NCBI GenBank assembly: GCA_946497955.1 | Contig: CAMMMH010000003.1 | Coordinates: forward strand, 10,316-74,315 | Length of the DNA: 64,000 nucleotides | Reading direction: 5' to 3' | From: an uncultured Mycoplasmatota bacterium | GTDB taxonomy: Bacteria > Bacillota_I > Bacilli_A > RF39 > UBA660 | In this document: piece after piece, positions 1 to 64,000 of the stretch | How positions within the stretch are numbered: the stretch's first letter is position 1 | How the letters are laid out: each line of letters begins with the position of its first letter | Made by a program: the position numbers and the translations under genes | Notes under the pieces: generated by a model | What the model was told of the DNA's origin: nothing | The model's input: the letters and a program-made list of their open reading frames with translations, nothing else | Databases searched by the model: none

Positions 1-213
1 CAGGATAACTTCGGTAATAGAATTGTTATGCACGCTAAATTAATAAAAAGAGAAACTAGGTAAAAAAGTGTCAAATTAATATTTTGATATGCAATGTATA
101 TAAAGCCTTGTTAAAAAAATATTATTTTAGGAGATTGACTTAAGTCTAAATCTTTAGTATGCTTATAGTGAAGATAAGGTGAGACTACTTATCTATATAA
201 AGGAGGATGTATA

Positions 214-1248
214 ATGAAAAAAATTAGTCTATTTGCTACTATATTCGTTTCATTCTTTGCTTTTGGAATGATGAATGTAGAAGCGATTTCACCAGCTGAT
301 ATAGAATATCCTGGTAGTAATGTAACATCAGAAAATAGGGATGGTATTTACTATTTAACATTAACAGGAGATGCTGATGAAGATTTAATAGTTAGTGCTG
401 GAGAAACTGTTGTACTTGATCTTAATGGGCATACTTTAGTTAACTATACTGATGCAGTTGAAACTATTAAAGTAAATGAAGGTGGTGCCTTAACTATTGT
501 TGATAATAGTGCAGGAAAAACTGGTACTGTTAGTCAAGTTGAAACTTCAACTTATGGTCCTATTACTAATTATGGAACTTTAATAATTGAAAGTGGTAAT
601 TTTACAACACCATTAGATTTCTATGTAGTTAGAAATGAAGGTGCTAACCTTACTATTAATGGTGGTAACTTTACAACTGGTTCAACAACAACATCATTAA
701 TTGGTAATATTAAGTATAATGAATTAAGTGCAGATTTACCAACTATGACAATCAATGGAGGTACTTTTGAAGCAGTACAAGATGTTATTAGAAATAATGA
801 AAATACTGCTGTTACAATTACAGGTGGTACTTTCACTAGTCAAAGTGCTTTTGCTTTAGATAACTTAGGATCTGCTACTGTAACGGGTGGAACGTTTACA
901 TCAGTAGAAAATTCTGCTATTAGGCATCAAATTGATAGTACTAATCCAGATTTTAGTAGTTTTAATATTACCAATGCAACATTAAACTCTGCTGCTGATA
1001 AAGGTGATTATGCAATTTATGATAAGGCAGTTAATGAGGATGTAACTGATGATTATAATATTACAACTGATGCTGATGGTAATTTAGTTCTTGAAGAATT
1101 AACACCAGTAACTGATGTTACAGAAGAAACAGAAGAAGTTAGTAATGAAGAAAATCCAGAAACAAGTGATGGAATATTACTATTCTTAGGATTAACAGTT
1201 GTAGGTTTTGCAGGTACTGCATTAGCTTATAGAAGACTTCACAATTAA
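214..1248 (+). CDS. Secreted cell-surface protein with beta-helix-like GG(N/T)F(T/E) repeats and a C-terminal anchor
   Basis: AAGGAGG-type RBS 6 nt upstream of the ATG. N-terminal signal peptide (MKKISLFATIFVSFFAFGMMNVEA). Repeated '(T/I)I(N/T)GG(N/T)FT' units roughly every 22-25 aa. Acidic T/E-rich stalk, then NPETSDG + hydrophobic helix + RRLHN tail (sorting-signal-like). Confidence 0.6.
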   Translation: MKKISLFATIFVSFFAFGMMNVEAISPADIEYPGSNVTSENRDGIYYLTLTGDADEDLIVSAGETVVLDLNGHTLVNYTDAVETIKVNEGGALTIVDNSAGKTGTVSQVETSTYGPITNYGTLIIESGNFTTPLDFYVVRNEGANLTINGGNFTTGSTTTSLIGNIKYNELSADLPTMTINGGTFEAVQDVIRNNENTAVTITGGTFTSQSAFALDNLGSATVTGGTFTSVENSAIRHQIDSTNPDFSSFNITNATLNSAADKGDYAIYDKAVNEDVTDDYNITTDADGNLVLEELTPVTDVTEETEEVSNEENPETSDGILLFLGLTVVGFAGTALAYRRLHN

Positions 1249-1257
1249 TAAGAAATT

Positions 1258-1283
1258 AAGGCATTAAAAAGTGCCTTTTTTTC
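1258..1283 (+). terminator. Rho-independent terminator after the surface-protein gene
   Basis: AAGGCA / TGCCTT stem followed by a T7 run. Confidence 0.6.
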
Positions 1284-1348
1284 TTTTCTAACAAAATTGT
1301 AAGGAAATAATCTTTAATATTGTGTTATCATTTAGTTGGTGATAGATA

Positions 1349-1516
1349 ATGAGACAAAAAGTTAGAGATATAGTATTTTTAATACTAGGTGTTACTTTAA
1401 CAATTCTTTTCTTTACAGTAGTAATACCAGTACTTGCAATTATAGGATTAATTAAAGTAATTTCTATGATTAGACACTTTAAAACTCATCATAAATTTGT
1501 TAAAATAAATCCATAA
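1349..1516 (+). CDS. Small (55 aa) single-TM membrane protein, hypothetical; below the ORF-track size cut-off
   Basis: ATG..TAA ORF read by eye: MRQKVRDIVFLILGVTLTILFFTVVIPVLAIIGLIKVISMIRHFKTHHKFVKINP. It fills the otherwise empty gap between the terminator and the Nudix gene. RBS is weak. Confidence 0.35.
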   Translation: MRQKVRDIVFLILGVTLTILFFTVVIPVLAIIGLIKVISMIRHFKTHHKFVKINP

Positions 1517-1528
1517 GGTGATGAATTT

Positions 1529-2146
1529 ATGGAATATTTAGATTATTATGATGAAGATGGTAATTATTTAGGTTATAAAACAAGAGATGAAGTTCATAAA
1601 GAAGGGCTTTGGCATAATACTGTTCATTGTTGGTTATATGAGATGGATGGTAGTGTTTACTTTCAAATAAGAAGTAGTAGTCATAAATTTTATACGACAG
1701 CATCAGGACATGTTTTAAAAGGTGAGACTATTGAAGAGGCTTTTAGGCGAGAAATAAATGAGGAGATAGGACTTGATATAGATAGTAGCGATGCAACACT
1801 TGTAGATATTGTTCCTTGGCGTATGGATAAAATTAAAAATGGCTCCCTTTTTAAAGATAGAGCGAAAGCGAATGTCTATGTTGATTTATTTGAAGGAGAC
1901 ATAGATAGTTTTAAATTTGATCCTAATGAAGTATTAGGTGTTGTTAAAGTAAAGGCAAAAGATGCTTTAAATCTCTTTAAAAATGGTAAAGGAGAAATAG
2001 AAGCAGTACTTATTACTACTAAAGATAATAAAAATGTAAAGATAAGTAAACTAGTTAGTATAGATGATTTCTTAGTTCAAAAACACGAGAATGCCTACGA
2101 TAAGTATAAAGATGTGTTAAGTAAAGTAATAGAAATTACTAAATAA
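1529..2146 (+). CDS. Nudix hydrolase
   Basis: Nudix box GHVLKGETIEEAFRREINEEIGL (Gx5Ex7REUxEExGU). RBS AAGGTGA. Confidence 0.8.
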   Translation: MEYLDYYDEDGNYLGYKTRDEVHKEGLWHNTVHCWLYEMDGSVYFQIRSSSHKFYTTASGHVLKGETIEEAFRREINEEIGLDIDSSDATLVDIVPWRMDKIKNGSLFKDRAKANVYVDLFEGDIDSFKFDPNEVLGVVKVKAKDALNLFKNGKGEIEAVLITTKDNKNVKISKLVSIDDFLVQKHENAYDKYKDVLSKVIEITK

Positions 2147-2203
2147 GTAGTAATTTCTATTTATTTTTGGTACAATACTTTCTAAGATAGGAGATAGATA
2201 AAA

Positions 2204-4804
2204 TTGAAAGATGCTTATACTAAAAGTAGTAATGATATTTTAGAAGAGTTAAGTAGTAAAAAAGATGGATTAAATGAAAAAGAAGTAACTAAAAGATTAG
2301 AAAAATATGGTTATAATGAAATAGAAGCTAAGAAACCTAAAACTATATTAGAAATGGTTATAGATGGGCTTAAAGATAAAATGATTTTAATACTTTTACT
2401 TGCATCAATTCTTTCCTTTATACTAGGAGAAGTAGCAGAAGGGGTAGTTATATTAATAATTATCTTTATAAATTCTTTAATTAGTATAATTCAAGAGAAG
2501 AAAGCAATGAATGCTATTATTGCTTTAAGAAATATGAATGCTCCTCATACTACTGTTATAAGAGGTGGTAAGAAGAAAAATATTTTAACTAAAGAAGTAG
2601 TTCTTGGAGATATTGTTTATCTAGAAGATGGTAATATTGTACCTGCAGATATTAGATTAATAGAAGAGAATGGTTTAAAAGTAGATGAATCATCTCTTAC
2701 AGGAGAAAGTGTTCCTGTAGAAAAAGATGCTAATATTACTTTAGATAAAAATACACCTTTAGCAGATAGAGTTAATATGGTTTATTCATCAACTATTATT
2801 TCTTATGGTACTGCTATTGGAGTTGTAGTTGGAACAGCTACTAATACAGAAGTAGGTTCTATTGCTACAATGTTAGATAATACTGATAGCCTAGATACTC
2901 CACTTAAAAGAAAGCTTAATAAAGTTGGAGAAGTCTTAAGTATTATTGGTATTGTAGTCGCTATTCTCATATTTATAATAGGGCTTATTTATGGTAAAGA
3001 CTTTATCTCTTTATTAATGGTATCTATATCTTTAGCTATCTCTGTAATACCAGAAGGATTACCTGCTACGGCAACTATTGTAATGGCTTTAGGTGTATCT
3101 CGTATGGCTAAGAAAAATGCTTTAGTAAAGAAACTTCCTGCTGTTGAAGCTTTAGGTAGTGCTACTGTTATTTGTTCTGATAAGACTGGTACTCTTACTT
3201 TAAATAAAATGACAGTTGTAAAAAGTACTTTATATAGTGATATTATTAATAAAAATGATGAGAATACTTTTAGTGATGATTTGATAAAGTGTGCTTGTTT
3301 ATGTAATAATGCTTATATTGATAAAGATAAAGTAATAGGAGATCCTACAGAAGGATGTTTATTAACTTATGCTAAAAATAATGGTTATGATATTAAAGAT
3401 ATAAAAAGTAATAAAGTTTTATATGAACAAGCTTTTGACTCTGTTAGAAAAAGAATGAGTGCTGTCATTAAAGATGAAAAGGGATATTTAGTTTATTGTA
3501 AAGGAGCTCCTGAAGAGTTAATAGATGTATGTAGTTATGCTAGCATTAAAGGCAAGTTAGTTAAACTTACTAGTGAAGATAAGGATAAAATTAAAGATTA
3601 TTGTGTCACTATGTCTAGTAAAGGCTTAAGACTATTAGGCTTTGCTATGAAAAATATTGATACTCTTCCTAAAGAAGGGGATATGATAGAAGAAGATTTA
3701 ACTTTCATTGGTATTATGGGAATAATTGATCCACCACGTGAAGAAGTTAAACATGCTGTTAATACTTGTCATGAAGCAGGCATTAGAGTAATTATGATTA
3801 CAGGAGATCATAAATTAACTGCTCAGGAAATCGCTAAAGATCTTGGTATCTATAAAAAAGGTGATTTAGTAGTAGATGGGGAAACTTTAAGTAAAATGAG
3901 TGATTTAAAGCTTCGTAATACAATTAAAGATATTTCTGTTTTTGCTAGAGTTACACCTCAAGATAAACTTAGAATTGTTAATGCTTTAAAGAAAAACAAA
4001 GAAATAGTTGCTATGACAGGGGATGGTGTTAATGATGCTCCTGCTTTAAAGAAAGCTGATATTGGTGTTGCCATGGGTATTACTGGTACAGATGTTTCAA
4101 AAGAAGCAGCAGCTATGATTTTATTAGACGATAATTTTGCAACGATTGAAGTAGCTATTAAAGAAGGAAGAAGAGTATACCGCAATATTCAAAAAGTAAT
4201 TCAATATTTATTAGCAGGTAATATTGCAGAAGTATTAACTATATTTGTCTCTATAATATTTAACTTACCAAGTCCTTTACTTGCTGTTCATATCTTATTT
4301 ATTAATCTTGTAACTGATACCCTTCCATCTCTTGCTCTTGGAATAGATCCTGCTAGTCCTAATATTATGCATCATAAACCAGTTAAAGAAGGAAGCTTGT
4401 TTGAGCATGGTCTTGTCTTTAGAATAGCCTTTTATGGAATCTATCTTGCTATTATCACTTTAACTGCATATTTTATAGGAGTAAATGATAGTTATGATGT
4501 TGGTATGACAATGGCCTTTACAGTTTTATGTTTATCACAGATATTCCATTCTCTAAACCAAAGTTCAAGTATAACATCTCTATTTAGTAAAGATTATCCA
4601 AGGAATAAAATGTTATTCCTTTCTATGGTAGGATCTATATTATTCCTTGTAATTGTCTTATTTATAACACCTATAAGAGAATTCTTCTCACTTAGTGTAT
4701 TAAGTGGAAATGAATGGTTAATAGTTATATTACTATCTTTATCACCAATTCTTATAGTTGAAATACTTAAAGCGATAAAAAGAAGATTAGGAATGGATAG
4801 TTAG
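2204..4804 (+). CDS. P-type (P2-type, Ca2+-transporting-like) cation ATPase
   Basis: CSDKTGTLT phosphorylation site, TGES actuator motif, [21 protein letters not shown] hinge, PEGLP in TM4, about 10 TM segments. TTG start 9 nt after AGGAGA; there is no in-frame ATG nearby. Confidence 0.9.
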
Positions 4805-4869
4805 TTTATAAGATATATTAAAGATTAAAATATGTTTAGAACAATAAGAAAATTATAAAAATATTTTTG

Positions 4870-4898
4870 AAAAACGTCTTGAAATATAGATGTTTTTT
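4870..4898 (+). terminator. Rho-independent terminator for the ATPase gene
   Basis: AAAACGTCT / AGATGTTTT stem (one G-U pair) followed by a T-run. Confidence 0.5.
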
Positions 4899-4899
4899 G

Positions 4900-4945
4900 T
4901 TAACTTTTATGCACAATTCTATATTTTTTTGTGCATAAAAGTTAA
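4900..4945. promoter_or_regulatory. Perfect 17-bp inverted repeat upstream of abiEi (candidate operator overlapping the promoter)
   Basis: TTAACTTTTATGCACAA (4900-4916), 12-nt spacer, TTGTGCATAAAAGTTAA (4929-4945). TATAAT lies at about 4966, about 55 nt upstream of the abiEi ATG. Confidence 0.4.
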
Positions 4946-5000
4946 TTTTTATTTACCTTAATAGGATATAATGATATAATAATGCTGTAGGTGGGATATT

Positions 5001-5594
5001 ATGAGAAAGAAAGAAGAACTTTTAAATATTGTAAATAGAAATGGTGGTTATATTACAACGAGGGATTTAACTAAATATAATATAAATAGACGATTTTTAG
5101 CGCTATTAGTAAAAGAAGAGAAACTTATTAGAGTATCAAGAGGATATTATACTTTGCCAAATACTTTTTCAGATGATTTCTATATCATTCTTTCAAAATG
5201 TAAGAAAGCTGTTTTTTCGGATGCTACCGCTCTTTATCTTCATAATCTTTCTGATAGAACTCCTTTAATTTATGATGTTACTTTACCTTATGGATATGGT
5301 AATTGTTATAAAGATATGCCTAATGTTTGTCTTCATTATGTAAAAAATGCGAATATCAATTTAGGTATGATAGAAATAGAATCTCCTTTTGGAATGAAAA
5401 TAAAAACATATGATATTGAAAGAACTATTTGTGATATTATTAAAAATAAAAATAAAATGGATATTGAAATTTTTGTTAAAGCATTAAAAGAATATTCAAG
5501 ATTAAAAAATAAAGATATAAATAAATTAATGAAATATGCAAAAAAATTAAATGTAGAAAAGAAAGTAAGAGAATATATGGAGGTGTTGTTATAA
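5001..5594 (+). CDS. abiEi: AbiEi-family antitoxin / transcriptional regulator (type IV TA system)
   Basis: N-terminal wHTH typical of AbiEi_4 (NGGYITTRDLTKYNINRRFLALLVKEEKLIRVSRGYYTL). Immediately followed by an AbiEii-like gene. Confidence 0.75.
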   Translation: MRKKEELLNIVNRNGGYITTRDLTKYNINRRFLALLVKEEKLIRVSRGYYTLPNTFSDDFYIILSKCKKAVFSDATALYLHNLSDRTPLIYDVTLPYGYGNCYKDMPNVCLHYVKNANINLGMIEIESPFGMKIKTYDIERTICDIIKNKNKMDIEIFVKALKEYSRLKNKDINKLMKYAKKLNVEKKVREYMEVLL

Positions 5595-6445
5595 TTAATC
5601 AAGACAAATTAAAAAGTTTAGTTTCTAAAAAGGCACTAGGAAATACATATAAATCACAAATTTACTTTCAATTATTTTATTTTGAAAGACTATTAGAAAG
5701 AATTTCTAAAAGTAAATATAAAAATTATATTATCTTAAAAGGTGGATTAGTTTTAACATCAATTATTGGTAATGATGATAGAACTACTAAAGATATGGAT
5801 GCAACGGTAAAAGGTATTCCTCTTTCAGAGAATACAATTAAAGAGACATTTAAGGAAATATTTAATATTGATTTGGATGATGGTGTTACTTTTGAACTTA
5901 TTAGTATTAAAGATATTAGGTTAGAAGATAAGTATGGTGGTTTTAGATTAAATATTTTATCAAAATTAGGCAATAATAAAACATATATTACAGTTGAACT
6001 AACAACTGGTGATGAAATAACTCCTAGAGAGATAAAATTTAGTTATAATTCGATTTTTGAAAATAAAAAAATACCAATTATGGCATATAACATTGAAACA
6101 ATATTAGCTGAAAAATTTCATTCTATTATTTCAAGAGGTATTTTAAATACTCGTTTAAAAGACTTTTACGATGTTTATATGTTATTTAATTTTAAAGAAG
6201 ATATTATAAATAAAAAAATGTTGGTAAAAGCGTTAGAAAATACATTTAAAAAGAGAAATACTTTAATAGATATAGATGAATTTGTTAATCTTATAAACGA
6301 TTTATATAATAATGATTCTCTTAAAAAACTATGGAGTGAATATCAAAATAAAAATACATATGCTAAAGGTATAAGTTTTGAAGATACAATAGATTCTGTT
6401 AAAATAATAGTTAATATACTAGAAGAAACATTAATTACTGTTTAA
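5591..6445 (+). CDS. abiEii: AbiEii/AbiGii-family nucleotidyltransferase toxin; the conserved N-terminus lacks a canonical start codon
   Basis: The frame is open from 5525. 5594-5794 encodes INQDKLKSLVSKKA...FERLLERISKSKYKNYIILKGGLVLTSIIGNDDRTTKDMDATVKG, the family-typical N-terminus including the KGG and DxD motifs. The first ATG/GTG/TTG in frame is at 5795, inside the DxD motif. Only ATA (5591) or ATT (5594) is available as a start. Confidence 0.7.
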   Translation: MINQDKLKSLVSKKALGNTYKSQIYFQLFYFERLLERISKSKYKNYIILKGGLVLTSIIGNDDRTTKDMDATVKGIPLSENTIKETFKEIFNIDLDDGVTFELISIKDIRLEDKYGGFRLNILSKLGNNKTYITVELTTGDEITPREIKFSYNSIFENKKIPIMAYNIETILAEKFHSIISRGILNTRLKDFYDVYMLFNFKEDIINKKMLVKALENTFKKRNTLIDIDEFVNLINDLYNNDSLKKLWSEYQNKNTYAKGISFEDTIDSVKIIVNILEETLITV

Positions 6446-6515
6446 AGAGTTTTGATAAAAATGAGCTTCAATAATAAATAATATTTTAAAACATAAACTT
6501 ACTACTGGAAAGGTA

Positions 6516-8429
6516 GTGAGTTTTATGTTTACAAGAGGAATAGATAAGAGAATGAAAATTATTCTTTTAATATTTAGTAGTATTTTATTAGTAATAGTCT
6601 TAAGAGTATTTTATGTACAAGTAGTAGATTATAAAAAACTATCAACTCTTGCTAGTGACCTTTGGAGTAGGAATCTTCCTATTGAAGCATCGCGTGGTAG
6701 GATTCTTGATAGAAATGGAGTAGTTCTTGCTGATAATATTACAACTACATCTTTAGTTTTAATACCTAATCAGATTAAGAATAAAAAAGAAGTAACAGAA
6801 AAACTTGCTGAAATTTTAGGAGTTAGTTTTGATGAGATGAAAGAACACGTTTATAAAGAAACATCAATAGAAAGAGTTCATCCCGAAGGAAGACGGTTAT
6901 CATATGAAGTAGCCGATAAAATAGAAGCTTTAAACTTTGATGGTGTTTATTTAGTTAAAGAATCTAAAAGATATTATCCCCATGATACTATGTTATCCCA
7001 TGTCTTAGGTTATGTAGGAATAGATAATCAAGGACTATCTGGTATAGAGTTACAATATGATGATTATCTAACTGGAGAAAATGGAGCGATTAAATATTTT
7101 AGTGATGCTAAAGGTAATAAACTAGAACTTACTGATTTATATATAGAACCCCAAGATGGTATGGATTTACAACTTACTATTGATATCAATATTCAAAAGT
7201 CAGTAGAGCGTGAGTTAGATAATGTTGTTGATATGTTTAATCCTGATATGGCTCTTGCAGTAGTAATGGACCCTAATACAGGAGAGATACTAGCGATGAG
7301 TTCTAGGCCAAACTTTGATCCTAATAATTACGAGAAATATAGTACTGAAGAGTTATCACGAAATTTACCTATCTGGGCTACATATGAACCAGGTTCTACG
7401 CAAAAGATAGTAACAACAGCAGCGGCGGTAGAAGAAAAAGTTGTAGATTTATTTAAAGACGAATTTACTGATACCGGTTCAGTTCAAGTAGATACCGCTA
7501 GAATTAAATGTTGGAAAGCAGGAGGACATGGTCATCAAACATTTTTGCAGGTACTTCAGAACAGCTGTAACCCAGGATTCGTTAAAATGGGACAGTTATT
7601 AGGAAAAGAGAGATTATTTCACTACTTAGACTTATTTGGTTTTGGTTCTAAGACAGGAATAGACCTTAATGGAGAAGGAGAAGGTATTATCTTTCCTCTT
7701 GATAAAGTAGGTAACATTGAACTTGCCACGACTGCCTTTGGTCAAGGAATTAGTGTTACGCCTATTCAACAAGTAAGAGCGATATCAGCCGTTATTAATG
7801 GTGGTATTTTACTAAAGCCTTATGTTTTAAAAAATATATTAGAGCCAGAAACTGGTAATGTTATGGAACATAATAGTAAAACAGAAATTAGAAGAGTAAT
7901 AAGTGAAGATACAAGTAAGATTATGAGATATGCCCTAGAAACAGTAGTTGCCTTAGGTGGTGGTAAATCTGCTTATATTGATGGCTATAGAATTGGTGGT
8001 AAGACAGGTACGGCTCAAAAAGCTGTTAATGGAGCCTATCTTGCTAACAACTACATAATGTCCTTTGTTGGTATAGTTCCCTCTAATGACCCAGAAGCAG
8101 TACTATATATCGCTATAGATAATCCCAAAGATACAGCACTACTTTCAAGTTATACAACAACTCCTATTGCAAGACGTATCCTTTTAGATATAATCGATGC
8201 CTTAGGTATTGAAAAGCAAGTTGGAGGCGTAGAAAAAGACTGGGAGTGGAGTGATAAAGTCTATTATGAAGTAGCAGATGTTGTAGGAAAAACTCCAGAT
8301 GAAGCGAAGAAATTACTTGAACATTTTACTATAGAATACTCTGGTAGTGGAGAGAAGATAATAAGTCAGTCACCAGAAGCTGGAACAAGATTAGAAGATG
8401 GCAGTACTGTTAAATTAATGTTAGGTTAG
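6516..8429 (+). CDS. Class B penicillin-binding protein (PBP2B/SpoVD/FtsI-like transpeptidase) with a C-terminal PASTA domain
   Basis: N-terminal TM anchor. SxxK (GSTQK), SxN (SCN) and KTG (GKTGTA) motifs. One PASTA domain at the C-terminus. Start is GTG 6516 or ATG 6525. Confidence 0.9.
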   Translation: MSFMFTRGIDKRMKIILLIFSSILLVIVLRVFYVQVVDYKKLSTLASDLWSRNLPIEASRGRILDRNGVVLADNITTTSLVLIPNQIKNKKEVTEKLAEILGVSFDEMKEHVYKETSIERVHPEGRRLSYEVADKIEALNFDGVYLVKESKRYYPHDTMLSHVLGYVGIDNQGLSGIELQYDDYLTGENGAIKYFSDAKGNKLELTDLYIEPQDGMDLQLTIDINIQKSVERELDNVVDMFNPDMALAVVMDPNTGEILAMSSRPNFDPNNYEKYSTEELSRNLPIWATYEPGSTQKIVTTAAAVEEKVVDLFKDEFTDTGSVQVDTARIKCWKAGGHGHQTFLQVLQNSCNPGFVKMGQLLGKERLFHYLDLFGFGSKTGIDLNGEGEGIIFPLDKVGNIELATTAFGQGISVTPIQQVRAISAVINGGILLKPYVLKNILEPETGNVMEHNSKTEIRRVISEDTSKIMRYALETVVALGGGKSAYIDGYRIGGKTGTAQKAVNGAYLANNYIMSFVGIVPSNDPEAVLYIAIDNPKDTALLSSYTTTPIARRILLDIIDALGIEKQVGGVEKDWEWSDKVYYEVADVVGKTPDEAKKLLEHFTIEYSGSGEKIISQSPEAGTRLEDGSTVKLMLG

Positions 8430-8485
8430 TTAATTTTCTTGTTTTAAAGAAAAAATTAAGATATATTTAAATAAAGGTGATAAAT

Positions 8486-9214
8486 ATGAAGAGAAATATT
8501 GGTGATAGAACATTTGAACTTATAAAGCAAGAAAAAGAAAGGTATAAAAGATTACAAGACTTTATTAAAAATAATGAACCTACAAGTGGCATTATAGCAG
8601 ATACGAATTACTTAATAAAACTTAATAAAAGAAAGTATTATACTGATTTTAATGTTAATGAGTCAAAATTTTCTTTAAAAGCTTATAAATTTGATAAGGA
8701 TAGATATATCTATGATTATAAAGTATTCCCTTCTCCTGATAATGCTGATTTTTATAAAGGAATAATATTAACAAGTATAAATCTCCATCCTATTTATGAG
8801 AAAGTATATAAATTTGATAAAAGTTTTTTAGAAGAAAATTTAACAGCAAAGGCACATATACTTAGATTAAAATTGTTTGATACAGTTATTAATAAAACTT
8901 TTACTTTAATTGGTACTGAAGGTAGACCTTTTATTGTATATAGTTCTAATAATGTTCATTTCTCTGTTGATGATAGATCTATTAACGAATTAGTGAATTA
9001 TTATTCTAAAGAAGGTAAAAAAATCTGTACGATGGGTTTAACTGAAAAAGAATGGTGTAGTGTTTACTTACCAGATGGAATGACAGGACCTAAAGAGATA
9101 GAAGATTTTATAAAAAAGAATATATCTAGTGATGATGACCCTACTAAGCTAGTAGAGATGGCAGGATACTATAATTCAAGTGAGAAATTTCATAATTTAG
9201 TAAAGAAAATATAA
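8486..9214 (+). CDS. Hypothetical cytoplasmic protein (no recognisable domain) between the PBP gene and mraY
   Basis: Long ORF with RBS AAAGGTG upstream of ATG 8486 (the track start, GTG 8477, is less likely). No TM segment and no motif I recognise. Confidence 0.6.
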   Translation: MKRNIGDRTFELIKQEKERYKRLQDFIKNNEPTSGIIADTNYLIKLNKRKYYTDFNVNESKFSLKAYKFDKDRYIYDYKVFPSPDNADFYKGIILTSINLHPIYEKVYKFDKSFLEENLTAKAHILRLKLFDTVINKTFTLIGTEGRPFIVYSSNNVHFSVDDRSINELVNYYSKEGKKICTMGLTEKEWCSVYLPDGMTGPKEIEDFIKKNISSDDDPTKLVEMAGYYNSSEKFHNLVKKI

Positions 9215-9334
9215 TTAGTCTAATTTTAAATATTTATCATAAAATTTAATGACAAGAGAAAGTCAAATAGAAAAATATATATAGAATAACAAAAATACTT
9301 ATGCTATAATACTTGAAGAAAGAGGCGATAAGTC

Positions 9335-10315
9335 ATGTTATTACTTACAAAAGCAGTATTTGCAATTATGGTGGGATTTTTATTTAGTGTAGTTTTAGGC
9401 CTTATACTTTTACCCCTTTTAAGAAAGTTAAAAGTAGGGCAGAGAATAAGTAGTTATGTAGGATACTCTCATAGAATGAAAGAAGGTACTCCTACAATGG
9501 GAGGATTAATCTTTATTATTCCTACTGTTTTAATTACTATAGGATTATTAATTACAGATAAAATACCTTATTCTGATAATATAGCGATAGTTTTAGTGGT
9601 CTTTTTAGGCTTTGCAATTATTGGATTTTTAGATGATTTCTTATCACTAAAAAAACATAACAACGAAGGACTTACTACTTATCAAAAACTTTTAGGTCAA
9701 GTAATTATTTCAACCATATTTTTCTATATTTATATGAAAAATGGCGGACAGACATCATTTGTAGTAGGCACTCTTGGTATTGATATAGAACTTACTTGGT
9801 TATATGGATTATTTATATTATTTATTTTAATTGGGGCATCTAATGCTGTTAATCTTACAGATGGATTAGATGGCCTTGCCGGTAGTTTATCTGCCGTTGC
9901 CTTTATTGCCTTTGCCCTTATATCTTTTGTGGTAGGCTTTGAAGATATTGGAATATTTTGTTTAGTATTAGTAGGTTCCCTAATTGGTTTCTTAGTATTT
10001 AATACCCATCCTGCTAAAGTATTTATGGGTGATACTGGTTCCCTTGCCCTTGGTGGTGTTATGGGTGCAGTTGCTATTCTTACTCATAGAGAACTTACTT
10101 TACTTGTAGTAGCAGGAGTATTCGTAATCGAAACATTATCAGTTATCTTACAAGTATTTTGGTTAAGATTCTTTCATAAAAAGTTATTCTTAATGACACC
10201 ACTACATCATCATTTTGAAAAACTTGGTTGGCAAGAGACAGACATTGTTAAGTTATTTGTAGTCTTTGGTCTATTACTTGCGATGGGTGGCATTATTTTT
10301 GGAGTATGGTTATAG
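9335..10315 (+). CDS. mraY: Phospho-N-acetylmuramoyl-pentapeptide transferase MraY
   Basis: 10-TM protein with NAVNLTDGLDGLA and PLHHHFE signatures. dcw context. Confidence 0.95.
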   Translation: MLLLTKAVFAIMVGFLFSVVLGLILLPLLRKLKVGQRISSYVGYSHRMKEGTPTMGGLIFIIPTVLITIGLLITDKIPYSDNIAIVLVVFLGFAIIGFLDDFLSLKKHNNEGLTTYQKLLGQVIISTIFFYIYMKNGGQTSFVVGTLGIDIELTWLYGLFILFILIGASNAVNLTDGLDGLAGSLSAVAFIAFALISFVVGFEDIGIFCLVLVGSLIGFLVFNTHPAKVFMGDTGSLALGGVMGAVAILTHRELTLLVVAGVFVIETLSVILQVFWLRFFHKKLFLMTPLHHHFEKLGWQETDIVKLFVVFGLLLAMGGIIFGVWL

Positions 10316-10329
10316 AAAAGAGTGATTAG

Positions 10330-11424
10330 ATGAAGAAGAAAGGTTATGGTTTGCCTTTATTAATCACAGTAATACTCTTAGTAACATTTGGACTTATAAT
10401 GATATATTCAGCTTCAAGTATTTGGGCCGAGTATAAGTTTCATGATAGTTTTCACTATGTGAGGCAACAAGCATTATTTACAGTAATAGGATTTATAATA
10501 ATGTATATAGTTAGTAAAATAGATTATAATATCTATTTTAAGAAGGCAAATATCATCTTAGGTATTTGCTTTTTATTATTAATTTTAGTTTTAATACCAG
10601 GGATAGGTAGTATTAGAAATGGTAGTCGTAGTTGGTTTGGAATAGGACCATTTGGAATACAACCTAGTGAATTTATAAAGCTATCATTAATAATATTTAC
10701 TAGTAAATACTTAGTTAATAGTAATAAGTTTTTAAAGAGTTATAAGAAAGGTGTTATTCCCATACTAGGAATCGCTTGTCTTGCTTTTGGACTTATCATG
10801 TTACAACCTGATTTAGGTACAGGTTTAGTTTTAATGGTCTCAATTATTGCCTTACTTTTTATCGCCGGAGTTAATATGAAGTTTTTCTATATTTTAGGAG
10901 TGATAGGAGTAATAGGGGTTGTAATATTAATTGCCATCGCCCCTTATCGAATGGATAGAATAACATCATTTTTAGACCCTTGGAGTGATCCATTAGGTAC
11001 AGGCTTTCAAATAATCCAGTCTTTATATGCGATAGGGCCAGGAGGACTACTTGGTACAGGCTTCTTAAATTCAAGACAAAAACACTTTTATTTACCAGAA
11101 CCCCAAACAGACTTTATCTTTTCTATTATCTGTGAAGAGTTCGGAGTAGTAGGAGCCCTTTTAATAGCATTTCTTTTCTTCTTACTTTTATACTTTGGTG
11201 TAAAGATAGCCTTAAAATCTAATGATTTATTTGCCAAGTATCTAGCTTTTGGTCTTGTATTTCAAATACTATTTCAAGCCTTAATGAATCTAGCAGTAGT
11301 AATAGGCTTGATACCTGTAACTGGAGTTACCTTACCTTTCTTATCTTATGGAGGAAGTTCACTTTTAATAAGTTTATTAAGTGTAGGAATTCTTCTTAAT
11401 ATTGCGAAAAAAAATAATCAGTAA
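10330..11424 (+). CDS. ftsW: SEDS-family peptidoglycan glycosyltransferase (FtsW/SpoVE/RodA)
   Basis: Multi-TM protein with QPSEF.K, DFIFSIICEE and GVTLPFLSYGGSS motifs. Adjacent to mraY and the class B PBP. Confidence 0.85.
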   Translation: MKKKGYGLPLLITVILLVTFGLIMIYSASSIWAEYKFHDSFHYVRQQALFTVIGFIIMYIVSKIDYNIYFKKANIILGICFLLLILVLIPGIGSIRNGSRSWFGIGPFGIQPSEFIKLSLIIFTSKYLVNSNKFLKSYKKGVIPILGIACLAFGLIMLQPDLGTGLVLMVSIIALLFIAGVNMKFFYILGVIGVIGVVILIAIAPYRMDRITSFLDPWSDPLGTGFQIIQSLYAIGPGGLLGTGFLNSRQKHFYLPEPQTDFIFSIICEEFGVVGALLIAFLFFLLLYFGVKIALKSNDLFAKYLAFGLVFQILFQALMNLAVVIGLIPVTGVTLPFLSYGGSSLLISLLSVGILLNIAKKNNQ

Positions 11425-11823
11425 CGGTATATTATATTAATAGAGATACCTATTATATATTTTTTTAGAAGTTTGTATTCCCAATTTGAGACTGCAAAAG
11501 AATGTAATATAGGTAATAATATGATATACAAGTAGGCTCATAATGAATAAGAAAGATTCTTTAATTTTTTCTCTAGTAATTATGTTATTTCTTCAAGATA
11601 TCTTGCTATTACTTGCAATATATTCTATAAGATGATAAAAACTACCTAACTTAACTTATTGTTTAGGTGGCTCTTACTAAAAAATAGGGACGCCCTCAAC
11701 AAGTAAATATTAAGTGTTCCTCTTGCATATACATTTTATCAAGTATTTTATATACTAGTATCAAAAAAGTAATTGTTTCGATTCCTGTGCCATTAGTTAA
11801 AATTATGATAAAATAAGCATACT

Positions 11824-12585
11824 TTGGGGGGATTAATGTATATTTGGAAAGAGGAAAGTTTTAAAGATAAAATATATGATGAATTGGAGAGCTTTTTTGA
11901 TAGAAATGATTATAGTAAAAACGCTGAGACACTAGCTTTGAATATTATAGATAGTCTAAGGGATAAAAATATTTTAGTAGTAGAAAAAACTGCTAATAAT
12001 TATGGCTATCTAATACCTTTGATATATGCCAGTAAAGATAAAAGAAATTTTAAAGTCTTTATAATATCTGTAACTTTATTTACTCTAAAAGAACAATTAA
12101 AAACTGCAGTATAAAAATTATCTAAATTAATAGGTGTAGAGATTCCCTTTATGATTGCTAAAGTCCATGTTAATTATGCGTGTATGAAAAGATTAAAAAA
12201 ATATCTTAGAAGTAATGAAGAAAATTTTACTTAAAAAATATGTAATGAAATGATTGATAAAAAAGATTATCTAAATATTTCTAAGGAATTTGGGACTAAT
12301 ATTAACGTAAATGGAGAAAACTGTAGAAAATATAGAGAATGCAAGTATTATTTAAATAGAAAAGGTTAGCCTAATGCTAAATATGTATTATGTACTCATG
12401 ATTTATTATTACCATTTTTAGAAGAGAAAATAAAAACTTCTTATCAAGGTATTATTACTACAAAAAGTTAGAGTCTTTAATAAATGAAATTAGTTATATT
12501 ATTGGTAATAAAGGCATCGGAGAGACTTCAATCGCCTCTATTAATATCTTTTACCAAAAACCTAGTATTATAATTAAAAGTTAAT
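11824..12585 (+). pseudogene. Decayed DinG/helicase-c2-like helicase remnant
   Basis: Fragments in several frames, interrupted by stops: ...VVEKTANNYGYLIPLIYASKDKRNFKVFIISVTLFTLKEQL... (degenerate Walker-A region), ...AKVHVNYACMKRL... (compare KGRxNYLC), ...YVLCTHDLLL... (compare NH.LL). Confidence 0.4.
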
Positions 12586-12664
12586 GCGGAAAGAATAAAG
12601 GAGAATATCAAATAGATAGTGAAGTTATAATGGATAATTTAGGTGTTAGAGGAAGTATTTTTTC

Positions 12665-12693
12665 TTGACTTTTTGCTTGTGTTACGTTATAAT
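12665..12693 (+). promoter_or_regulatory. Sigma-A-type promoter for the lipoprotein gene
   Basis: TTGACT, 17 nt, TATAAT. Confidence 0.45.
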
Positions 12694-12719
12694 AATGCTA
12701 CTTTAAAGGGGGATAATAT

Positions 12720-14387
12720 ATGAAAAGACCAAAAGCAACTGCAGTAGCATTATCATTAATTCTTTCTATTAATATGTTAGGGTGTACCAAACAACAAAAT
12801 AAAAAGATTGAAACTTCTAATGATGATTTTATTGAAGAAACATTTAATCATTGTTATGTAACAGTTTTTGATAGTGTTAAAAAAATCGTTGAAGAAACTA
12901 AATATTTAGTTTTGTGTGATAATATAACACCAGTATATAATTATGAGGAATATTACATTACTGAAGAAGAAATAGATGCTATTGTTTCTAATGCTACTAA
13001 AGTAACAACATGTGATAATGAAGATAATGATATTTTTAGTTTAATAAATCAAATAGATAGTAATACTGAATCATATATTAAAGATAAAGAAAATTTATTA
13101 AATGCTTTTCATATTGGTGATGCTTATGAAAATATAGATGAAGAAAAATTTAAAGAAATGATATATGAAGCAATTTTAGAAAGTTTATATGATGAGGGTG
13201 AGATTAATTTAGAATATTATTGTAAGCTCAAAGATATTAAAATAGTTATAGATAAAGAAGATAAAGGAAATGGTGCTTCTGCTTACTTTGTTCCAAAAGA
13301 AAGTAATAGTAATAATAGTATTAAGGATAAGGATACGCTAGTTCTATGCCTTAATACTATTATTGATGACTACCAATATTATCTTTGCCTATATCAAGAA
13401 TATAATGAAATTTACGACGATCCATCCGATATTTATCATTTTATTAAGGAATATATTTTAAAACATGAATTGAATCATGTAAATCAAATTGCTTGTAATT
13501 GTCGAATTGAAAAAGGGCAAACATATCTTGACATTAGTACTTTATCTTTAAATTCATCTGATAATAGTGATTTGCCTGGAAGATTTTTAATAGAAGCGTC
13601 AGCTGAGTCTAATTTATATTTAAATGAGTATGATTATAAACATGATGGTTCATATGTATATGATAGCTTACGTGATAAAGAAGTTTTGATATTATTGTTG
13701 TCATTATTTTCTGATAATGAGATCGAAGTATATTATGATGCTATTAAAGATTCTGATTTACCAAAACTTTATGATTTTTTAGGAATAAATACTAAAAATG
13801 ATTTTTATAGTTTTTATAAAATTTTATATCAGATTGATTCAACATATGGTTTTTCTTCATTTTTAAATAATTTTATTAGCGAAAATGAAAGAGAAAACTT
13901 TACAGTGGGTAAAGCAATGGAAATTATTGGTGATGCTGCTTATACGGACTTGTATAAACTTTTTATAAAAAATGCTATGGAATATACAAATACAACTGAC
14001 AACTTTTCTTTAGAAGATAATTTATTTTTATATGAGCTAGGTAGAGCTGTCATTTTAAATTATTCTACAAAAATAGAAGAAATAGCGGAAGGCGAATATA
14101 AATATGTTTGGAATGCAGATAGAGTTAAAGAGTTCTTAGAATTAGATGATATTTATAAATCTTATTTAGTTAGTCATTATGAAATATCATATGATGATTT
14201 AGAACAATCCATAACAGAAAGTATAAGATCTATTAGTTATAATAGTGATTTTAAAAGAAAAATGGAAAATAAATTTTCAGTTCTAAAACCTATACTTTTT
14301 AAAACTAATATTTATGTAAATATATTTGAAGATTATGAAAAAGCAGTTAATGTAACAGAAAGTGCCTATACTTATTCGCTTAAATAA
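12720..14387 (+). CDS. Lipoprotein with an HExxH motif (putative secreted metallopeptidase-like protein)
   Basis: Lipobox signal peptide MKRPKATAVALSLILSINMLG|C. HELNH motif (LKHELNHVNQ). Otherwise no recognisable family. RBS GGGGGA. Confidence 0.65.
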   Translation: MKRPKATAVALSLILSINMLGCTKQQNKKIETSNDDFIEETFNHCYVTVFDSVKKIVEETKYLVLCDNITPVYNYEEYYITEEEIDAIVSNATKVTTCDNEDNDIFSLINQIDSNTESYIKDKENLLNAFHIGDAYENIDEEKFKEMIYEAILESLYDEGEINLEYYCKLKDIKIVIDKEDKGNGASAYFVPKESNSNNSIKDKDTLVLCLNTIIDDYQYYLCLYQEYNEIYDDPSDIYHFIKEYILKHELNHVNQIACNCRIEKGQTYLDISTLSLNSSDNSDLPGRFLIEASAESNLYLNEYDYKHDGSYVYDSLRDKEVLILLLSLFSDNEIEVYYDAIKDSDLPKLYDFLGINTKNDFYSFYKILYQIDSTYGFSSFLNNFISENERENFTVGKAMEIIGDAAYTDLYKLFIKNAMEYTNTTDNFSLEDNLFLYELGRAVILNYSTKIEEIAEGEYKYVWNADRVKEFLELDDIYKSYLVSHYEISYDDLEQSITESIRSISYNSDFKRKMENKFSVLKPILFKTNIYVNIFEDYEKAVNVTESAYTYSLK

Positions 14388-14495
14388 TTGTTTATTAATT
14401 AAAATAGGAACAATTATTTAAGTTGTGTATGTACTTCTTAATATAATACAAATCACATTATAGAGGGTAAAATAGGCAAAAACAGAATAAAATGT

Positions 14496-14524
14496 TTGAC
14501 AAGTGCGTAAAATAATAGTATATT
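14496..14524 (+). promoter_or_regulatory. Sigma-A-type promoter of the T-box leader
   Basis: TTGACA (14496-14501), 17 nt, TATATT (14519-14524). Confidence 0.55.
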
Positions 14525-14530
14525 AATAAC

Positions 14531-14815
14531 ATCAAAACATTGATGAAAAGAAGTAACTATTTCTAATCTTTAAAAGAGAGCTTGTGGTTGGTGGAAACAA
14601 GTAAAGTGTGAATAGTGAATAACATTTCGGAGTGCTTAAAGAAATTAAGTAGACTAAGCCGGGCGCAGACCGTTACATTTGCTAGATTTGATAGAATCGA
14701 AAAAAGTGATTATAAAGTTAATAATTCCTTTATAATAAATTGGGTGGCACCGCGGAAGACTAGTTTCGTCCCATAGTACTATAAGTATTATGGTATGGAC
14801 TAGTCTTTTATTATT
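14531..14815 (+). promoter_or_regulatory. T-box riboswitch leader, asparagine specifier
   Basis: K-turn-like TGATGA...AGTA at the Stem I base. AGAGA and GGTGGAAAC elements. Specifier-loop ...GAATAACA... (AAC at 14621-14623 followed by A; the overlapping AAT is also Asn). T-box sequence AAATTGGGTGGCACCGCGG (14737-14755). Long terminator hairpin AAGACTAGT...ACTAGTCTTTT (14756-14815). Confidence 0.85.
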
Positions 14816-14835
14816 TATTAGAGAGGATGATTTTT

Positions 14836-15450
14836 ATGTATGAATTAGGAATGTATGATAAGTTATCTAAAAGTTATATATTATCTAAAGATGAATCTCA
14901 TCGTATTGAGATGACAAAGAAAGCTGTTAAGTTTTGTAATACTTTAAAAAGAAAAGGTGTTCATTATGATTATTGTATTAGCCATGAAGAAGCATCTGGA
15001 TGTGTTGATTACAGTGAGTGGAATGATGTTTTAGGGGAGAACTATGCTGTAGGAAAAAATTTATTTGTTCAAGAAAGAAAAGGAGAAAAGAAGAAATATC
15101 TAGTGATAACAGATAGTTCTAAACAGGTAGATCTAAAAGCTTTAAAAGAAGAACTAGATTGTCGTAAATTAGAGTTTGTTAGTCCTAGCGATATGGAGAG
15201 TTTAATTAATGCGACACCTGGTAATGTTTCTATATTTAACCTTATATATGATGAAAATAAAGAAATAGAGTTAATTATAGATGAAGACTTATTAGAAGCT
15301 GATGAAATAGCTTTTCATCCTTTATATAATGGTATGAGTATATTTATGCCATTACGTGAATGCTTTAATTTTCTTGCAACTATAGGAAGAAGTGCTGAAG
15401 TTATGGCTATTCCTGTAAAAAACGAAGAAAAAGTTTTAATAAAACAATAA
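14836..15450 (+). CDS. YbaK/ProX-type aminoacyl-tRNA trans-editing (deacylase) domain protein
   Basis: GKNLFVQERKGEKKKYLVITDSSKQVDLKALKEEL..KLEFVSPSDMESLINATPGNVSIFNLIYD...IIDEDLL..DEIAFHP matches the 'prolyl-tRNA synthetase associated domain' pattern. The alternative start ATG 14827 is too close to the RBS AGAGAGG. Confidence 0.75.
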   Translation: MYELGMYDKLSKSYILSKDESHRIEMTKKAVKFCNTLKRKGVHYDYCISHEEASGCVDYSEWNDVLGENYAVGKNLFVQERKGEKKKYLVITDSSKQVDLKALKEELDCRKLEFVSPSDMESLINATPGNVSIFNLIYDENKEIELIIDEDLLEADEIAFHPLYNGMSIFMPLRECFNFLATIGRSAEVMAIPVKNEEKVLIKQ

Positions 15451-15486
15451 TAAATGTTATACTAGTTAAGAAAGAGAGGATTAATT

Positions 15487-16869
15487 ATGGCAATTGATGC
15501 AAAAGAATTATATGATAGTATTGATGAATATATGGATAAAGAAGTTACATTAGAAGGATGGATTAGAAATCATCGTAAACAAAAAGAGTTTGGTTTTATA
15601 GATTTTTCTGATGGTACATGTTTTAAACATATACAAGTTGTTTATGATAATAAGTTAGAAGATTTTGAAGAAATACAAAAATATCATGTTGGTAGTGCAA
15701 TTAGAGTAAAAGGTGTAGTAGTTAAATCACCTAAAGAAGGACAGCCTTTTGAAGTACAAGCTAGAGAAGTTATTTTATTAGGTGAGTGTCCAGAGGATTA
15801 TCCAATACAACCTAAGAAACACTCACGTGAATTTTTAAGAGAACAAGCATATCTTAGACCTAGAACTAACTTGTTTCAAGCAGTATTTCGTGTTAGAAGT
15901 GTAGCAGCTTATGCTATTCATAAATACTTCCAAGATAGAGGCTATGTTTATTTCCATGCTCCATTAATAACTGCAAGTGACTGTGAAGGAGCAGGAGAGA
16001 TGTTTCATGTTACATGTTTTGATTTAGAGGATGTTCCAAAAGCAGATGGAAAAGTTGACTATAGCAAAGATATGTTCTCTAAACCTGCATCATTAACAGT
16101 ATCAGGGCAGTTAGAAGCAGAGACATTCGCTTTAGCTTACAAAAAAACATATACTTTTGGTCCTACATTTAGAGCAGAGAACTCTAATACTAAAGTACAT
16201 GCTAATGAGTTTTGGATGATAGAGCCTGAGATTGCTTTCTGTGATTTAGATGGTGATATGGAAATAATGGAAGAGATGTTAAAATATGTAGTTAGTTATG
16301 TATTAGAACATTGTAAAGATGAAATGGAATTCTTAGATAAGTTTGTAGAAAAAGGACTACTTGATAAACTTACTAAATTAGTTAAATCTAAATTTACTAG
16401 AATTACTCATAAAGAAGTTATAGACATATTACAAAAAGCAGATGTTAAATGGGAATTTGAACCAAAACAAGGAGAAGATATCGCTAAAGAACATGAGAAA
16501 TATATCACAGAATATTTTGATGGACCAGTATTTATTACCGACTGGCCTAAAGATATTAAAGCTTTCTATATGAAACAAAATCCTGATGGAAAGACTGTTG
16601 CAGCAGTAGACTTAGAAGTGCCTGGGGCAGGTGAAATAATGGGTGGCTCTCAAAGAGAAGAAGATTATGACAAATTAGTTGCTCGTATGGATGAGTTAGG
16701 TATGGATAAGGAAGAACTAGACTGGTACATTAACCTACGTAAATATGGTGGTTGTGTTCATTCAGGATTCGGTATGGGATTTGAGAGACTTTTAATATAT
16801 TTAACAGGTGTAGAAAATATAAGAGATGTTATACCATATCCAAGAACACCTGGTAACTGTGAGTTTTAG
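15487..16869 (+). CDS. asnS: Asparagine--tRNA ligase
   Basis: OB anticodon-binding N-domain. Class II core with FGPTFRAENSNTKVHANEFWMIEPE and GFGMGFERL. Confidence 0.95.
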   Translation: MAIDAKELYDSIDEYMDKEVTLEGWIRNHRKQKEFGFIDFSDGTCFKHIQVVYDNKLEDFEEIQKYHVGSAIRVKGVVVKSPKEGQPFEVQAREVILLGECPEDYPIQPKKHSREFLREQAYLRPRTNLFQAVFRVRSVAAYAIHKYFQDRGYVYFHAPLITASDCEGAGEMFHVTCFDLEDVPKADGKVDYSKDMFSKPASLTVSGQLEAETFALAYKKTYTFGPTFRAENSNTKVHANEFWMIEPEIAFCDLDGDMEIMEEMLKYVVSYVLEHCKDEMEFLDKFVEKGLLDKLTKLVKSKFTRITHKEVIDILQKADVKWEFEPKQGEDIAKEHEKYITEYFDGPVFITDWPKDIKAFYMKQNPDGKTVAAVDLEVPGAGEIMGGSQREEDYDKLVARMDELGMDKEELDWYINLRKYGGCVHSGFGMGFERLLIYLTGVENIRDVIPYPRTPGNCEF

Positions 16870-16879
16870 GAGGTTATTT

Positions 16880-17368
16880 ATGGATAATTTCTTGTTAAAA
16901 GTAATAGATGAGAATGGTATTGAAATACTTGATGATAAACAAGCTTTTGGTAAAACTCATTATGATTCTCTTGAAAAGCTTTCAAAAATGATAAATATAT
17001 CTTTTACAACTAGAAATAGAGAAACAATGGCGTTACAATTAGCAGAAGAAAGAAATTTGACAACTATTTTTAATGTTAAAGTAGGTTATCTTTTCGTTTT
17101 ACCAGAAAATTGTACTGAACGTTTAATCAATTACTTAGAAAATAATTTACCTTTATATCAAGAAGAAGAACAAAAGGGTAAGATAATTGAAGTAAGACTT
17201 TTTTCTAAGGAACCAGTTTATTATAATCACAACCATTATCGTGATTTAATTACAGAAGAAAAGATAGATATTTTAGAAGGTAAGAAAAATGAAAAAGAAT
17301 TTGTTACAGTTTTGTTAAAAGAAGAACTTGCAAGGCAAAAAGAGATAATTGAATCTAAAAAGAAGTGA
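16880..17368 (+). CDS. Hypothetical protein co-transcribed with asnS
   Basis: ATG 16880 follows the AGGAGG RBS at 16868-16873. The track start at 16826 would overlap asnS and lacks an RBS. No recognisable domain. Confidence 0.6.
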   Translation: MDNFLLKVIDENGIEILDDKQAFGKTHYDSLEKLSKMINISFTTRNRETMALQLAEERNLTTIFNVKVGYLFVLPENCTERLINYLENNLPLYQEEEQKGKIIEVRLFSKEPVYYNHNHYRDLITEEKIDILEGKKNEKEFVTVLLKEELARQKEIIESKKK

Positions 17369-17387
17369 ATAAAATTTAATCAAAAAA

Positions 17388-17421
17388 GTTTTATGTAAAA
17401 AACAACATAAATCTTTTTTTT
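17388..17421 (+). terminator. Rho-independent terminator of the asnS operon
   Basis: AGTTTTATGT / ACATAAATCT stem (one mismatch) followed by a T8 run. Confidence 0.55.
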
Positions 17422-17489
17422 GTAGCATTATTTAGTTTACAAATGTTCTTTCTGATGATAAAATATAAACTATAAAAGAGGTGAGGATT

Positions 17490-18533
17490 ATGAATGAAAT
17501 TGGAAAAAATTTAAAAAAAATAAGATTATTAAAAAATCTTTCTCTTAAAGAAGCAGGTAAACTTCTTAATATGTCTTCTACTGCTATTTCAAAATATGAG
17601 AAAGGTGATATAGTACCTAATTCATCTAAACTAATAGAATTTGCTAATGCTTATAAAGTTAAAACTATTGATTTAATTAAAGTATATAAGACTCCTAAAA
17701 TGAAATTTACTTCTTTTAGAAAGAAAAAAAGGTTAGCTGGTGGAAATTTAGAGCTTTTAAAACAATTGATATTAGAAGAAGTTTCTAAATATTTAGAAGT
17801 TCTTGATTTAAGTAATGTAAATAGTAATACTTTTAAACTTAAGAAATATTCATGTAATGATTTTAATGATGCTGAAAAAGCAGCGGAGAAGTTTAGAAAT
17901 TTTATTGAAATATCTAATAAACAGCCAATTTCAGACTTAATTAATATATTAGAGAACTTAGGTATTATTATAATTCAAGTGAAAAATTATGATAATCGTT
18001 TTAGTGATTTTGATGGATTAAGCGAAATTGTTGAAGGAGTTCCTGTTATTGTTTTATTAGATGGTATAACTGATGGAGCAAGGCAGAGATTTACTATTGC
18101 ACATGAACTAGGTCATTTAATATTAGATATTAAAAATGAAAGAATAGATTCAGAAAAACTTGCAAATCGTTTCGCAAGTGCTTTACTAATACCTAAAGAA
18201 GCGATTATAAATGAGTTTGGTTCACTAAGAAAAAAAATAAGTTTTTATGAGTTAAATGCTTTTAAAAATGAATATAAAGTTAGTTATGCAGCGATTGTAT
18301 ATAGACTAAAAGATTTAAATATTATTAATGAATACTTATATAAAAAATTAAACATATTTATAAGTAAAAATATAGGTAAAAATGATCCTAATCCTATAAT
18401 ACCTGAAATATCATATGGATTTAAACGAATTGTTCATAAATTAAAAGCAAATGGTATTATCACTTTAAATAAAGCTTGCGAACTTTTGGGGGTATCAGCT
18501 GATGAGTATAACAGAGAAGATTATAGTTACTGA
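17490..18533 (+). CDS. XRE-family HTH fused to an ImmA/IrrE (COG2856) metallopeptidase domain
   Basis: N-terminal HTH_3 (LKKIRLLKNLSLKEAGKLLNMSSTAISKYEKG). HExxH in FTIAHELGHLIL, with the C-terminal ImmA/IrrE region. Confidence 0.8.
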   Translation: MNEIGKNLKKIRLLKNLSLKEAGKLLNMSSTAISKYEKGDIVPNSSKLIEFANAYKVKTIDLIKVYKTPKMKFTSFRKKKRLAGGNLELLKQLILEEVSKYLEVLDLSNVNSNTFKLKKYSCNDFNDAEKAAEKFRNFIEISNKQPISDLINILENLGIIIIQVKNYDNRFSDFDGLSEIVEGVPVIVLLDGITDGARQRFTIAHELGHLILDIKNERIDSEKLANRFASALLIPKEAIINEFGSLRKKISFYELNAFKNEYKVSYAAIVYRLKDLNIINEYLYKKLNIFISKNIGKNDPNPIIPEISYGFKRIVHKLKANGIITLNKACELLGVSADEYNREDYSY

Positions 18534-19017
18534 TACTAACATAATAACAGATTTAAGTAATGCAAATATTTTAGATAAGTTTGTAAGCTTAGATAATGTT
18601 TATATAAGCGATTTAGTTAAAACTGATGAAGTAAACTTTAAAACTGGTAATTTAAAAATAATTAATAAATTTAAAACACTTAAGATAACAGAAGAACAAT
18701 TAATTGAAGTAAGTACCTTGGCTAGTAAAGAAAGTAAATTATCTATATATGATGTAATTAATTATATACTTGCAAGAGATAATGATGGGGGGCTTGCAAC
18801 AGGAGATGATAGGTTAAGAAAATATTCTCTTGAAAATGGTGTAAAAGTAATTAGAACTTTAAAAATTATTAGATTGTTAAAAGAAAAGAATATAATATCT
18901 TGTAGGGAAACGATTAAGGCTTGTATCTTATTGAAAAAGTGTAAAAAGACTAGAATACCGGAAGAAGATATTAATAATTTAATAGAAGAGTTTAAAACAG
19001 AATTAGTTATAGTTTAG
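18502..19017 (+). CDS. PIN-like domain protein (candidate nuclease toxin partner of the XRE-ImmA gene)
   Basis: Overlaps the upstream gene by 32 nt. N-terminal IIVTDTNIITDL (PIN acidic residue 1), a later D in LSIYDVINYILA, and LATGDDRLRKY..GVKVI (PIN C-terminal T/GxD motif). Confidence 0.55.
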   Translation: MSITEKIIVTDTNIITDLSNANILDKFVSLDNVYISDLVKTDEVNFKTGNLKIINKFKTLKITEEQLIEVSTLASKESKLSIYDVINYILARDNDGGLATGDDRLRKYSLENGVKVIRTLKIIRLLKEKNIISCRETIKACILLKKCKKTRIPEEDINNLIEEFKTELVIV

Positions 19018-19035
19018 AAAAAAGAAGTGATTTAT

Positions 19036-19698
19036 ATGTATGATAAATATCATTTAACCAAAGAACTTAATTTATCTTTAGCGAGAAAAATGTTTGTTTC
19101 TAACATCTTTAATAGTGCTAGACTTGAAGAAATTAATATAACTTATGAAGAGACAAAGAAAGTTTTGGAAGGAGTAAATGTTCCTAGTTTACGATTGGAT
19201 GAAATAAATTGCATTTTAAATCTGAGGGATGCTTGGAATTTTACTATTTCTAATATAGATACTGATGTTAGTCTTGATTTTATATGCAAAGTTAATTCGT
19301 TTGTATCAAAAAATGAATCTTTAGAATGGGGGGTTTTAAGAACAGGTAAAGTTGGTATAAATGGAGTAGATTATATTCCTGATATTCCTAATAGAGAAGA
19401 TGTTATTACAAATATAAACGAGATTTTAAAAGAAGAGAATATAACTGGTAGAAGTTTAAACCTTATGCTTTATTTAATGAGAAGTCAAATATTTTGGGAT
19501 GGTAATAAAAGAACCGCTATGATAGTTGCTAATAAACTCCTTATAAGTAATGGTTGTGGTATTATTTCTGTTAAGGAAGATGATATAAATGAATTTAATA
19601 AACTATTAACAGAATATTATAATACTGGTAATAAAGATAAGATAATCCCTTTTCTATATGATAAATGTATATTTGGATTAGAATTAAATAACACATAG
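19036..19698 (+). CDS. Fic/Doc-family protein with a Doc-type motif in which the catalytic His is Gln
   Basis: Motif QIFWDGNKRTAM (19486-19521), compare Doc HxFx(D/N)(A/G)NKR. Starts 9-18 nt after the PIN-like gene. Confidence 0.55.
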   Translation: MYDKYHLTKELNLSLARKMFVSNIFNSARLEEINITYEETKKVLEGVNVPSLRLDEINCILNLRDAWNFTISNIDTDVSLDFICKVNSFVSKNESLEWGVLRTGKVGINGVDYIPDIPNREDVITNINEILKEENITGRSLNLMLYLMRSQIFWDGNKRTAMIVANKLLISNGCGIISVKEDDINEFNKLLTEYYNTGNKDKIIPFLYDKCIFGLELNNT

Positions 19699-19719
19699 AA
19701 GCAAATCTATGTGTTATTT
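19687..19719. terminator. Bidirectional hairpin shared by two convergent genes
   Basis: Perfect 13-bp inverted repeat AAATAACACATAG / CTATGTGTTATTT with a 7-nt loop. Both stop codons lie inside the arms. Confidence 0.5.
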
Positions 19720-20442
19720 AAATATTTAAGTATATTATTTTTTAAATATAAACATTCATCTGTGTCCTTAACATTAAATGTTTTTATAAAGGTATTGATG
19801 ACATTATCAATAGTATTTTCAGTAATAGTTTTTTTACTTGCATCTAAATTTAAGTCATAAATAAAAGCTAATATGTTAGCAAGTTTATCTATAGCAGTTT
19901 TTCGGTTTTTTAAATCAACTAATCTATGACTATCAAAATCTTCTTTAACTTTGGAATTTAGTTTAGCTCCTTCTACATATGGCAAAATATAAAAGTCTTT
20001 GATATTATTATCATAGGTAGCGACATAAAATATATCTAATTTATCTGCATCTCTAATTGCTTTACAAAACAGTTTTTCTTTAGCAGTTAATTCATAATTT
20101 AAATTCATTTTATTATGATATTTAACTGCTTTATAAATAATATTATCATACTTATTATCATCTATAAATTTTCTAATAAGATTATCTTTGAAAAGAATAT
20201 CCACACCTAAATCAGCATGGTCTATAGTTTTACTATCAACAATAGAGTTATATTTTTTCATTTGAAGAAATCTACCAATATCATGTAAATAACCAATTAA
20301 TACTAAGAGATTTAGCGATTTTTTTACAATTGTCTTTCACTCTTAAAGTGTGTTCATACTTTCTTTTAATAGTTATATTATTTAAATCAAACTTACTAAC
20401 ATAATCTTTAAAAGTCTTATCTACATTTTCTAAATCTATCAT
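19707..20442 (-). pseudogene. HD-domain phosphohydrolase, frameshifted in a homopolymer
   Basis: ATG 20442-20440 with AGGAGGAAATGG RBS encodes MIDLENVDKTF...KYEHTLRVKDNCKKIAKSLSINWLFT*. The +1 frame continues ...LLVLIGYLHDIGRFLQMKKYNS... into the 184-aa track ORF. The H...HD signature is split across the two frames. The only homopolymer in the overlap is A7 (plus-strand T7, 20319-20325). Confidence 0.6.
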
Positions 20443-20455
20443 ATTCCATTTCCTC

Positions 20456-21373
20456 CTAAAATATAAGAGTCTTTAATATTCTTTGGGTATTCTTAAAGTT
20501 ATACTTTGCTACTTCTTTTAACTTCTCTTCTCCATACTTATTAACAAGTTCTTCCCCAACTTTATCAACTTCAGGACCTGCTCCTTTAGGAAGAGGTAGA
20601 CCTACTTCATCACAAAGTTTGTCAAACTCTTTTAGAAATATATATCTACTAATAATAGATGCTGCGCCAACTGCTAAATTCTTATCTTCTGCCTTTTGAA
20701 CAAAAGTAATACCTCTTTGAATGTTAGGAACATCTTTAATATAATCATAGTATCTAGCTTCTCTTGCAAATTCATCGACAATAATATAGTCAACTTCTGG
20801 TTTTAAATCTTGCATTATTTGATAAAGTACTTTGTTATGCATAATGGCTTTAATTTTATTCATATTAATATCTTTACTATACTTTTCATTATATTCTTTA
20901 TTAGTTAAAATTAAACTTCGATAAGGAATCTTTTTAATAAGTTCTGGAGTTACTTTTAAAATAAAGTCATCAGTTAGTTTTTTAGAGTCTCTTATACCTA
21001 AGTCTTCTAAATATTTTACATTATCCTTACTTACATATGTTGCCGTTACCACAATAGGTCCAAAGTAGTCTCCAGTTCCAACCTCGTCACTACCAACTGA
21101 TGAGCAGTTATGATGTATAGAATCCCTTTCTATTTCTTGTTCTTTTTCTTTTTCTTCTTTAGTATTAGATAAAAAAGTTCCCCACATTGCCGCATCTACA
21201 TCAGCTGACACTCCTTGAAACATAACTTTACCAGATTCATACATCGTAATAACAGTATCTTCATCTTTCGCTTGAAAGACGACATAAGGAATTTTTTTAT
21301 CTCGCATTTTATCCTTATAATACTCTATCATTTTTTGTTTAACTTCATCATTTACTTTTATAACAACGTTCAT
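20456..21373 (-). CDS. rnhC: Ribonuclease HIII
   Basis: RNase HIII-specific N-domain (VVFQAKDEDTVITMYESGKVMFQG) plus GSDEVGTGDYFGP catalytic region. Confidence 0.9.
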   Translation of the reverse strand: MNVVIKVNDEVKQKMIEYYKDKMRDKKIPYVVFQAKDEDTVITMYESGKVMFQGVSADVDAAMWGTFLSNTKEEKEKEQEIERDSIHHNCSSVGSDEVGTGDYFGPIVVTATYVSKDNVKYLEDLGIRDSKKLTDDFILKVTPELIKKIPYRSLILTNKEYNEKYSKDINMNKIKAIMHNKVLYQIMQDLKPEVDYIIVDEFAREARYYDYIKDVPNIQRGITFVQKAEDKNLAVGAASIISRYIFLKEFDKLCDEVGLPLPKGAGPEVDKVGEELVNKYGEEKLKEVAKYNFKNTQRILKTLIF

Positions 21374-21450
21374 ACTTTACACCTCTTACAAAATATTATA
21401 GCATAGTTTTAAAATATAGTTTATAATAAATATAGAAGGAGTGTGGTTTT

Positions 21451-22158
21451 ATGAGCCCAAATATATTTAGTGTAGTTATAGTATTACTTATTTTACTCTG
21501 TGGAGTGATTGGAAGTAGAAGAGGGATTCTTAAAGAACTTGTTATAATTGTAGGAACAATAGTTGTTTTTGCCTTATCCTTTTTCTTAAAAGATGTAATA
21601 GCTTCACTTTTTTGTCAGAACTTACCATTCTTTAATTTTAGAATACCTTTAGGTAATTTAATTAGTTTAAATATTATATTCTATCAGTTAATAGCATTTC
21701 TATTAGTAGTTATAGTATTAAGATTAGTATTACAGATACTAATAGATGTAACAGGTATTTTTAGTAAGATTATTAATGCTACAATAATCCTTGCTCTACC
21801 TAATAAATTATTAGGATTTGTAGTAGGACTATTAGAAGGTTATATCTTAATGTTTATAATCCTTAATGTCATTGCTATACCTATGAGTGGTAGTGAGTTA
21901 TTTATGTCCTCTGGTGTAAGACAATTTATTGTTAATGATAGCCCAGTACTTAAAGATAGCTTAGGAGGGCTCAACTATGCAATAGAAGATGTACTTAGTT
22001 TATCTAGCGGTGATGATAGAAATACTAATGATTTAAAAGTTATAGATATTATGCTAAAATATAAGACGGTATCAGTAGAGTTTATGGATAATGTTAAGAA
22101 AACAGGAAAACTTGATGATATTAGTGGCCTTGATGGTGTAATAGATAAATATAGATAG
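21451..22158 (+). CDS. cvpA: CvpA-family membrane protein
   Basis: Four TM segments, and the typical divergent rnhC-cvpA arrangement of Bacillota. Confidence 0.65.
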   Translation: MSPNIFSVVIVLLILLCGVIGSRRGILKELVIIVGTIVVFALSFFLKDVIASLFCQNLPFFNFRIPLGNLISLNIIFYQLIAFLLVVIVLRLVLQILIDVTGIFSKIINATIILALPNKLLGFVVGLLEGYILMFIILNVIAIPMSGSELFMSSGVRQFIVNDSPVLKDSLGGLNYAIEDVLSLSSGDDRNTNDLKVIDIMLKYKTVSVEFMDNVKKTGKLDDISGLDGVIDKYR

Positions 22159-22168
22159 GAGGAATAAA

Positions 22169-22474
22169 ATGAATTATTTAGAAAATGTAGATGATTTTGA
22201 AAAATTGATTAAAGAAGGAGATGTTCTAGTAGATTTCTTTGCTACTTGGTGTGGACCATGTAAAATGTTAAGTCCAGTATTAGAAGAAATAGCTGAGAAG
22301 TTTCCAAGAATTAAAGTTGTTAAAGTAGATATAGACAAGTTTGATGACTTAACAAGAGCTCATGGTATTATGAGTGTACCTACTATAGAAGTATATAGAA
22401 ATGGTACTTTAGTTAAAAAAGAAGTAGGTTACCATAATCTAGATGAAATAGTATCTTGGTTACCAAGGGACTAG
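22169..22474 (+). CDS. trxA: Thioredoxin
   Basis: WCGPC active site, 101 aa. Confidence 0.9.
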   Translation: MNYLENVDDFEKLIKEGDVLVDFFATWCGPCKMLSPVLEEIAEKFPRIKVVKVDIDKFDDLTRAHGIMSVPTIEVYRNGTLVKKEVGYHNLDEIVSWLPRD

Positions 22475-22493
22475 TAAAAACTAGTCTTTTTTC
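22469..22493 (+). terminator. Rho-independent terminator after trxA
   Basis: GACTAG / CTAGTC stem (contains the TAG stop codon) followed by a T6 run. Confidence 0.6.
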
Positions 22494-22582
22494 TTTGATG
22501 CAACTAAAAATTTACATAAATTAACTGAAAATTGGTGGGATGCAACCAAATATTCTGATAAATTTAACACGAGGTGAGAAAA

Positions 22583-23962
22583 ATGAATTTTGCTAGTAAT
22601 TTGCAAAAGTTAAGAAAAAGAGAAAATATGAGTCAAGAAGCACTTGCTGAAAAGCTTGATGTTACAAGACAATCTGTATCTAAATGGGAAAGTGGGGCAA
22701 GTTATCCTGAAATGGATAAACTAATATCTATTTGTAAGATATTTAATGTCGATATGGATACGTTAGTAAATGGAGATGTAGATATAGGTAATATTGATAA
22801 AGAAACATCTATTAATACTAAAGATATCTTAGATAAGTTTAATACTTTAATGAAAAAGATTGTATGTCTATTTGAAAGTATGAGCTTTAAAGAGATAATA
22901 GAGTTTTTAGTAACAGTATTTCTTTTAGTAATAATTATTATAGTAGGTACTATTCCAAAAGACATTATAGAAAACTTAATAGGTACTAATCTTTTAGAAG
23001 GTATTACTTATGTAGGACCTACATTAAATACATTATTTAGGTTAATAGTAGATATATTATATAGTGTCTTCGCTATCGTTATTTTTGCCTATGTCTTAAA
23101 AATTAAATATTTAGATAGAATTAAGATTAAAGAAGATACTGATAAAGAGATAGTAGTAAAAGAAAAAGAGAAAAGAGTAGAAGAAGTAGAGAAGGTTATT
23201 ATTAAAGATGCTAGTAGTAATAGTAATTCTTTAACAAGATTACTTGCTAAAATAATTATTTATATTATTAAGTTCTTTGTAGTATTATTTCTTTTCGCAC
23301 CACTTATATGTATAGTAGTCCTTGCTGTTATGTTAGGCTTTGAAGTATTATTTGTTATAAAAGGATTACCTTTAGTAGGAATGCTTTTATGGACAATTGC
23401 AGGTATAATAATTAGTGCATTATGTTTTGAAGTACCACTTAACTTTGTTATTAATCATAAGAATAATTATAAAAGAATAATGATTACCTTACTTATATCA
23501 CTAGTTATAGTTATAATAGGTTCTATTATCTTTGCTTTTGAGTTTTTCTCTATTACTTATGTAAATGAATTACCAAAAGATGTAAAGGCTAAAGAGATTA
23601 GTGAAACACTTCCTATGACAAATGATTTTAAGACTATAGGTTATTACTATAATGATATAGAGTATGTAGTAGATGATAGCTTAACAGATGAAATAGAAGT
23701 AGATGTTACTTATTATGATTATTTAATAAACAATAATATAGAAATAGAAGTACATAACAATAATTTATTAGTATATATGGATAGTCCTAAAAAATTTAGT
23801 TTTAAAGAGGCCTTAGATAAAGTAAGTGATGATATTAAAGATGGTAAGGTCTATAATTATGATAAGTTAAATGAATATAAAGTTACTATTAAGACTAGTA
23901 GTAATAATATTAATATAATAAAAAATAATAATAAAGAATTCTTTAATGAAAATAATTCCTAG
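22583..23962 (+). CDS. XRE-family HTH protein with multiple TM segments (membrane-anchored regulator)
   Basis: N-terminal HTH (LQKLRKRENMSQEALAEKLDVTRQSVSKWESG) followed by at least 5 hydrophobic helices. ATG 22583 follows the GAGGTGA RBS. Confidence 0.7.
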   Translation: MNFASNLQKLRKRENMSQEALAEKLDVTRQSVSKWESGASYPEMDKLISICKIFNVDMDTLVNGDVDIGNIDKETSINTKDILDKFNTLMKKIVCLFESMSFKEIIEFLVTVFLLVIIIIVGTIPKDIIENLIGTNLLEGITYVGPTLNTLFRLIVDILYSVFAIVIFAYVLKIKYLDRIKIKEDTDKEIVVKEKEKRVEEVEKVIIKDASSNSNSLTRLLAKIIIYIIKFFVVLFLFAPLICIVVLAVMLGFEVLFVIKGLPLVGMLLWTIAGIIISALCFEVPLNFVINHKNNYKRIMITLLISLVIVIIGSIIFAFEFFSITYVNELPKDVKAKEISETLPMTNDFKTIGYYYNDIEYVVDDSLTDEIEVDVTYYDYLINNNIEIEVHNNNLLVYMDSPKKFSFKEALDKVSDDIKDGKVYNYDKLNEYKVTIKTSSNNINIIKNNNKEFFNENNS

Positions 23963-24540
23963 TTATGTTTAGGAATTATTTTTTCATTTACATAGTTAAT
24001 TGTAACAAGGTTAGAAATACTATCTAATACCTCTTTAGTAGTTTCTATTATATAAGTACAGTTTTCTTCATATGATTTATTTTTAATAATACTATCTTTA
24101 AGTAAATAGTTAATCTCTTTTTCTTTAGAATATGGAAAAGTAATAGAAGCCTCTATTCCAGTTATTAGTTCTACTAAAGTAGATTTATTAATAACTTCTT
24201 TACAAGTATTAGAATAGGCTCTAATAAGTCCACCTGGTCCTAATTTAATACATCCAAAGTATCTTATTACTACTACTAAAATATTTACTAAGTCATTACC
24301 TTCTATAACATTTAAAATAGGTATCCCTGCTGTTTTATTAGGCTCGCCATCATCACTAAAGCCTTTATCATTAATCAGTTTAAAGGCATAACAATAATGA
24401 GTGGCATTTTTATATTCTCCTTTTAGTTTATTTATATTATCTTTAACATCATCAAGAGACTCTATAGGTATAATAACTCCTATAAATTTAGAATTTTTTA
24501 TAGTTATTTCATATATTTCTTTAGTTAAAATGGTTTTCAT
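23959..24540 (-). CDS. YigZ/IMPACT-family (UPF0029) protein
   Basis: IKNSKFIGVIIPIESLDDV....YKNATHYCYAF...DDGEPNKTAGIPIL pattern. Confidence 0.8.
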   Translation of the reverse strand: MKTILTKEIYEITIKNSKFIGVIIPIESLDDVKDNINKLKGEYKNATHYCYAFKLINDKGFSDDGEPNKTAGIPILNVIEGNDLVNILVVVIRYFGCIKLGPGGLIRAYSNTCKEVINKSTLVELITGIEASITFPYSKEKEINYLLKDSIIKNKSYEENCTYIIETTKEVLDSISNLVTINYVNEKIIPKHN

Positions 24541-24735
24541 AGTTAGTTCCTTTCTATATTTTTATTTTACAGTAAAAAGTTACAAAAGACAAATAAGGTA
24601 CTTGTATCATTTGAATTTCTATACTTAAATATTAAGTTTTATCTAATATTTATGACTTTTTTCTACTTTTTTCTTTCTTTTTGACTTATAAATGCTATAA
24701 TATTATTAGTTTGGTAGGAAAGGTGTGGTATCTTT

Positions 24736-25002
24736 ATGGATTTTACCTTTAATAGTAAAGAAGAATTATATCAGATGATAGAACCTGCTTTAGATGCTAA
24801 GAAAAGTGAATTAGATAGACTTGGGTATCGTCATATTCATAAAAACGATGTCTGGAATTATTTAATACTAACTAAATGGTCTAAAGCTCATAACTTAGAA
24901 CTTAGTGATATAGTTAGTGATATTTTAAATTGTGATAATAAGCTATTAAATAAATATCTTAAAGATAATCTTGCCAAAAGAGATAATATAGAAATCATTT
25001 AG
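24736..25002 (+). CDS. ComN/YrzD-like post-transcriptional regulator
   Basis: About 90-aa protein with ..LGYRHIHKNDVWNYLILTKW.. located directly upstream of secDF, as in Bacillus. Confidence 0.5.
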   Translation: MDFTFNSKEELYQMIEPALDAKKSELDRLGYRHIHKNDVWNYLILTKWSKAHNLELSDIVSDILNCDNKLLNKYLKDNLAKRDNIEII

Positions 25003-25023
25003 AAACATAATCGGAGGTATGTC

Positions 25024-27318
25024 ATGAAGAAAGATAAGGAAATTAAAGAAAAAAAGATAAAAAAAGAAAGAGGTCATATGGCTAAAGAGAAGAAAAGTAT
25101 GTTATTAAAGACAGGATTACTAGTAGTAATCGCTGTCATAGTATGCTTTTTAATAGTACCATTATTTAAGTCATTAAACTTTGGCCTTGATTTACAAGGA
25201 GGCTTTGAAATACTTTATGAAGTTAGTCCTATTGATGGAAGTAAGATGACTAAAGATAAGTTAAATGCAACTTATAAAAGTATGCTTAAACGTATTGATA
25301 CTTTAGGAGTTAGTGAACCGGAAATAACTTTAGAAGGTAATGATAAGATTAGAGTTAAACTTGCTGGTGTTACTAATAAAGATGAAGCGAGAGAGACATT
25401 ATCTACTGTTGCAACTCTAACTTTTAGAGATAGTGAAGATAATTTACTAATGTCTAGTGATGTCTTAGAAGCAGGTGGGGCTAGACTTACTACAGATCAA
25501 AATGGTAGACCTGCTGTTAGTTTAGCAGTTAAAGATAAAGATACTTTCTATAAAGTAACTAATGCTGTTAAAGATTATGAAAATAACGTTATAGTTATTT
25601 GGTTAGATTATAATGAAATGACTGATTCTTATGCTAGTGAAGCTAGTATGTGTGGAACAAGTGAGAGTAATTGTATAAGTGCAGCGACTGTTTCTGAAGG
25701 TTTTGCTAGTGATGTTATTATTCAGGGTAACTTTACAGAAGAAGAAGCTAGTAATTTAGTTGATTTAATTAATTCAGGAAGTCTTCCTGCTAAACTTACA
25801 GAAATATCTAGTAAGACAGTAGGAGCTAGTTTTGGAGATGCAACCCTTACTATGACAATGTATGCTGGTATTGCCGGTGTTCTTGCTATTATTATATTAC
25901 TTATTGGTATTTATAACTTTGCAGGTATTATCTCTGCAGTATCTATACTTTTATATACCTTATTAGTATTTGCAGCCTTCTGGCTAATTGGTGGAGTCTT
26001 AACTCTACCTGGTATTGCCGCTTTAATTCTTGGTATAGGTATGGCAGTTGATGCTAATGTTTTAACATATTCTCGTATTAAAGAAGAACTACTTAAAGGA
26101 AGAAGTTTAGAGACGGCCTTTAAAAACGGTAGTAAAGCAAGCTTTGGAACAATACTTGATGCTAACCTTACAACATTATTAGTTGCCATTATCATGTTCT
26201 ACTTAGGTGAATCTAGTGTTAAAGGATTTGCAACTATGTTAATCATCAATATTATTGTAACAATGGTTACTATGGTCTTTATTACAAGATTCTTAATGAA
26301 GATGTTTGTTAAGACTAAATACTTTGATAATAAATTAAACTTCTTTATTGGTGTACATGAAGAAAATATTAATAAAACTGATAAGAAACCTACTTACAAC
26401 TATCTAGGTCTTAGTAAATTCTTTGCTGCCTTTAGTTTAGTAGTAATACTGGCATCAGTCGTTATGTTTGCTTTTAAAGGAATGAATCTTGGTATTGACT
26501 TCCAAGCTGGTAGTGATATTACTCTTGCAACAACAGAAGTTAGTGAAAAAGACTTAAGAAGTGATTTAAAAGAGTTAAAACTTGATGAAGTAAGTATTGA
26601 TATTACTAGTAGTGAAACTGATATTAGAGTATGTGATGAGTTAAAAGAAGATGAGATTAATAAAGTAGAGAGTTATTTCTTAGATAAATATAATGCTAGT
26701 GTTGATATTGGAGTTGTTTCTAATGCCGTTAAACAAGATTTAATTAAAAATGCCATATTCTCAATAGTTATCTCTTTAATAGGAATAATTCTATATATTA
26801 CCTTTAGATTTAAATTTAGTTATGGTATTTCATCAGTTATCTGTTTAGTACATGATGCCTTAATGATGGTTGCAAGTGTTATCCTTTTAAGAGTAGAAGT
26901 AAATTCAATGTTTATTGCAGCGGTACTTGCCATTATTGGATATTCTATAAATAATACAATAGTTGTCTTTGATAGAGTAAGAGAAAATTTAAGAAAGAAA
27001 GATAAAGAAAACCTTAATAAAGAAGAACTTAAAGATGTAGTTAATATAAGTATTAAAGAAACTATGTCAAGAAGTATTTATACATCATTAACTACCTTAC
27101 TTCCAGTAATTGCTTTACTTGTTATGGGAAGTAGAGAAATATTAACCTTTAATGTAGCGATGATAGTAGGATTAATCGCTGGTACTTATTCATCATTATT
27201 ACTTGCAGGCTGGCTTTATGTGTTCTTTGCAAGTAAGAAGAAAAATAATAATAAAAAGAAAAAAGTAGTTAAAGAAGTGAGTGAGAAGACTATTAAAGGA
27301 GTAAATGATTATGAATAA
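25024..27318 (+). CDS. secDF: Protein translocase subunit SecDF (fused)
   Basis: Two 6-TM SecD/SecF modules with a large periplasmic-type loop. Lys-rich N-terminal extension (the alternative start is ATG 25078). Confidence 0.9.
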   Translation: MKKDKEIKEKKIKKERGHMAKEKKSMLLKTGLLVVIAVIVCFLIVPLFKSLNFGLDLQGGFEILYEVSPIDGSKMTKDKLNATYKSMLKRIDTLGVSEPEITLEGNDKIRVKLAGVTNKDEARETLSTVATLTFRDSEDNLLMSSDVLEAGGARLTTDQNGRPAVSLAVKDKDTFYKVTNAVKDYENNVIVIWLDYNEMTDSYASEASMCGTSESNCISAATVSEGFASDVIIQGNFTEEEASNLVDLINSGSLPAKLTEISSKTVGASFGDATLTMTMYAGIAGVLAIIILLIGIYNFAGIISAVSILLYTLLVFAAFWLIGGVLTLPGIAALILGIGMAVDANVLTYSRIKEELLKGRSLETAFKNGSKASFGTILDANLTTLLVAIIMFYLGESSVKGFATMLIINIIVTMVTMVFITRFLMKMFVKTKYFDNKLNFFIGVHEENINKTDKKPTYNYLGLSKFFAAFSLVVILASVVMFAFKGMNLGIDFQAGSDITLATTEVSEKDLRSDLKELKLDEVSIDITSSETDIRVCDELKEDEINKVESYFLDKYNASVDIGVVSNAVKQDLIKNAIFSIVISLIGIILYITFRFKFSYGISSVICLVHDALMMVASVILLRVEVNSMFIAAVLAIIGYSINNTIVVFDRVRENLRKKDKENLNKEELKDVVNISIKETMSRSIYTSLTTLLPVIALLVMGSREILTFNVAMIVGLIAGTYSSLLLAGWLYVFFASKKKNNNKKKKVVKEVSEKTIKGVNDYE

Positions 27319-27467
27319 ATCTCCAATTGTAAATATAACGATTAAAAAGAAAATGTTTTCTGTAGCTTATGCTGTAGTTACAGGGGAAAACGAAGTTAAA
27401 TCTGCAAAAAAAATTGTTAGCATTATATAGGGATAGAATAAAACAAAGAATAATTGGAAAAGATACT

Positions 27468-27731
27468 ATGAAGGAATATAACTATTTATTAAGTATATAT
27501 CCTTCAATGGTGAGTGGATATAAAAAAGCTTTAAAATTAGAAAAACGTTTTTTAAAATCAAACTATTCTAAAATTTATAATGATTTAAAGGGCGAAGCAT
27601 TTTTTTCTTATATGATTCATTCTCAAATTCCAAAGGAGAGAGTATTTGATCATGGTAATTGGAATGAAGCCGTATTTGCAGAAGAAATGAGGATTCATGA
27701 CAATGTGATGAAAAAAATGCATAGAATATGA
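27468..27731 (+). CDS. Hypothetical small protein
   Basis: ORF only. No RBS of note and no recognisable motif. The track version starts at TTG 27414. Confidence 0.3.
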   Translation: MKEYNYLLSIYPSMVSGYKKALKLEKRFLKSNYSKIYNDLKGEAFFSYMIHSQIPKERVFDHGNWNEAVFAEEMRIHDNVMKKMHRI

Positions 27732-27788
27732 TAATACTAAATTTTGAAAACAATAAAAATGTATAAAAAGATTAAATATATATGAGGG

Positions 27789-29951
27789 GTGAAAGACGTG
27801 AAAAAAGATACTATTACAATAGATGATTTAATGGATAAAGTAGACTCTTATATAAAAGATCCTAAAGAGCGAGAAAAGATACTTGATGCTTATTACTATG
27901 CTAAAGAAAAACATGCTGGACAGTATCGTAAGAGTGGGGAGGAATATATTATTCATCCCCTTAATGTTGCGATGATACTTACTTCAATTTACTCAGATAG
28001 TGAGTGTTTGATGGCAGGACTTTTACATGATGTAATAGAAGACTGTGATGTAGATATAGATGAGTTTAAAGAAAAGTTTGGTCTTACTGTCTATAAAATA
28101 GTAGATGGTGTTACTAAGTTAGGTAGACTTCACTTTTCTACTGATAATGAATACTTAGTAGAGTACTATAAAAAGATAATTGTTGGTATGAGTGAGGATG
28201 TTAGAGTAATTATTGTTAAGCTTGCAGATAGACTTCATAATATGAGAACATTATGGGCAACTCCTGTTGAAAAACAAAAGAAAAAGTCTAAAGAAGTTCT
28301 TGAAATCTTTGCACCTTTAGCCCATCACTTAGGTATTCATAAAATAAAAAGTGAACTAGAAGACTTATCGCTTCGTTATTTAAAACCAACTGTATTCTAT
28401 GATATTGCTGATAAACTTAATAAAACAAAGGCAGAACGAGATACAACTGTTTATGAGATGCAAGAAGAAGTAACAGAACTACTTAATGAACATCATATAC
28501 CGCATCAGATAAAGGGACGTGCTAAGAGTATTTATAGTATCTATAATAAACTTGATAAAGGTAAGAAATTTAGTGATATCTATGATTTACTGGCTTTAAG
28601 AGTTTTAGTAGATACTGAACAAGACTGTTATCTTGCTCTTGGTCTAATCCATTCTAAGTTTAGACCACTCCCTAAACGTTTTAAAGACTATATCGCTATG
28701 CCTAAGCCTAATATGTATCAGTCCCTTCATACAACCGTCTTTGGTATTGATGGTTATCTATTTGAAATTCAAATTAGAACTTATGAGATGGATGAAGTTG
28801 CCGAAAATGGTATCGCTTCCCACTGGGCATATAAAGAAAATGGTGGTAGTAATAAAACGGCTAATCTTCAGTCTTTAACTACCCAAAAGCTTCAATTCTT
28901 TAAAGAGATAATGGAGTTAGAAAACGATAAGATGAGTAGTGAAGACTTTGTTAGTTCTGTTAAAGATGAAGTTTTAAATAATAATATCTATGTCTTTACT
29001 CCTAAAGGAGATGTCTTTGAATTACCTAAAGGAGCGACTCCTTTAGACTTTGCATATAAAGTTCATAGTAAAGTAGGGGAGACTACAGTTGGGGCTTTTG
29101 TTAATGGGAATATTGTTCCTTTGGATTATGAGTTAAAAAGTAATGATATAGTTAAAATAAATACTAATAAAAGTGCCCATCCATCAAAAGAGTGGTTAAA
29201 TATCGTTAAAACAACAGGGGCTCGTAATAAGATTAAGAGTTACTTTAGTAAAAATGAAAAAGAAGTTCTAGTAGAACGAGGGAAAGAGTTCTTAGAAAAA
29301 GATTTAAGGAAAAGAAAAATACCTCTTAATGACTTTTATAGTGATGAGAAAATTAAAGAAGTCTATAAAACTTTAAAAATAGATAATCTTGATGACTTAT
29401 ACTATGATATAGGTAGTGGTAAACATACTCCTAATAATGTTATTAATATAAATTATGAGAAAAAAGAAGAAGAGAAGCCTAAACTACTTAAAAATATTGT
29501 CAAAATAAATGATAGTGCTTCAGACATAATAGTTGACGGAATAGACAAAATAAAAGTAAGTATCGCTTCATGCTGTAAACCAGTTCATGGTGATGATATT
29601 GTTGGTTATATTACAAGGGGTAATGGTATTACTATCCATAGAAGTACTTGCCGTAACTTAGCAAGTATGGATGATAGATGTATCAAAGTAAGTTGGGATG
29701 ATAAACCTACTAATAAGTATTATAGTGACTTAATTATTAGAACAGATACCCTAGATAATAAACTAGTTGATATTACTAGTACGGTTAGTAAAGATAATGC
29801 TTCTATTACAAGTATCAAAACAGTAAATAGAGATGAATATGCTACTTATGAGATGGAAGTAGTTGTTAGAGATTTAGAACACTTAAATAAATTAATACTA
29901 GATTTAAATAATTTACCATATATTACAAGTGTAGAAAGGTTGATATCATGA
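27789..29951 (+). CDS. relA: Bifunctional (p)ppGpp synthetase/hydrolase (RelA/SpoT homolog)
   Basis: HD hydrolase domain (LLHDVIEDC), synthetase domain (GRAKSIYSIYNKL, YQSLHTTV), TGS and C-terminal ACT-like regions. Confidence 0.95.
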   Translation: MKDVKKDTITIDDLMDKVDSYIKDPKEREKILDAYYYAKEKHAGQYRKSGEEYIIHPLNVAMILTSIYSDSECLMAGLLHDVIEDCDVDIDEFKEKFGLTVYKIVDGVTKLGRLHFSTDNEYLVEYYKKIIVGMSEDVRVIIVKLADRLHNMRTLWATPVEKQKKKSKEVLEIFAPLAHHLGIHKIKSELEDLSLRYLKPTVFYDIADKLNKTKAERDTTVYEMQEEVTELLNEHHIPHQIKGRAKSIYSIYNKLDKGKKFSDIYDLLALRVLVDTEQDCYLALGLIHSKFRPLPKRFKDYIAMPKPNMYQSLHTTVFGIDGYLFEIQIRTYEMDEVAENGIASHWAYKENGGSNKTANLQSLTTQKLQFFKEIMELENDKMSSEDFVSSVKDEVLNNNIYVFTPKGDVFELPKGATPLDFAYKVHSKVGETTVGAFVNGNIVPLDYELKSNDIVKINTNKSAHPSKEWLNIVKTTGARNKIKSYFSKNEKEVLVERGKEFLEKDLRKRKIPLNDFYSDEKIKEVYKTLKIDNLDDLYYDIGSGKHTPNNVININYEKKEEEKPKLLKNIVKINDSASDIIVDGIDKIKVSIASCCKPVHGDDIVGYITRGNGITIHRSTCRNLASMDDRCIKVSWDDKPTNKYYSDLIIRTDTLDNKLVDITSTVSKDNASITSIKTVNRDEYATYEMEVVVRDLEHLNKLILDLNNLPYITSVERLIS

Positions 29952-30382
29952 GAGTCTTAGTCCAAAGATGCAGTAATGCTAAATGTGTTGTTAAAGGTAA
30001 GAACATTAGTGAAATAGATGATGGCTTAATGTTACTTGTTGGTTTTACTGATACAGATAATAAAGATACTGTTTTATGGATGGTAAAAAAGATCCTTAAT
30101 CTTAGAATATTTCCTGATAGTAATGGTGTAATGAACTTATCTATCTTAGATACTAAAGGCTCTATTTTATCGATATCTCAGTTTACTTTATATGCTGATA
30201 CTACTAAAGGTAATAGACCTAGTTATATTAAAGCGATGGGTGGAGAGAAAGCAAAGTTACTTTATGAATACTTTAATAAAGCATTAAGTAGTTATGTTCC
30301 TACAAAGAGTGGAGTATTTGGGGCAGATATGTCTATTACTTTGACTAATATGGGACCTACTACGATTATGTTGGAGAGATAA
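29948..30382 (+). CDS. dtd: D-aminoacyl-tRNA deacylase
   Basis: MRVLVQR...SQFTLYADTTKGNRPS... ATGA overlap with relA. Confidence 0.95.
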   Translation: MRVLVQRCSNAKCVVKGKNISEIDDGLMLLVGFTDTDNKDTVLWMVKKILNLRIFPDSNGVMNLSILDTKGSILSISQFTLYADTTKGNRPSYIKAMGGEKAKLLYEYFNKALSSYVPTKSGVFGADMSITLTNMGPTTIMLER

Positions 30383-30384
30383 TT

Positions 30385-31446
30385 ATGTATAAAAATAAAA
30401 TAAATTATAAATTATTAAATTTTTTAATCCTTATGGGACTTTTGTATATTATAGTTACTAATATAGGTACTTGGTTTAATATCTTTGCCTCTATTATTAG
30501 TATCTGTATGCCTTTTATTATTGCCTTTGCTATTTCTTATGCCCTTAATCCCATAGTAAGAAAACTAGTAGAAAAAGGGGTTAGAAAATCTCTTGCTGTT
30601 ACTATTGTGGTTGTTGCTGTCTCTGCTATTATCATTGCTTTATTAGTTATAACCTTACCACTTCTATATAATCAACTTGTGATGTTTGCTACTAACTTTG
30701 GTAAAGTAATAGAAGATGTAGGAGATAAATTTAATATTAATCTAGACTTTATAACTGATAGTAGTGAGGGTTATTTAAACGATATTATTACTAGTTTAGG
30801 TAACTTTCTAAAAGATGGTACCATTGATATAGTAGGTAAAACGGCATCATTTTTAGGTAAAGTAGTAATCTGTTATGTTGTTTCTATCTATTTCCTTGCT
30901 TATATGGATAAGATAAGAGAGGTAGTGGCAACCTTCTTAAAACAAGCGAAATATAAGTATTATCGTTATGTTAAAGCTTTAGATACTGAGCTTAGTAATT
31001 ATTTAAAAGGCCTTTTAACCTTTATGGTTATTCAGTTCTTTGAATATTCTCTTGTCTTTTTAATAGTAGGACATCCTAACTGGTTCTTATTTGGAGTTCT
31101 AGCTTCCCTTACTACCGTTATTCCTTATTTTGGAGGACTTATTACCAACTTACTTGCACTTTTAACAGCATCAGTCATAAGCCCATCATTATTTATCGCT
31201 ACCTTAGTAATCTGTTTAATATTCCCTCAGTTAGATGGTTATGTTATATCTCCTAGAGTCTATGGCAAGACAAATAATGTAAACCCACTAATTACGATTA
31301 TGATGGTATCAATTGGGGGTACAGTAGGAGGACCTCTTGGTATAATTATCGCTTTACCAGTATATATATTAATATCAGCAAGTTATAGATTCTTTAAAAA
31401 TGATATCAAAAAAGGCGTTAAAAAAGTTAAAGCCGAGATAAGTTAA
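30385..31446 (+). CDS. AI-2E family transporter (PerM-like permease)
   Basis: About 8 TM segments, with the IPYFGG motif region. Confidence 0.8.
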   Translation: MYKNKINYKLLNFLILMGLLYIIVTNIGTWFNIFASIISICMPFIIAFAISYALNPIVRKLVEKGVRKSLAVTIVVVAVSAIIIALLVITLPLLYNQLVMFATNFGKVIEDVGDKFNINLDFITDSSEGYLNDIITSLGNFLKDGTIDIVGKTASFLGKVVICYVVSIYFLAYMDKIREVVATFLKQAKYKYYRYVKALDTELSNYLKGLLTFMVIQFFEYSLVFLIVGHPNWFLFGVLASLTTVIPYFGGLITNLLALLTASVISPSLFIATLVICLIFPQLDGYVISPRVYGKTNNVNPLITIMMVSIGGTVGGPLGIIIALPVYILISASYRFFKNDIKKGVKKVKAEIS

Positions 31447-31551
31447 GTAAGTGTCAAGTAGTCCTGTAAACTTGATAAAGTGCTAGATTTGTGCTAAAAT
31501 TATATATGCTTATGGAAAGCGAAAAAAAGAAAGTGGTGGTTGGACGCTATT

Positions 31552-32052
31552 ATGAGGACTTTTTATCCAAGTGAGGAGTTTAATAATATAATAATGCCAA
31601 TTGTAAGTAATAGTGAGTATCAAAAGACAAAGAATTGTGTCCATCATGGCATGGATAGATATTCGCATATGATGAGAGTTGCTTACTATTCATATAAAGT
31701 AACTAAGTTTTGTCATTTAGATTATAGAAGTACAACAAGAGGAGCGGTTTTACATGATTTCTTTTTAGATGAGTATGATGAGAAAAGAGCTCATATGTTA
31801 GTAAATCATCCTAAAATTGCTTTAGAAAACTCTAGTAAGTATTTTGATTTAAATGACTTAGAGCAAGATATAATTAAAGCTCATATGTTTCCTGTAGGTA
31901 AGACACTTCCAAGATATTTAGAAAGTTGGATAGTCAATGTTGTTGATGATATCGCTTGTTTCTATGAGAGAAGTTATGTCTTAAAGGAAAATATGTCTGT
32001 CGCTTGTAGTATGGTTATTTTATTATTCATGGTATTTTTCAAGAGATGGTGA
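31552..32052 (+). CDS. HD-domain protein
   Basis: H..HMMRVA....LHDFF pattern. ATG 31552 is preferred over TTG 31540. Confidence 0.6.
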   Translation: MRTFYPSEEFNNIIMPIVSNSEYQKTKNCVHHGMDRYSHMMRVAYYSYKVTKFCHLDYRSTTRGAVLHDFFLDEYDEKRAHMLVNHPKIALENSSKYFDLNDLEQDIIKAHMFPVGKTLPRYLESWIVNVVDDIACFYERSYVLKENMSVACSMVILLFMVFFKRW

Positions 32053-32057
32053 ACCTT

Positions 32058-32522
32058 ATGAACATAAAAGAGTTGTTAGATGGTAATGTTAATAATATAT
32101 CAATAGATGAAGAATTTACTATTCCTAAAGAAGAATATGCTAATACTGATATAATAGATTTAGAGAAAATTAAAGTAAAAGGTAATCTAACATATCCGGA
32201 TGTTGATGATTTATTATTAGAAGTAGATTGTTCTTCTACAATGAAATTAAATGATTCTGTTAGTTTAGAGCCAGTAAATTATCCTTTTTCTTTTAAAATT
32301 AGTGAAAATGTGGCTGAATTCTTAGAAAAAGATCAATTTACTCTTGATATTATTAGCATTTTATGGGAAAATATAGTACTAGAGATCCCTATTCGCTATA
32401 GCGAAGTCACTAATTATGATGAATATAAAGGGGATGGATGGAGAGTTATTAGTGAAGATGAGAAAAAGGTAAATACTAATAATCCCTTTAAAGATTTATT
32501 AAAAGAAATAGAGAAGGAGTGA
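32058..32522 (+). CDS. YceD-family (DUF177) protein
   Basis: Acidic protein of about 155 aa directly upstream of rpmF (conserved yceD-rpmF pairing). Confidence 0.7.
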
Positions 32523-32548
32523 TAATGATGTTAAAGTTAGATATTCAA

Positions 32549-32743
32549 ATGTTTGCAGTTCCTTTTAGAAAGGTATCTAAAACAAGAAAAAGAATGAGAA
32601 GAAGTCATAACGCAATTGACGTACCAGGAATGGTTAAATGTCCTAACTGTGGGGAAATGATTAAAGCTCATCGTGTTTGTCCTAAATGTGGAAGTTATAA
32701 AGGAAAAACAGTTGTTGATATGACAGAGAAAGAAGAGGCTTAA
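32549..32743 (+). CDS. rpmF: 50S ribosomal protein L32 (Zn-ribbon type)
   Basis: [18 protein letters not shown] + CPNCG...CPKCG. The start is ambiguous: ATG 32549 gives a canonical length, but the good RBS (AAGGAG) serves ATG 32525/32528. Confidence 0.85.
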
Positions 32744-32812
32744 TAAAGTCTTTTTTTGTTGTTATTTTTCTTCTTTTGTGATAGTATAAAGAAACAGAAA
32801 AGAGGAAGAGTT

Positions 32813-33535
32813 ATGAAAGTAATTAGAGATGAAGATAAAAATAGTAATAAGTATATAATGAGGTTTGAAGTAGAAAAAGGTACTATTCAAAAAAATACTA
32901 GAAAAAATGCTTCTGCTGTTGAGATTAAAACTGAAGACTATAATAATCTAGTAGTTTATATGGCTAATGGTTCTAAACCTAGGTATACTAATATAGAAGA
33001 GAATAAAGTAAGGTTATTAGAATTAAGACATCAGCAATTTTTAAAGAATAAAGGGAAGTTAAAGAGTTTGAAAGACTATAAAACTATCTTTAATGTTGTC
33101 TCTGGCGGAATTGCAGGTATTATTGTAGGTGTGACTTCTATGGCTACTAGTTCAATTACAATTCTTTTGCAGTGTTCTGCTATTGCTTTTGTTTTAGCAT
33201 ATACTTCTGCTCTTGTAGTTAATAAAGTAATAAATAGTAAAATAAATGATATAAATAAATATGCTTTATTTTTCGAAAATGAAGATATATTTAAAGATGT
33301 AGATTTAGATGATTCTAATATTTTAGAAAGAGTTAAAAGTAAAGATAAAGCAATAATTGCAGAAATAAAACAAGAAAAAGATAAAGAGAATGAAAAAACA
33401 TATTTCGATAATAATAGTATTGATGGCCTATCTTTAGATGCTTTAAGAAAGATAAAAGCTAATATAGAAAGAGAAAACTATTTAGGTTTAGTTAGGACTG
33501 ATGAGAAAACTAAAGGTAAGTCATATGTAAAGTAA
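32813..33535 (+). CDS. Hypothetical membrane protein
   Basis: ATG 32813 follows GAGGAAGAG. Two central TM helices. No family recognised. Confidence 0.5.
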   Translation: MKVIRDEDKNSNKYIMRFEVEKGTIQKNTRKNASAVEIKTEDYNNLVVYMANGSKPRYTNIEENKVRLLELRHQQFLKNKGKLKSLKDYKTIFNVVSGGIAGIIVGVTSMATSSITILLQCSAIAFVLAYTSALVVNKVINSKINDINKYALFFENEDIFKDVDLDDSNILERVKSKDKAIIAEIKQEKDKENEKTYFDNNSIDGLSLDALRKIKANIERENYLGLVRTDEKTKGKSYVK

Positions 33536-33564
33536 AAAAATAAAATTTATATGAATTTTGAAAA

Positions 33565-33592
33565 TTGACTTAAAAAGAGGAGTCAATTTTTT
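33565..33592 (+). terminator. Rho-independent terminator
   Basis: TTGACT / AGTCAA stem followed by a T6 run. Confidence 0.5.
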
Positions 33593-33731
33593 ATTTTCTC
33601 TAGAGGAATTTTCAAAATTAAAGGTAGTAAATACCTCCAATTACTAATTTTCGTAAATTGCAATGTATTTTAACTTATGTTAGAGTGTAGGCATCTGCAG
33701 ATAAATCATTATTGTTGGAGGTAAAAATATT

Positions 33732-34622
33732 ATGAAACAAAAAGAAAATAAAGAAAAGAATGAAAAGAGTGAGAAGAAATTCATTAGTCTTTTATCAGAC
33801 ACTACATTTAAACACTTCTTTAAAATAGAAGACTATAAAGAATTCTTTAATACTATTATAAAACCATATACTAATATGGATATTAGTGAGTTTAGATTAT
33901 ATGATACTGAATTTAATAGTGGTAATGAAAAACGTGATTATCGTTTAGATATATTACTTGAAAGTGATAAATGTGATTTAATTATATTAATAGAGATGAA
34001 TCAGTTTCCTAGTGAAGAGACAAAATATAAAGATAGATTATATGTATACGGCTTACTTGCTAAAAGCCTAAATAGTGGTGAAGATATAAAGAAGAAGAAA
34101 GTCATTCAAATAAACTTTAATAAAGAAAAGCATCCTTATGTAAGTAAAGGTTCATTCTATTTAATGGATAAGGTAACTAATAGAGAAATAAAAGATTTCG
34201 AAATATACGAAGTGTATCTTGAAAATTACAAAGGAATAAGATATAATGGAGACAATAAAGAAGAAGCATATCTATCTTTATTTACTGCTACATCTTATGA
34301 AGAGTTAAGAGAAATAGCAGGAGATGATAAGGAGGCATTAAAGATTGTGGATGAATTAGAAAGACTAGGACTTGATGATAAGTTTGGATTAGCATATGAT
34401 AATGAATTGATGCAGAAAAAAATGATTAATACCGCTCGTAATTGGGGTTATGATGATGGTAAAGAAGCTGGGAAAGCTGAAGGACTAGAAGAAGGTGCTA
34501 AGGCAGAAAAAATATCTATTGCTAAAAAACTTCTTAATATAGGTACACCTAAAGAAGACATAATAAAGGTTACTGGACTAAGTATAGAAGATTTAAATAA
34601 CTTATTAGAAGATAATGATTAG
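33732..34622 (+). CDS. Rpn-family recombination-promoting nuclease / 'putative transposase' (PD-(D/E)XK), locus 1
   Basis: N-terminal FISLLSDTTFKHFFK. Nuclease core RDYRLDILLE...LILIEMNQ (D...ExQ). C-terminal helical tail ...AKAEKISIAKKLLNIGTPKEDIIKVTGLSIEDLNNLL typical of the TIGR01784-like family. Confidence 0.75.
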   Translation: MKQKENKEKNEKSEKKFISLLSDTTFKHFFKIEDYKEFFNTIIKPYTNMDISEFRLYDTEFNSGNEKRDYRLDILLESDKCDLIILIEMNQFPSEETKYKDRLYVYGLLAKSLNSGEDIKKKKVIQINFNKEKHPYVSKGSFYLMDKVTNREIKDFEIYEVYLENYKGIRYNGDNKEEAYLSLFTATSYEELREIAGDDKEALKIVDELERLGLDDKFGLAYDNELMQKKMINTARNWGYDDGKEAGKAEGLEEGAKAEKISIAKKLLNIGTPKEDIIKVTGLSIEDLNNLLEDND

Positions 34623-34654
34623 ACAATTAATAACTGTAAGGAGGCTACAATATT

Positions 34655-34915
34655 ATGAGCAAATCAGAAAATTTATGGCTTGATGATGATTTTGGATTAG
34701 CATATGATAATGAGATGATGCAGAAAAAAATGATTAATACCGCTCGTAATTGGGGTTATGATGATGGTAAGGCAGATGGTGCTAAGGCAGAAAAAATAGA
34801 AATTGCTAAAAATCTTCTTAATATAGGTACACCTAAAGAAGATATAATAAAAGTTACAGGTTTAAGTGAAGATGAGATAAATAATTTACTAGAAGAGTTA
34901 AAGAAAGAAGCTTAA
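34655..34915 (+). CDS. Stand-alone copy of the Rpn C-terminal domain (86 aa)
   Basis: Own RBS TAAGGAGGC 10 nt upstream of the ATG. Re-encodes residues ~206-296 of the upstream gene. A 55-nt run is perfectly identical (34408-34462 = 34716-34770). Lacks the EAGKAEGLEE segment. Confidence 0.7.
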   Translation: MSKSENLWLDDDFGLAYDNEMMQKKMINTARNWGYDDGKADGAKAEKIEIAKNLLNIGTPKEDIIKVTGLSEDEINNLLEELKKEA

Positions 34916-34952
34916 TAACTTCTTTCTTTAATCCTAAAAATGAGGTGCTGAT

Positions 34953-37238
34953 ATGGATTTTAAATTTACTGATAATTCTATTTATATTGTTCCTAATAGT
35001 TTAAAATTAAAACTATTAGATAAGTTGTCAAAAGAAAGAAAAATTTATAATATAACTTTTATAAGTTTAGAAGAATTAGAAAAACATTATTTCTTTGATA
35101 TAAAAGAAGATGCTTTACTATATCTTTTAGATAAGACTAATGAGAATATAGATGTGTTAAGACTTATGTTAGGAAATCTTTATAAAATAGAAATTACTAA
35201 AGAATATAGGGAGTCTAAATTAAATAATCTTAAGAGTTTATATTATGACTTAAAAAATAATAACTATCTAATATTTGATAAAGGTTATATTGATTATTTA
35301 TTAACTAAAAACATCTTTATCTTAGGTTATAGTATGCTAGAGGCATATCAAAGAGATATGTTAGATAGTATTAATACTAACTATTTAGATATTAGTGGCA
35401 ATTTATCTATAGATACTGTATATAAATATCATTCTATGAAAGATGAAGTTATAGGTACGGCTTTAAAGATAAGAGAACTTAATAGTAAAGGTGTTAGTTA
35501 TAATAAAATCTTTCTAGCGGGTGTTGACAATAGTTATAACTATTTACTTAAAACTATTCTTTCTATGTTTGATATACCTTTATACCTTAAATCTACTAGT
35601 AAACTAACTTCTTTAATAAGTGTTAAAGAGTATCTAAAAGATAAAGATATTAATCATATTAAAGATATTAATTTAAAAGCTAAGATTATGAAAATAAATG
35701 ATGATTTAACTTATGCTAAGAATAGTAAATATTATGATATTCTTTTAAAAGATAGACTAGAAAAGGCTTCAATGGACAGTATAGAGTTAGTAGAGTCTGT
35801 TAAAGTCTTAAATGAAGCATTAGATATTCCTTATCTAGTTAGTGATGATGAATACTTGTTTGCCCTAGGTTTTAATCAAAATCATTTACCTAAAATATAT
35901 AAAGACGAAGAGTACTTAAGTGATAATTTAAAGAATAAATGTAATTTAAATACCTCTACTATTAAAAATAAATTGAGTAAAGATAATCTAGTTAAAGTCC
36001 TAGGAACTATTAAAAACCTAACAATATCATATAAACTAACATCATTAACTGGAGAATATGCTAAATCTAGTTTATTAAATGAACTTAATTTAAAAGAAGT
36101 AGATAGTCTTAATTATAATTATAATTATAGTAGAGACTTTAATAATTATAGAGTAAGTAGTGTCTTAGATAATTATTATAAATATCATGAGAAAGATAAA
36201 GATTTTGACTTTCTAACTACTAATGTAGATACAAGTAAATATACTAGCTTTGATCATAAATTTAAAGGTATTAATAGAGAGGTTACTCCTTATAACTTAT
36301 CTTACTCAAGTATAGATGATCTTGCTAAGTGTCCTTTTAAATACTATTTAAAATATATCTTAAAATTAGATAGCTTTGAAGAAAATTTTAGTACAAAAAT
36401 AGGTAATATCTTTCATAGTGTTTTAAAAGACAGTTATAATGATAACTTCTCTTTTGATGTTGCTCTAAATATTGCCTTAAAGGATAATCCTTTAGAAAAA
36501 GATGAGGCTGTTTTATTTAGAAGATTAGAAAGTGAGTTAGAGAAAATAGTTAATTATAATAAAGAGGTAGAAAAAAGAAGTTTTCTTACTGAGTTTTATG
36601 GTGAAAAGAGATTAGAGATACCTCTTGGTAACCATGCAACTTTAAAAGGCTTTATTGATAAGATACTCTTTAAAGAATTTCATGATAAAACTTATTATGC
36701 TGTTTTTGATTATAAGACAGGTAGTGCAACCCTAAACTTAGATTATTTAGATGAGGGACTATATTTACAACTACCATTATATATTTATCTAATTAATAAA
36801 AGTAATTTGTTTTCTAATCCTACCTTTGTTGGTTTCTTTTATCAGTACTTATTACAAAACTATAAAGATAAAGAAGAACAACTTAAGAATTTAAAACTAG
36901 TAGGTTATACTACTGATGATAAAGTAATACTTTCCTATTTAGATGAAGACTATGAGACTAATTCTTTTGTTAAAGGGTTAAGTGTAAAAAAAGATGGAGA
37001 GTTATCTAGTAGAAGTAAAGTATTAAGTGATAGTGAAGTAGAAGATATAATGAACTCTATTAATAAAGCTTTAGATAAATCTCTTAACATAATAGATAAT
37101 AATCTCTTTGATATCGCTCCTAAAGTAATTAATAATAAAAATATTTCTTGCGAGTTTTGTCCCTTTAAAGAAGTATGTTTTGTAAGTCCTAGTGACTATG
37201 TTTATCTTGATAAGAAAGAAGGTGAAGAGAATGCCTAA
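34953..37238 (+). CDS. addB: Helicase-nuclease complex subunit AddB/RexB (no N-terminal Walker A)
   Basis: C-terminal RecB-type nuclease (GFIDKILF...FDYKTG) bracketed by Cys residues (CPFKYY; CEFCPFKEVC = Fe-S staple). Directly upstream of and overlapping addA. Confidence 0.85.
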   Translation: MDFKFTDNSIYIVPNSLKLKLLDKLSKERKIYNITFISLEELEKHYFFDIKEDALLYLLDKTNENIDVLRLMLGNLYKIEITKEYRESKLNNLKSLYYDLKNNNYLIFDKGYIDYLLTKNIFILGYSMLEAYQRDMLDSINTNYLDISGNLSIDTVYKYHSMKDEVIGTALKIRELNSKGVSYNKIFLAGVDNSYNYLLKTILSMFDIPLYLKSTSKLTSLISVKEYLKDKDINHIKDINLKAKIMKINDDLTYAKNSKYYDILLKDRLEKASMDSIELVESVKVLNEALDIPYLVSDDEYLFALGFNQNHLPKIYKDEEYLSDNLKNKCNLNTSTIKNKLSKDNLVKVLGTIKNLTISYKLTSLTGEYAKSSLLNELNLKEVDSLNYNYNYSRDFNNYRVSSVLDNYYKYHEKDKDFDFLTTNVDTSKYTSFDHKFKGINREVTPYNLSYSSIDDLAKCPFKYYLKYILKLDSFEENFSTKIGNIFHSVLKDSYNDNFSFDVALNIALKDNPLEKDEAVLFRRLESELEKIVNYNKEVEKRSFLTEFYGEKRLEIPLGNHATLKGFIDKILFKEFHDKTYYAVFDYKTGSATLNLDYLDEGLYLQLPLYIYLINKSNLFSNPTFVGFFYQYLLQNYKDKEEQLKNLKLVGYTTDDKVILSYLDEDYETNSFVKGLSVKKDGELSSRSKVLSDSEVEDIMNSINKALDKSLNIIDNNLFDIAPKVINNKNISCEFCPFKEVCFVSPSDYVYLDKKEGEENA

Positions 37239-40200
37239 ATTTACTGAAGCTCAACAAAAAGCGATAGATTTAGAAGGTTCTAACATTTTAGTTAGTGCAG
37301 GAGCAGGGAGTGGTAAGACTGCTGTTTTAACAGAAAGAGTCTTAAGGAAAATAAAAGAAGGGACACATATTAACGAACTTTTAATCTTAACATTCACTAA
37401 TAAAGCTGCCCTTGAAATGAAAGAGCGGGTTAGAAAAAAACTTAAAGAAAATGAAATCTTAGATGAATTAGATTTACTTGATAGTAGTTATATCACTACC
37501 TTTGATGCTTATTCCCTTGCTTTAGTTAAAAAATATGCTGATACTATTCACTTATCAAGTAATATAACAATTGCCGAATCTAGTGTCTTAGAACTTGCTA
37601 AAAAAGAGATATTAGATGAGATATTTTTAGATTATTATGATAGATGTCCTAATGACTTTCTTAATTTAATTACTAAATTTTGTCTTAAAGATGATAAAAC
37701 TCTTAAGAAAAGGATATTAGAACTTGATAGTAGTCTAGATTTAAAACTAGATAAAGATGAATTTATTAATACTTATATCTCTAAATATTATAGCGATGAA
37801 GTAATAGATAAATATATAAATGAATATTTAGAACTTCTTAAGAATAAAAAGGAAGAGATTATAAATTTATATGAAGAAGTTAGAGCTTTAACATCTAGTA
37901 AATATTTAGAACAGTTAGAAGAGGCATTTTTACCTTTTATAAATGCCAGTACTTATGAAGAGTTAAGAAGAACTATTTTTACATCTTTGCCTAGAGCAAG
38001 AACAGGTGTAGATAGTGATTCTAAAGAGACTAGAGATAATTTAACAGCATTACTAAAAGAGTTTAAAGACTTAGTTATATATGAAAGTGCCAACGATATT
38101 AAAGCTAGTATTATTAAGACTAAAGAATATATCTCTTGTATTTTAGAACTAGTTAAAGAATTAGATAAGAGATTTACTCTATATAAGGAAGAAAATAACT
38201 ACTATACTTTTATGGATATAGAGAAGCTTGCTATTAGTCTTGTCCGTGATAATTTAGAGATTAGAGAAGAAGTTAAGAATGGTTTTAAAGAAATATTAAT
38301 AGATGAATATCAAGATACTAATGATATCCAAGAGACTTTTATTAGTTATATTAGTAAAGATAATGTCTATATGGTAGGAGATATTAAACAATCTATTTAT
38401 CGTTTCCGTAATGCTAATCCTTCTATTTTTAAAGATAAGTATGATAACTATAAGAAAGGTATTGGGGGTAGAGTAATAGATCTTGCTAAGAACTTTAGAA
38501 GTAGAAGAGAAGTCTTAGATGATATTAATCTATTCTTTTCTCATATTATGGATGATTATTTAGGAGAAGCAGATTATAATAATGGGCATGCGATGGTCTT
38601 TGGTAATATGACTTATGAGGCAAGTGCCAAAACTACTAATAATAATTACTTGGAGATATATACTTATGATGCTAAAGATAAGGAGTTTAGTAAACTAGAA
38701 AAAGAAGCCTTTATTATTGCATATGATATTAAAGAAAAAGTTAATAGTAAGTACTTAGTCTATGATAAAGATGAAGATACTTTAAGAGAAATAGAGTATC
38801 GGGACTTTGTAATTCTTTTAGATAGAGCGACTGATTTTACTACTTATAAACAAGTCTTTGAATATTTAGGACTACCTATTACTTTGTATGAAGATGAAAA
38901 GACTAGTGGTAGTACAGATTTATATTTATTAAAAAACTTCTTTATTATAGCAAAATCTATTATTACTAACACTTATGATACTAAGTTTCGTCTTGCTTTC
39001 ACTTCCATCGCTCGTAGTTTTCTTTTCTCTTATACAGATGATGAAATCTATCAGTGTTTAGTTAATAATACTTATAAAGAGACAACTGTCTTTAAACTAT
39101 TTAAGGAAATATTAGAAAATATTGATTTGTTAACACCAGTTACTTACTTAGAAAATGTTTTAGATAAACTAAATTATATAGATAAACTTACTTTGATAGG
39201 TAATGTCGAGATTAACTCTAGTAGAATGGAATATTTCTATAACTTAATAACAAATCTTGAAAATAGTAATTTTACTATCCTTGATGTATGTGATTACTTA
39301 GAAAAAATTAATAATCTTAAGTTAGAGATAAAACTTGCTATTAGTAAAGAAGATAGTAATAGTGTTAAGATTATGACTATTCATAAATCTAAAGGACTAG
39401 AATATCCTATCTGTTACTTTGCAGGATTTTATAAAGACTTTAATAAAGATGAATATAAGAGTAATGTTTTATTTGATGAAGATTATGGCATCATTATAGA
39501 TGAAGTAGATACTAATAATAAATTAATTACTAAGACTCTTTCCTTAGAGAAGTTAAAACAAAAAGATATTAGTGAAAAGATTAGACTTTTATATGTCGCT
39601 TTAACTCGGGCAAGAGAGAAAATGATTATAGTTATGCCTAATATCGAAAATGATAAAGAAATAGGAGATATTGTTAGTACTTATGATAGGCTTAATTATA
39701 CTAACTTTGCTAAGATGGTTATTAGTGTAGCATCTCTATTTAAAGATAAAACTAAAGAAATAACTGATATTAAAGATATATCTAAAGCTTACTTAGAAGT
39801 TAAGAAGGTAGATTCTAAAATAAATAATAATATTAAAGAGTTAGAGATTATTCCTTCTATTTATGATAATAGTGTTTTAGAAAAAGAAACATATCATAAA
39901 GAAAGTGATGATGCTAAAACTAAGAACGAGTTAAAACTTCTAGAAGTAGGAAGAGTTGTTCATACTTTATTTGAAAGAATAGACTTTACTAATAACAAGT
40001 TACCTTATATAGAAGATAACTATTATAAAGATAAACTTACTAAGTTTCTTAATAGTAGTTTTATGAGACAATATAAAGATTATAAAAAATATCAAGAATA
40101 TGAATTTATTTATGAAAATAGTAATATAACTTATCATGGTAAAATAGACTTATTATTGGTTAGTGATAAGGAATCTATTATTATAGACTACAAACTTAAA

Positions 40201-40326
40201 AATACTAAAGATAAAGCTTATATAGACCAACTTAATGGCTACAGAGAAGTAATTAGTAATAAGTTAAATCTACCAACTAGTTGCTATTTATATTCGATAA
40301 TAGATGAAGTTTTCGAGAAAATTTGA
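37231..40326 (+). CDS. addA: ATP-dependent helicase/nuclease subunit AddA
   Basis: MPKFTEAQQKAI...GAGSGKT Walker A, DEYQDT, UvrD-like motifs, C-terminal nuclease (GKIDLLLV...IIDYK). The ATG at 37231 overlaps the addB stop by 8 nt. The track start at 37192 is an artefactual extension. Confidence 0.9.
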   Translation: MPKFTEAQQKAIDLEGSNILVSAGAGSGKTAVLTERVLRKIKEGTHINELLILTFTNKAALEMKERVRKKLKENEILDELDLLDSSYITTFDAYSLALVKKYADTIHLSSNITIAESSVLELAKKEILDEIFLDYYDRCPNDFLNLITKFCLKDDKTLKKRILELDSSLDLKLDKDEFINTYISKYYSDEVIDKYINEYLELLKNKKEEIINLYEEVRALTSSKYLEQLEEAFLPFINASTYEELRRTIFTSLPRARTGVDSDSKETRDNLTALLKEFKDLVIYESANDIKASIIKTKEYISCILELVKELDKRFTLYKEENNYYTFMDIEKLAISLVRDNLEIREEVKNGFKEILIDEYQDTNDIQETFISYISKDNVYMVGDIKQSIYRFRNANPSIFKDKYDNYKKGIGGRVIDLAKNFRSRREVLDDINLFFSHIMDDYLGEADYNNGHAMVFGNMTYEASAKTTNNNYLEIYTYDAKDKEFSKLEKEAFIIAYDIKEKVNSKYLVYDKDEDTLREIEYRDFVILLDRATDFTTYKQVFEYLGLPITLYEDEKTSGSTDLYLLKNFFIIAKSIITNTYDTKFRLAFTSIARSFLFSYTDDEIYQCLVNNTYKETTVFKLFKEILENIDLLTPVTYLENVLDKLNYIDKLTLIGNVEINSSRMEYFYNLITNLENSNFTILDVCDYLEKINNLKLEIKLAISKEDSNSVKIMTIHKSKGLEYPICYFAGFYKDFNKDEYKSNVLFDEDYGIIIDEVDTNNKLITKTLSLEKLKQKDISEKIRLLYVALTRAREKMIIVMPNIENDKEIGDIVSTYDRLNYTNFAKMVISVASLFKDKTKEITDIKDISKAYLEVKKVDSKINNNIKELEIIPSIYDNSVLEKETYHKESDDAKTKNELKLLEVGRVVHTLFERIDFTNNKLPYIEDNYYKDKLTKFLNSSFMRQYKDYKKYQEYEFIYENSNITYHGKIDLLLVSDKESIIIDYKLKNTKDKAYIDQLNGYREVISNKLNLPTSCYLYSIIDEVFEKI

Positions 40327-40398
40327 CAAATTGCTAATTTTGTAGTATAATACAAGCAACTTCAAGATATGGGGGTTTTAATAAAGGGGGTTTTACAT

Positions 40399-40818
40399 AT
40401 GGAGAAGTCATTTATATTTGAATATTTAGATGAGAATGATTTTAGAAAAAGAGAACGTTCTGTAAGAAAATATAATATGTTAGCTTATAAAAAATTAACA
40501 TTTGAATATTATCCAGAACTTAGACGTGGTCATTTTTTAGGTGAAAAGGTTAGTGAAGATACTAAAGCAGGTACCATGAACTATGAACTTAAATTACCAA
40601 CAGATGAGTTATTCGCTAAAGTACATGGAGAGATTAGAGTTCATTATACAGTATACCCTGATAAACGTGTTATTCTACTTACCAATATTACTCCAGAAGG
40701 TATTTTAAATGAAGGTCATATGGCTGAGTTATCTACTTATAAAGGAGTAATGATATCTAAATCTCACCCTGAAAAAGATATGTTTAAAATCAACTTATTA
40801 AATATGCTAAACAAATAG
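40399..40818 (+). CDS. Hypothetical protein
   Basis: ATG 40399 follows AAAGGGGG. No recognisable motif. The segment GEIRVHYTVYPDKRVILLTNITP is only weakly reminiscent of RelE/ParE-fold strands. Confidence 0.5.
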   Translation: MEKSFIFEYLDENDFRKRERSVRKYNMLAYKKLTFEYYPELRRGHFLGEKVSEDTKAGTMNYELKLPTDELFAKVHGEIRVHYTVYPDKRVILLTNITPEGILNEGHMAELSTYKGVMISKSHPEKDMFKINLLNMLNK

Positions 40819-40902
40819 TCATAAAAGTATGGCTATTTTTTTTGCAAAAACTCTTGCAGAACTTTAGAATTTATGCTAATATTAAATAGCAGTGATTATT
40901 AT

Positions 40903-40979
40903 GGACCCTTAGCTCAGTTGGTTAGAGCATCCGGCTCATAACCGGACGGTCGATGGTTCGAGTCCATCAGGGTCCACCA
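40903..40979 (+). tRNA. tRNA with anticodon CAT (elongator type; Met or lysidine-modified Ile2)
   Basis: Cloverleaf read by eye: acceptor GGACCCT/AGGGTCC, D-arm GCTCAGTTGGTTAGAGC, anticodon stem TCCGG/CCGGA with loop CTCATAA, T-arm GATGG-TTCGAGT-CCATC, encoded CCA. G1-C72 and the absence of a GGG/CCC anticodon stem exclude an initiator. Confidence 0.9.
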
Positions 40980-40987
40980 TTTATCTT

Positions 40988-41071
40988 GCGGGTATGGCGG
41001 AATTGGCAGACGCGCTAGACTTAGGATCTAGTGTCTTAGACGTGCAGGTTCAACTCCTGTTACCCGCACCA
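40988..41071 (+). tRNA. tRNA-Leu (anticodon TAG)
   Basis: GCGGGTA acceptor, long variable arm (class II), anticodon loop CTTAGGA, T-arm GCAGG-TTCAACT-CCTGT, encoded CCA. Confidence 0.9.
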
Positions 41072-41200
41072 GAAAGCAATATGTCTGAACTTTTATAGTT
41101 CAGGACTTAAATATATAAGTATCAAGCTCTAAAAAGGTTGGTACTTTTTTAGTACTTGAGAAAGAAATAGAATTACTAATTTGAATTTGGAGGATAACTT

Positions 41201-42054
41201 ATGGAAAGTAGAAATTATTCAAAAAATAAAGGAAAAAAATTGGTAAATGCAATATATGCGGTCAAGAAGCAGAATTAACTTGGGATCATGTTCCTCCAAA
41301 ATTTTGTTTTAACACTGAAAAAGTAAAATATAATAAAATATTAGATATACATAATAGCAAACCATTAAAAGAAAGTCAAAATGGAGTGAAATTTCGTTCT
41401 ATTTGTAATGATTGTAATAATCGTTTATTGGGTAGTAAATATGATAAAGAGTATAAAAAATTAGTCGATTTATTATATAATTTATATACTTCAAAGACCA
41501 AGCTTGAGCCTTACGTTGATATCGAAGGACTTCAAGTGAACAAGATTGCTCGAGCCATTGTTGGACATTTCTTAGCATCAAAAAGCTCTTTTAGTAACAA
41601 TCTATTTGAAAAAAAATTAAGAGATTATTTTCTAGATGAGACTAAATTACCACCAAAAGAAATGAGTTTATTATATTACGTTTATATTTATAATACAATC
41701 ATAATTATGAGAGATTTTATACCTAAAAAAATGGACAATCATCAATACAAGATTCCTAGTGGATTTATGAGTTGTATTAATTCTTTTCCACTAGCATTTA
41801 TTCTTGTTGATAAACCTGATGATAAATGTGGTTTATATGATCTGTTTGACTATTGTACTAATAATATTGATGAGACGATAAAAATTAGAATTGATTTGTT
41901 ATCGTATCTATATACTGATAAAAAAACACTAAGGGATCCATATTGGCCATGTAGTGTTAATGATAGTGAAACTGGAACCGATATGATTTTATTGTCAGAA
42001 GATAGTCAAACAGATTCAATTTTTTCCACAAAACGAAATTTTAGCATAAAATGA
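41201..42054 (+). pseudogene. HNH-like endonuclease-domain gene, frameshifted in an A7 run
   Basis: GGAGGA RBS + ATG 41201 gives MESRNYSKNKGKK, then runs out of frame. The -1 frame continues IGKCNICGQEAELTWDHVPPKF...NGVKFRSICNDCNNRLLG (CxxC...DH...N...CxxC, HNH-like) into the 222-aa track ORF. A stop at 41227-41229 closes that frame upstream. The switch point is the A-run at 41233-41239. Confidence 0.55.
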
Positions 42055-42319
42055 TATATCAATAAAAACATCAACATGCTTGCTTTATTAATTTGCAATT
42101 GTATAAAAGTATGTAATGGCTTATGTAAGGATTGATTCATAATATTCTCTTCTTTGTATAATTATTTATTAATATTTTCTAAAGAAAACTCAAGACATGC
42201 AAGATTATTAAATTGATCTACATAATCATATAGATGAACAAATAGTTTAATGAATAATTTAAATGATCATATAGTAGTTAGTATATGCTAAAAAAGAAAT
42301 TTATAGAAAAATAGTTATT

Positions 42320-42365
42320 AAAAATTAAAAATTGCTCTATAAATTTAGGGCAATTTTTAATTTTT
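42320..42365. repeat. Perfect 16-bp inverted repeat upstream of the capsule promoter
   Basis: AAAAATTAAAAATTGC (42320-42335), 14-nt loop, GCAATTTTTAATTTTT (42350-42365). Confidence 0.6.
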
Positions 42366-42397
42366 AAGCTATAAAGTCAATAAATTTTAAAAATTTG

Positions 42398-42426
42398 TTG
42401 ACTAGTTGTATATCAAATGCTATAAT
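42398..42426 (+). promoter_or_regulatory. Consensus sigma-A promoter of the capsule/EPS operon
   Basis: TTGACT, 17 nt, TATAAT. About 32 nt upstream of the first cps gene. Confidence 0.6.
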
Positions 42427-42458
42427 AACAGCGATTTATACGTATTCAGGAGGGTTTT

Positions 42459-43127
42459 ATGGAAGAGATTAATTTAAAAGAAGTATATACATACTTCAAA
42501 TTCAGAATACTTTGGATACTTATAGCAATAGTTGCAATTGTAGTTATCGGTAATATTTATACAATTATTACTAGAGTTCCAATGTATCAAAGTAATACTA
42601 CACTTGTTTTAGTTGGTGAGAGCAAAAAAGGTTATAGTCAAAGTGACTCAGTATTAAATCAAAATTTGATTGGTACCTATAGTCAAATTATTACAAGTAG
42701 AACAGTATTATCGCAAGTAATAGATAATTTAAAACTAAAAACTACAACAGAAAGTTTATCAAAAAATATTACAACATCATCAGTAGAAGATACAGAAATT
42801 ATTAAAATTACTGTAAATAGTTCTAAAAGAAAAGAAGCTGCTAAAATAGCCGATGAAGTAGCTACTGTATTTTCTAAAGAAGTACAAGATATCTATAATC
42901 TAGAAAATGTTACAATTATAGATAAAGCTGAGATTGCTACTTCTCCTTATAACATTAACTATGTAAAAGACAATATTATCTATTTAATGATAGGAATCGT
43001 ATTATCTTTTGGTGTAGTATTTGTTATGTATTATTTTGATACTACTATTAAATCAAGTGAAGTAGTAGAAGAAAAATTAGGACTTCCTGTTATTGGAATT
43101 GTTCCTAAAGAAGAAGATAAGGAGTAG
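42459..43127 (+). CDS. Wzz/CpsC-type chain-length determinant (BY-kinase transmembrane modulator)
   Basis: Two terminal TM helices around a soluble loop. Precedes the BY-kinase gene. Confidence 0.85.
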   Translation: MEEINLKEVYTYFKFRILWILIAIVAIVVIGNIYTIITRVPMYQSNTTLVLVGESKKGYSQSDSVLNQNLIGTYSQIITSRTVLSQVIDNLKLKTTTESLSKNITTSSVEDTEIIKITVNSSKRKEAAKIADEVATVFSKEVQDIYNLENVTIIDKAEIATSPYNINYVKDNIIYLMIGIVLSFGVVFVMYYFDTTIKSSEVVEEKLGLPVIGIVPKEEDKE

Positions 43128-43132
43128 TGATT

Positions 43133-43861
43133 ATGACAACAGATTTAATAATTAATGCTAACCCTAAATCAGTATTTAGTGAAGCTATTAAAACAATTCG
43201 TACTAATCTTGCTTTTCAAGCAATAGATAAAGAAATGAAAGTAATACTATTAACATCACCTATGTCAGGAGATGGTAAGAGTTTTATAACAGCAAATCTT
43301 GCTGTAGCATATGCTCAAGAAGGTAAAAAAGTATTAGTAGTAGATTGTGATTTAAGAAGAGGAAGACAACATGAAATATTTGAAGTAATGAATCTAACTA
43401 GTGGTGGATACTCTAATTTAATACTAAATTATAAAGATGATATAAAATTAAAAAAATATATAGTTGAAACTACCAACAAAAATATAGATTTATTACCAAC
43501 AGGACCAACACCACCAAATCCTGTAGAACTACTAGTTTCTGAAAATAATAAAAAACTAATGGAACAATTAAGAGATAAATATGATATTATACTTCTTGAT
43601 TGTCCACCAGTCTTAGGGCTTAGTGATACAATGATAATGACTAAATATAGTGATACTAATATTGTCGTTGTAAGTAATAAAAAAACTAAAATAGAAAGTT
43701 TAGATAAAGCTAAAAAAGTATTTGAAAAAGCTAATACTAAAATATCAGGAGTAATTATAAATAAAGCATCAGTTAAAGATAATAGTTACTATAGTTATTA
43801 CTCTAATGAATACTATGGTGATGGAAATAAAAGTAAGAAAAAGAAGAAAAGAAAAAGATGA
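43133..43861 (+). CDS. CpsD/CapB-type tyrosine-protein kinase (BY-kinase)
   Basis: Walker A SPMSGDGKS, Walker A' VLVVDCDLRR, Walker B IILLDCPP, C-terminal Tyr cluster SYYSYYSNEYYG. Confidence 0.9.
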   Translation: MTTDLIINANPKSVFSEAIKTIRTNLAFQAIDKEMKVILLTSPMSGDGKSFITANLAVAYAQEGKKVLVVDCDLRRGRQHEIFEVMNLTSGGYSNLILNYKDDIKLKKYIVETTNKNIDLLPTGPTPPNPVELLVSENNKKLMEQLRDKYDIILLDCPPVLGLSDTMIMTKYSDTNIVVVSNKKTKIESLDKAKKVFEKANTKISGVIINKASVKDNSYYSYYSNEYYGDGNKSKKKKKRKR

Positions 43862-44586
43862 AAGATATGCATTCACATCTCTTGTATGGAATAGATGATG
43901 GCAGTAAGGATATAAGTGAGAGTATAACTTTATTAAAAGAAGCTGAAAAACAAGGGATTACTGAGTTAATGATTACTCCGCATTATATAGAAGATAGTAA
44001 ATATAATTGTAATAATAAAGAAAAGATAAAACGCTTTAATGAACTAAAAGAAGAAGTAGAAAAAGAAAAGATAAATATAAAATTGTATTTAGGTAACGAA
44101 GTGTTAATAAATGAAAATATTTTAAAATTAATAAAAAACAAAGAAATAACTACCTTAAATAATTCTAAATATATTTTAATAGAATTTCCTTTAGGTAATA
44201 TGTTATATAATACTAAAGATATAATTTATAACCTAATAGTAAAAGGATACGTTCCAATACTAGCTCATCCAGAAAGATATAGAATCTTTCAAAAACATAG
44301 AGAACATATAGAGGAATATCTAAGAATGGGGGTATTACTACAAGGAAACTATAAAAGTTTGTTTGGAAAATATGGTAAAGATGCCAAAAAAACTTTAATT
44401 TATTTATTAAAAAATCATAAGATAACATTTTTAGGAAGTGATTGTCATCATGATGGAGATTTTAAGATAAAAAAATTAAAAAAGAAATTGAAATTGATAT
44501 TAAAAAATGATAACATGATAGAGGATGTGTTAAAAAATAATTTTGATAAAGTTATACTAAATGAAAACTTTAGTATAAAAAGGTGA
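43858..44586 (+). CDS. CpsB-type PHP-family tyrosine-protein phosphatase
   Basis: MHSHLLYGIDDGS, ITPHY, LAHPERY, GSDCHH metal-binding motifs. Confidence 0.9.
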   Translation: MKDMHSHLLYGIDDGSKDISESITLLKEAEKQGITELMITPHYIEDSKYNCNNKEKIKRFNELKEEVEKEKINIKLYLGNEVLINENILKLIKNKEITTLNNSKYILIEFPLGNMLYNTKDIIYNLIVKGYVPILAHPERYRIFQKHREHIEEYLRMGVLLQGNYKSLFGKYGKDAKKTLIYLLKNHKITFLGSDCHHDGDFKIKKLKKKLKLILKNDNMIEDVLKNNFDKVILNENFSIKR

Positions 44587-44617
44587 GAGTATTAAAAGTG
44601 GTAGGAGTGTAGTTAAT

Positions 44618-45376
44618 ATGAACGAAATGATTGATGTAGTCGATGATGACAATAAAGGAAAAGAAGAAGATTTTATTAAAACTAGTGAAATAATAGTAGA
44701 TGTTAATGAATATGAAGAAGTAAAGAAAAAAGTATCAGCATTATCATCAGTAAGAGAGTTAGTTTATTTGTTTGTAAAAAGATGTTTTGATATAGTATGT
44801 GGATTAATAGGAGTAGTATGTTTAGTACCATTGATTGTTATAGTGAAGATTGTAAATATATGTAATAAAGACTTTGATTCTATATTCTATTTTCAAAAAA
44901 GAATTGGAAAAGATGGTAAAGAGTTTAAACTATATAAATTTAGATCAATGGTTGTTAATGCAGATGAAATATTAGAACAAACTTTAAAAAATGATAAAAA
45001 AATAGCTGAAGAGTGGAAGAAATATCAAAAATTTGAAAACGATCCAAGAATTACTAAAATAGGTAACATTCTTAGAAAGACATCTCTTGATGAAGTTCCC
45101 CAATTTATTAACATCTTAAAAGGTGATATGACTATGATTGGCCCTAGGCCACTAGTACCAGGAGAATTAGATTCACATAATGGTAATCATGAAATATATG
45201 AAAGTGTAAGGCCTGGTATTACTGGATGGTGGGCATGTAATGGTAGAAGTGCTACTACATATGAAGAAAGATTAGATTTAGAATATTATTATGTAAAGAA
45301 TAGAAGTTTATGGTTAGATATTAAGTGTGTGTTTAAAACAATAAGTGCAGTATTAACAAAAAAAGGAGCTAAGTAA
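44618..45376 (+). CDS. Initiating undecaprenyl-phosphate sugar-phosphate transferase (bacterial sugar transferase family)
   Basis: Single TM helix plus FKLYKFRSM, DELPQ-like DEVPQFINILKGDMTMIGPRPL motifs. Confidence 0.85.
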   Translation: MNEMIDVVDDDNKGKEEDFIKTSEIIVDVNEYEEVKKKVSALSSVRELVYLFVKRCFDIVCGLIGVVCLVPLIVIVKIVNICNKDFDSIFYFQKRIGKDGKEFKLYKFRSMVVNADEILEQTLKNDKKIAEEWKKYQKFENDPRITKIGNILRKTSLDEVPQFINILKGDMTMIGPRPLVPGELDSHNGNHEIYESVRPGITGWWACNGRSATTYEERLDLEYYYVKNRSLWLDIKCVFKTISAVLTKKGAK

Positions 45377-45407
45377 AAAAAGTACTTATTTAACATGAGT
45401 ACTTTTT
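45377..45407 (+). terminator. Intra-operon hairpin (weak terminator/attenuator) after the priming transferase gene
   Basis: AAAAAGTACT / AGTACTTTTT perfect 10-bp arms with an 11-nt loop. Confidence 0.35.
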
Positions 45408-45427
45408 AATTTAAAGAGGTGTCGGTT

Positions 45428-46543
45428 ATGGTAAAAAATCCAAATGTAGTAAGAGTAGCCCAGATAATGGGCAAATGGCTTGGTGGGGGAGTAGAAGCAG
45501 TAGTCATGAATTACTATCGACATATAGATAGAAATAAAATACAATTCGATTTTATTTGTGACGAAGATTCTACTTGTATTCCAAAAGAAGAAATTGAAAA
45601 ACTAGGAGGAAAAATAATATTAATTCCTCCATATCAAAAAGTATTTAAATATCATAAAGAACTAAAAAAAGTATTAAAAGAAGGTAACTATAAAATAGTA
45701 CATTCCCATATTAATGCATTAAGTGTATTCTCATTATGGGCTGCAAAAAGTGCTAAAGTTCCAGTAAGAATAGCACATAGTCATTCTACATCTAATAAAA
45801 AAGAATGGAAAAAGACATTATTAAAAAATATATTAAGACCATTCAGCAAAGTATTCGCAACAGACTATTTCTGTTGTAGTGAATTAGCTGGTAGATGGTT
45901 ATTTGGAAATAAAACCTATGATAAAGGAAAAGTATATTTATTAAATAATGCAATTGACGTTGATAAATTTAAATACAATGAAAAAGTAAGAAAAGGAAAA
46001 AGAAAAGAATTAAATATTAAAGATAAAGATCTAGTAATAGGACACATTGGAAGATTTGTAAAACAAAAGAATCATGAATTTTTAATTGATATATTTAACG
46101 AAATTTATAAACAAAACAAAAATACAATTCTTTTACTAGCAGGAGAAGGGCCATTAAAAGAAGAAATAGAACAAAAAGTAAAAGATTTAAATCTAGAAAA
46201 GAGCGTAAAATTTCTAGGTCAAAGAAACGATGCAAATGAACTATATCAAGCAATGGATGCTTTTGTTTTACCAAGTCTATATGAAGGATTACCAGTTGTT
46301 GGAGTAGAAGCACAAGCAGCAGGGCTACCTTGTTTCTTCTCAACAGATATGACCAAAGAAACAAAAGTATTAAAAACAACAAAATTTATTGAATTAACAG
46401 AAAGTCCACAAAAATGGGCGTCAAAAATTTTAAAAGAATTAAAGAATTATAAAAGAATAGATACAACACAAGAAATAACAGGAAACAAGTTTAATATAGA
46501 AAAAGAATCAGAAAAATTAGAGCAAAAATATATTAAATTTTAA
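45428..46543 (+). CDS. Glycosyltransferase family 1 (GT4-type), paralog A
   Basis: C-terminal PSLYEGLPVVGVEAQAAGLP (EX7E region). Paralogous to 47738-48862 and 49932-51044. Confidence 0.85.
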   Translation: MVKNPNVVRVAQIMGKWLGGGVEAVVMNYYRHIDRNKIQFDFICDEDSTCIPKEEIEKLGGKIILIPPYQKVFKYHKELKKVLKEGNYKIVHSHINALSVFSLWAAKSAKVPVRIAHSHSTSNKKEWKKTLLKNILRPFSKVFATDYFCCSELAGRWLFGNKTYDKGKVYLLNNAIDVDKFKYNEKVRKGKRKELNIKDKDLVIGHIGRFVKQKNHEFLIDIFNEIYKQNKNTILLLAGEGPLKEEIEQKVKDLNLEKSVKFLGQRNDANELYQAMDAFVLPSLYEGLPVVGVEAQAAGLPCFFSTDMTKETKVLKTTKFIELTESPQKWASKILKELKNYKRIDTTQEITGNKFNIEKESEKLEQKYIKF

Positions 46544-46563
46544 AAGTAGAAAAAGGTGATAAC

Positions 46564-47748
46564 GTGAAAAAAGTTGGAATAGTATCTTGCTATTTTAAAG
46601 ACAATTATGGAAGTATGTTACAAGCTTATGCAACAAAGAAAATACTAGATAACAATAATATTCCTAATGAAACCATTACTATTGGAGGCAATAAAGATTT
46701 TAAAAAGGGAAAACTAAAATATTATATAACACAAATTTTTAATTTTAGTTTTATTAAAACAAAGTTTGGAATGATAAAATTTAAGTTTGACAAAATCTTT
46801 AATAAAGAATTAAAAAAGAATGTAACAATTAGAGCAAATAAATATAAGGAGTTTAGAAAAGAATTCAATATGTCAGTTCCAACATCTACATATAAAGATT
46901 TAACAAATCTTGCAAAAGAGAAATATAGTGATGTGGTAGTTGGAAGTGATCAATTATGGTTACCGGTTAATGTAGTAGCTGATTACTATACATTAAACTG
47001 GGTGCCAGATAATATTAATAAGATTTCATATGCAACAAGCTTTGGAGTTTCAACAGTTCCTAAAAAGTATACAGAGTTATATAAAAAATTCTTAAACAGA
47101 ATAAATCATCTATCTGTAAGAGAAGATACAGGAGTAAAACTAGTAAAAGAATTATCAGGTAAAAAAGCAACACTAGTATGTGATCCTACACTTTTATTAA
47201 CGAAAAAAGAGTGGGAAGAAATTGCAACTCCAAAAAGAATTATTAAAGAAAAATATATTTTATGTTATTTTTTAGGAAAAAACATTGAACATAGAAAGTT
47301 TGCAGAAAGATTAAAGAAAGAAACAGGATATAAGATTGTTTCCTTAAATCATGCAGATGAATATGTAAAATATTCTGATATATATGCTGATATTATTCCA
47401 TATGATATCGGGCCTAAAGAATGGATAAATTTAATTAAAAATGCAGAATATGTATGTACAGATTCTTTTCATGGAACAGTATTTTCACTATTATTTAACA
47501 AAATGTTTTTTGATTTTAGAAGACATAGTACTAAAAACAAAAATTCAACTAATTCAAGAATCGATTCACTTCTAAAAATAGCAGGTGTAAGTAATGAAAG
47601 AATACTAACCGGAAAAGAAGATATAAAAAAGGTAAAAAAATATAAAATTGATTTTAAAAAAGTTAATAAGAATTTAGATGACTTTAGAAACTATTCAAAA
47701 TCATGGCTATTAACTTCATTATTAAAGGGTGATGACAATGAAAAATAA
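46564..47748 (+). CDS. Polysaccharide pyruvyl transferase family protein
   Basis: KVGIVSCYFKDNYGSMLQAYA N-terminus and VVGSDQLW motif typical of PF04230-type enzymes. GTG start after AAAGGTGA. Confidence 0.7.
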   Translation: MKKVGIVSCYFKDNYGSMLQAYATKKILDNNNIPNETITIGGNKDFKKGKLKYYITQIFNFSFIKTKFGMIKFKFDKIFNKELKKNVTIRANKYKEFRKEFNMSVPTSTYKDLTNLAKEKYSDVVVGSDQLWLPVNVVADYYTLNWVPDNINKISYATSFGVSTVPKKYTELYKKFLNRINHLSVREDTGVKLVKELSGKKATLVCDPTLLLTKKEWEEIATPKRIIKEKYILCYFLGKNIEHRKFAERLKKETGYKIVSLNHADEYVKYSDIYADIIPYDIGPKEWINLIKNAEYVCTDSFHGTVFSLLFNKMFFDFRRHSTKNKNSTNSRIDSLLKIAGVSNERILTGKEDIKKVKKYKIDFKKVNKNLDDFRNYSKSWLLTSLLKGDDNEK

Positions 47749-48862
47749 GGTAAAGGTGCTTCTATTTGTTGATAGAATGAGACATGGTGGCATCCAACAG
47801 TTTTTAGTTGAAAATGTAAAACATATGGATAAATCAAAAGTAGAAATTGATGTTTTAACGTTAGACGATGGCGAAACTTATCCTCTAGAACAAGCAATTC
47901 AAGAAGCAGGTGCGAATTATTATAAATTAAAAGGAATATGGATTAATAAGCCGACAGATTATTTTAAATATGGAAAAGCATTAGACGACTTTTTTTCTAA
48001 ACATAGCGACTATAAAGTAGTTCATATGAATGCATCAAGCAAAAATTTTATACTATTAAAATATGCAAAAAAATACAACATTCCAGTAAGAATTGCCCAT
48101 TCACATAATATTGATTTTCAAACCAAAAACTCAATTAAAAAGCTAATAGGAAATCTATTAAAAATACCTATGAAAAAATATGCAACAGATTACTTTGCTT
48201 GTTCATATTTAGCAGGTGAATGGTTATTCGGAAAAAAGAATGTAGCAAAAGGTAAAGTTAAAGTAATTCATAATGCAGTTGATTATAAAAACTTTAAATA
48301 TGATGAAAAAATAAGAAAAGAAATGCGTAAAGAATTCAATATTAATGAAAAAGAAATTTTATTTGGACATGTAGGAAGATTTACAAATCAAAAGAATCAC
48401 ACTTTTTTGATTGATATTTTTAATGAAATACATAAACAAAATAAAAATACAAAACTAATTATGGTAGGTATTGGAGAAAAAGAACCAGAAATAAAAGATA
48501 AAGTAAAAAGCTTAGGGTTAGAAGATTGTACTGTTTTTGCTGGATTTAGAAAAGATGTTAATAAGATAATGCAAGCAATGGATGTATTTTTATTACCAAG
48601 TCTATATGAAGGATTGCCAGTAGTTGGAGTAGAAGCTCAAGCGGCTGGACTACCATCTTTTACATCTGAAGGTGTAGTAACAAAGGAAGTACAAATTACA
48701 GATGCAATGAATTTTATTTCGTTAGATAAAAGTGCAAATGAGTGGGCAAGCATTATATTAAATAGTGATTTGTCGAGAAAAGATGCAAAAAAAGAGATAA
48801 AATCTGCAGGATACTTTATTGAAGATTCAGCAAATGAATTAGTGAATTTTTACTTAAAATAA
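47738..48862 (+). CDS. Glycosyltransferase family 1 (GT4-type), paralog B
   Basis: PSLYEGLPVVGVEAQAAGLP. Extensive similarity to paralog A at both protein and DNA level. Confidence 0.85.
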   Translation: MKNKVKVLLFVDRMRHGGIQQFLVENVKHMDKSKVEIDVLTLDDGETYPLEQAIQEAGANYYKLKGIWINKPTDYFKYGKALDDFFSKHSDYKVVHMNASSKNFILLKYAKKYNIPVRIAHSHNIDFQTKNSIKKLIGNLLKIPMKKYATDYFACSYLAGEWLFGKKNVAKGKVKVIHNAVDYKNFKYDEKIRKEMRKEFNINEKEILFGHVGRFTNQKNHTFLIDIFNEIHKQNKNTKLIMVGIGEKEPEIKDKVKSLGLEDCTVFAGFRKDVNKIMQAMDVFLLPSLYEGLPVVGVEAQAAGLPSFTSEGVVTKEVQITDAMNFISLDKSANEWASIILNSDLSRKDAKKEIKSAGYFIEDSANELVNFYLK

Positions 48863-48871
48863 GGTGATAAA

Positions 48872-49945
48872 ATGTTGAAAAAAATAAATAATAATTTCTT
48901 TGATTTTATGATTGTTTTTGTTGGAATATCATTAAAATACTGTGATTTTCTATTTCATATTAGTAAAATATGTATCTATGTTTATTTTGCAATATTATTA
49001 GTATTAACATTTTTAAGTACAAAAAATTCCAAGTTACCCAAAAAGGAATTATTAAAATATGTAGTTCTAATTTTTAGTGTATTAATTTTAACATTTCAAT
49101 CTTCAGGCATTGATTTTGTTATTCCTTTGTTATACGCCATATATTTTAAAAATAGAGATATAAAATCAATTTTAAAATACATTTTGATAAGTTCTATAAT
49201 TATGTTCTCATTGACGATATTGTTAGCCAACCTTAATCTTGTATCAAGTGTAACAATGAATCGTCTCGAAAACGGAATAGTATTAACTAGAAATAGTTTG
49301 GGATTTATTCATGTTAATTCAGCATTTATGCACTTTTTTATAATTGCAGTATTATTATTTTTGTTTGTTAACAAAAAAAAGATACTAGTTATTTTTATTT
49401 TGTTTGTTGCATTTTACTTATATACACAAACATATTGCAGAACAGGTTTGTTTTGTACAATATTATTTGCCGCTTTTATCCTACTAATACCAAAGAAAAT
49501 CCAAAAGAAAATGGTAAAAAATGGTCAATTTTTCTTTTTAATTTTTACTATCTTAAGTTTTATTTTAGCTTTTATGTTTGGAAAAAATTCCGGAGTTCTT
49601 GATGAACTTGTATCAGAAAGATTTTCTAACTGGTATGGATGTATCACGAACTATAGTCTTGTTAATTTCTCTGGTGTTGATTCAATATTTTACTTAGACA
49701 ATATATATATAAATATGATATATAATTATGGTATAATCTCATATTTGTTATATTTTTTATTATATTTTATATCATTTAAAAAAATTGATAATTACAAAAT
49801 CAAGATAATTTTATTATTTTTCCTTATTTATGGCTTGTTTGAGAGTAACCATGTATTTTATATAAATTGTTCGTTATTTGTGTTAATTTATTATTTTATA
49901 AACTATAAAGAAAATTTTAGAGGTGTATTTGATGAAAAAAATTAA
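48872..49945 (+). CDS. Wzy-type polysaccharide polymerase / O-antigen-ligase-like membrane protein
   Basis: About 10 TM segments, no soluble domain, position inside the cps locus. Confidence 0.6.
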   Translation: MLKKINNNFFDFMIVFVGISLKYCDFLFHISKICIYVYFAILLVLTFLSTKNSKLPKKELLKYVVLIFSVLILTFQSSGIDFVIPLLYAIYFKNRDIKSILKYILISSIIMFSLTILLANLNLVSSVTMNRLENGIVLTRNSLGFIHVNSAFMHFFIIAVLLFLFVNKKKILVIFILFVAFYLYTQTYCRTGLFCTILFAAFILLIPKKIQKKMVKNGQFFFLIFTILSFILAFMFGKNSGVLDELVSERFSNWYGCITNYSLVNFSGVDSIFYLDNIYINMIYNYGIISYLLYFLLYFISFKKIDNYKIKIILLFFLIYGLFESNHVFYINCSLFVLIYYFINYKENFRGVFDEKN

Positions 49946-51044
49946 TATATTATTTGTTGGTTATGGAACAAATTTAGGTGGAATAGAAACATATATATAC
50001 AATATAGTGAAAAAAGCAAATAAAGAAAAATTTAACTTTTCATTTCTTATATTTAAAAATAACAAAAAAATTGTTTTTTATGATGAATTAATATCTATGG
50101 GATGCAAAATATTTGAAATAGAAAAAAGAACGAAGAATTATTTTCAGTATTTAAGTGATTTAAAAAAGGTATATAGCAAAAACGAGTTTGATATTATACA
50201 TTTTAATTTAATGGATATGAGTGCATTTGAACGTATTACTTATGCCAATAAATATTCGAATGCTAAAATAATAATCCAAAGTCATAATGGAAGTTTTAAA
50301 TTTAACAAAACAAAAGGCATTGTTTCTTGTGTATTAGATAAAATAGGTAAAGAAAAAATAAAAAAAATTAAATTTTATCGAGCAGCTTGTGGAAGACAGG
50401 CTGGAACTTATATGTTTGGAAATAAAAGCTTCGAAATATTTTATAATGGAATTGACTTTAATAAATTTAAATATTCTAAAACATTTAGGAAACAAATTAG
50501 AGAAGAATTTAATATAGAAGATAATAGAATAGTCATTGGATGTGTAGCAGCTTTATTGCCTGTCAAAAACCACAAATTTTTAATCGAAGTTGTAAAAGAA
50601 ATTTACAAAAAGTCACAAAATATAATCTTAATGCTTGTTGGAGAGGGAGCATTAATGAATAAATTAAAAGAAGAGACCAAAGAATATAATCTTCAAAATA
50701 ATGTACTATTTTTGGGAAAAAGAGAAGATACCTACAAAATATATTCTGCATTTGATATATATGTTATGCCATCAATTAGTGAAGGACTAAGTATTTCAAT
50801 GTGTGAAGCACAAATAAATGGTTTAAAATGCATTACAAGTGATAACGTTGACCGTCAAACAAATATTAGTGGAAATACATTCTTTTGGTCTCTGGATGAT
50901 ACACCAGAAAAATGGGCGGATAGAATTCTGAAGATGGATCTAAAAAGAGATGCCAAGGTACTTAATAATATTTCACCAAATTTTAATAGTGAATATAGCT
51001 ATAATAAAATATATGATTATTATGTCAATATCATACATAAATAG
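49932..51044 (+). CDS. Glycosyltransferase family 1 (GT4-type), paralog C
   Basis: PSISEGLSISMCEAQINGL region. Shares the FGNK...YNGIDFNKFKY block with paralogs A and B. Confidence 0.8.
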   Translation: MKKINILFVGYGTNLGGIETYIYNIVKKANKEKFNFSFLIFKNNKKIVFYDELISMGCKIFEIEKRTKNYFQYLSDLKKVYSKNEFDIIHFNLMDMSAFERITYANKYSNAKIIIQSHNGSFKFNKTKGIVSCVLDKIGKEKIKKIKFYRAACGRQAGTYMFGNKSFEIFYNGIDFNKFKYSKTFRKQIREEFNIEDNRIVIGCVAALLPVKNHKFLIEVVKEIYKKSQNIILMLVGEGALMNKLKEETKEYNLQNNVLFLGKREDTYKIYSAFDIYVMPSISEGLSISMCEAQINGLKCITSDNVDRQTNISGNTFFWSLDDTPEKWADRILKMDLKRDAKVLNNISPNFNSEYSYNKIYDYYVNIIHK

Positions 51045-51063
51045 AAAAAGAAAAGGAGTTAAT

Positions 51064-52041
51064 ATGAAAGAGTTAATAAGTATTATTGTCCCAGTTTATA
51101 ATGTAGAAAAGTACTTGGATAAATGTATCCAATCATTAATAAATCAAACTTATAAAAATATAGAAATCATATTAATTGATGATGGTTCAACGGACAGTAG
51201 CGGAAAAATATGTGATGAGTGGGCAAAAAAAGACAAGAGAATTGTTATTAAACATACCAAAAATAGTGGTGTAAGCATGGCGCGAAATATTGGGATAAAA
51301 CTTGCAAAAGGAATTTATATAGGATTTGTTGATGCTGATGATTATATTGCTAATGATATGTATGAGTTTTTATTTAAAAATATGAAAGAACATAATTCAG
51401 ATATTTCAATTTGTAGCAGTTACGATGTATATGAAGACGGAAAAATAATACATAACAAAATCGAAAATATAAATATAGAATTAGATAATATTGATGCACT
51501 AATTTATATATTTAAAGCAGGATATTATGGTACAGGAATATGGAATAAATTATTTAAAAAAGAGTTGCTACAAGACAATTCATTTAATATAGAATTAAGT
51601 AATGGAGAGGAGTTGTCTGTATTATTTAATGCAATAAAACAAGCAAAAAAAATATATTACTCTTCAGTTCCAAAGTATTATTATTATCAAAGAGTTGGAA
51701 GTGCAACACACAATAAAAAAATAAATTTAGGAATGGTCCAAAATTTTAAATCAATCATATCAGATAATTCAGATATTATTAATAATAATGAAAACTTAAA
51801 AAAAGCAATTTATAGTCATTATATATTGGCTTGCTTTCAAGTATATAATCGTTCTATAATTTACCGAAGCTCTGCAAAAGAATATAAAGCAGTTGGAAAT
51901 GAAATGGATAAATATGAAAGCGATATAGATTTCAAATATTATAAGAACAAAAAAGCATTTCAACTACTTTTATTTTATAAATTTAGAATAATATACAATC
52001 TTATGTTAAAAATATATTCTGTTTTTAGGAGGAAAAAATGA
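51064..52041 (+). CDS. Glycosyltransferase family 2, copy 1
   Basis: ISIIVPVYNVEKYLDKCIQSL...IILIDDGSTD...DADD. ATG 51064 follows AAAGGAG; the track start at 50950 is an artefactual extension overlapping the previous gene. Confidence 0.85.
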   Translation: MKELISIIVPVYNVEKYLDKCIQSLINQTYKNIEIILIDDGSTDSSGKICDEWAKKDKRIVIKHTKNSGVSMARNIGIKLAKGIYIGFVDADDYIANDMYEFLFKNMKEHNSDISICSSYDVYEDGKIIHNKIENINIELDNIDALIYIFKAGYYGTGIWNKLFKKELLQDNSFNIELSNGEELSVLFNAIKQAKKIYYSSVPKYYYYQRVGSATHNKKINLGMVQNFKSIISDNSDIINNNENLKKAIYSHYILACFQVYNRSIIYRSSAKEYKAVGNEMDKYESDIDFKYYKNKKAFQLLLFYKFRIIYNLMLKIYSVFRRKK

Positions 52042-52988
52042 GCAAATTAATAAGTATTATAGTACCAGTATATAACGTTGAAAAATATTTAGAAAAATGT
52101 ATTCAATCATTAGTAAATCAATCCTATAAGAATATAGAAATCATATTAATTGATGATGGTTCTACAGATGGTAGTGGGACAATATGTAATACTTTAGCAC
52201 ACAAAGATAGACGTATTATTGTTAAACATATAGATAACTCTGGAGTGAGCAACGCAAGAAACGTTGGACTAAATATATCAAAAGGAGATTATATTGGGTT
52301 TGTTGATCCTGATGATTTCATCGTATCGGAAATGTATGAAAAAATGATGGATAAAATTAAAGAGAATAATTATGATATAGTTTGTTGCAATAATTATTAT
52401 GGTACAACAGATAACTACAAAATAAATATACCATTAAAAAAAGATTTAAATATGAATGATTTAGAGTATCAAGAATTTTGTTTAAAATATGGTGGCCAAG
52501 TATGGAATAGACTATATAAAAGAAGTTTGATAAAAAAAATAAGGTTTAGTTCAGAAATATTTGTTTTAGAAGACCTTTTGTTTAATTTGGAAATTAGCAA
52601 CCAGCAATTACAAGCCTATTATATAAATGAACCATATTATTATTATTATATAAATATGAATGGAGCACTAAGAAGAAAAACAAGTAAAAATATTATAAGT
52701 TCGTTTTATGCCCAAGAAGAGATAATTAAAATCGTAGAAAAAAATAAACTATCTTGTTTAAATACATTAAAATTAAATTATATATTTTTTGTAAAGTTTA
52801 ATCAAAAATATATATCAGATAATCAAAATTTATCTCAGCGATTTGATTCTATTGCAAAAGAATATATAAAAGATAAAGTTTTTATAAAAAAGGCACCAAT
52901 ATTTTTAAAATTAAAAACATTTTTTATTTATTATAATCCTAAGCTATATTTTTTTATAAAGAAGGTAATAAATCATGCGTACAAGTAA
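52038..52988 (+). CDS. Glycosyltransferase family 2, copy 2 (tandem paralog)
   Basis: ISIIVPVYNVEKYLEKCIQSL...IILIDDGSTD...DPDD. Confidence 0.85.
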   Translation: MSKLISIIVPVYNVEKYLEKCIQSLVNQSYKNIEIILIDDGSTDGSGTICNTLAHKDRRIIVKHIDNSGVSNARNVGLNISKGDYIGFVDPDDFIVSEMYEKMMDKIKENNYDIVCCNNYYGTTDNYKINIPLKKDLNMNDLEYQEFCLKYGGQVWNRLYKRSLIKKIRFSSEIFVLEDLLFNLEISNQQLQAYYINEPYYYYYINMNGALRRKTSKNIISSFYAQEEIIKIVEKNKLSCLNTLKLNYIFFVKFNQKYISDNQNLSQRFDSIAKEYIKDKVFIKKAPIFLKLKTFFIYYNPKLYFFIKKVINHAYK

Positions 52989-54519
52989 TTCAATAAAAAA
53001 TTCTTTTACATCGTTCATTCTAAGCATAATAACAATGTTATTAGGATTTGTTGCTCAAGCAATATTCATCAGAATTTTAGGTGCGGAGTATTCAGGCTTA
53101 AATGGTTTATTTACAAATGTTTTAACAATGTTAAGTTTCTTTGAATTGGGCATAGGAAATGCAATAGTATTCCACTTATATAAGCCTATTGCCATTAATG
53201 ACGAAGAAGAGATAAAAACATTGATGAAGTTTTATGAAAAGGCATATAACATTATATCTGTATTAGTATTAGCGTGTGGTCTTGCAATAATTCCTTTTTT
53301 AAATATAATAGTTGGTGAAATTTCTATAGATATAAACATTTATGTTATATACATAATGTTTTTGCTAAACACATCAATTTCATATACATTGAGTTATAGA
53401 AGAAATTTAATAATTGCTAACCAAAAAAATTATATTATTAATATAATACATATCATTTATATTATTATTTTAAATTTAAGCCAATTACTAGTTTTATATT
53501 TAACAAAAAATTATTATTTATATCTTGGAATAAAAATTATATGTCAAATTTTAGAAAATTTTGTATGTTATATAATTGCAGGAAAATTGTATCCTTTTAT
53601 TACAAGTAAAAATGTAAAGCCTTTGGATAAAAATTTAAAAGATGACATATTTAAAAAGGTAAAAGCATTACTTTTCCATAAAGTTGGATATTCTGTTGTA
53701 AGTGGAACGGACAACATTATTATTTCTAGTTTCCTGGGTGTTGTGACAGTAGGCTTCTATACAAATTATAATATGGTTATTACAGCAGTAAATAATTTAT
53801 TTAGTCAAATTATAGGTTCTACTTCAGCAAGTGTAGGAAATTTACTTGCTACTCAAAGTAACTATAATAAAAAATATAATGTATTTAAAAAAATTAGATT
53901 TATAAACTTTTGGTTGGCATCTTTTTCAGGAATTTGCATTTTAGTTATGATGGATTCTTTCATTCATTTATGGGTAGGAGAGAAATATATTTTACCATTA
54001 ATTGTACTAGTAACACTTGTAGTAAATTATTACCAAAAATTGATGAGAAATTGTTATGGGACCTTTAAAGATTCAGCTGGTATTTGGTATGAAGATAGAT
54101 TTGTACCATTAGTAGAAGCAATATTAAATATTGTTTTCTCAATTATCTTATTAAAAATTTTTGGATTGGCAGGAGTGTTTATGGGTACCATTATAAGTGG
54201 TTTATCATTATGGTGTTATAGCTATCCAAAATACGTATACAAGAAGTTATTTAACAGGATGTATAAAGATTATGCAAAAGAAACAATTGGATATTTAGTA
54301 TTATTTGTTTTAATCGCAATATTTACGTTCTTTATATCAAGATTAATAGTATTTGATAATATTTGGTTGCAATTTTTAAGTAATACTATAATTAGTTTAA
54401 TAGTTCCTAATTTAATATTACTTATTATCTTTAGAAAAACTGATAATTTTCAATATCTATTACAGATAGTCAAAAAAACATTTGGAAAAATAAAAAAAAG
54501 AATAGGGACTACATCATGA
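52975..54519 (+). CDS. Wzx-type polysaccharide flippase (MOP superfamily)
   Basis: About 14 TM segments, 514 aa, position in the cps locus. Confidence 0.75.
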   Translation: MRTSNSIKNSFTSFILSIITMLLGFVAQAIFIRILGAEYSGLNGLFTNVLTMLSFFELGIGNAIVFHLYKPIAINDEEEIKTLMKFYEKAYNIISVLVLACGLAIIPFLNIIVGEISIDINIYVIYIMFLLNTSISYTLSYRRNLIIANQKNYIINIIHIIYIIILNLSQLLVLYLTKNYYLYLGIKIICQILENFVCYIIAGKLYPFITSKNVKPLDKNLKDDIFKKVKALLFHKVGYSVVSGTDNIIISSFLGVVTVGFYTNYNMVITAVNNLFSQIIGSTSASVGNLLATQSNYNKKYNVFKKIRFINFWLASFSGICILVMMDSFIHLWVGEKYILPLIVLVTLVVNYYQKLMRNCYGTFKDSAGIWYEDRFVPLVEAILNIVFSIILLKIFGLAGVFMGTIISGLSLWCYSYPKYVYKKLFNRMYKDYAKETIGYLVLFVLIAIFTFFISRLIVFDNIWLQFLSNTIISLIVPNLILLIIFRKTDNFQYLLQIVKKTFGKIKKRIGTTS

Positions 54520-55013
54520 AAAAAAGATTATTAATAATAGCTATTATTTTTTGGATGATTATAATATTCTTATTCTCTAATATGAATAGTACTTCTTCTA
54601 ATGGTAGTAGTACTAAAATAATAAATGATACAATAGAACAAACTATAGAAATCACTGAATCTACTGGAATTATAGATGAAAAACCATCTGAAAAAGAGAT
54701 AAATAATCTAGTAGATGATTTAAATACACCTCTTAGAAAATGTGCCCATAGTACTGTTTATTTCATCTTAGCAATCCTATTAATACTTGCTATTAAAGAA
54801 ATAAATAAAGATAAAAGAAAAGTAGTAATATTTACATTTATTATATCTTTTATCTATGCTTGTACTGATGAAATACATCAATTATTTATATCTGGTAGAA
54901 CAGGACACTTTACAGATGTTCTAATAGATATGATAGGAGTAATACTTGCTTGTTTAATATACATTTTTATTACTTATAAGAAAAGAGAGATGAATTATGA
55001 AAAAAATAAGTAA
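54516..55013 (+). CDS. VanZ-family membrane protein
   Basis: KCAHSTVYFILAILL...TDEIHQLFISGRTGHFTDVLIDMIGV. Confidence 0.75.
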   Translation: MKKRLLIIAIIFWMIIIFLFSNMNSTSSNGSSTKIINDTIEQTIEITESTGIIDEKPSEKEINNLVDDLNTPLRKCAHSTVYFILAILLILAIKEINKDKRKVVIFTFIISFIYACTDEIHQLFISGRTGHFTDVLIDMIGVILACLIYIFITYKKREMNYEKNK

Positions 55014-56406
55014 ATTAAATATACTTAGTATTATAGATATCATTACCTTTATAGTAATGTTATATCTATTATTAAATATAAATATTTTGCCAACTAAATA
55101 TTTAATCTTAATAATAGTTATAATCTCTATAATAAATATATTAAGTATAATCTTTATTAACATCAAAAAGAAAGTCTTAAATATTATAGGAATTATCTTA
55201 ATAATTATTGCAATTATAATAAATATAATAGGTACTTACTATTTATATTATGCTAATAACTTCTTAGATAAATCTTTTAGCTATAATGAAAAAACTGTAA
55301 CTACATATTACATAGTTACTAATAAAAGTAATAACTATACTAAAAAAGATATTAAAGGAGATATCTATTACTATGATAATAATAGTATTGATAAAGCTTT
55401 AACTAAAATAAAAAAAGAATTTGATGTTAATCCTAAAACTTACGATGATGCTCCTAAAATGATAGGAGATATTGTTAATAATGAAATAGATTTTATATTA
55501 ATAGATAAAAATAGTTATAATATATTATTAACTTTAGATAATACTATTAATTCTAATAACTTTAAAATTATTTATGAACTAGATATTACTTCAACTAATG
55601 AAACTAGTGAAAAGACAAAAGATGCCTTTAATATCTATATAGGTGGTAAAGACTTTGCAGGTCTTATAGATTATAATGCTATAATTACAGTTAATACTAA
55701 AACCCATGAAATATTAATGACTAGTATTCCTCGTGATTATTATATGGAAATAGTAGGAACAAATGGTAAAAAAGATTCTCTTTCTCATATGTATGCATTT
55801 GGAGAGGATGCAAATGAACTATCTTTAGAAAAGTTCTTTGATATTAATATAGATTATAATATAAAAGTAACTACTGAAAGTCTTGTAGAATTAGTAGATA
55901 CTATAGGTGGAATTACTTATTGTTCTGATCAAGCTTATACTACTACTCATGCTCTTATATTAAATTCATATGATGATAGTGGTAAAGAAAAATTATATGT
56001 AAAAAAAGGATGTCAACATCTAAATGGTATAGAGACACTTACTGTTGCAAGAGAAAGAAATGCTTTTATAGGAAGAGATAGAGTAAGACAAAAGAACTGT
56101 CAAAAAATTATACTTGCTATCTTTAATAAATTAAAGAGTACTGATTCATTTACAAACTATAAAGAAATATTAGATTCTTTAAGTAATTTATATACAACAA
56201 CAATACCTAAAGATGTAGTTACTTCTATTGCTAAAGATACAATTGATGGAATAGAGTGGAAATTTACTACTCAATCAGTAGATGGTACAGATAGTAATAA
56301 TGTTTTTATTGCAATATTAAATGATTATGACTATGCAATGATACCTGATATGAATAGTGTAAATCAAGCGAAAACTAAGATAAATGAAGTATTAAATAAT
56401 AAGTAA
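54997..56406 (+). CDS. LCP (LytR-CpsA-Psr) family glycopolymer ligase
   Basis: N-terminal TM helices. TSIPRDYY, SLSHMYAFG and TLTVARERNAFIGRDRVRQKNCQ motifs. Confidence 0.85.
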   Translation: MKKISKLNILSIIDIITFIVMLYLLLNINILPTKYLILIIVIISIINILSIIFINIKKKVLNIIGIILIIIAIIINIIGTYYLYYANNFLDKSFSYNEKTVTTYYIVTNKSNNYTKKDIKGDIYYYDNNSIDKALTKIKKEFDVNPKTYDDAPKMIGDIVNNEIDFILIDKNSYNILLTLDNTINSNNFKIIYELDITSTNETSEKTKDAFNIYIGGKDFAGLIDYNAIITVNTKTHEILMTSIPRDYYMEIVGTNGKKDSLSHMYAFGEDANELSLEKFFDINIDYNIKVTTESLVELVDTIGGITYCSDQAYTTTHALILNSYDDSGKEKLYVKKGCQHLNGIETLTVARERNAFIGRDRVRQKNCQKIILAIFNKLKSTDSFTNYKEILDSLSNLYTTTIPKDVVTSIAKDTIDGIEWKFTTQSVDGTDSNNVFIAILNDYDYAMIPDMNSVNQAKTKINEVLNNK

Positions 56407-56467
56407 GTTAATATTTTTATAGAATGTCCTTATTTTTGTGTTATACTAAATAAAAAGGGGCAATGCT

Positions 56468-56575
56468 ATGTTTTATATAATATTAGGAATAATCTTAGCA
56501 GTAATAGTTTTATTTATTTACTGTGCTTTAAAACTAGCTAGTAAATGTGATGATGAAAATAAAGAAAATAAGTGA
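56468..56575 (+). CDS. Small (35 aa) hydrophobic peptide, hypothetical; below the ORF-track cut-off
   Basis: MFYIILGIILAVIVLFIYCALKLASKCDDENKENK, preceded by AAAAGGGG. Ends 9 nt before the next gene. Confidence 0.3.
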   Translation: MFYIILGIILAVIVLFIYCALKLASKCDDENKENK

Positions 56576-56584
56576 GGTATTAAT

Positions 56585-57175
56585 ATGATTAATAAAAACA
56601 ATTTAGAATGTATAAGGGATGACTTTAGTGATATTGATAAAGAATATAGAAATATAGAACAAGAAATATGGGGACTAGAAGAAAATCCAATAGTAAAAAA
56701 ATATATTGGATTACAAAAAAAGAAAACCGAACTTGAAATTAAAAGAAAAAATCTATATGGATTAATGAAATATGGTGGGTATGAAAACTGTAATCATTTA
56801 TGGGGTATTTCTATGGATGAATATGGAGAATATGACTATGTTTGTGTTAAATGTGGTTTGAATTATAAGTCATTGAGATTAACTAATAGAGGAAAAGAAG
56901 ATAGTCTTTCTTTTGATGAGAGAGTTATGGCATCTGTTTTAAAAGGACAGAGTTTTGTAAATGATGCTGATATAAATATAGTTTGTGATATAGAACTTGC
57001 TATGGCTCTTTATAAAAAGATTAGAGAATATCATCCAGATATTGATGATAAAACAGCTGTTAAATATTTAGAGATAGCATTAGAAGATATTAGAAATATA
57101 GAAGTAAGCGAGAAAAGAAAGAAAAATAGAGCGAAAAGATTAGGATTAAGTAAAGACTTTAATAGATGGAAATAA
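56585..57175 (+). CDS. Hypothetical protein (possible CxxH...CxxC metal site, basic C-terminal tail)
   Basis: RBS GTGAGG. CNHLWG...CVKCG. KRKKNRAKR tail. No family recognised. Confidence 0.55.
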   Translation: MINKNNLECIRDDFSDIDKEYRNIEQEIWGLEENPIVKKYIGLQKKKTELEIKRKNLYGLMKYGGYENCNHLWGISMDEYGEYDYVCVKCGLNYKSLRLTNRGKEDSLSFDERVMASVLKGQSFVNDADINIVCDIELAMALYKKIREYHPDIDDKTAVKYLEIALEDIRNIEVSEKRKKNRAKRLGLSKDFNRWK

Positions 57176-57207
57176 TATGTAATTATATGTTAAGGAAGTG
57201 ATTAAAA

Positions 57208-57467
57208 ATGGAATATAATGTTTACTGCGATGAAAGTTGTCATCTTAAAAGTAATGAAAGTAAATATATGTTAATTGGTGCTATTTATTGTCCTAAAAGA
57301 ATGAAATGTATATAATAGCATCTTGTTTAATAGATGGGTCACATTACTTAGATAAGATATTAAAAGAGTATGATAAATATAAAAAACTCCTAATAGATAG
57401 GAGATATTTAGATAACTGTAAACGGATAACGCAATTTAAAAAAACTACGTTTCCAGGACTCATATAA
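57208..57467 (+). pseudogene. Remnant of a DUF3800-like gene
   Basis: GGAAG RBS + ATG gives MEYNVYCDESCHLKSNESKYMLIGAIYCPKRMKCI*, an N-terminus of the 'YCDESCHL' type as I recall it for DUF3800 proteins. A second short fragment follows in another frame (IASCLIDGSHYLDK...). Confidence 0.35.
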
Positions 57468-57626
57468 CTCTGGGTCATCGAGTACTTAAAATGTATCATA
57501 TTTTACATGTGAAGTCAAATGCAACCATTATTTTGATTTTTGTACTACTACTTATAGTTTGCTTATATTAAGATGATTTATGAGTACTAATTATAAATAC
57601 AAAATAAATTGGAGGTATCTAGTGGA

Positions 57627-58361
57627 ATGACATTGCCATATATAGAATATAATCTTTCAGACTTAAATGAACACGGCATATTTATAAATCCTATATGTAA
57701 TAACACATGTTATATTAATCCATCATTATCTGGACATGATGCTGATTGCATTCTTAAGACTTTTAGAACTTGGTTTAATCCAAATAATATATATTTTTAT
57801 GATAGAGAAGAAGCTTTAGAAGTATTAAAAGATAATATAGAATTTTTATCCGATATAGAAAATATAAGTTCTGATGAATATTTTAATTTAAAACTATATA
57901 AATATTTCTATGATGTTTATTCTAGTGATAAAACTAAAATAAATGTATCTTCACAAGATAAGATAGATTTATCACTTACTACAGGTTACACACCTAAATT
58001 TTTTTATTGTTATCATAATGTATATAATAGAGTAGAAAGACTTATGGATGAAGAAGATGAAATAGACATTTTAAAAAGTATTTTAGTACAATCTTGTGAT
58101 GTGGATTCAATAGAACTAGTTTGGCCTAATACCATTTGTACTTCTAAATTTAATATCTATGAAACATTTTATAATTATCTAATTATGGATTATAACGTTC
58201 AGATTGTTCCTAAAAGGATATTTAATGAAGAAAAGGGAGTCTTTATTGATTATAAATATAATGAATTTTTGGTACCAGATTCTGAATTAAGGTTAAAAGA
58301 GGAAGTGACTAGTATAAGAAAACTAGTAAAAAAAGATGAACGATACAAGTACTTTAAATAA
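57627..58361 (+). CDS. Hypothetical protein
   Basis: GGAGG RBS at 57611-57615. ATG 57627 is preferred over TTG 57609. Cys- and aromatic-rich, with no recognisable domain. Confidence 0.55.
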   Translation: MTLPYIEYNLSDLNEHGIFINPICNNTCYINPSLSGHDADCILKTFRTWFNPNNIYFYDREEALEVLKDNIEFLSDIENISSDEYFNLKLYKYFYDVYSSDKTKINVSSQDKIDLSLTTGYTPKFFYCYHNVYNRVERLMDEEDEIDILKSILVQSCDVDSIELVWPNTICTSKFNIYETFYNYLIMDYNVQIVPKRIFNEEKGVFIDYKYNEFLVPDSELRLKEEVTSIRKLVKKDERYKYFK

Positions 58362-58396
58362 TTTTAAAATAAAAAAGTAAATGAGGTGTACTAACT

Positions 58397-59578
58397 ATGA
58401 AATGTAATGGCTTTGATAGTGACAATTATAGATATTTTAATTTAAATAAAAGCGGAGGTTTTTCAGGTTACACTAATTTTAGTTATGGAGAATTAAAAGA
58501 TAATGATATTATAAAACTTTCTAATAAAGACTTAGTTAATCTATTATTTAGTAATAATTATTTTTCTTTAAAAGATGATATATATCCTTATCATATTAAA
58601 GAATATCCTAGTAATGAACCATTTGATTTATTTAAATATATTAGAATGCAAGATGCTATAACTTTTAAAAGAGATGGGGTAGTACTTTTTTCTTTTGGAT
58701 ATGGAGAATATGCTTTTATTAGTAACTTTATGAAAGAAAAAATGAACTCTAATATGCTATCTACAAAATTACTTGTTGATACTACTATAAAAGAAGAAAA
58801 TGAAAGAATGCTTAGCTTGATTAAGGAAAGTGAAAAAGTTAAATTAGGTAATAGTTCATTAAAAGAAGAAATTGTTCCTTGTAATAGACAAGGTTATAAA
58901 TTTATAAAAGATATATGTTTTGAATTAGAATATCATAAAGACGAATCTTGGTCTTTAACTGAGCCTTCTTTATTTCTAGCACTATTTAATCAAGATTTTA
59001 TAAGACTACTTTCTAATAGTACTGAGATAGTAGGTAAAGACAAAGAAGAGATATTTTTAAGTGAATATCAAGATAACCTTGATGAAATGCCTATAAGATA
59101 TTATCAAGTAAAAGATGATGTTAAAGTAGATAGCTTAGGTGAACTTTTTAATAGTTTTTCCCTTAATAACTTTGATAAAGATTATCATAGTATTATAGTA
59201 AGAGAAAATGCTAAAATGATAGATATTTGTAAAGTAAATAGAGATAATTTTAAAGAAGATGGTTCTCTTAAATATTTCTATGTTACTTATGATAATGATT
59301 TTTCTGATAGAATTGCTGAAAGAGAGATTTTAAAAATAGCAGTTAGAGTTCCTTATAAAGAAGCATTAAAAAGATATAAAATGGATTTAGAGTGCATTAA
59401 AGAAAAGAGACTATTTGATGAAGCAGAAGAGTTTGTTAAAAATCATAAAGCAAGTTATAATAAATTTATTAGAAAAAATAAAGATGTAACACCAGTAGAC
59501 TTTCTTCTAAGAGAAAGAAGTATGTTAGAAAAAAGATTAGTTAAGACATTAAAAACACGAGTAGATACTATTAAATAA
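58397..59578 (+). CDS. Hypothetical protein (393 aa)
   Basis: RBS ATGAGGTG. Long ORF with no recognisable domain. Confidence 0.6.
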   Translation: MKCNGFDSDNYRYFNLNKSGGFSGYTNFSYGELKDNDIIKLSNKDLVNLLFSNNYFSLKDDIYPYHIKEYPSNEPFDLFKYIRMQDAITFKRDGVVLFSFGYGEYAFISNFMKEKMNSNMLSTKLLVDTTIKEENERMLSLIKESEKVKLGNSSLKEEIVPCNRQGYKFIKDICFELEYHKDESWSLTEPSLFLALFNQDFIRLLSNSTEIVGKDKEEIFLSEYQDNLDEMPIRYYQVKDDVKVDSLGELFNSFSLNNFDKDYHSIIVRENAKMIDICKVNRDNFKEDGSLKYFYVTYDNDFSDRIAEREILKIAVRVPYKEALKRYKMDLECIKEKRLFDEAEEFVKNHKASYNKFIRKNKDVTPVDFLLRERSMLEKRLVKTLKTRVDTIK

Positions 59579-59606
59579 TAATATAATTAATTAGGAGTAT
59601 GATGTT

Positions 59607-60464
59607 ATGCAAAGATTTAAAGCTACTAAAATAGCAAGTTTTTTAGGAATATTTTTTAATTTATTTTTATTTGTAATTAAATTTATCGCTTCATTCTTTA
59701 CTTCAAGTCAAGCGATGATGGCCGATGCTATTAATAGTTTAGGAGATATTTTCTCATCTCTTATGACTCTAATAGGTAATAAAATAGCAAGTAAACCAAG
59801 TGATGATGATCATAATCTAGGTCATGGTAAAGCAGAATACATTTATTCTCTTTTAATAAGTATTGTTATTATTGTAGTAGCAGTTACTCTATTTAAAGAC
59901 TCACTAGAATCAATTCTAGTTAAAAGCGATTATACTTTTTCATATATGCTAATAGTAGTTTGTATTATTACTATAATAATTAAATTATCTTTATATTTCT
60001 ATACTAATAAATTATCTAAGAGTCTAAATAGTTTACTACTTAAAGCTAACTCAAAAGACCATTTATATGATGCTATTATTACGACTATTAACTTACTAGC
60101 AATTATATTAACTAGTTTTGGTATATACTTTGTAGATGGTTTAGTAGGTGTCTTAATAGCTTTATGGATATTAATTAGTGGCCTTAAAATCTTTAAAGAA
60201 AGTTATGATGTCTTAATGGATAAAGCTATAGATAATGATACAAAAGATAAAGTTTTAGAAGTAGTTAAGAAATATAGTGAAGTAAAGAAAATAACTCACT
60301 TTAATGCCACACCAGTAGGATATAAATATCAAATATCTTTTACTATTTTTGTAGATGGTAATATGTCTACTTATGAATCTCATGCTATTGCTAATAAAAT
60401 TGAACGAGAACTTGAAAAGTTTGATGAAATATATTTAACTGTAATTCATGTTAATCCTATTTAA
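59607..60464 (+). CDS. Cation diffusion facilitator (CDF) family transporter
   Basis: Six TM segments. ADAINSLGD (TM2) and DHxxD-like KDHLYDAI (TM5) motifs. C-terminal cytoplasmic domain. Confidence 0.85.
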   Translation: MQRFKATKIASFLGIFFNLFLFVIKFIASFFTSSQAMMADAINSLGDIFSSLMTLIGNKIASKPSDDDHNLGHGKAEYIYSLLISIVIIVVAVTLFKDSLESILVKSDYTFSYMLIVVCIITIIIKLSLYFYTNKLSKSLNSLLLKANSKDHLYDAIITTINLLAIILTSFGIYFVDGLVGVLIALWILISGLKIFKESYDVLMDKAIDNDTKDKVLEVVKKYSEVKKITHFNATPVGYKYQISFTIFVDGNMSTYESHAIANKIERELEKFDEIYLTVIHVNPI

Positions 60465-60520
60465 TCCTTTGCAATATAAAGAAAATATGATATAATCTAC
60501 TGGTAGAAAGAAGGAGTAAT

Positions 60521-62143
60521 ATGGAAAAAATATATGTTTTTGGACATCGTAAACCTGATACAGACTCAGTTAGTGCAGCGATAAGCTATTCTTATTTAAA
60601 AAAACAATTAGGTTTTAATGTAGAGCCTCGTGTATTAAGTGCAATTAATAAAGAAACTAAATACGCTTTAAATTACTTTAAAGTAAAAGAGCCTGCATAT
60701 TTAAATGATGTTAAATTACAACTTAAAGATGTTAATTATCATAAAGGATATTTCTTAAATGAAAAGAAATCTATTTTTGATAGTTATATCTATATGTTAA
60801 ATGAAGGGTTAACTGGTGTACCAATAGTTGATGATAAAAATAAATTTAAAGGAATAGTTACAATTAAAGATTTAGCACATACTTTTATTAATACTAAAGT
60901 AGAGAAGCTTGAAACTAGTTATGATAACTTACTTAATGTTTTAAATGCTGAAGAAGTAAATAGAGCAGATGATGAGATAGTTGGTAATATTCTAGCCGCT
61001 GCTTATCGTAGTACAACTTTTATAAATACAGTTAAACTAACTAGTGATGATATCTTAATAGTAGGAGATAGACATAGTGTTATAGAATATGCTGTTAATT
61101 CTAAAGTTAAGATGATTATACTATCAGGATTTAGTGAAATAAAAGATGAACATATAGAACTTGCTAAAGAAAATGGCGTTAATATTATTAGAAGTAGTTA
61201 TGATACATATCATATTGCCAAATTAATAGGTTTAACTAATTATATTAGAACAATGGAAAGAACTACTAAAGATGCCGTTTACTTTGATGAAAATAGTTAT
61301 GTTGATGATATATTAGATGTTAATAAGAAATTAAGACATACTAATTATCCTGTTATCAATGGAAGAACAGGTAAATGTTTAGGGCTTCTAAGAATAACAG
61401 ATTTAGATTCTAAAAATCCTAAGAAAGTAATACTTGTTGACCATAATGAAGAAAAGCAAAGTGCTGAAGGATTGGATGAGGCAGAAATCCTAGAAATAGT
61501 TGACCATCATAATTTAAGTAGTCTTTCTACTGCTAGTCCTATTAACTTTAGAAATATGGCTGTTGGTTCAAGTAATACTATTATTTATTCGTTATATAAA
61601 GAAAGAAATATTGAAATACCAAAAGAAATAGCGGGTATGATGTTATCGGGAATTTTATCAGATACATTAATACTTAAATCACCTACAACTACAGAATTAG
61701 ATAGAAAAGCTGTTAAAGAGTTATCTAGTATTGCTGGAGTAGATTATGAAGAATATGGACTCAATTTAATTAAAGCAGGTACATCACTTGATGGTATGAC
61801 TCATGAAGATGTACTATATAATGACTTTAAACTATATACAGTAGATGATAAGACTTTAGGTATAGGACAATTCTTTACTACCAACTTTGATGATATTAAA
61901 AAAGATATGGATGCTTATCTTGATACTTTAGATAGAGAAGCAGAGGGTAATAACTATTCATTAATCGCTTTATATATAACAGATATCATTAAGAATGGTT
62001 CTTATGTTTTATTTAATAGAAAAGCTAAAGATATAATGGATAATGCTTATGATAAAGATATGAGTGAAGGTGAATATTTACAAGACTGTGTTTCTCGTAA
62101 GAAGAATGTAGTACCTGTAATAATGGCAAGTTTTGAGAAATAG
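60521..62143 (+). CDS. Family II (DHH/DHHA2) inorganic pyrophosphatase with a CBS/DRTGG insert
   Basis: VFGHRKPDTDSV, VDHNE, DHHN and SDTL motifs, with a regulatory insert of about 250 aa containing CBS-type repeats. Confidence 0.85.
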   Translation: MEKIYVFGHRKPDTDSVSAAISYSYLKKQLGFNVEPRVLSAINKETKYALNYFKVKEPAYLNDVKLQLKDVNYHKGYFLNEKKSIFDSYIYMLNEGLTGVPIVDDKNKFKGIVTIKDLAHTFINTKVEKLETSYDNLLNVLNAEEVNRADDEIVGNILAAAYRSTTFINTVKLTSDDILIVGDRHSVIEYAVNSKVKMIILSGFSEIKDEHIELAKENGVNIIRSSYDTYHIAKLIGLTNYIRTMERTTKDAVYFDENSYVDDILDVNKKLRHTNYPVINGRTGKCLGLLRITDLDSKNPKKVILVDHNEEKQSAEGLDEAEILEIVDHHNLSSLSTASPINFRNMAVGSSNTIIYSLYKERNIEIPKEIAGMMLSGILSDTLILKSPTTTELDRKAVKELSSIAGVDYEEYGLNLIKAGTSLDGMTHEDVLYNDFKLYTVDDKTLGIGQFFTTNFDDIKKDMDAYLDTLDREAEGNNYSLIALYITDIIKNGSYVLFNRKAKDIMDNAYDKDMSEGEYLQDCVSRKKNVVPVIMASFEK

Positions 62144-62546
62144 TATAGTTTAGACTATGCTTTTTCTTTTGGTAAAATTTGTGTTTTTTTGTTCTTATGT
62201 TTCTTTATTCTTTTTCTTAATATTATACTTGATTATTAGAGAAGATATTAATATTATTATTTGGGATATTGTCTATTTTTTACCTATTTTTCTATTGACA
62301 CAATTTATCTATTATGATACTTTATAGACAGAAGAGGCGACACATAAAAGATGGAGAAAGGAGGAAATTTAAAATTTTTGAAAAAAGTATGAATTTTGTA
62401 ATTTTAAGAAGTTTTTGATATAAATATTTAAAATTCGTCTAGAGAAAATAGTAAATTGAAGCCATATTTTTCTTGAATTTTGAAAATTGCCTTTTTGCAA
62501 TGATTTATAGACTATGATATATCTAATTGCAGAGAGGAGGAACTTT

Positions 62547-63353
62547 ATGAATAAAGTACCTAGATTTATATCATTAATGTCAGATACAACTGCAAAAGCT
62601 TTACTTAAAGATAAACGCTATAGTTGGTTCTATGAAGATATTATTAAATTTAAAACTAGTATTGATTTAACGAAATATAAGTTAGTTGATGCTGAGATGA
62701 ATACTGGTAATAAAGCTAAAGATTATAGAGCAGATTTAATTTATGAGAAAGGAAAACACCTTATTAATCTAGAATTAAATCAGTTTATCCACGAATACAC
62801 TTTAACAAAGAATCTATATTATGCTTTAAGATTAGCCGGTTATGGTTACTTATCAGGAGAAAATTATGATGAAAGATATGTAACTCAAATAAATTTAAAT
62901 AATAAAGTAGGAAATGATGGTAATAAAGATAATAGTTTAATAGATTATAAGTTACAAGATCCTAAATATGCTAAGATATTAAAAAATATAAATATTGTAG
63001 ATATATATCTTTTAAATTACAAAGGAATAAGATATAATGGAACTAACAAATATGAAACTTACTTATCTATGTTAACAGCAAACTCTTATGAAGAGATGGA
63101 AGAAATAGTAGGAGATTTAGAAGAAGGGAGAATAATTATGGAAAAGTTAAAAGAATTAGGATTAGATGATAAATTTGGCATGTACTATGATGCTGAGATA
63201 GTGCATAAGAAAGAAGTAAATTCTGCTAGAAAAGAAGGTGCTAATAATGAGAGAAAATCTATTGCTAAAGCGATGTTAAAAGCAGGAGAAAGTGTTAGTA
63301 AAGTAATGAACTATACTGGCTTAAATAAAAAAGAAATTAAAATGTTAATGTGA
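62547..63353 (+). CDS. Rpn-family recombination-promoting nuclease / 'putative transposase' (PD-(D/E)XK), locus 2
   Basis: FISLMSDTTAKALLK, KDYRADLIYE...INLELNQ, C-terminal ...KSIAKAMLKAGESVSKVMNYTGLNKKEIKMLM. ATG 62547 follows GGAGGA. Paralog of 33732-34622. Confidence 0.75.
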   Translation: MNKVPRFISLMSDTTAKALLKDKRYSWFYEDIIKFKTSIDLTKYKLVDAEMNTGNKAKDYRADLIYEKGKHLINLELNQFIHEYTLTKNLYYALRLAGYGYLSGENYDERYVTQINLNNKVGNDGNKDNSLIDYKLQDPKYAKILKNINIVDIYLLNYKGIRYNGTNKYETYLSMLTANSYEEMEEIVGDLEEGRIIMEKLKELGLDDKFGMYYDAEIVHKKEVNSARKEGANNERKSIAKAMLKAGESVSKVMNYTGLNKKEIKMLM

Positions 63354-63369
63354 AGAAAGAATAATAATT

Positions 63370-63584
63370 ATGAAAAAACTAAAAGAATTAGGTTTAGATG
63401 ATAAATTTGGAATGCTTTATGATGTAGAGATAGTACAAAAGAAATAATTAAATTCTGCTAGAAAAGAAGGTGCTAAAGAAAGAGAAAAATCTATTGCAAA
63501 GAATCTTCTTAAAATGAACTATCTGTTAAAGGTGTAATGAAAGCAACTGGACTATCTAAAAAACAAATAACTACCTTGATGTAG
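63370..63584 (+). pseudogene. Decayed stand-alone copy of the Rpn C-terminal domain (locus 2)
   Basis: MKKLKELGLDDKFGMLYDVEIVQKK*, with the TAA at 63445-63447. It then reads LNSARKEGAKEREKSIAKNLLK..., has a frameshift near 63520, and continues LSVKGVMKATGLSKKQITTLM*. Collinear with residues ~198-268 of the upstream gene. Confidence 0.65.
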
Positions 63585-63632
63585 TAAGTAAATATTAAGG
63601 GACTGATTAGAAAATAAAAATATTGATTTCTA

Positions 63633-64000
63633 GGTTCTTCCGAAAGTTTGCGGATTAACCAATAATAGGAAGTAGGATATATTCCTACTTTTTATTATGA
63701 ATTTAATACTTGTTTAACAATCTCTTCTAAAGCAAAGTTGTCTAAAGTGGACAAAAAACATAGATAAGTTTTCTTAAAAAGGTTGCATAATTTCTGTTTT
63801 CCATATACAATACGTTTGATAAGTTTGAATTTGTTGTTGTTACCTTCAACAAATCCAGAATTTATTTCAGAAGATATTGCGTTTCTAACAGCGGCAATAT
63901 CTTTTTTTATACCATTACAAAATGATGGAATATCATCTTTATATAACTCTATAAATATATCTAATAATTCTGTATCATTACCAAATATAATATCATGGAA
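63633..64000 (-). mobile_element. End of an ISL3-like insertion sequence (continues beyond the window)
   Basis: Candidate terminal inverted repeat GGTTCTTCCGAAAGTTTGCGG at 63633, then a hairpin (AGTAGGA/TCCTACT, 63672-63689), then the 3' end of the transposase gene on the minus strand. Confidence 0.5.
63695..64000 (-). CDS. ISL3-family transposase, C-terminal 101 aa (partial; not in the ORF track because the start lies outside the window)
   Basis: Minus-strand frame open from 64000 to the stop at 63697-63695: ...IAAVRNAISSEINSGFVEGNNNKFKLIKRIVYGKQKLCNLFKKTYLCF..., matching the N(G/S)xxEGxNNKxKxxKRxxYG C-terminal signature of ISL3 transposases. Confidence 0.65.
   Translation of the reverse strand, partial: FHDIIFGNDTELLDIFIELYKDDIPSFCNGIKKDIAAVRNAISSEINSGFVEGNNNKFKLIKRIVYGKQKLCNLFKKTYLCFLSTLDNFALEEIVKQVLNS

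Follow-up and report, generated by a model that had tools for sequence, protein, structure and literature searches.

An Rpn-type nuclease gene and a downstream free-standing copy of the C-terminal domain that it encodes in an uncultured gut bacterium: a further example of the rpnE-ypaA arrangement

Introduction

Free-standing genes downstream of a full-length rpn gene, named RpnSs, have already been described in E. coli (Zhong et al. 2023, PNAS, PMC10400941), where rpnE is followed by ypaA (rpnESs) in K-12 and rpnC by rpnCSs in other strains, and where the tagged RpnESs protein was detected. The same study reported transcription start sites inside every E. coli rpn gene and the loss of rpnSs by deletion or fusion, reported that RpnCSs and RpnESs cluster with the RpnS of their own upstream gene, and named stand-alone DUF4351 (PF14261) proteins as separately encoded RpnS (Zhong et al. 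2023, PMC10400941). A single published experiment bears on repeat mismatch: one tetrad repeat added to RpnC or RpnCS abolished neutralisation, and repeat variation was argued to prevent cross-inhibition (Zhong et al. 2023, PMC10400941). A commentary by Koonin (PMC10400984) restates the point on free-standing RpnSs and adds that decoupled antitoxin expression might bring regulatory flexibility. Our search of the RpnS literature after 2023 returned nothing beyond Zhong et al. and this commentary.

Here we analyse a stretch of 64,000 nucleotides (the window) from an uncultured Mycoplasmatota bacterium (assembly GCA_946497955.1, contig CAMMMH010000003.1), in which an Rpn-type gene, rpnL, is followed by a free-standing gene, rpnSs, for its own C-terminal domain. 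An earlier note on this DNA had presented the two-gene form as undescribed for the family, a novelty that fails because Zhong et al. 2023 (PMC10400941) described downstream RpnSs genes, and rpnL-rpnSs is a further example of the arrangement known from E. coli rpnE-ypaA. For the role of free-standing RpnSs genes, the uncultured gut Bacilli near Candidatus Onthousia offer a natural series, with numerous paralogues, loci that exist both as one-gene and as two-gene alleles, recombinants with readable crossover points, and downstream copies mostly mismatched with the repeat number of their neighbour. This series makes it possible to address whether the repeat register alone sets the specificity between RpnL and RpnS, and whether RpnSs is an antidote, a cross-regulator or a recombination cassette.

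Results

rpnL is a divergent Rpn-family gene

The gene order was as the earlier note had given it, namely a 296-aa ORF, 32 nt, and an 86-aa ORF with its own ribosome-binding site. The long gene comprises the following features:

33732-34622, + strand: rpnL, full-length Rpn-family nuclease gene (296 aa; ORF with GGAGG at 33717-33721)
rpnL residues about 1-200, + strand: N-terminal PD-(D/E)XK-type domain, with D23, K27, E60, D73 and E88 conserved
rpnL residues 206-296: C-terminal RpnS-type domain

The Rpn model TIGR01784 matched residues 23-290 of the rpnL protein (model positions 3-272 of 273) at E=3.7e-11, with a score of 43.4 bits that lies below the curated NCBI cut-off of 52.1. The Rpn-type assignment proposed for the long ORF is therefore borne out over its full length at a sub-cut-off score, while the local Pfam copy gave no significant match for rpnL or the 86-aa protein. 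PF12784 (PDDEXK_2) was matched by 8 of 31 distant rpnL homologues (25-47% identity, best 1.5e-23), and NF007361, the RpnA C-terminus, matched both rpnL (E=0.0019) and the 86-aa protein (E=0.00068). In the alignment of homologues, the nuclease motif reads ..RLD73IL..IE88MN.., D73 being nearly invariant (at least 90%) and E88 invariant. The third motif residue is N (E88-M-N), where characterised relatives have Q or K, and catalytic competence is therefore only assumed.

The AlphaFold2 model of the rpnL protein was poor (pLDDT 56.8), its shallow input alignment holding 35 sequences at 81-92% identity plus one paralogue, which leaves the nuclease fold without structural confirmation. Foldseek with this model returned RpnA-S (7th0) on top, matching the C-terminus only, plus low-probability matches to restriction enzymes, and we do not take this result as support for a nuclease fold. 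The sequence comparisons nonetheless support rpnL as a divergent member of the Rpn (PDDEXK_2/TIGR01784) nuclease family. The PADLOC-DB v2.0.0 (2023) models gave zero matches for all three Rpn proteins; as these models miss them and scores are sub-threshold, Rpn genes of this lineage are likely to be overlooked in gut-metagenome surveys of defence systems that depend on those models.

A conserved internal start predicts a nested rpnS

34219-34247, + strand: promoter-like site inside rpnL, TTGAAA-17 nt-TATAAT (11/12 matches, consensus scan only)
34329-34349, + strand: internal translation initiation site of nested rpnS (AAGGAGG 34329-34335, 11-nt spacer, GTG 34347-34349, codon V206)
34347-34622, + strand: nested rpnS, in frame with rpnL (predicted 91-aa protein M/VDELERLGLDD...LLEDND, starting at the conserved internal start)

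Codon comparison across 52 related copies showed that AGGAGG and GTG/TTG of the internal start are invariant: the Shine-Dalgarno codons are AAG (50) or GAG (2) followed by GAG (52/52), and the start is GTG in 51 copies and TTG in one. Background usage in the same genes is 29% for AAG, 20% for GAG and 16% for GTG, and synonymous sites nearby vary. The window's second Rpn gene, 40% identical, has GGGAG and ATG at the codon homologous to GTG 34347. As the internal start is so strongly conserved, rpnL should make its own nested RpnS, the predicted cognate antitoxin of RpnL by analogy with E. coli. The C-domain itself matches the sequence of RpnA-S (PDB 7th0) at E=0.016 over residues 253-288.

We also considered a nested start at ATG M227 or M231, which was rejected as neither has a Shine-Dalgarno site upstream, and which is further disfavoured by free-standing copies elsewhere, and by a decayed copy at 63370, that begin at the VDELERL/MEKLKEL position. 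Such a start would have fitted the 8-20 residues found before the repeats in E. coli. The promoter-like site sits about 100 nt 5' of the internal start and is possibly the promoter of a short rpnS(-rpnSs) transcript, in a window of 26.5% G+C where such matches are common (18 observed versus 11.5 expected).

rpnSs is an intact small gene with its own ribosome-binding site

34623-34654, + strand: junction of rpnL and rpnSs (32 nt; Shine-Dalgarno AAGGAGG 34638-34644)
34655-34915, + strand: rpnSs, free-standing RpnS-type gene, 'type A' (86 aa, N-terminus MSKSENLWLDD)
34894-34935, + strand: A+T-rich hairpin across the rpnSs stop codon (main stem of 14 bp; -16.2 kcal/mol by RNA folding, z=-3.2)

The sequence TAAGGAGGC stands before both GTG 34347 and ATG 34655, and the first 28 nt of the junction are invariant in the window and in the related loci L020, L032 and L004. 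The junction showed no hairpin, folding no better than shuffled sequence (z=+0.9), and the terminator scan found no terminator-like site between the 2 genes. The hairpin over the rpnSs stop codon, kept in L020 and L032, ends just before the addB ribosome-binding site and may mark the end of the rpnL-rpnSs transcript; it is absent from the output of the terminator scan because the stem has no U-tract after it.

The C-terminal part of TIGR01784 matches the rpnSs protein (E=9e-8), whose AlphaFold2 model is helical, with pLDDT 71-84 over residues 41-86. The top Foldseek match of this model in the PDB was again RpnA-S, 7th0 (probability 1.00, TM 0.80, rmsd 0.6 A), over 38 columns only and with a database E-value of 0.058. 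A database search retrieved 193 related proteins at E<=0.001, and among the 120 listed most have 76-102 aa, with lengths that step by 4. PF14261 (DUF4351) was not among the matches of the 86-aa protein at E<=1 in the local Pfam copy; its precomputed database tag is PF27070.1, a family absent from that copy. These data support rpnSs as an intact free-standing copy of an RpnS-type C-domain.

Long and small genes share a conserved block and differ in repeat number

34408-34462, + strand: conserved nucleotide block, copy 1 (..ATGCAGAAAAAAATGATTAATACCGCTCGTAATTGGGG..), directly 5' of the variable repeats in rpnL
34461-34496, + strand: tetrad-repeat region of rpnL/rpnS, KEAG-KAEG-LEEG (residues 244-255, three 4-aa repeats)
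34716-34770, + strand: conserved nucleotide block, copy 2, within rpnSs
34769-34780, + strand: single tetrad repeat KADG of rpnSs

BLASTP aligned rpnL residues 210-294 with rpnSs residues 5-81, with 64/85 identical (75%), one 8-aa gap and E=1e-40, well above any chance similarity, confirming that the short ORF repeats the last ~85 residues of the long one; as wholes, the 2 C-domains differ by dS=0.31 and dN=0.14. The 55-nt perfect identity noticed earlier was verified exactly (34408-34462 = 34716-34770) and extends no further on either side. It is no sign of a recent duplication because the block is conserved in 54 related copies at the nucleotide level, including synonymous sites (CAG 53/54, CGT 54/54, ACC 39/54); recent duplication or gene conversion was therefore rejected as its sole explanation, the block being common to all paralogues. 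We consider it a candidate site of homologous exchange.

The gap had been described as a clean in-frame loss of the 10-aa EAGKAEGLEE, which needs correction: the net in-frame difference is 8 aa (24 nt), that is two tetrad repeats, rpnL having three (KEAG-KAEG-LEEG) and rpnSs one (KADG). Family-wide, a spacer of 7, 11, 15, 19 or 23 aa (7+4n) separates ..GYDDG from IAK, and its repeat units have the form K-x-x-G / L-E-E-G. Long and downstream small genes had spacer lengths of 19/11 (window and L020), 11/7, 15/7, 19/15, 23/19/11, 19/23 and 19/11, the two lengths being equal only in L002, L042 and L050.

One-gene and two-gene forms interconvert

The region 34637-35400 of the window is 92.7% identical to positions 561-1338 of the related locus L007, where an rpnSs-type C-domain is fused to a full-length Rpn directly 5' of addB, and the alignment begins exactly at the rpnSs Shine-Dalgarno site. 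rpnSs is 87-93% identical to this fused C-domain at the same locus and 77% identical to the C-domain of the adjacent rpnL; a clustering of rpnSs with the RpnS of its own upstream gene was looked for in this comparison and was not seen. One-gene forms carrying the small gene's version of the C-domain occur at three chromosomal loci in related genomes, where the downstream flanks of one-gene and two-gene alleles align from the first base. Crossovers between the 2 forms fall either within the tail or in the conserved block that precedes the repeats: L045 has the spacer and tail of the L015 small gene, and L046 combines the spacer of the L015 long gene with the tail of the L015 small gene. One-gene and two-gene forms thus interconvert at three loci, in a direction that is not readable from the data. 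Since the one-gene forms at these loci carry the small gene's C-domain, rpnSs acts as an exchangeable C-domain cassette. Three different chromosomal loci, in several species, share the conserved type-A N-terminus with its ATG and Shine-Dalgarno site, and ..NLLEDN[DN] ends all the genes (8/8) that lie upstream of a type-A small gene.

We asked whether the 86-aa protein serves the adjacent RpnL as a dedicated antidote encoded in trans, providing extra dosage or uncoupled expression. The position of rpnSs suits such a role (same strand, immediately downstream, no terminator between, strong Shine-Dalgarno site), as do the 75% identity with the neighbouring C-domain, including an identical ..MQKKMINTARNWGYDDGK segment, the equal long and small spacers of L002, L042 and L050, and the flexibility by decoupling suggested in the Koonin commentary (PMC10400984). 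The two-tetrad mismatch (3 versus 1), found here and in the ortholog L020, speaks against it, considering that one repeat added to E. coli RpnC or RpnCS abolished neutralisation (PMC10400941), a rule that comes from this one experiment (RpnC with or without one repeat) and may not transfer. Moreover, rpnL retains its own internal start, rpnSs resembles the fused C-domain of another genome more than the C-domain next to it, and L020 has a disrupted RpnL with an intact small gene while L032 shows the reverse. This explanation survives best among the alternatives and is still improbable; with one tetrad repeat against three, the rpnSs protein is, by analogy, probably not the antidote of the adjacent RpnL. 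What remains of the hard-wired antidote proposed in the earlier note is the free-standing RpnS-type copy, its neutralising the neighbour being doubtful given the mismatch and the nested RpnS start. The small inhibitor had also been called separate 'additionally (or instead)'; as rpnL keeps its conserved internal start, rpnSs is an addition and not a replacement.

Maintenance and decay of downstream copies

62547-63353, + strand: second Rpn-family gene (268 aa from ATG 62547; tblastn, ORF; about 40% identical to the first)
63370-63584, + strand: decayed free-standing copy of the second gene's C-domain (tblastn and sequence)

The window contains a second pair. Its long gene has the internal GGGAG and ATG start at ..IIMEKLKELGLDD.., and the downstream copy begins at the codon homologous to this internal Met (MKKLKELGLDDKFG..). 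This copy is interrupted by a TAA in frame (63445-63447), arrives at ..GVMKATGLSKKQITTLM and its stop codon only through a frameshift, and has a degraded Shine-Dalgarno site. Decay of this kind would be expected if rpnSs were a duplication scar, a functionless by-product of unequal or paralogue recombination that is intact by chance or youth. The orthologous small copy in L032, with a frameshift in an A-run and a different tail, the truncated downstream copies in L001 and L010, and the annotation of E. coli ypaA as a pseudogene in RefSeq point the same way; a frameshift in the L004 small gene was not counted as a real lesion, since it sits in a G6 run of a nanopore assembly. As five of the 18 surveyed downstream copies are broken, part of the pattern is simple turnover.

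On the contrary, 13 of the 18 have stayed intact at a dS near 0.3, in a genome whose 26% G+C favours the appearance of stop codons, and dN/dS among small genes (0.14-0.63) is similar to that of the long-gene C-domains (0.06-0.49). The conservation of the type-A start region at three loci, the 193 related small proteins and the RpnESs protein detected in E. coli (PMC10400941) also argue against a scar, which we judge less probable still than a dedicated antidote. The view that the copy is maintained rather than decaying thus holds for the window copy and most others, with dN/dS below 1, and does not extend to L032 or to the second window pair; likewise, the dN/dS check proposed for the small ORFs gave values below 1, with frameshifted and decayed copies agreeing in part with what a scar would show. 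A metagenome scan with the short protein gave mostly distant C-domain relatives (L054-L129), and only L050-L053 were close enough to be used.

The genes around rpnL-rpnSs (secDF, relA/spoT, dtd, an AI-2E transporter, yceD-like, rpmF, addB/addA) are housekeeping genes, and the neighbourhood check found no defence-island context; the tendency of Rpn genes to lie among defence genes is statistical and not a defining feature. The Rpn family is multi-copy, with 2 loci in the window and at least 4 in the complete MAG OZ006970.1. Least probable of the alternatives is that rpnSs neutralises or buffers a repeat-matched RpnL elsewhere and so links these copies as a network: the multi-copy state and a match in MAG CASEWH (spacer 7 in both the L039 small gene and the L017 long gene) would fit, but the tails differ in this single matched case, repeat variation is said to prevent cross-inhibition (Zhong et al., PMC10400941), and this genome is sampled here by 64 kb only.

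Discussion

The explanation that we favour, and hold to be fairly probable, is that rpnL-rpnSs is an Rpn-type toxin-antitoxin or defence locus in the three-product form of E. coli rpnE-ypaA, in which rpnSs is probably a mismatched paralogue or alternative C-domain allele. rpnL would encode a PD-(D/E)XK DNA endonuclease with a helical C-terminal dimerisation domain, and the nested rpnS, translated from AAGGAGG and GTG 34347, a 91-aa protein identical to the RpnL C-domain. By analogy with E. coli RpnA/B/C, RpnS would be the cognate inhibitor, pairing with the RpnL C-domain via the long repeat-bearing helix and so keeping the nuclease inactive until RpnL is freed by a trigger, which in E. coli is phage infection. 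rpnSs would be a second RpnS cistron, having arisen as a ~308-nt unit of internal Shine-Dalgarno site, start, C-domain and stop that is present twice in tandem (34329-34636 and 34637 onwards). Through recombination with rpnSs, toxin and nested antitoxin would jointly acquire another repeat number and tail; meanwhile, the rpnSs protein may dimerise with itself or, the family being multi-copy, with a repeat-matched paralogue. We infer that rpnSs is more likely an expressed, register-shifted RpnS paralogue that serves as the alternative C-domain allele of the locus.

A bolder extension, which we regard as unlikely, is that rpnSs genes form a stock of alternative C-domain cassettes, whose exchange in the 55-nt block or the tail switches the register of the defence nuclease at appreciable frequency. 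If true, gut Bacilli populations could exchange, in a single event, the repeat number and the tail of both the toxin and its nested antitoxin, a switching comparable to that of silent cassettes in surface-antigen variation, and the unused mismatched small protein might tune paralogous Rpn copies. Systems that vary by silent cassettes or segment exchange are known, for example pilE/pilS gene conversion and shufflons, and serve here as an analogy only. As in those, the expressed gene has next to it an incomplete, promoter-distal copy of its variable 3' part, with a flanking conserved block and natural recombinants between copies. The differences are that the downstream copy here has its own start and, from its sequence, looks expressed, that the exchange is by deletion or duplication between direct repeats and not by non-reciprocal conversion, and that there is no sign of frequent or regulated switching.

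Stand-alone DUF4351 (PF14261) proteins resemble the rpnSs protein as small free-standing proteins equal to an Rpn C-terminal domain, and differ in the PF14261 match, which is absent here. RpnA, RpnB, RpnC and RpnP2 are 'gene-within-gene' toxin-antitoxin systems, of a family whose RpnL is toxic or damages DNA and is inhibited by binding of its cognate RpnS, and which defends against phage. With them, the locus shares a PD-(D/E)XK nuclease with a small C-terminal helical domain, of three helices in the family (known here from sequence), a small protein from an internal start (predicted here), a hypervariable tetrad repeat within a long helix, and the likeness of the C-domain to RpnA-S (7th0) in sequence and model. 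It differs in the motif E-x-N instead of E-x-Q, in lacking a defence-island context, in an N-domain of the PDDEXK_2/TIGR01784 branch, at sub-threshold scores, where E. coli Rpn proteins have PF04754, and in about 38 residues before the repeats where E. coli RpnS has 8-20.

The closest system is rpnE-ypaA. The small gene here has a distinct N-terminus, MSKSENLWL instead of VDELERLGL, a difference from both rpnE-ypaA and rpnC-rpnCSs, and together with the upstream ..NLLEDND stop-junction it makes up a module that recurs at three or more loci; the simple clustering with the gene directly upstream that was reported for E. coli RpnSs is therefore not seen for rpnSs. RpnE is catalytically inactive in E. 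coli, while D73 and E88 are conserved here, and the gap between the genes is 12 nt in K-12 and 32 nt here. Both systems combine an Rpn gene that has an internal start with a free-standing copy of its C-domain, which lies downstream in the same orientation and whose Shine-Dalgarno site and start duplicate the internal ones. When we compared K-12 rpnE with ypaA, the two were 75% identical, differed by an indel of one 4-aa repeat and had AAAAGGAGAGATTAATG in duplicate, so that the copy is 75% identical to the neighbouring C-domain in both systems and whole 4-aa repeats differ, one in K-12 and two here. Finally, the loss of the free-standing gene by deletion or by fusion to the N-domain, known for rpnE-ypaA and rpnC-rpnCSs in E. 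coli, is seen here at three loci.

Identification of the gene pair

The locus is a new example of an already known arrangement, in which an Rpn gene is followed by a free-standing gene for its C-terminal domain (rpnSs), here in a divergent Rpn gene. The window has a G+C content of 26.5%, its nearest relatives are uncultured gut Bacilli MAGs, Candidatus Onthousia species among them, and the neighbours of the pair are housekeeping genes. The features are, in window coordinates:

33732-34622, +, rpnL, long ORF of 296 aa with a GGAGG site
34655-34915, +, rpnSs, short ORF of 86 aa with TAAGGAGGC, 32 nt after rpnL
62547-63353, second Rpn gene, about 40% identical to rpnL
63370-63584, decayed C-domain copy of the second Rpn gene, 16 nt after it

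BLASTP aligned RpnL residues 210-294 with RpnSs residues 5-81 at 75% identity with one 8-aa gap (E=1e-40), and 34408-34462 is exactly identical to 34716-34770 over 55 nt. Together with the ORF layout, these results confirmed the observation of the earlier note that a short C-domain ORF stands free behind a long Rpn ORF, the two sharing a perfect 55-nt run. A 259-aa ORF with a predicted hydrophobic middle segment (32756-33535, +) lies between rpmF and the pair; it had no significant family match, the best being a sub-threshold TM7S3/TM198-like one (E=0.0025).

RpnL matched NCBIfam TIGR01784 ('Rpn family recombination-promoting nuclease/putative transposase') end to end, which supports the proposed Rpn-type identity, though below the curated cut-off (E=3.7e-11, 43.4 bits against 52.1). 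RpnSs matched the C-terminal part of this model (E=9e-8), both proteins matched the C-terminus of the RpnA model, and the local Pfam and PADLOC libraries gave no match for the Rpn proteins here. Exhaustive searching of representative sequences gave 1006 relatives; PF12784 PDDEXK_2 was matched by 8 of 31 full-length relatives (25-47% identity, best 1.5e-23). The relatives' alignment showed complete conservation of E88 and near-complete conservation of D23, K27, E60 and D73, resulting in the RpnL motif ..LD73IL...IE88MN..; its third residue, N, corresponds in this alignment to a Q of E. coli RpnE (IEHQ). Sequence comparison matched the C-domain to E. coli RpnA-S (E=0.016), whose structure is solved (7th0), and 7th0 also ranked first in the Foldseek search with the model of the small protein (prob 1.00, TM 0.80, rmsd 0.6 A); the RpnL model was too poor for confirming the nuclease fold. 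By sequence, the locus consists of a divergent Rpn gene that contains a predicted nested RpnS and is followed by a stand-alone RpnSs.

The internal start of rpnL

Inside rpnL, AAGGAGG (34329-34335) is followed after 11 nt by an in-frame GTG (34347). Across 52 related copies, the Shine-Dalgarno codons are AAG (50) or GAG (2) and then always GAG (52/52), and the start is GTG in 51 and TTG in one, against a background usage in the same genes of 29% of Lys for AAG, 20% of Glu for GAG and 16% of Val for GTG. Synonymous sites adjoining the internal start are variable, and the second Rpn gene of the window carries GGGAG and ATG at the homologous codon. Because internal Shine-Dalgarno and start are conserved, we consider that the nested rpnS (91 aa) is kept in rpnL. 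The small inhibitor had been proposed to be encoded separately 'additionally (or instead)'; the first option stands, and conservation in 52 copies speaks against the second.

Terminator scan and folding found no hairpin or terminator between rpnL and rpnSs, and a hairpin (main stem 14 bp) spans the rpnSs stop codon. A near-consensus sigma-70-like site, TTGAAA-17-TATAAT, is present within rpnL (34219-34247), about 100 nt upstream of the internal start, such matches being common in A+T-rich DNA. This site overlaps the invariant ..LENYKGIRYN.. codons.

Tetrad repeats and neutralisation

On the best reading, nested RpnS would be the cognate inhibitor of RpnL, and rpnSs a predicted expressed, register-shifted alternative C-domain allele that may exchange with rpnL by recombination. 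Hypervariable 4-aa repeats (tetrads) sit in the C-domain common to RpnL and RpnS (Zhong et al. 2023, PMC10400941). In the family, the spacer between ..GYDDG and ..IAK measures 7, 11, 15, 19 or 23 aa, and lengths of the small proteins rise in steps of 4. There are three tetrads in rpnL (KEAG-KAEG-LEEG) and one in rpnSs (KADG); the clean in-frame loss described before is in frame, but its size is 8 aa, or two tetrads. A one-repeat mismatch abolished neutralisation when tested with RpnC (PMC10400941). Since tetrad numbers mismatch under this rule, RpnSs would not be expected to neutralise adjacent RpnL, and the earlier model of a trans-encoded antidote, although possible, has a lower probability. 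The same grade applies to cross-talk of RpnSs with a paralogue.

Our survey found a downstream C-domain copy in 16 Rpn genes, with equal spacers in three (loci L002, L042 and L050), unequal ones in eight and broken or truncated copies in five. Two tandem free-standing C-domain genes follow the long gene in L002 (3897-4513), where all three copies have spacer 23 and different tails, and in L038 (1095-1677), where spacers are 23, 19 and 11.

Proposed exchange of C-domains

At the DNA level rpnSs shares 77% identity with the adjacent C-domain and 87% with that of a full-length Rpn gene at the same chromosomal locus in another genome (L007). L007 561-1338 aligns with window 34637-35400 (rpnSs and addB) at 92.7% identity, the alignment of the downstream flanks beginning at the first base. 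At this locus the window is longer than L007 by one unit of about 308 nt (34329-34636), whose first base is that of the internal Shine-Dalgarno site. One-gene and two-gene forms also alternate at two further loci, one with two-gene L015, L039 and L050 and one-gene L045 and L046, the other with two-gene L004 and one-gene L003, L027 and L017. In one-gene L045 the spacer and tail are both of the small-gene version, and L046 combines a long-gene spacer with a small-gene tail.

Type A small genes (N-terminus MSKSENLWL) are in all 8 cases preceded by a gene whose product has the C-terminus ..NLLEDN[DN], with a nearly invariant junction; the type B downstream copy is a straight duplicate beginning ..KEALKIVDELERL. 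Directly 5' of the repeats, the 55-nt block has conserved synonymous sites in 54 copies, with codons unusual for a 26% G+C genome (CAG 53/54, CGT 54/54, ACC 39/54). The block may serve recombination or act as another signal at the nucleotide level, and a crossover site, as in L045, is plausible.

Maintenance and turnover

Pure decay of the small gene is possible with lower probability: the L032 ortholog of rpnSs is frameshifted, with a different tail, and in the window's second pair the downstream copy is interrupted by a TAA (in frame, 63445) and by a frameshift, its Shine-Dalgarno site being weakened, but 13/18 downstream copies are intact and dN/dS among small genes is 0.14-0.63. The proposal that the copy is maintained rather than decaying thus holds in part, and turnover of downstream copies is real. 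For rpnSs against the adjacent C-domain the ratio is 0.45 (dN 0.14, dS 0.31), similar to long-gene C-domains compared among themselves. The decayed copy begins exactly at the codon homologous to the internal Met of the second Rpn gene. This pair adjoins the 3' end of an ISL3-family transposase gene (63700-64000, -; PF01610, E=4.6e-7) that runs off the window.

In L020, the orthologous locus of MAG CAWVIV01 (1153-2881), the small gene is intact, but an insertion of about 1.9 kb divides the RpnL ahead of it, with Rpn residues 94-174 on each side. On the opposite strand the insert has ORFs of 390 and 103 aa; we take it by appearance to encode an IS4/IS1634-type transposase, with no Pfam match.

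Four related Rpn genes of three MAGs (L027, about 3495-3505; L028, L034, L046) have the same 13-nt variant TACGGGAGGAATA replacing TACAAAGGAATA, homologous to window 34226-34237. It is one base longer, splits the gene at codon 167 and creates GGGAGG; many database proteins of 121-138 aa begin just upstream of the split. Its GGG-AGG-A is similar to a +1 slippery sequence containing a rare AGG codon; programmed frameshifting, a split-gene variant and a pseudogene allele are possible explanations.

Comparison with E. coli

In E. coli, as shown by Zhong et al. 2023 (PMC10400941), rpn genes are toxin-antitoxin/defence genes, and initiation within the gene yields a small RpnS that inhibits the full-length nuclease. 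The promoter-like site inside rpnL recalls the internal transcription starts of these genes (PMC10400941). The two-gene form, previously thought undescribed, is already known there: free-standing ypaA (rpnESs) lies behind rpnE and rpnCSs behind rpnC, and such genes can disappear when deleted or when fused to the N-domain (PMC10400941), as Koonin's commentary also states. We fetched the K-12 rpnE-ypaA sequences for direct comparison and found the same anatomy as in rpnL-rpnSs: a 12-nt intergenic gap, 75% identity of ypaA to RpnE residues 244-299, a difference of one tetrad (KLEG), and the internal AAAAGGAGAGATTAATG of rpnE present a second time ahead of ypaA.

Follow-up and report, generated by a model that had tools for sequence, protein, structure and literature searches.

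The window, i.e., the entire stretch of 64,000 nucleotides that was analyzed, contains two long genes related to the Rpn family, each followed downstream by a short gene, intact or decayed, that resembles the long gene's tail. The first locus comprises the following features:

33554 to 33619, no strand assigned: two exact copies of the palindrome AATTTTSAAAATT, read as a motif 5′ of the first long gene.
33732 to 34622, forward strand: rpnL-like long gene of 296 aa, an open reading frame (ORF) with a full-length match to TIGR01784.
34219 to 34247, forward strand: candidate internal promoter (TTGAAA, 17 nt, TATAAT) agreeing with the consensus at 11 of 12 positions.
34328 to 34336, forward strand: internal Shine-Dalgarno (SD) sequence TAAGGAGGC, read in codons D199-K200-E201-A202.
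34347 to 34349, forward strand: in-frame GTG at codon 206, where the short protein is proposed to start; GTG in 22 of 22 close homologs.
34347 to 34622, forward strand: rpnS-like internal ORF of 91 aa, having frame and stop codon in common with the long gene.
34458 to 34493, forward strand: repeats of four residues, GKEA GKAE GLEE, located in the long helix that opens the tail and variable in unit number.
34637 to 34645, forward strand: SD sequence TAAGGAGGC of the stand-alone short gene, read from the sequence.
34655 to 34915, forward strand: rpnSs-like stand-alone short gene of the MSKSENLW type, an ORF of 86 aa matching the C-terminus of TIGR01784 (E 9.3e-8).

According to profile comparisons, homology of the long protein to the Rpn family is clear, though the protein would not be named Rpn automatically: residues 23–290 align with positions 3–272 of the 273 in TIGR01784 (E 3.7e-11), and the score of 43.4 bits lies below the curated cut-off of 52.1 bits. 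All 55 aligned family members match this profile (best E 2.8e-15), and two of the 55 match PF12784. In Pfam, the long and short proteins have no match to PF04754, PF12784 or PF14261 and gave sub-threshold noise only (Yae1_N, DUF7216); PF14261 also yielded no match at E ≤ 1 with the 86-aa and 91-aa proteins. The precomputed domain label is PF27070. For the tail, E. coli RpnA-S (PDB 7TH0) was recovered by phmmer (residues 48–83 of the short protein, E 0.0025), hhalign (93.7% probability, E 1.8e-7) and Foldseek (probability 1.00, TM 0.79, rmsd 1.5 Å over 41 columns). Judged from sequence and model together, the C-terminal domain is a homolog of the three-helix bundle of RpnS, and the tail alone aligned when the family profile was compared with E. 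coli RpnA by hhalign. The AF2 model of the long protein has a beta-sheet core. Because Foldseek matches of the full model to the PD-(D/E)XK nucleases EcoO109I, McrC, Bax1 and XisH reached only non-significant E values of 0.03–1, the fold assignment of the N-terminal domain rests on sequence. The catalytic residues of RpnA are D11, D63, and E82-x-Q84 (PMC5350276). Putative counterparts in the present family, placed by motif order only, are the invariant D23 and E88 and the nearly invariant D73, the ExQ motif of RpnA here reading E88-M-N90-Q91 with an invariant N90. Since the third position is thus N90 (or Q91) and not the Q of ExQ, nuclease activity and toxicity are not assured.

Inside the long gene, the succession of AAGGAGG (34329–34335), a spacer of 11 nt (34336–34346) and an in-frame GTG (34347–34349), to which a previous sequence-only reading had drawn attention, was confirmed by direct reading. 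The GTG is preceded by (34347 − 33732)/3 = 205 codons, which makes it codon 206 of the long ORF, and the frame that it opens encodes 91 aa (about 10 kDa). Two properties of the site speak against initiation there. A distance of 11 nt between SD sequence and start lies at the long end of the range for Gram-positive ribosome-binding sites, and in the AF2 model this start falls within a confident helix (residues 200–213; pLDDT about 96 across blocks 161–210 and 90 for 211–220), approximately 37 residues ahead of the four-residue repeats. RNA folding around the internal SD sequence is unremarkable (z = −1.1). As alternative internal starts, M227 and M231, which are nearer to the repeats, were rejected because neither has an SD sequence upstream, M231 in addition not being conserved in the locus-2 family. 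The same applies to the TTG three codons 5′ of the GTG, chosen by the ORF caller as start of the stand-alone copies, as it follows the SD sequence by only 2 nt and reads TTA in half of the homologs.

The earlier argument that a full SD sequence within a gene is conspicuous here did not hold. Dinucleotide shuffles predict 5.0 occurrences of AAGGAGG in the window, and five are present, a further intragenic copy being located at 25196, and about one of the approximately 16 intragenic GGAGG sites is estimated to have an in-frame start by chance. Considering the window alone, an intragenic SD sequence with an in-frame start is within chance. The 9-mer TAAGGAGGC is found twice, namely at the internal site and ahead of the stand-alone gene and nowhere else in the window, against 0.21 expected; two occurrences were reached in none of 100 shuffles. 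The signal of the internal site is nevertheless real, but its source is register and conservation, not rarity of the motif.

Register is seen in the comparison with the stand-alone gene, where the predicted gapless alignment from the first codon and the common 9-mer SD sequence were recovered, with 10 nt between TAAGGAGGC and ATG in the stand-alone copy. In a pairwise DNA alignment, the SD 9-mers are identical (9/9), whereas the spacers, which differ in length by 1 nt, share 6 of 10 positions. Codons 1–8 agree at 13 of 24 nt but contain no indel, which keeps the two N-termini, VDELERLGLDDKF and MSKSENLWLDDDF, exactly in register. Identity then rises to 86 of 90 nt over codons 9–38, after which a gap of 24 nt corresponds to two four-residue repeats fewer in the stand-alone copy. 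The weak homology from the spacer through codon 8 indicates that the local copy was not duplicated recently but belongs to an older stand-alone lineage, the MSKSENLW type; genes of this type are also present 3′ of long genes in six other sequences (L002, L004, L015, L020, L032, and L039). The suggestion that the duplicated unit consisted of an SD sequence plus the short ORF holds only in part. It is supported by other genomes, where stand-alone copies begin at the very same SD sequence and GTG (e.g., L002:3436, L033:3386, L038:1450, L041:3393, L042:451, and, among own-type copies, L038:1137 and L040:3381) and have stop codons 11–17 codons upstream of this shared start. In L038 and L040, the duplicated stretch starts about 12 nt upstream of the SD sequence. 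The two flavors of stand-alone gene, MSKSENLW with ATG and VDELERLG with GTG, occur side by side, and up to two copies follow one long gene (L002, L038). In no case does an adjacent copy agree with the long protein's tail in repeat number as well as in helix 2–3 sequence.

The second locus, which was used to extend the comparison, comprises the following features:

62476 to 62488: third copy of the palindrome AATTTTSAAAATT, 5′ of the second long gene.
62547 to 63353, forward strand: second rpnL-like gene, encoding 268 aa with 40% identity to the first long protein.
63124 to 63140, forward strand: SD-like AAGGGAG (63124–63130), 7 nt and in-frame ATG 63138, which aligns with GTG 34347.
63371 to 63584, forward strand: decayed stand-alone short copy 3′ of the second long gene; its frame is interrupted by a premature TAA at 63446, and its SD sequence is weak.

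Conservation of the internal site was followed through three subfamilies. Among the 22 close homologs of the first long gene, K200 is always AAG, E201 always GAG and the start always GTG, so that AAG-GAG-G is invariant, although AAG accounts for only 20% of the lysine, GAG for 22% of the glutamate and GTG for 3.8% of the valine codons used here. In contrast, the third positions of A202, L203, K204, and I205, which separate the SD sequence from the GTG, vary among the same homologs. A second subfamily with 47–51% identity has (A/G)AGGAGGCT, 11 nt and a GTG in the same alignment column. Where residues beneath the SD sequence are replaced, as in L033 of this subfamily (K to E) and in L060 (EEGR to EGGK), the GGAGG core is retained. 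In the locus-2 gene itself, the in-frame ATG 63138 at the equivalent column was confirmed, preceded by AAGGGAG and 7 nt; its relatives, at 40% protein identity to the first long gene, have AAGGAGGG, 11 nt and ATG or GTG in this column. Only three of the 116 locus-2 members in which the motif could be located (four others did not match) have no methionine there, and all three have GTG. Preservation of the SD sequence in orthologs, on which the sequence-only reading had made its proposal depend, is thus found in three subfamilies down to 40% identity, and this conservation at the nucleotide level of SD sequence and start upstream of the tail supports the proposal that the tail is also translated on its own. 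Very probably, to judge from these comparisons, the C-terminal domain is translated separately as a 91-residue protein from the internal SD/GTG. This product would include LGLDDKFG..YD.E....IN.AR, the stretch most strongly conserved in the family.

The tails themselves are variable. In the locus-1 family, the number of G-x-x-x units differs among homologs that are 81–100% identical, and such variation was found in the locus-2 subfamily as well, whose members measure 268, 272, 276, 280 or 284 aa, i.e., differ by steps of four residues. An intact counterpart of the decayed locus-2 short copy, 79 aa in length, exists in L050–L053. An allele in which a frameshift separates the nuclease from the tail recurs in the family.

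A candidate promoter precedes the internal SD sequence by about 80 nt. TTGAAA or TTGATA, 17 nt and TATAAT are retained throughout the locus-1 family, and the same hexamers and spacing are found in L038, L040, and L041 of the 47–51% subfamily although the encoded residues differ; L033 has a weaker TTGCAA. The candidate lies within a trough of synonymous diversity (codons 159–183). The locus is covered by metatranscriptome contigs from chicken gut (X20–22 and X27), whose depth increases from about position 34193 onward; two of them begin at 34242. This was dropped as a sign of a short transcript: the contigs are unstranded and combine the members of a multi-copy family, so that the deeper 3′ coverage is not interpretable, and they are broken at paralog branch points.

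Upstream of the rpn genes of all three subfamilies, the AATTTTSAAAATT motif recurs at fixed offsets, and to judge from its sequence the palindrome array looks like an operator. A structured RNA leader in the conserved 180 nt upstream was considered (RNAalifold −3.4 kcal/mol with a positive covariation term) but rejected in favor of a DNA-level element, because the base pairs arise only from the palindromes matching each other. A search of Rfam with positions 33450–34950 returned nothing at E ≤ 1. The locus is flanked by rpmF and a membrane protein gene upstream (by ORF reading) and by the DNA-repair genes addB and addA downstream, and PADLOC found no matches. The surroundings do not form a defense island, but membership of the Rpn family does not strictly require one.

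In E. coli and C. difficile, RpnS proteins are made from an internal start site of the long gene and rpnSs copies lie downstream (Zhong et al., 2023, PNAS; PMC10400941); the published precedent also covers an internal promoter and specificity by repeat number. We consider it likely that ORF 33732–34622 is such a gene-within-a-gene of the RpnL/RpnS type, whose tail protein is also made internally, and the sequence comparisons indicate that the locus very probably represents, in a new lineage, the RpnL/RpnS/RpnSs system that Zhong et al. (2023) described. From anatomy, homology, conservation, and repeat variation we infer the following course. Translation from ATG 33732 would yield the 296-aa protein, a presumed toxin composed of a PD-(D/E)XK nuclease domain and the helical tail. 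The internal SD sequence at 34328–34336 would recruit ribosomes to GTG 34347 for synthesis of a 91-aa protein identical to that tail, probably for the most part on a shorter transcript initiated at the promoter candidate at 34219–34247. If E. coli RpnA, B, C, and P2 are a guide, the long repeat-bearing helix may then mediate pairing of the short protein with its counterpart, the identical tail in the 296-aa protein, whose nuclease would thereby be held inactive. The internal product always equals the long protein in repeat number because the codons are shared. The gene at 34655–34915 would descend from such an internal unit as a stand-alone gene of the rpnSs type, and because it has two repeats fewer its product is probably not the cognate partner.

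Beyond this, it is possible but unlikely that the Rpn module of this lineage is more than a nested toxin-antitoxin pair, combining an extended 91-aa S protein with a reservoir of cassettes and operator control. Non-matching stand-alone S genes may recombine into the long gene and thereby re-set the specificity of toxin and antitoxin, and the AATTTTSAAAATT palindrome array may serve as an operator for transcriptional control of the module. To our knowledge, neither programmed tail switching nor operator control has been established for Rpn systems.

Conservation of the site could also have a cause other than initiation. Codons 160–240 might be a recombination anchor for paralogs and copies, where gene conversion keeps the block uniform and carries the SD sequence and GTG along; stand-alone copies would then begin at this point because recombination breaks there, not because ribosomes start there. 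The family is indeed multi-copy, with at least four copies in the 1.5-Mb MAG OZ006970.1, and its tails are mosaics in which helix 2–3 cassettes are shared and swapped among homologs. The homologs are related to one another and exchange sequence. Nor is nucleotide invariance confined to the site: synonymous diversity is low over the broad stretch of codons 159–199 and has further troughs, the unrelated V161 is an equally invariant GTG, and direct reading of the duplicate junction in L038 and L040 revealed a GCTAA microhomology. However, uniformity of the block does not account for synonymous positions of A202 to I205 that vary freely while the SD sequence and GTG do not, or for residue changes beneath the SD sequence that keep GGAGG. 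Furthermore, gene conversion with locus 1 can hardly account for a feature that persists at 40% protein identity, and at this distance no codon other than ATG or GTG is seen in the start column. In the stand-alone copy of L042, the spacer has changed in sequence and in length, to 12 nt instead of 11 and hence not by a multiple of three, yet SD sequence and GTG stay. As the explanation of the site we therefore regard recombination as rather improbable; recombination and initiation are, however, not mutually exclusive.

Still less credible is that the site reflects coincidence or constraint on the amino acids (D-K-E-A…V), with the gene at 34655–34915 as the only supplier of a short protein. The motif counts within the window would agree with coincidence, and DKEALKIVDELERLG, nearly invariant as a protein sequence and part of a confidently folded helix, with constraint on the residues. 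Constraint of this kind leaves unexplained why rare synonymous codons (AAG, GAG, GTG) are fixed in 22 of 22 homologs, why the paralogous family varies only between methionine and a GTG-encoded valine, and why GGAGG outlasts the residues that it encodes. Supply by stand-alone genes alone is contradicted by the local copy being two repeats off, as a repeat mismatch in E. coli RpnC abolishes neutralization (PMC10400941), and by the majority of long genes, which have no stand-alone partner and nevertheless keep the internal site.

Pausing of elongating ribosomes at SD-like sequences, for folding or downstream coupling, has been proposed in the literature and is disputed; the proximity of the site to the boundary between conserved N-terminal part and variable tail would suit it, but it needs no start codon at a fixed spacing, whereas GTG/ATG is co-conserved here and reused with the SD sequence as the only plausible start of stand-alone genes, and the site is within a helix of the model, not at a linker, which makes this the least probable reading of all.

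If internal initiation is accepted, the locus resembles E. coli RpnA–E and RpnP2 in several respects: a long Rpn protein of the PD-(D/E)XK type whose gene has an SD sequence and start codon in frame ahead of a helical tail, homology of this tail to the crystallized RpnA-S, a variable number of four-residue repeats in its first helix, a candidate internal promoter, and a multi-copy family of patchy distribution. Even the SD sequence of E. coli rpnA, AAGGAG, is embedded in the codons of a Lys-Glu pair (K240-E241) as it is here. There are, however, differences. The start codon is GTG instead of ATG, the spacer comprises 11 nt instead of the 6 nt in rpnA, and the short product has 91 aa compared to 49 aa in RpnA. 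It starts two helices before the three-helix bundle and about 37 residues before the repeats, which in described RpnS proteins begin 8–20 residues after the start (PMC10400941). Moreover, the N-terminal domain has diverged to the point of missing PF04754 and PF12784 and of remaining below the TIGR01784 cut-off, and the host, a chicken-gut bacterium, belongs to an uncultured gut Bacilli lineage of 26% G+C (Candidatus Onthousia and relatives).

The small tail-copy gene directly downstream is reminiscent of the rpnSs genes with DUF4351 (PF14261), such as ypaA/rpnESs 3′ of rpnE and rpnCSs 3′ of rpnC, and as in these, copies arose independently in the subfamilies and can decay or fuse with the long gene; the window holds one intact (34655–34915) and one decayed copy (63371–63584). 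In contrast to DUF4351 proteins, the short protein has no PF14261 match and is related through TIGR01784 and RpnA-S, and the two flavors, up to two copies per long gene and the never fully tail-matching adjacent copy set these genes apart. With the C. difficile rpn gene, which was expressed in E. coli by Zhong et al. (PMC10400941), the locus shares its place in the Bacillota and, as proposed here, a short product requiring an internal ribosome-binding site and start codon; the likeness considered is one of arrangement, the reported C. difficile start being 8–20 residues before the repeats. Type II toxin-antitoxin operons with autorepressing HTH antitoxins are similar in that a small helical, HTH-like protein is proposed to neutralize a nuclease and that the upstream palindrome array resembles an operator, but here the antitoxin would be nested in frame within the toxin gene. 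We know of no DNA binding by RpnS proteins, and the tail is disfavored as binder of the palindrome, since its would-be DNA-reading helices are hypervariable while the palindrome is conserved.

The known picture of Rpn systems is unchanged by these findings. They would extend the RpnL/RpnS arrangement to a very divergent, Pfam-invisible Rpn subfamily that is present in multiple copies in uncultured gut Bacilli whose genomes are small (about 1.5 Mb) and AT-rich. The internal start was recoverable from comparative sequence, namely from the fixation of rare codons, a column restricted to ATG and GTG, and the reuse of the site by stand-alone genes. In annotation, such genes should bear a second, nested CDS, which automated pipelines will miss. 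The natural variants of this lineage, with a longer S protein, arrays of non-matching S genes, a frameshift allele, and a palindrome array, could inform on how toxin specificity and release are determined.

The first long rpn-like gene of the window contains, as the sequence-only reading had noted, the motif AAGGAGG followed 11 nt later by an in-frame GTG, which is codon 206 of that gene. Translation from this codon would yield a protein of 91 aa (~10 kDa) that ends at the stop codon of the long gene. The window has a G+C content of 26.5%, and its two rpn loci comprise the following features:

33732..34622, + strand: long gene of locus 1, an ORF of 296 aa
34219-34247, + strand: candidate internal promoter, TTGAAA, 17 nt, TATAAT (11/12 consensus matches), ~80 nt before the internal Shine-Dalgarno sequence (SD)
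34328-34336, + strand: internal SD TAAGGAGGC, inside the 296-aa ORF
34347, + strand: in-frame GTG, codon 206 of the long gene, 11 nt after the SD
34637-34645, + strand: SD of the stand-alone gene, again TAAGGAGGC, 10 nt before its ATG
34655..34915, + strand: stand-alone short gene (86 aa), a separate ORF 32 nt past the long-gene stop
62547..63353, + strand: second long gene (268 aa), 40% identical to the first
63138, + strand: in-frame ATG of locus 2 in the same alignment column as GTG 34347, preceded by AAGGGAG and 7 nt
63371-63584, + strand: decayed short copy (pseudogene) after the second long gene, interrupted prematurely at 25 codons by a TAA (63446); its SD is weak

Pairwise DNA alignment of the internal region with the stand-alone copy showed an identical SD (9/9), a spacer that differs in length by one base (6/10 identical), and codons 1-8 in line without any indel (13/24 nt identical); the claimed register of the two starts is therefore exact. 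Codons 9-38 are nearly identical (86/90 nt), and after codon 38 a 24-nt gap, equal to eight codons, precedes a further stretch of 87% identity. The claims that the stand-alone gene carries the same 9-mer SD with 10-nt spacing and that the locus-2 paralog has an ATG at the equivalent codon likewise held. At the position of the decayed locus-2 copy, four homologous loci (L050-L053) have kept an intact gene of 79 aa.

A full SD inside a gene had been called conspicuous for such a genome, a view that did not stand: AAGGAGG occurs five times in the window, against 5.0 expected from dinucleotide shuffles, and another intragenic copy lies at 25196 in a different gene. Among ~16 intragenic GGAGG sites, about one is expected to have a suitably spaced in-frame start, and one was seen. 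On the evidence of the window alone, the internal SD and start are thus not beyond chance; the only unusual item is the repeated 9-mer (two observed vs. 0.21 expected, at least two in 0/100 shuffles). All five AAGGAGG sites are on the + strand, and the window as a whole is biased in the same direction, with stop-to-stop ORFs of at least 70 aa covering ~57.8 kb on the + and 14.3 kb on the - strand.

Comparative evidence was obtained from equivalent DNA of 49 homologous genomic loci and further contigs. The locus-1 family supplied 22 full-length long genes. All of them encode K200 as AAG, E201 as GAG and V206 as GTG (22/22 each), codons that in the window make up only 20, 22, and 3.8%, respectively, of those used for the same amino acid. 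The four codons between SD and GTG vary in their third positions (GCA/GCG/GCT, TTA/TTG, AAG/AAA, ATT/ATC/ATA). The subfamily of 47-51% identity (L033, L038, L040, L041) reads AAT-AAG-GAG-GCT...GTA-GTG in the same column, and the Lys to Glu replacement in L033 (GAG-GAG-GCT) retains GGAGG. In the locus-2 family the SD is AAGGAGGG, again with 11-nt spacing, and one member with EGGK instead of EEGR still reads AAGGAGGA; the start column holds Met in nearly all members in which the motif was located (116/120), and the three non-Met exceptions are all Val encoded by GTG. The SD is thus conserved in the orthologs and in two further subfamilies, and the allowed and forbidden changes form the pattern of a ribosome-binding site and start codon. 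Nucleotide invariance alone is no proof of function: 38% of the degenerate conserved codons in the homolog set are invariant, and these homologs share ancestry and recombine. V161 (34212-34214) is a caution here, a second invariant rare GTG (22/22) a few nucleotides before the candidate -35 hexamer, which has no SD, is not start-like, and may be part of a conserved promoter block.

In other genomes, stand-alone short genes begin at the same AGGAGGC...GTG-GAT-GAA (VDELERLG...; L002:3436, L033:3386, L038:1450, L041:3393, L042:451). They have stop codons 11-17 codons upstream, and GTG is their only plausible start; the TTG chosen by the ORF lister lies 2 nt after the SD, and half of the long genes have TTA at this codon. 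The spacer measures 12 instead of 11 nt in the L042 copy, a length change as seen in non-coding leaders, and 9 nt in the decayed copy of L001. The divergent 47-51% subfamily has short copies of its own (L038:1137, L040:3381). A second, older lineage (MSKSENLW, ATG start, TAAGGAGGC plus 10 nt) includes the window copy and members in L002, L004, L015, L020, L032, and L039; in L002 and L038 the long gene is followed by two short genes. About 25 of ~35 long genes lack a stand-alone partner and have nevertheless retained the internal site.

The long protein has no Pfam match and aligns end to end with NCBIfam TIGR01784, the model for Rpn family recombination-promoting nuclease/putative transposase (E 3.7e-11; 43.4 bits, below the cut-off of 52.1). 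All 55 members of the family alignment match this model, and 2/55 match PF12784. Most relatives (P0001-P0240) carry the precomputed label PF27070.1, and the subfamily may already be defined in a Pfam release newer than the one searched. Sequence comparison (E 0.0025) and profile comparison (93.7% probability, E 1.8e-7) both match the tail to the crystal structure of E. coli RpnA-S (7TH0), as does its fold in the AlphaFold model of the long protein (pLDDT 74.7, pTM 0.68; Foldseek probability 1.00, TM 0.79, rmsd 1.5 Å). The N-terminal part is modeled with a beta-sheet core, and its best Foldseek matches are PD-(D/E)XK nucleases with non-significant E-values. D23 and E88 are fully conserved, D73 almost fully; in our reading of the motif order they would correspond to RpnA D11, E82, and D63, respectively, the N-terminal parts being unaligned in hhalign. 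The ExQ motif of RpnA appears as E-M-N-Q. Relatives occur in metagenome-assembled genomes (MAGs) of uncultured Bacilli or 'Tenericutes' and in Candidatus Onthousia from chicken gut, with several copies per genome; one closed MAG of 1.5 Mb carries four or more.

The locus-1 family conserves both the spacing and the hexamers of the candidate promoter (TTGAAA or TTGATA), as do L038, L040, and L041 despite different residues; L033 has a weaker TTGCAA. The candidate promoter lies where synonymous diversity is at its lowest over a broad stretch (codons 159-183, mean 0.02-0.08 vs. 0.18 for the gene), and it would parallel the internal promoter of the E. coli rpn genes. No predicted terminator separates the long gene, the short gene, and addB from one another. 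Four loci in three MAGs (L027:2990-3010, L028, L034, L046) share a +1 frameshift (TAC-AAAGGA to TACGGGAGGA) equivalent to window position ~34229-34235, which lies in the spacer of the candidate promoter and lengthens it from 17 to 18 nt. The long gene is thereby split into a nuclease ORF of 171 aa and a second ORF for the C-terminal part, in which the internal SD and GTG are preserved. Such alleles could be toxins in decay whose antitoxin persists, or genuine split forms.

Upstream of the rpn long genes, the palindrome AATTTTSAAAATT has its three exact copies in the window (33554-33566, 33607-33619, 62476-62488). Exact or near copies stand at fixed offsets 70-185 nt before rpn start codons in all three subfamilies (L001-L061). 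For the locus-1 family the offsets are about -178/-144/-125/-93, for the locus-2 family -156/-124/-102/-70, which places the copies about 32, 22, and 32 nt apart. Because neither covariation (RNAalifold) nor an Rfam match was found in this region, the array looks like a putative DNA operator. The main promoter may be a conserved TTGCA(A/T), 17 nt, TGnTA.A.. sequence that follows the array. The rpn pair directly precedes addB/addA (34953-40326). A second case is L041 (3663-5957), where another rpn allele (47% identical) and a stand-alone S gene belonging to it occupy the position upstream of addB; the site is therefore a recurrent home of rpn modules.

Zhong et al. (2023; PMC10400941) showed that binding of RpnS to RpnL suppresses both the toxicity and the nuclease activity of RpnL, and that neutralization requires matching numbers of the four-residue repeats of the first helix of RpnS, which vary from strain to strain. 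In their account, additional rpnSs copies such as ypaA have arisen independently behind long genes, and such copies may disappear or become fused. The tails studied here also vary by whole four-residue units (GKEA/GKAE/GLEE...) among homologs of 81-100% identity, in which the last two tail helices are mosaic, and locus-2 family proteins measure 268, 272, 276, 280, or 284 aa. Between a stand-alone copy and the long tail next to it, repeat number and helix 2-3 sequence never both agree; mismatch in one or the other was seen in the window, L002, L015, L033, L038-L042, and L050, the window copy having two units fewer (34458-34493 vs. 34768-34780). By the E. coli matching rule, adjacent stand-alone S proteins would not be cognate antitoxins, and their genes may serve other paralogs or act as a recombination reservoir.

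As in E. coli rpnA, whose internal start reads AAGGAG, 6 nt, ATG (M244), the SD of the window locus is formed by a Lys-Glu codon pair. The locus differs from the described systems (PMC10400941) in its GTG start and 11-nt spacer, in an S protein of 91 aa that would start ~37 residues before the repeats (vs. 8-20), inside a confidently modeled helix (residues 200-213), in its very divergent nuclease domain, and in having no defence-island context that we could find. The internal SD and GTG are confirmed, and the predicted internal translation of the C-terminal domain is supported by sequence conservation. Most likely, GTG 34347 would start translation of a nested antitoxin, and this would pair with the tail of the nuclease, to which it is identical; translation, binding, and toxicity are predicted from the published mechanism. 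At the level of sequence, the locus has the features of an RpnL/RpnS system, its internal promoter and catalytic residues being candidates; this arrangement is already published, and the window locus would add another member to it.

Follow-up and report, generated by a model that had tools for sequence, protein, structure and literature searches.

A decayed, probably displaced tail copy beside a divergent Rpn-like gene of uncultured gut Bacilli

Two paralogous Rpn-like genes lie in the window, the 64,000-nucleotide stretch of DNA analysed here. Each contains a putative internal start, and each is followed by an outside copy, that is, a stand-alone copy of the gene's tail lying just downstream of the long gene. 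At locus 1 this copy is intact, and at locus 2 it is broken. The question raised by locus 2 is whether the state of the outside copy is linked to the strength of the internal start, as was supposed in a sequence-only reading that described the two loci as reciprocal and the internal and external versions as redundant sources of the same inhibitor. Taken jointly, the evidence is best explained by a divergent Rpn toxin gene with an intragenic antitoxin and a displaced, decayed tail whose decay is unrelated to the internal start, and we regard this combined explanation as probable.

The locus 2 arrangement is a further example of a layout already known from E. coli, where rpnE/ypaA and rpnC each combine a long gene that has an antitoxin start inside it with a separate copy of the tail further downstream (Zhong et al. 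2023, PMC10400941); as such, the two-part architecture had been described before. E. coli RpnL is a toxic DNA endonuclease that is bound and blocked by its cognate RpnS, but only if the repeat number of the two matches (PMC10400941). The stand-alone copies (RpnSs) downstream of rpnE and rpnC arose independently from the upstream gene and are lost by deletion or fusion, and in some species separately encoded RpnS is annotated as DUF4351 (PF14261) (PMC10400941). For RpnS and RpnSs, a search for work after 2023 in the paper collection used here turned up nothing beyond this paper and its commentary.

Two divergent Rpn-like loci and their internal starts

The long gene of locus 2 (RpnL-type, 268 aa; forward strand, 62547-63353, from ATG 62547 to TGA 63351-63353) is predicted to encode an N-terminal PD-(D/E)XK-type domain followed by a C-terminal helical tail. 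Its paralog at locus 1 (forward strand, 33732-34622) encodes 296 aa. Judged from sequence comparison, both loci are divergent members of the Rpn family, within the PDDEXK_2/TIGR01784 branch. TIGR01784 matches the locus 1 protein over its full length (43.4 bits, E=3.7e-11) and the locus 2 protein in the tail alone (20 bits), in both cases under the curated cut-off of 52.1. A profile of the window's family retrieved full-length relatives at E values of 1e-20 to 1e-70 over positions 1-275, six of ten of which exceed the cut-off for TIGR01784 and six of ten that for PF12784 (PDDEXK_2), and residues D63, E76 and N78 are invariant across the full-length relatives. Members of the branch are at present annotated as hypothetical proteins or transposases, and curated family thresholds miss them. 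A scan of the window's proteins with a Pfam set that lacks PF27070 gave no meaningful match, PF12784, PF04754 and DUF4351 included, and the same set returned none for closer homologs that have a listed PF27070 match.

The tail of the locus 2 protein matches E. coli RpnA-S (7TH0) by hmmsearch (E=4.9e-5) and by Foldseek (TM 0.86, rmsd 0.7 Å, probability 1.00, 33% identity). When the family alignment was compared with E. coli RpnA in hhalign, the last 39 residues aligned (probability 92.9%, 39 columns) and no N-domain similarity was detected; the N-domain link is therefore drawn via intermediate sequences. An AF2 model of the locus 2 long protein (mean pLDDT 73.6) gave PD-(D/E)XK nucleases as the top Foldseek matches of its N-domain, at non-significant E values of at least 0.065. 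The number of 4-residue repeats varies in the family, with a length of 268+4n residues in 113 of 118 full-length homologs and a variable segment after NSA that spans 10, 14, 18, 22 or 26 aa and is built of units such as (D/E)G-x-K. By homology with E. coli Rpn, the 268-aa product would act as a PD-(D/E)XK nuclease and be neutralised by the 71-aa protein translated from the internal start; the toxin role, the antitoxin role and the use of the internal start in the window's genes are all putative in this sense.

Inside the locus 2 gene, a Shine-Dalgarno sequence (SD) GAAGGGAG at 63123-63130 stands 7 nt (AATAATT) ahead of an in-frame ATG at 63138, from which a presumed antitoxin of the RpnS type (71 aa, beginning MEKLKELGLDDKFG) would be translated (63138-63353, forward strand). 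Locus 1 has AAGGAGG at 34329-34335, a spacing of 11 nt and GTG at 34347, also on the forward strand. Both sites agreed with the earlier description when checked against the sequence. The survey took in 68 related long genes for which the sequence downstream is known, 41 in clade A (locus-2-type) and 27 in clade B (locus-1-type). An SD and an ATG or GTG occupy one alignment column in 68/68 of them, and in the protein library the homologs that occur on their own start at profile position 198, which is where the internal ORF starts. At the SD and start, 22/22 clade B genes have the same rare G-ending codons, namely AAG (19.5% of Lys), GAG (21.9% of Glu) and GTG (4.7% of Val), unlike codons -4 to -1, which vary synonymously. 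When synonymous entropy was tested in the region of the internal SD, the result was not significant, with the codons of the SD no more conserved than 60% of the others. All clade A genes carry either AAGGAGGG or GAAGGGAG at the site, with anti-SD pairing energies of -12.2 and -8.7 kcal/mol, respectively, compared to -11.1 kcal/mol for the SD of locus 1. The internal start of locus 2 had been called optimal, which goes too far: its 7-nt spacing and its ATG are good, but its SD is the weaker variant of the clade.

A promoter scan also found TTTAAA-16-TATAAT at 63011-63038, about 100 nt 5' of the internal start. No internal promoter is claimed from it, as the sites totalled 12 against 13.8 in shuffled sequence. 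A 28-nt stretch in this region is identical between the two paralogs and is not conserved in most clade A genes.

Locus 1 continues downstream with an intact stand-alone tail gene (RpnSs-type, 86 aa; forward strand, 34655-34915), which has its own AAGGAGG SD and a precomputed PF27070 (HTH_Rpn_C) match, a domain that it shares with the small proteins of the PF27070/DUF4351 type. Like E. coli RpnSs, it is a separate downstream ORF that has a start of its own and an uninterrupted frame, which accords with the earlier account of locus 1 as a GTG start combined with an intact external copy. Its dN/dS among same-tail orthologs is 0.14-0.22, and its repeat segment is 8 residues shorter than that of the adjacent internal copy.

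The downstream fragment of locus 2 and its origin

Positions 63352-63584 of the forward strand are a diverged copy of the last 72 codons of the long gene, and homology, lesions and colinearity with related loci (L004 and L005) mark them as a pseudogene of a displaced tail module, a remnant of the RpnSs type. A tblastn comparison within the window aligned fragment and gene tail at 76% identity over 50 aa (E=1.8e-17), far above chance. The ATG at 63370, 16 nt 3' of the long-gene stop, opens a frame that starts MKKLKELGLDDKFGMLYDVEIVQKK and runs into TAA at 63445-63447, its codon 26. Past this stop, homology continues in the unchanged frame and then shifts, so that ...VKGVMKATGLSKKQITTLM is encoded in the +2 frame, up to the original stop, TAG 63582-63584. 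Comparison with intact tails (L005, L025) resolves the two lesions as a GAA to TAA change at 63445 and a 1-nt deletion, ATGAA(T)TTATCT, at 63518/63519, which causes a -1 frameshift. The SD region (63352-63369) is eroded as well, the 18 nt before the ATG reading GAAGAAGGGAGGATAATT in the syntenic ortholog L005 and GAAGAAAGAATAATAATT in the window, with four changes in the 6-nt SD core. The earlier account of a dead tail copy 16 nt past the gene, with a degraded SD context, a premature TAA and a frameshift near 63520, is therefore correct, the TAA exactly so. The locus 2 copy lacks the intact frame of an RpnSs.

Where the fragment came from is suggested by its colinearity with single-gene loci. 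Positions 63352-63631 align end to end with positions 4574-4854 of L005, which hold the tail of that locus's single gene and its flank, and L005 is syntenic with the window, at 93% over the 4.7 kb upstream. Against the in-gene tail and downstream flank of the syntenic loci L004 and L005, the fragment is colinear at 88% over 282 nt, 47 nt past the stop included. The tail now inside the locus 2 gene matches those of the distant paralogs L010, L011 and L017 (93% aa). On these alignments, the dead fragment is the displaced old or alternative tail of locus 2 itself. The direction of the event may have been either a duplication in the window's lineage or a deletion-fusion in that of L004 and L005.

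We propose that a tail unit came to lie downstream through unequal recombination or a tandem duplication of 232 bp (63120-63351 versus 63352-63583). The duplicated unit would begin just 5' of the internal SD and, since it includes this SD, copies would be born with a ribosome-binding site and able to persist as RpnSs genes. At locus 2 the copy would not have been retained: it suffered erosion of the SD, a change of codon 26 to TAA and the loss of one base, a decay that would have no connection with how strong the internal start is, a trait fixed by clade. Decay has occurred independently in two orthologs (L006 and L007, 87% nt), in which the 3' half of the outside copy alone remains. Turnover of outside copies is visible even between strains that are 97-99% identical. 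In a near-identical sister strain, the locus 1 allele (L057) keeps the GTG and has no outside copy, and it is an exact fusion of the 5' part of the window's internal copy with the 3' tail of the outside copy. Across the family, outside copies would thus repeatedly arise, fuse back, be deleted or decay, and paralogs would shuffle tail types among themselves.

A TGA read-through under genetic code 4 was considered and rejected, as TGA is absent in frame from 35 long ORFs and acts as a stop, and TGG is present; read-through of TGA 63351 would in any case fail to enter the frame of the downstream fragment.

Alternative readings of the outside copies

The fragment could be kept as a silent cassette, a recombination donor for tail switching, as silent copies of pilin genes and the orphan toxin tips of Rhs/CDI systems do. 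Several features of the family agree with such a role: tail types are modular and their distribution is discordant with the N-domain tree, in most full-length outside copies identity with the internal copy is 80-96% over the first third but 52-76% over the last, and recombination between internal and outside copies has occurred at locus 1 between the near-identical strains described above. At locus 2 itself, however, a crossover in the homologous 5' part would bring in the frameshift at 63518/63519 and, if further upstream, the TAA too, while homology 3' of the frameshift is about 61%. The 5' half of the copy has gone entirely from L006 and L007, and the fragment bears no sign of selection. 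A donor role for this fragment is thus decidedly improbable.

The redundancy proposed at the outset holds that the outside copy is free to decay where the internal start is strong, and that a weak GTG makes an outside copy necessary. The window's two loci fit this pattern, but the surveyed genes do not. In clade B all 27 genes use GTG, yet the outside copy is absent from 19 and broken in 3, leaving 5 intact; in clade A the start is ATG in 39/41, yet 5 outside copies are intact, with 6 broken and 30 absent. Over the 68 loci the outside copy is absent from 49, intact in 10 and broken in 9, so that carriers make up 19/68 (~28%) and about half of their copies have decayed. No association was found between an intact outside copy and start type, either across all loci (Fisher p=0.50) or among copy-bearing loci (p=0.65), and the anticorrelation between external-copy integrity and internal start quality that the earlier reading had offered as its check did not appear across the 68 genes. 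Start codon and SD are instead fixed by clade, independently of the outside copy, and locus 1 of the sister strain, which has GTG but lacks an outside copy, departs from the expected pairing, as does locus 2, whose dead copy stands beside the weaker SD variant of its clade.

Within clade A there may be a weak relationship between outside copies and the SD variant. Outside copies in any state accompany 6 of 12 genes with the weaker variant versus 5/29 others (p=0.052, confounded by phylogeny), and intact copies are nominally commoner there too (3/12 versus 2/29, p=0.14), the latter in the direction that redundancy would predict. In every scorable locus, though, the intact outside copy and the internal copy beside it have different tail types or different numbers of 4-aa repeats, and E. 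coli RpnS needs a match (PMC10400941). Given these differences, outside and internal copies are unlikely to provide the same inhibitor, and the idea of a shared product becomes doubtful. The frequent mismatch, decay and turnover of outside copies argue against simple redundancy, which we consider very unlikely as an account of the two loci.

The 25-codon ORF that survives at the start of the fragment (63370-63447) might instead encode a functional micro-protein, a first tail helix that modulates the long protein. Its ATG lies 16 nt past the long-gene stop, where re-initiation is conceivable, and it sits in the best-conserved 5' half, whose best-matching part (~100 nt) is 94-95% identical in nucleotides to L002, L004 and L005. 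Against this, its SD is destroyed (pairing energy -1.4 kcal/mol), the same 5' half is deleted in L006 and L007, and the peptide would lack the repeat helix and the three-helix tail that make up the RpnS dimer interface (PMC10400941). Such a function is extremely improbable.

That the copy is really intact, with a stop and a frameshift introduced by faulty sequencing or assembly, has next to no chance of being correct, because the fragment and both lesions are 100% identical in DVHC01000035.1 and in 10 independent contigs from different ENA samples and assemblers, 11 other assemblies in all. The suspicion arises from the short-read metagenome assembly of tandem repeats, and no point in its support was found.

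Known systems, upstream motif and neighbourhood

The displaced and decayed tail that we favour for locus 2 can be set against two known systems. With E. coli Rpn the window's loci share a PD-(D/E)XK N-domain, an internal SD and start, variable 4-residue repeats and a three-helix tail, as well as a small downstream tail gene derived from its neighbour, which can be deleted or fused and so disappear, as the strain comparison at locus 1 illustrates. Unlike E. coli Rpn, the N-domain falls in the PDDEXK_2/TIGR01784 branch, similarity to RpnA is detectable in the tail alone, and the proteins score under curated cut-offs. The host also differs, being a low-GC member of the gut Bacilli with many paralogs, and the locus 2 copy is a pseudogene with a nonsense change and a frameshift. 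Outside copies of the window's family, moreover, bear tail types that orthologs use in-gene.

In Rhs/CDI systems (CdiA-CT), recombination within a conserved segment upstream exchanges the variable C-terminal module, and the displaced module remains just downstream without its N-terminal part and often decays. The likeness to locus 2 would lie in this process of module displacement and implies no membership: the proteins are unrelated, and the module displaced here is an antitoxin/oligomerisation tail, not a secreted toxin tip with its immunity gene.

With these results the Rpn "gene within a gene" layout, downstream tail copies included, is extended to a divergent branch of the family found in gut Bacilli that are uncultured. 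The comparative figures show that an outside copy and its neighbour mostly have different tail types or repeat numbers. They point to tail swapping as the process that gives rise to outside copies, which bears on the evolution of antitoxin specificity, and leave the known picture of Rpn without fundamental change. The host is an uncultured, low-GC gut member of the Bacilli (Ca. Onthousia) with many Rpn paralogs per 1.5-Mb genome.

A palindromic motif, GAATTTTGAAAATTG, lies on the forward strand at 62475-62489, 58 nt 5' of the locus 2 long gene, and again 5' of locus 1 at 33553-33567. The window has two matches in total, both upstream of Rpn-like genes, where 0.08 are expected by chance, and in the fetched loci the 300 nt preceding family genes show an enrichment of about 90-fold for the core AATTTT[G/C]AAAATT. 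The palindrome is thus a candidate operator or promoter element. We speculate, with a small chance of being right, that an incoming unit of start and tail displaces the resident tail as an orphan antitoxin gene, that matching orphans are kept as a trans network while the others decay, and that the palindrome is an operator at which the HTH-like tails autoregulate the entire set of paralogs. If so, orphans would be kept only where their tail type and repeat number match another paralogous long protein.

The neighbours of locus 2 have housekeeping functions, with genes for a CBS-DHH pyrophosphatase and a cation efflux protein as well as AddAB-like genes, and do not form a defence island. PADLOC, with a 2023 library that may lack Rpn, returned no match, and an Rfam scan of 62100-64000 found no RNA family. 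Just past the fragment, an insertion on the reverse strand (63633-64000) includes the 3' part of a transposase gene of the ISL3 family, which covers 63701-64000 and extends beyond (PF01610, E=4.6e-7). It is missing from most sister strains, and homology with DVHC01 stops at 63632. The insertion junction is shared with L090 alone; nine other assemblies continue differently, in eight of them with a BacA gene next.

Architecture and family identity of the two loci

At locus 2, a 268-aa open reading frame (62547-63353, plus strand) contains an internal Shine-Dalgarno (SD) sequence, GAAGGGAG (63123-63130, plus strand), followed after 7 nt by an in-frame ATG (63138, plus strand) that opens a 71-aa frame, MEKLKELGLDDKFG... 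Sixteen nucleotides past the TGA of this gene, at ATG 63370, a second frame, MKKLKELGLDDKFGMLYDVEIVQKK, runs to a TAA at 63445-63447. Homology to the tail goes on past this TAA in the same frame and then in the +2 frame, up to a TAG at 63582-63584, and the fragment matches the gene tail with 76% identity over 50 aa (tblastn within the window, E=1.8e-17). Locus 1, whose long gene (33732-34622, plus strand) is 40% identical to that of locus 2 at the protein level, carries an internal AAGGAGG, 11 nt and then a GTG at 34347, together with an intact 86-aa outside ORF (34655-34915, plus strand) that has its own AAGGAGG; this is as the sequence-only reading had described it.

A direct Pfam scan gave no match for either of the window's long proteins. 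The Rpn-family model TIGR01784 (cut-off 52.1 bits) scores 43.4 bits over the full length of locus 1 and 20 bits over the tail only of locus 2, and no other family recurs in the family alignment, where it is seen in 14 of 15 members. The tail of locus 2 is clearly RpnS-like: its best PDB sequence match is RpnA-S (7TH0, E=4.9e-5), on which the AF2-model tail superposes with a TM score of 0.86 and an rmsd of 0.7 Å, and an hhalign comparison with E. coli RpnA reaches 92.9% probability over the 39 C-terminal residues. For the locus 1 outside protein, a precomputed match to PF27070 (HTH_Rpn_C) exists. The link of the N-domain to the Rpn family is transitive, via distant full-length relatives: a profile of the family matches 4029 cluster representatives (E<=1e-3), and of 10 distant full-length matches tested, 6 pass TIGR01784 and 6 pass PF12784 (PDDEXK_2), and D63, E76 and N78 are invariant in all. 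Length follows 268+4n in 113 of 118 full-length homologs, the segment after "NSA" comprising 10, 14, 18, 22 or 26 residues, with the locus 2 gene at the minimum. Such 4-residue repeat variation is an Rpn hallmark. Tail, N-domain link and repeat variation bear out the original annotation, and from these sequence comparisons we conclude that both genes are divergent Rpn-family members.

In E. coli, RpnS is made from inside the rpn gene or from a separate gene, such as ypaA (rpnESs) downstream of rpnE and rpnCSs downstream of rpnC, each of the two having arisen from the gene that precedes it (Zhong et al. 2023, PMC10400941). Like rpnE/ypaA and rpnC/rpnCSs, the window loci combine a long gene, a presumed internal RpnS and a separate downstream tail copy; the architecture is already published and not new, and the loci are a divergent Rpn-type case. 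The modest added value lies in showing, by comparison across loci, that outside copies are rapidly born, fused and lost to decay and that tails are shuffled. By analogy with the E. coli work (PMC10400941), the long product would be a toxic nuclease and the short product its antitoxin.

The internal start itself shows evidence of being a real, selected feature, as judged from conservation. SD and start codon occupy the same alignment column in 68 of 68 surveyed long genes, and stand-alone small proteins in a library of 1.84 billion proteins start at the same profile position, 198. In clade B (locus-1-type genes), AAGGAGG and the start are built of codons AAG, GAG and GTG, which make up only 19.5% of the genome's Lys codons, 21.9% of its Glu codons and 4.7% of its Val codons. 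All 22 distinct sequences nevertheless have these codons fixed, whereas the four intervening codons show synonymous variation. In clade A (locus-2-type genes), the SD is kept via two peptide solutions, K-E-G (AAGGAGGG) or E-E-G-R (GAAGGGAG). When synonymous entropy was tested formally over the few SD codons, the result was not significant. The two otherwise divergent long genes share an identical 28-nt stretch, AAATTACAAAGGAATAAGATATAATGGA (34223-34250 and 63014-63041), that is common to clade B and the window's subclade of clade A and absent from most clade A genes. In each gene a TATAAT within this stretch lies some 100 nt before the internal start, in locus 1 also with a TTGAAA 17 nt before it. 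The stretch may either have been copied between the paralogs by gene conversion or be an internal promoter.

Origin and decay of the locus 2 fragment

Compared with the intact tails of two related loci, L005 and L025, the fragment carries a nonsense lesion (GAA to TAA at 63445) and a 1-nt deletion at 63518/63519, and its SD core is altered at 4 of 6 positions; the premature stop, frameshift and degraded SD noted from sequence alone thus stand. The window is approximately 99% identical to DVHC01000035.1, from the chicken-gut MAG "Candidatus Onthousia excrementipullorum", whose locus 2 allele (L001) carries the same broken pattern. Ten further contigs, which come from different ENA samples and encode an identical long protein, have a 100% identical fragment, TAA and deletion included. 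Since the lesions recur in all of these, assembly error, which would have undone the reciprocal-state argument, is removed as an explanation; the lesions are real.

The stretch 63352-63631 aligns end to end with positions 4574-4854 of L005 (88%, 282 nt) and also with L004, the aligned span taking in 18 nt upstream of the internal start, the whole in-gene tail, its stop and 47 nt of downstream flank. L005 is syntenic with the window (93% over 4.7 kb upstream), and the downstream flank of L001 runs on into that of L005. Given this alignment and synteny, the window equals the L005 arrangement with a single unit of 232 bp (63120-63351) added. This added unit has a tail (KAMLKAGESVSKVMNYTGL...) that is 93% identical to those of three paralogs (L010, L011, L017) whose N-domains are only 64% identical. 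The tail type of the fragment (KNLLKMN..VMKATGLSKKQITTLM) is used in-gene by L003, L004, L005 and about 10 other genes, and the best-matching part of the fragment's 5' half is 94-95% identical to L002, L004 and L005. At least four tail types occur, with a distribution unrelated to the N-domain tree. Either the duplicated or the single state may be ancestral at locus 2. In two 87% orthologs, L006 and L007, the in-gene tail is as in the window and the outside copy is reduced to its 3' half, an independent route of decay.

The locus 2 fragment is a pseudogenised, displaced RpnSs-type tail copy. It is unlikely to serve as a silent cassette, as the frameshift would be carried along by any crossover in its homologous 5' part, and the stop too by one further upstream. 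Nor is the ORF from 63370 likely to encode a functional 25-aa peptide: its SD is eroded (-1.4 kcal/mol), and this part of the fragment is gone in both L006 and L007. No RNA family match was found in the locus 2 region.

Internal starts and outside copies among related loci

The sequence-only reading had proposed reciprocal states, in which internal start strength and integrity of the outside copy compensate as redundant sources of the same inhibitor. For comparison, 80 related loci were taken from GTDB species genomes, every one of them a MAG of uncultured Bacilli or "Tenericutes" in the Onthousia group, and their six-frame fragments were searched with N-domain and tail HMMs; the survey comprised 68 long genes with known downstream sequence, L001 being left out as the same locus as the window. 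In clade A (41 genes, ATG in 39), the outside copy is absent in 30, intact in 5 and broken in 6; in clade B (27 genes, GTG in all 27, each with AAGGAGG), these numbers are 19, 5 and 3. Start type was associated neither with an intact outside copy (p=0.50, n=68) nor, among copy-bearing loci, with intact versus broken state (p=0.65), and the DVHC01 allele of locus 1 (L057) is the most direct counter-example, having the same AAGGAGG...GTG and no outside copy. Because GTG is fixed in clade B and most such genes lack an outside copy, the GTG of locus 1 is the fixed state of its clade, not a weakened start propped by an outside gene. The apparent compensation is an artefact: the two paralogs that were compared belong to clades whose fixed start codons differ. 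Among the SD variants of clade A, GAAGGGAG of the window (-8.7 kcal/mol) is the weaker one, and outside copies in any state are nominally commoner beside it (6 of 12 loci, as opposed to 5 of 29; p=0.052); for intact copies the counts are 3 of 12 and 2 of 29 (p=0.14). These loci are close relatives, however, and intact and broken copies are equally split; in a sample of this size, a weak effect within the clade may exist.

Redundancy of the inhibitors is doubtful as well. RpnS is active on its cognate RpnL only, and RpnC toxin is blocked only by RpnS with an equal number of 4-aa repeats (PMC10400941). Where both members of an intact pair can be scored, the repeat segments of outside gene and neighbor differ in length (26/18, 22/14, 18/14, 14/10) or, in L020 (18/18), the tail type differs; by the E. 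coli rule, outside and internal copies would not be equivalent inhibitors. For most full-length outside copies, identity to the internal copy is 80-96% in the first third and drops to 52-76% in the last. Intact outside copies are nevertheless real genes, since the clade B "MSKSENLW..." type has its own AAGGAGG SD and a dN/dS of 0.14-0.22 among same-tail orthologs, and outside copies are born expressible because the duplicated unit always begins upstream of the internal SD. In L045 (4860-5477), two intact outside tail genes stand in tandem after one long gene, the first copied recently from the internal tail and starting with GTG, the second of the older "MSKSENLW" type and starting with ATG. 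Several long genes (L013, L037, L041, L042, L043, L065, L067 and L079) are themselves broken by frameshifts or stops; L037 combines its broken long gene with an intact outside tail gene, an order of decay opposite to that of locus 2.

Locus 1 differs between strains that are 97-99% identical (window 33768-34915 against L057 1-900, DVHC01000035.1): the window allele is a long gene plus outside copy and L057 a single gene, in which the window's internal 5' part is joined precisely to its outside 3' tail within the common AATTGGGGTTATGATGATGG. L057 is the product expected from unequal recombination between the two repeats. With about 88% identity between the alleles, as opposed to 97% in the flank, the middle of the N-domain is unusually diverged, pointing to exchange among paralogs.

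Genomic setting and upstream palindrome

The window has a G+C content of 26.5%. Locus 1 is directly followed by AddB-like (PDDEXK_1) and AddA-like (UvrD helicase) genes (34953-40326), locus 2 is preceded by a CBS-DHH family pyrophosphatase gene and a cation efflux gene, and no obvious defense island was seen among these neighbors. Directly after the dead fragment lies the C-terminal end of an ISL3-family transposase (PF01610; 63633-64000, minus strand), and DVHC01 homology ends at 63632. As the 63632/63633 junction is common to only one of 10 other assemblies (L090, sample ERZ2916485), the insertion is recent and polymorphic; the nine others continue differently, eight with a BacA gene next. 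A 1.52-Mb circular MAG (OZ006970.1) holds at least seven paralogs of the Rpn-like family (L022, L024, L028, L034, L048, L064, L066), and DVHC01 at least five. Contigs of several assemblies end inside or beside these genes, so that in genomes as small as these the family forms a multi-copy repeat.

Each of the two Rpn-like genes has a palindrome, AATTTT(G/C)AAAATT, upstream of it (33553-33567 and 62475-62489), and a second, degenerate copy lies near 33606 and near 62390, respectively. The exact 15-mer has two sites in the window, both at these genes (0.08 expected), and in the fetched loci L002-L080, 31 of 41 exact matches fall within 300 nt upstream of long genes (1.56 per kb compared to 0.017 per kb elsewhere), their offsets being stereotyped at about -70, -123 and -156. 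The palindrome, of which PMC10400941 makes no mention, might be a promoter element, or an operator through which the HTH-like tail regulates its own gene.
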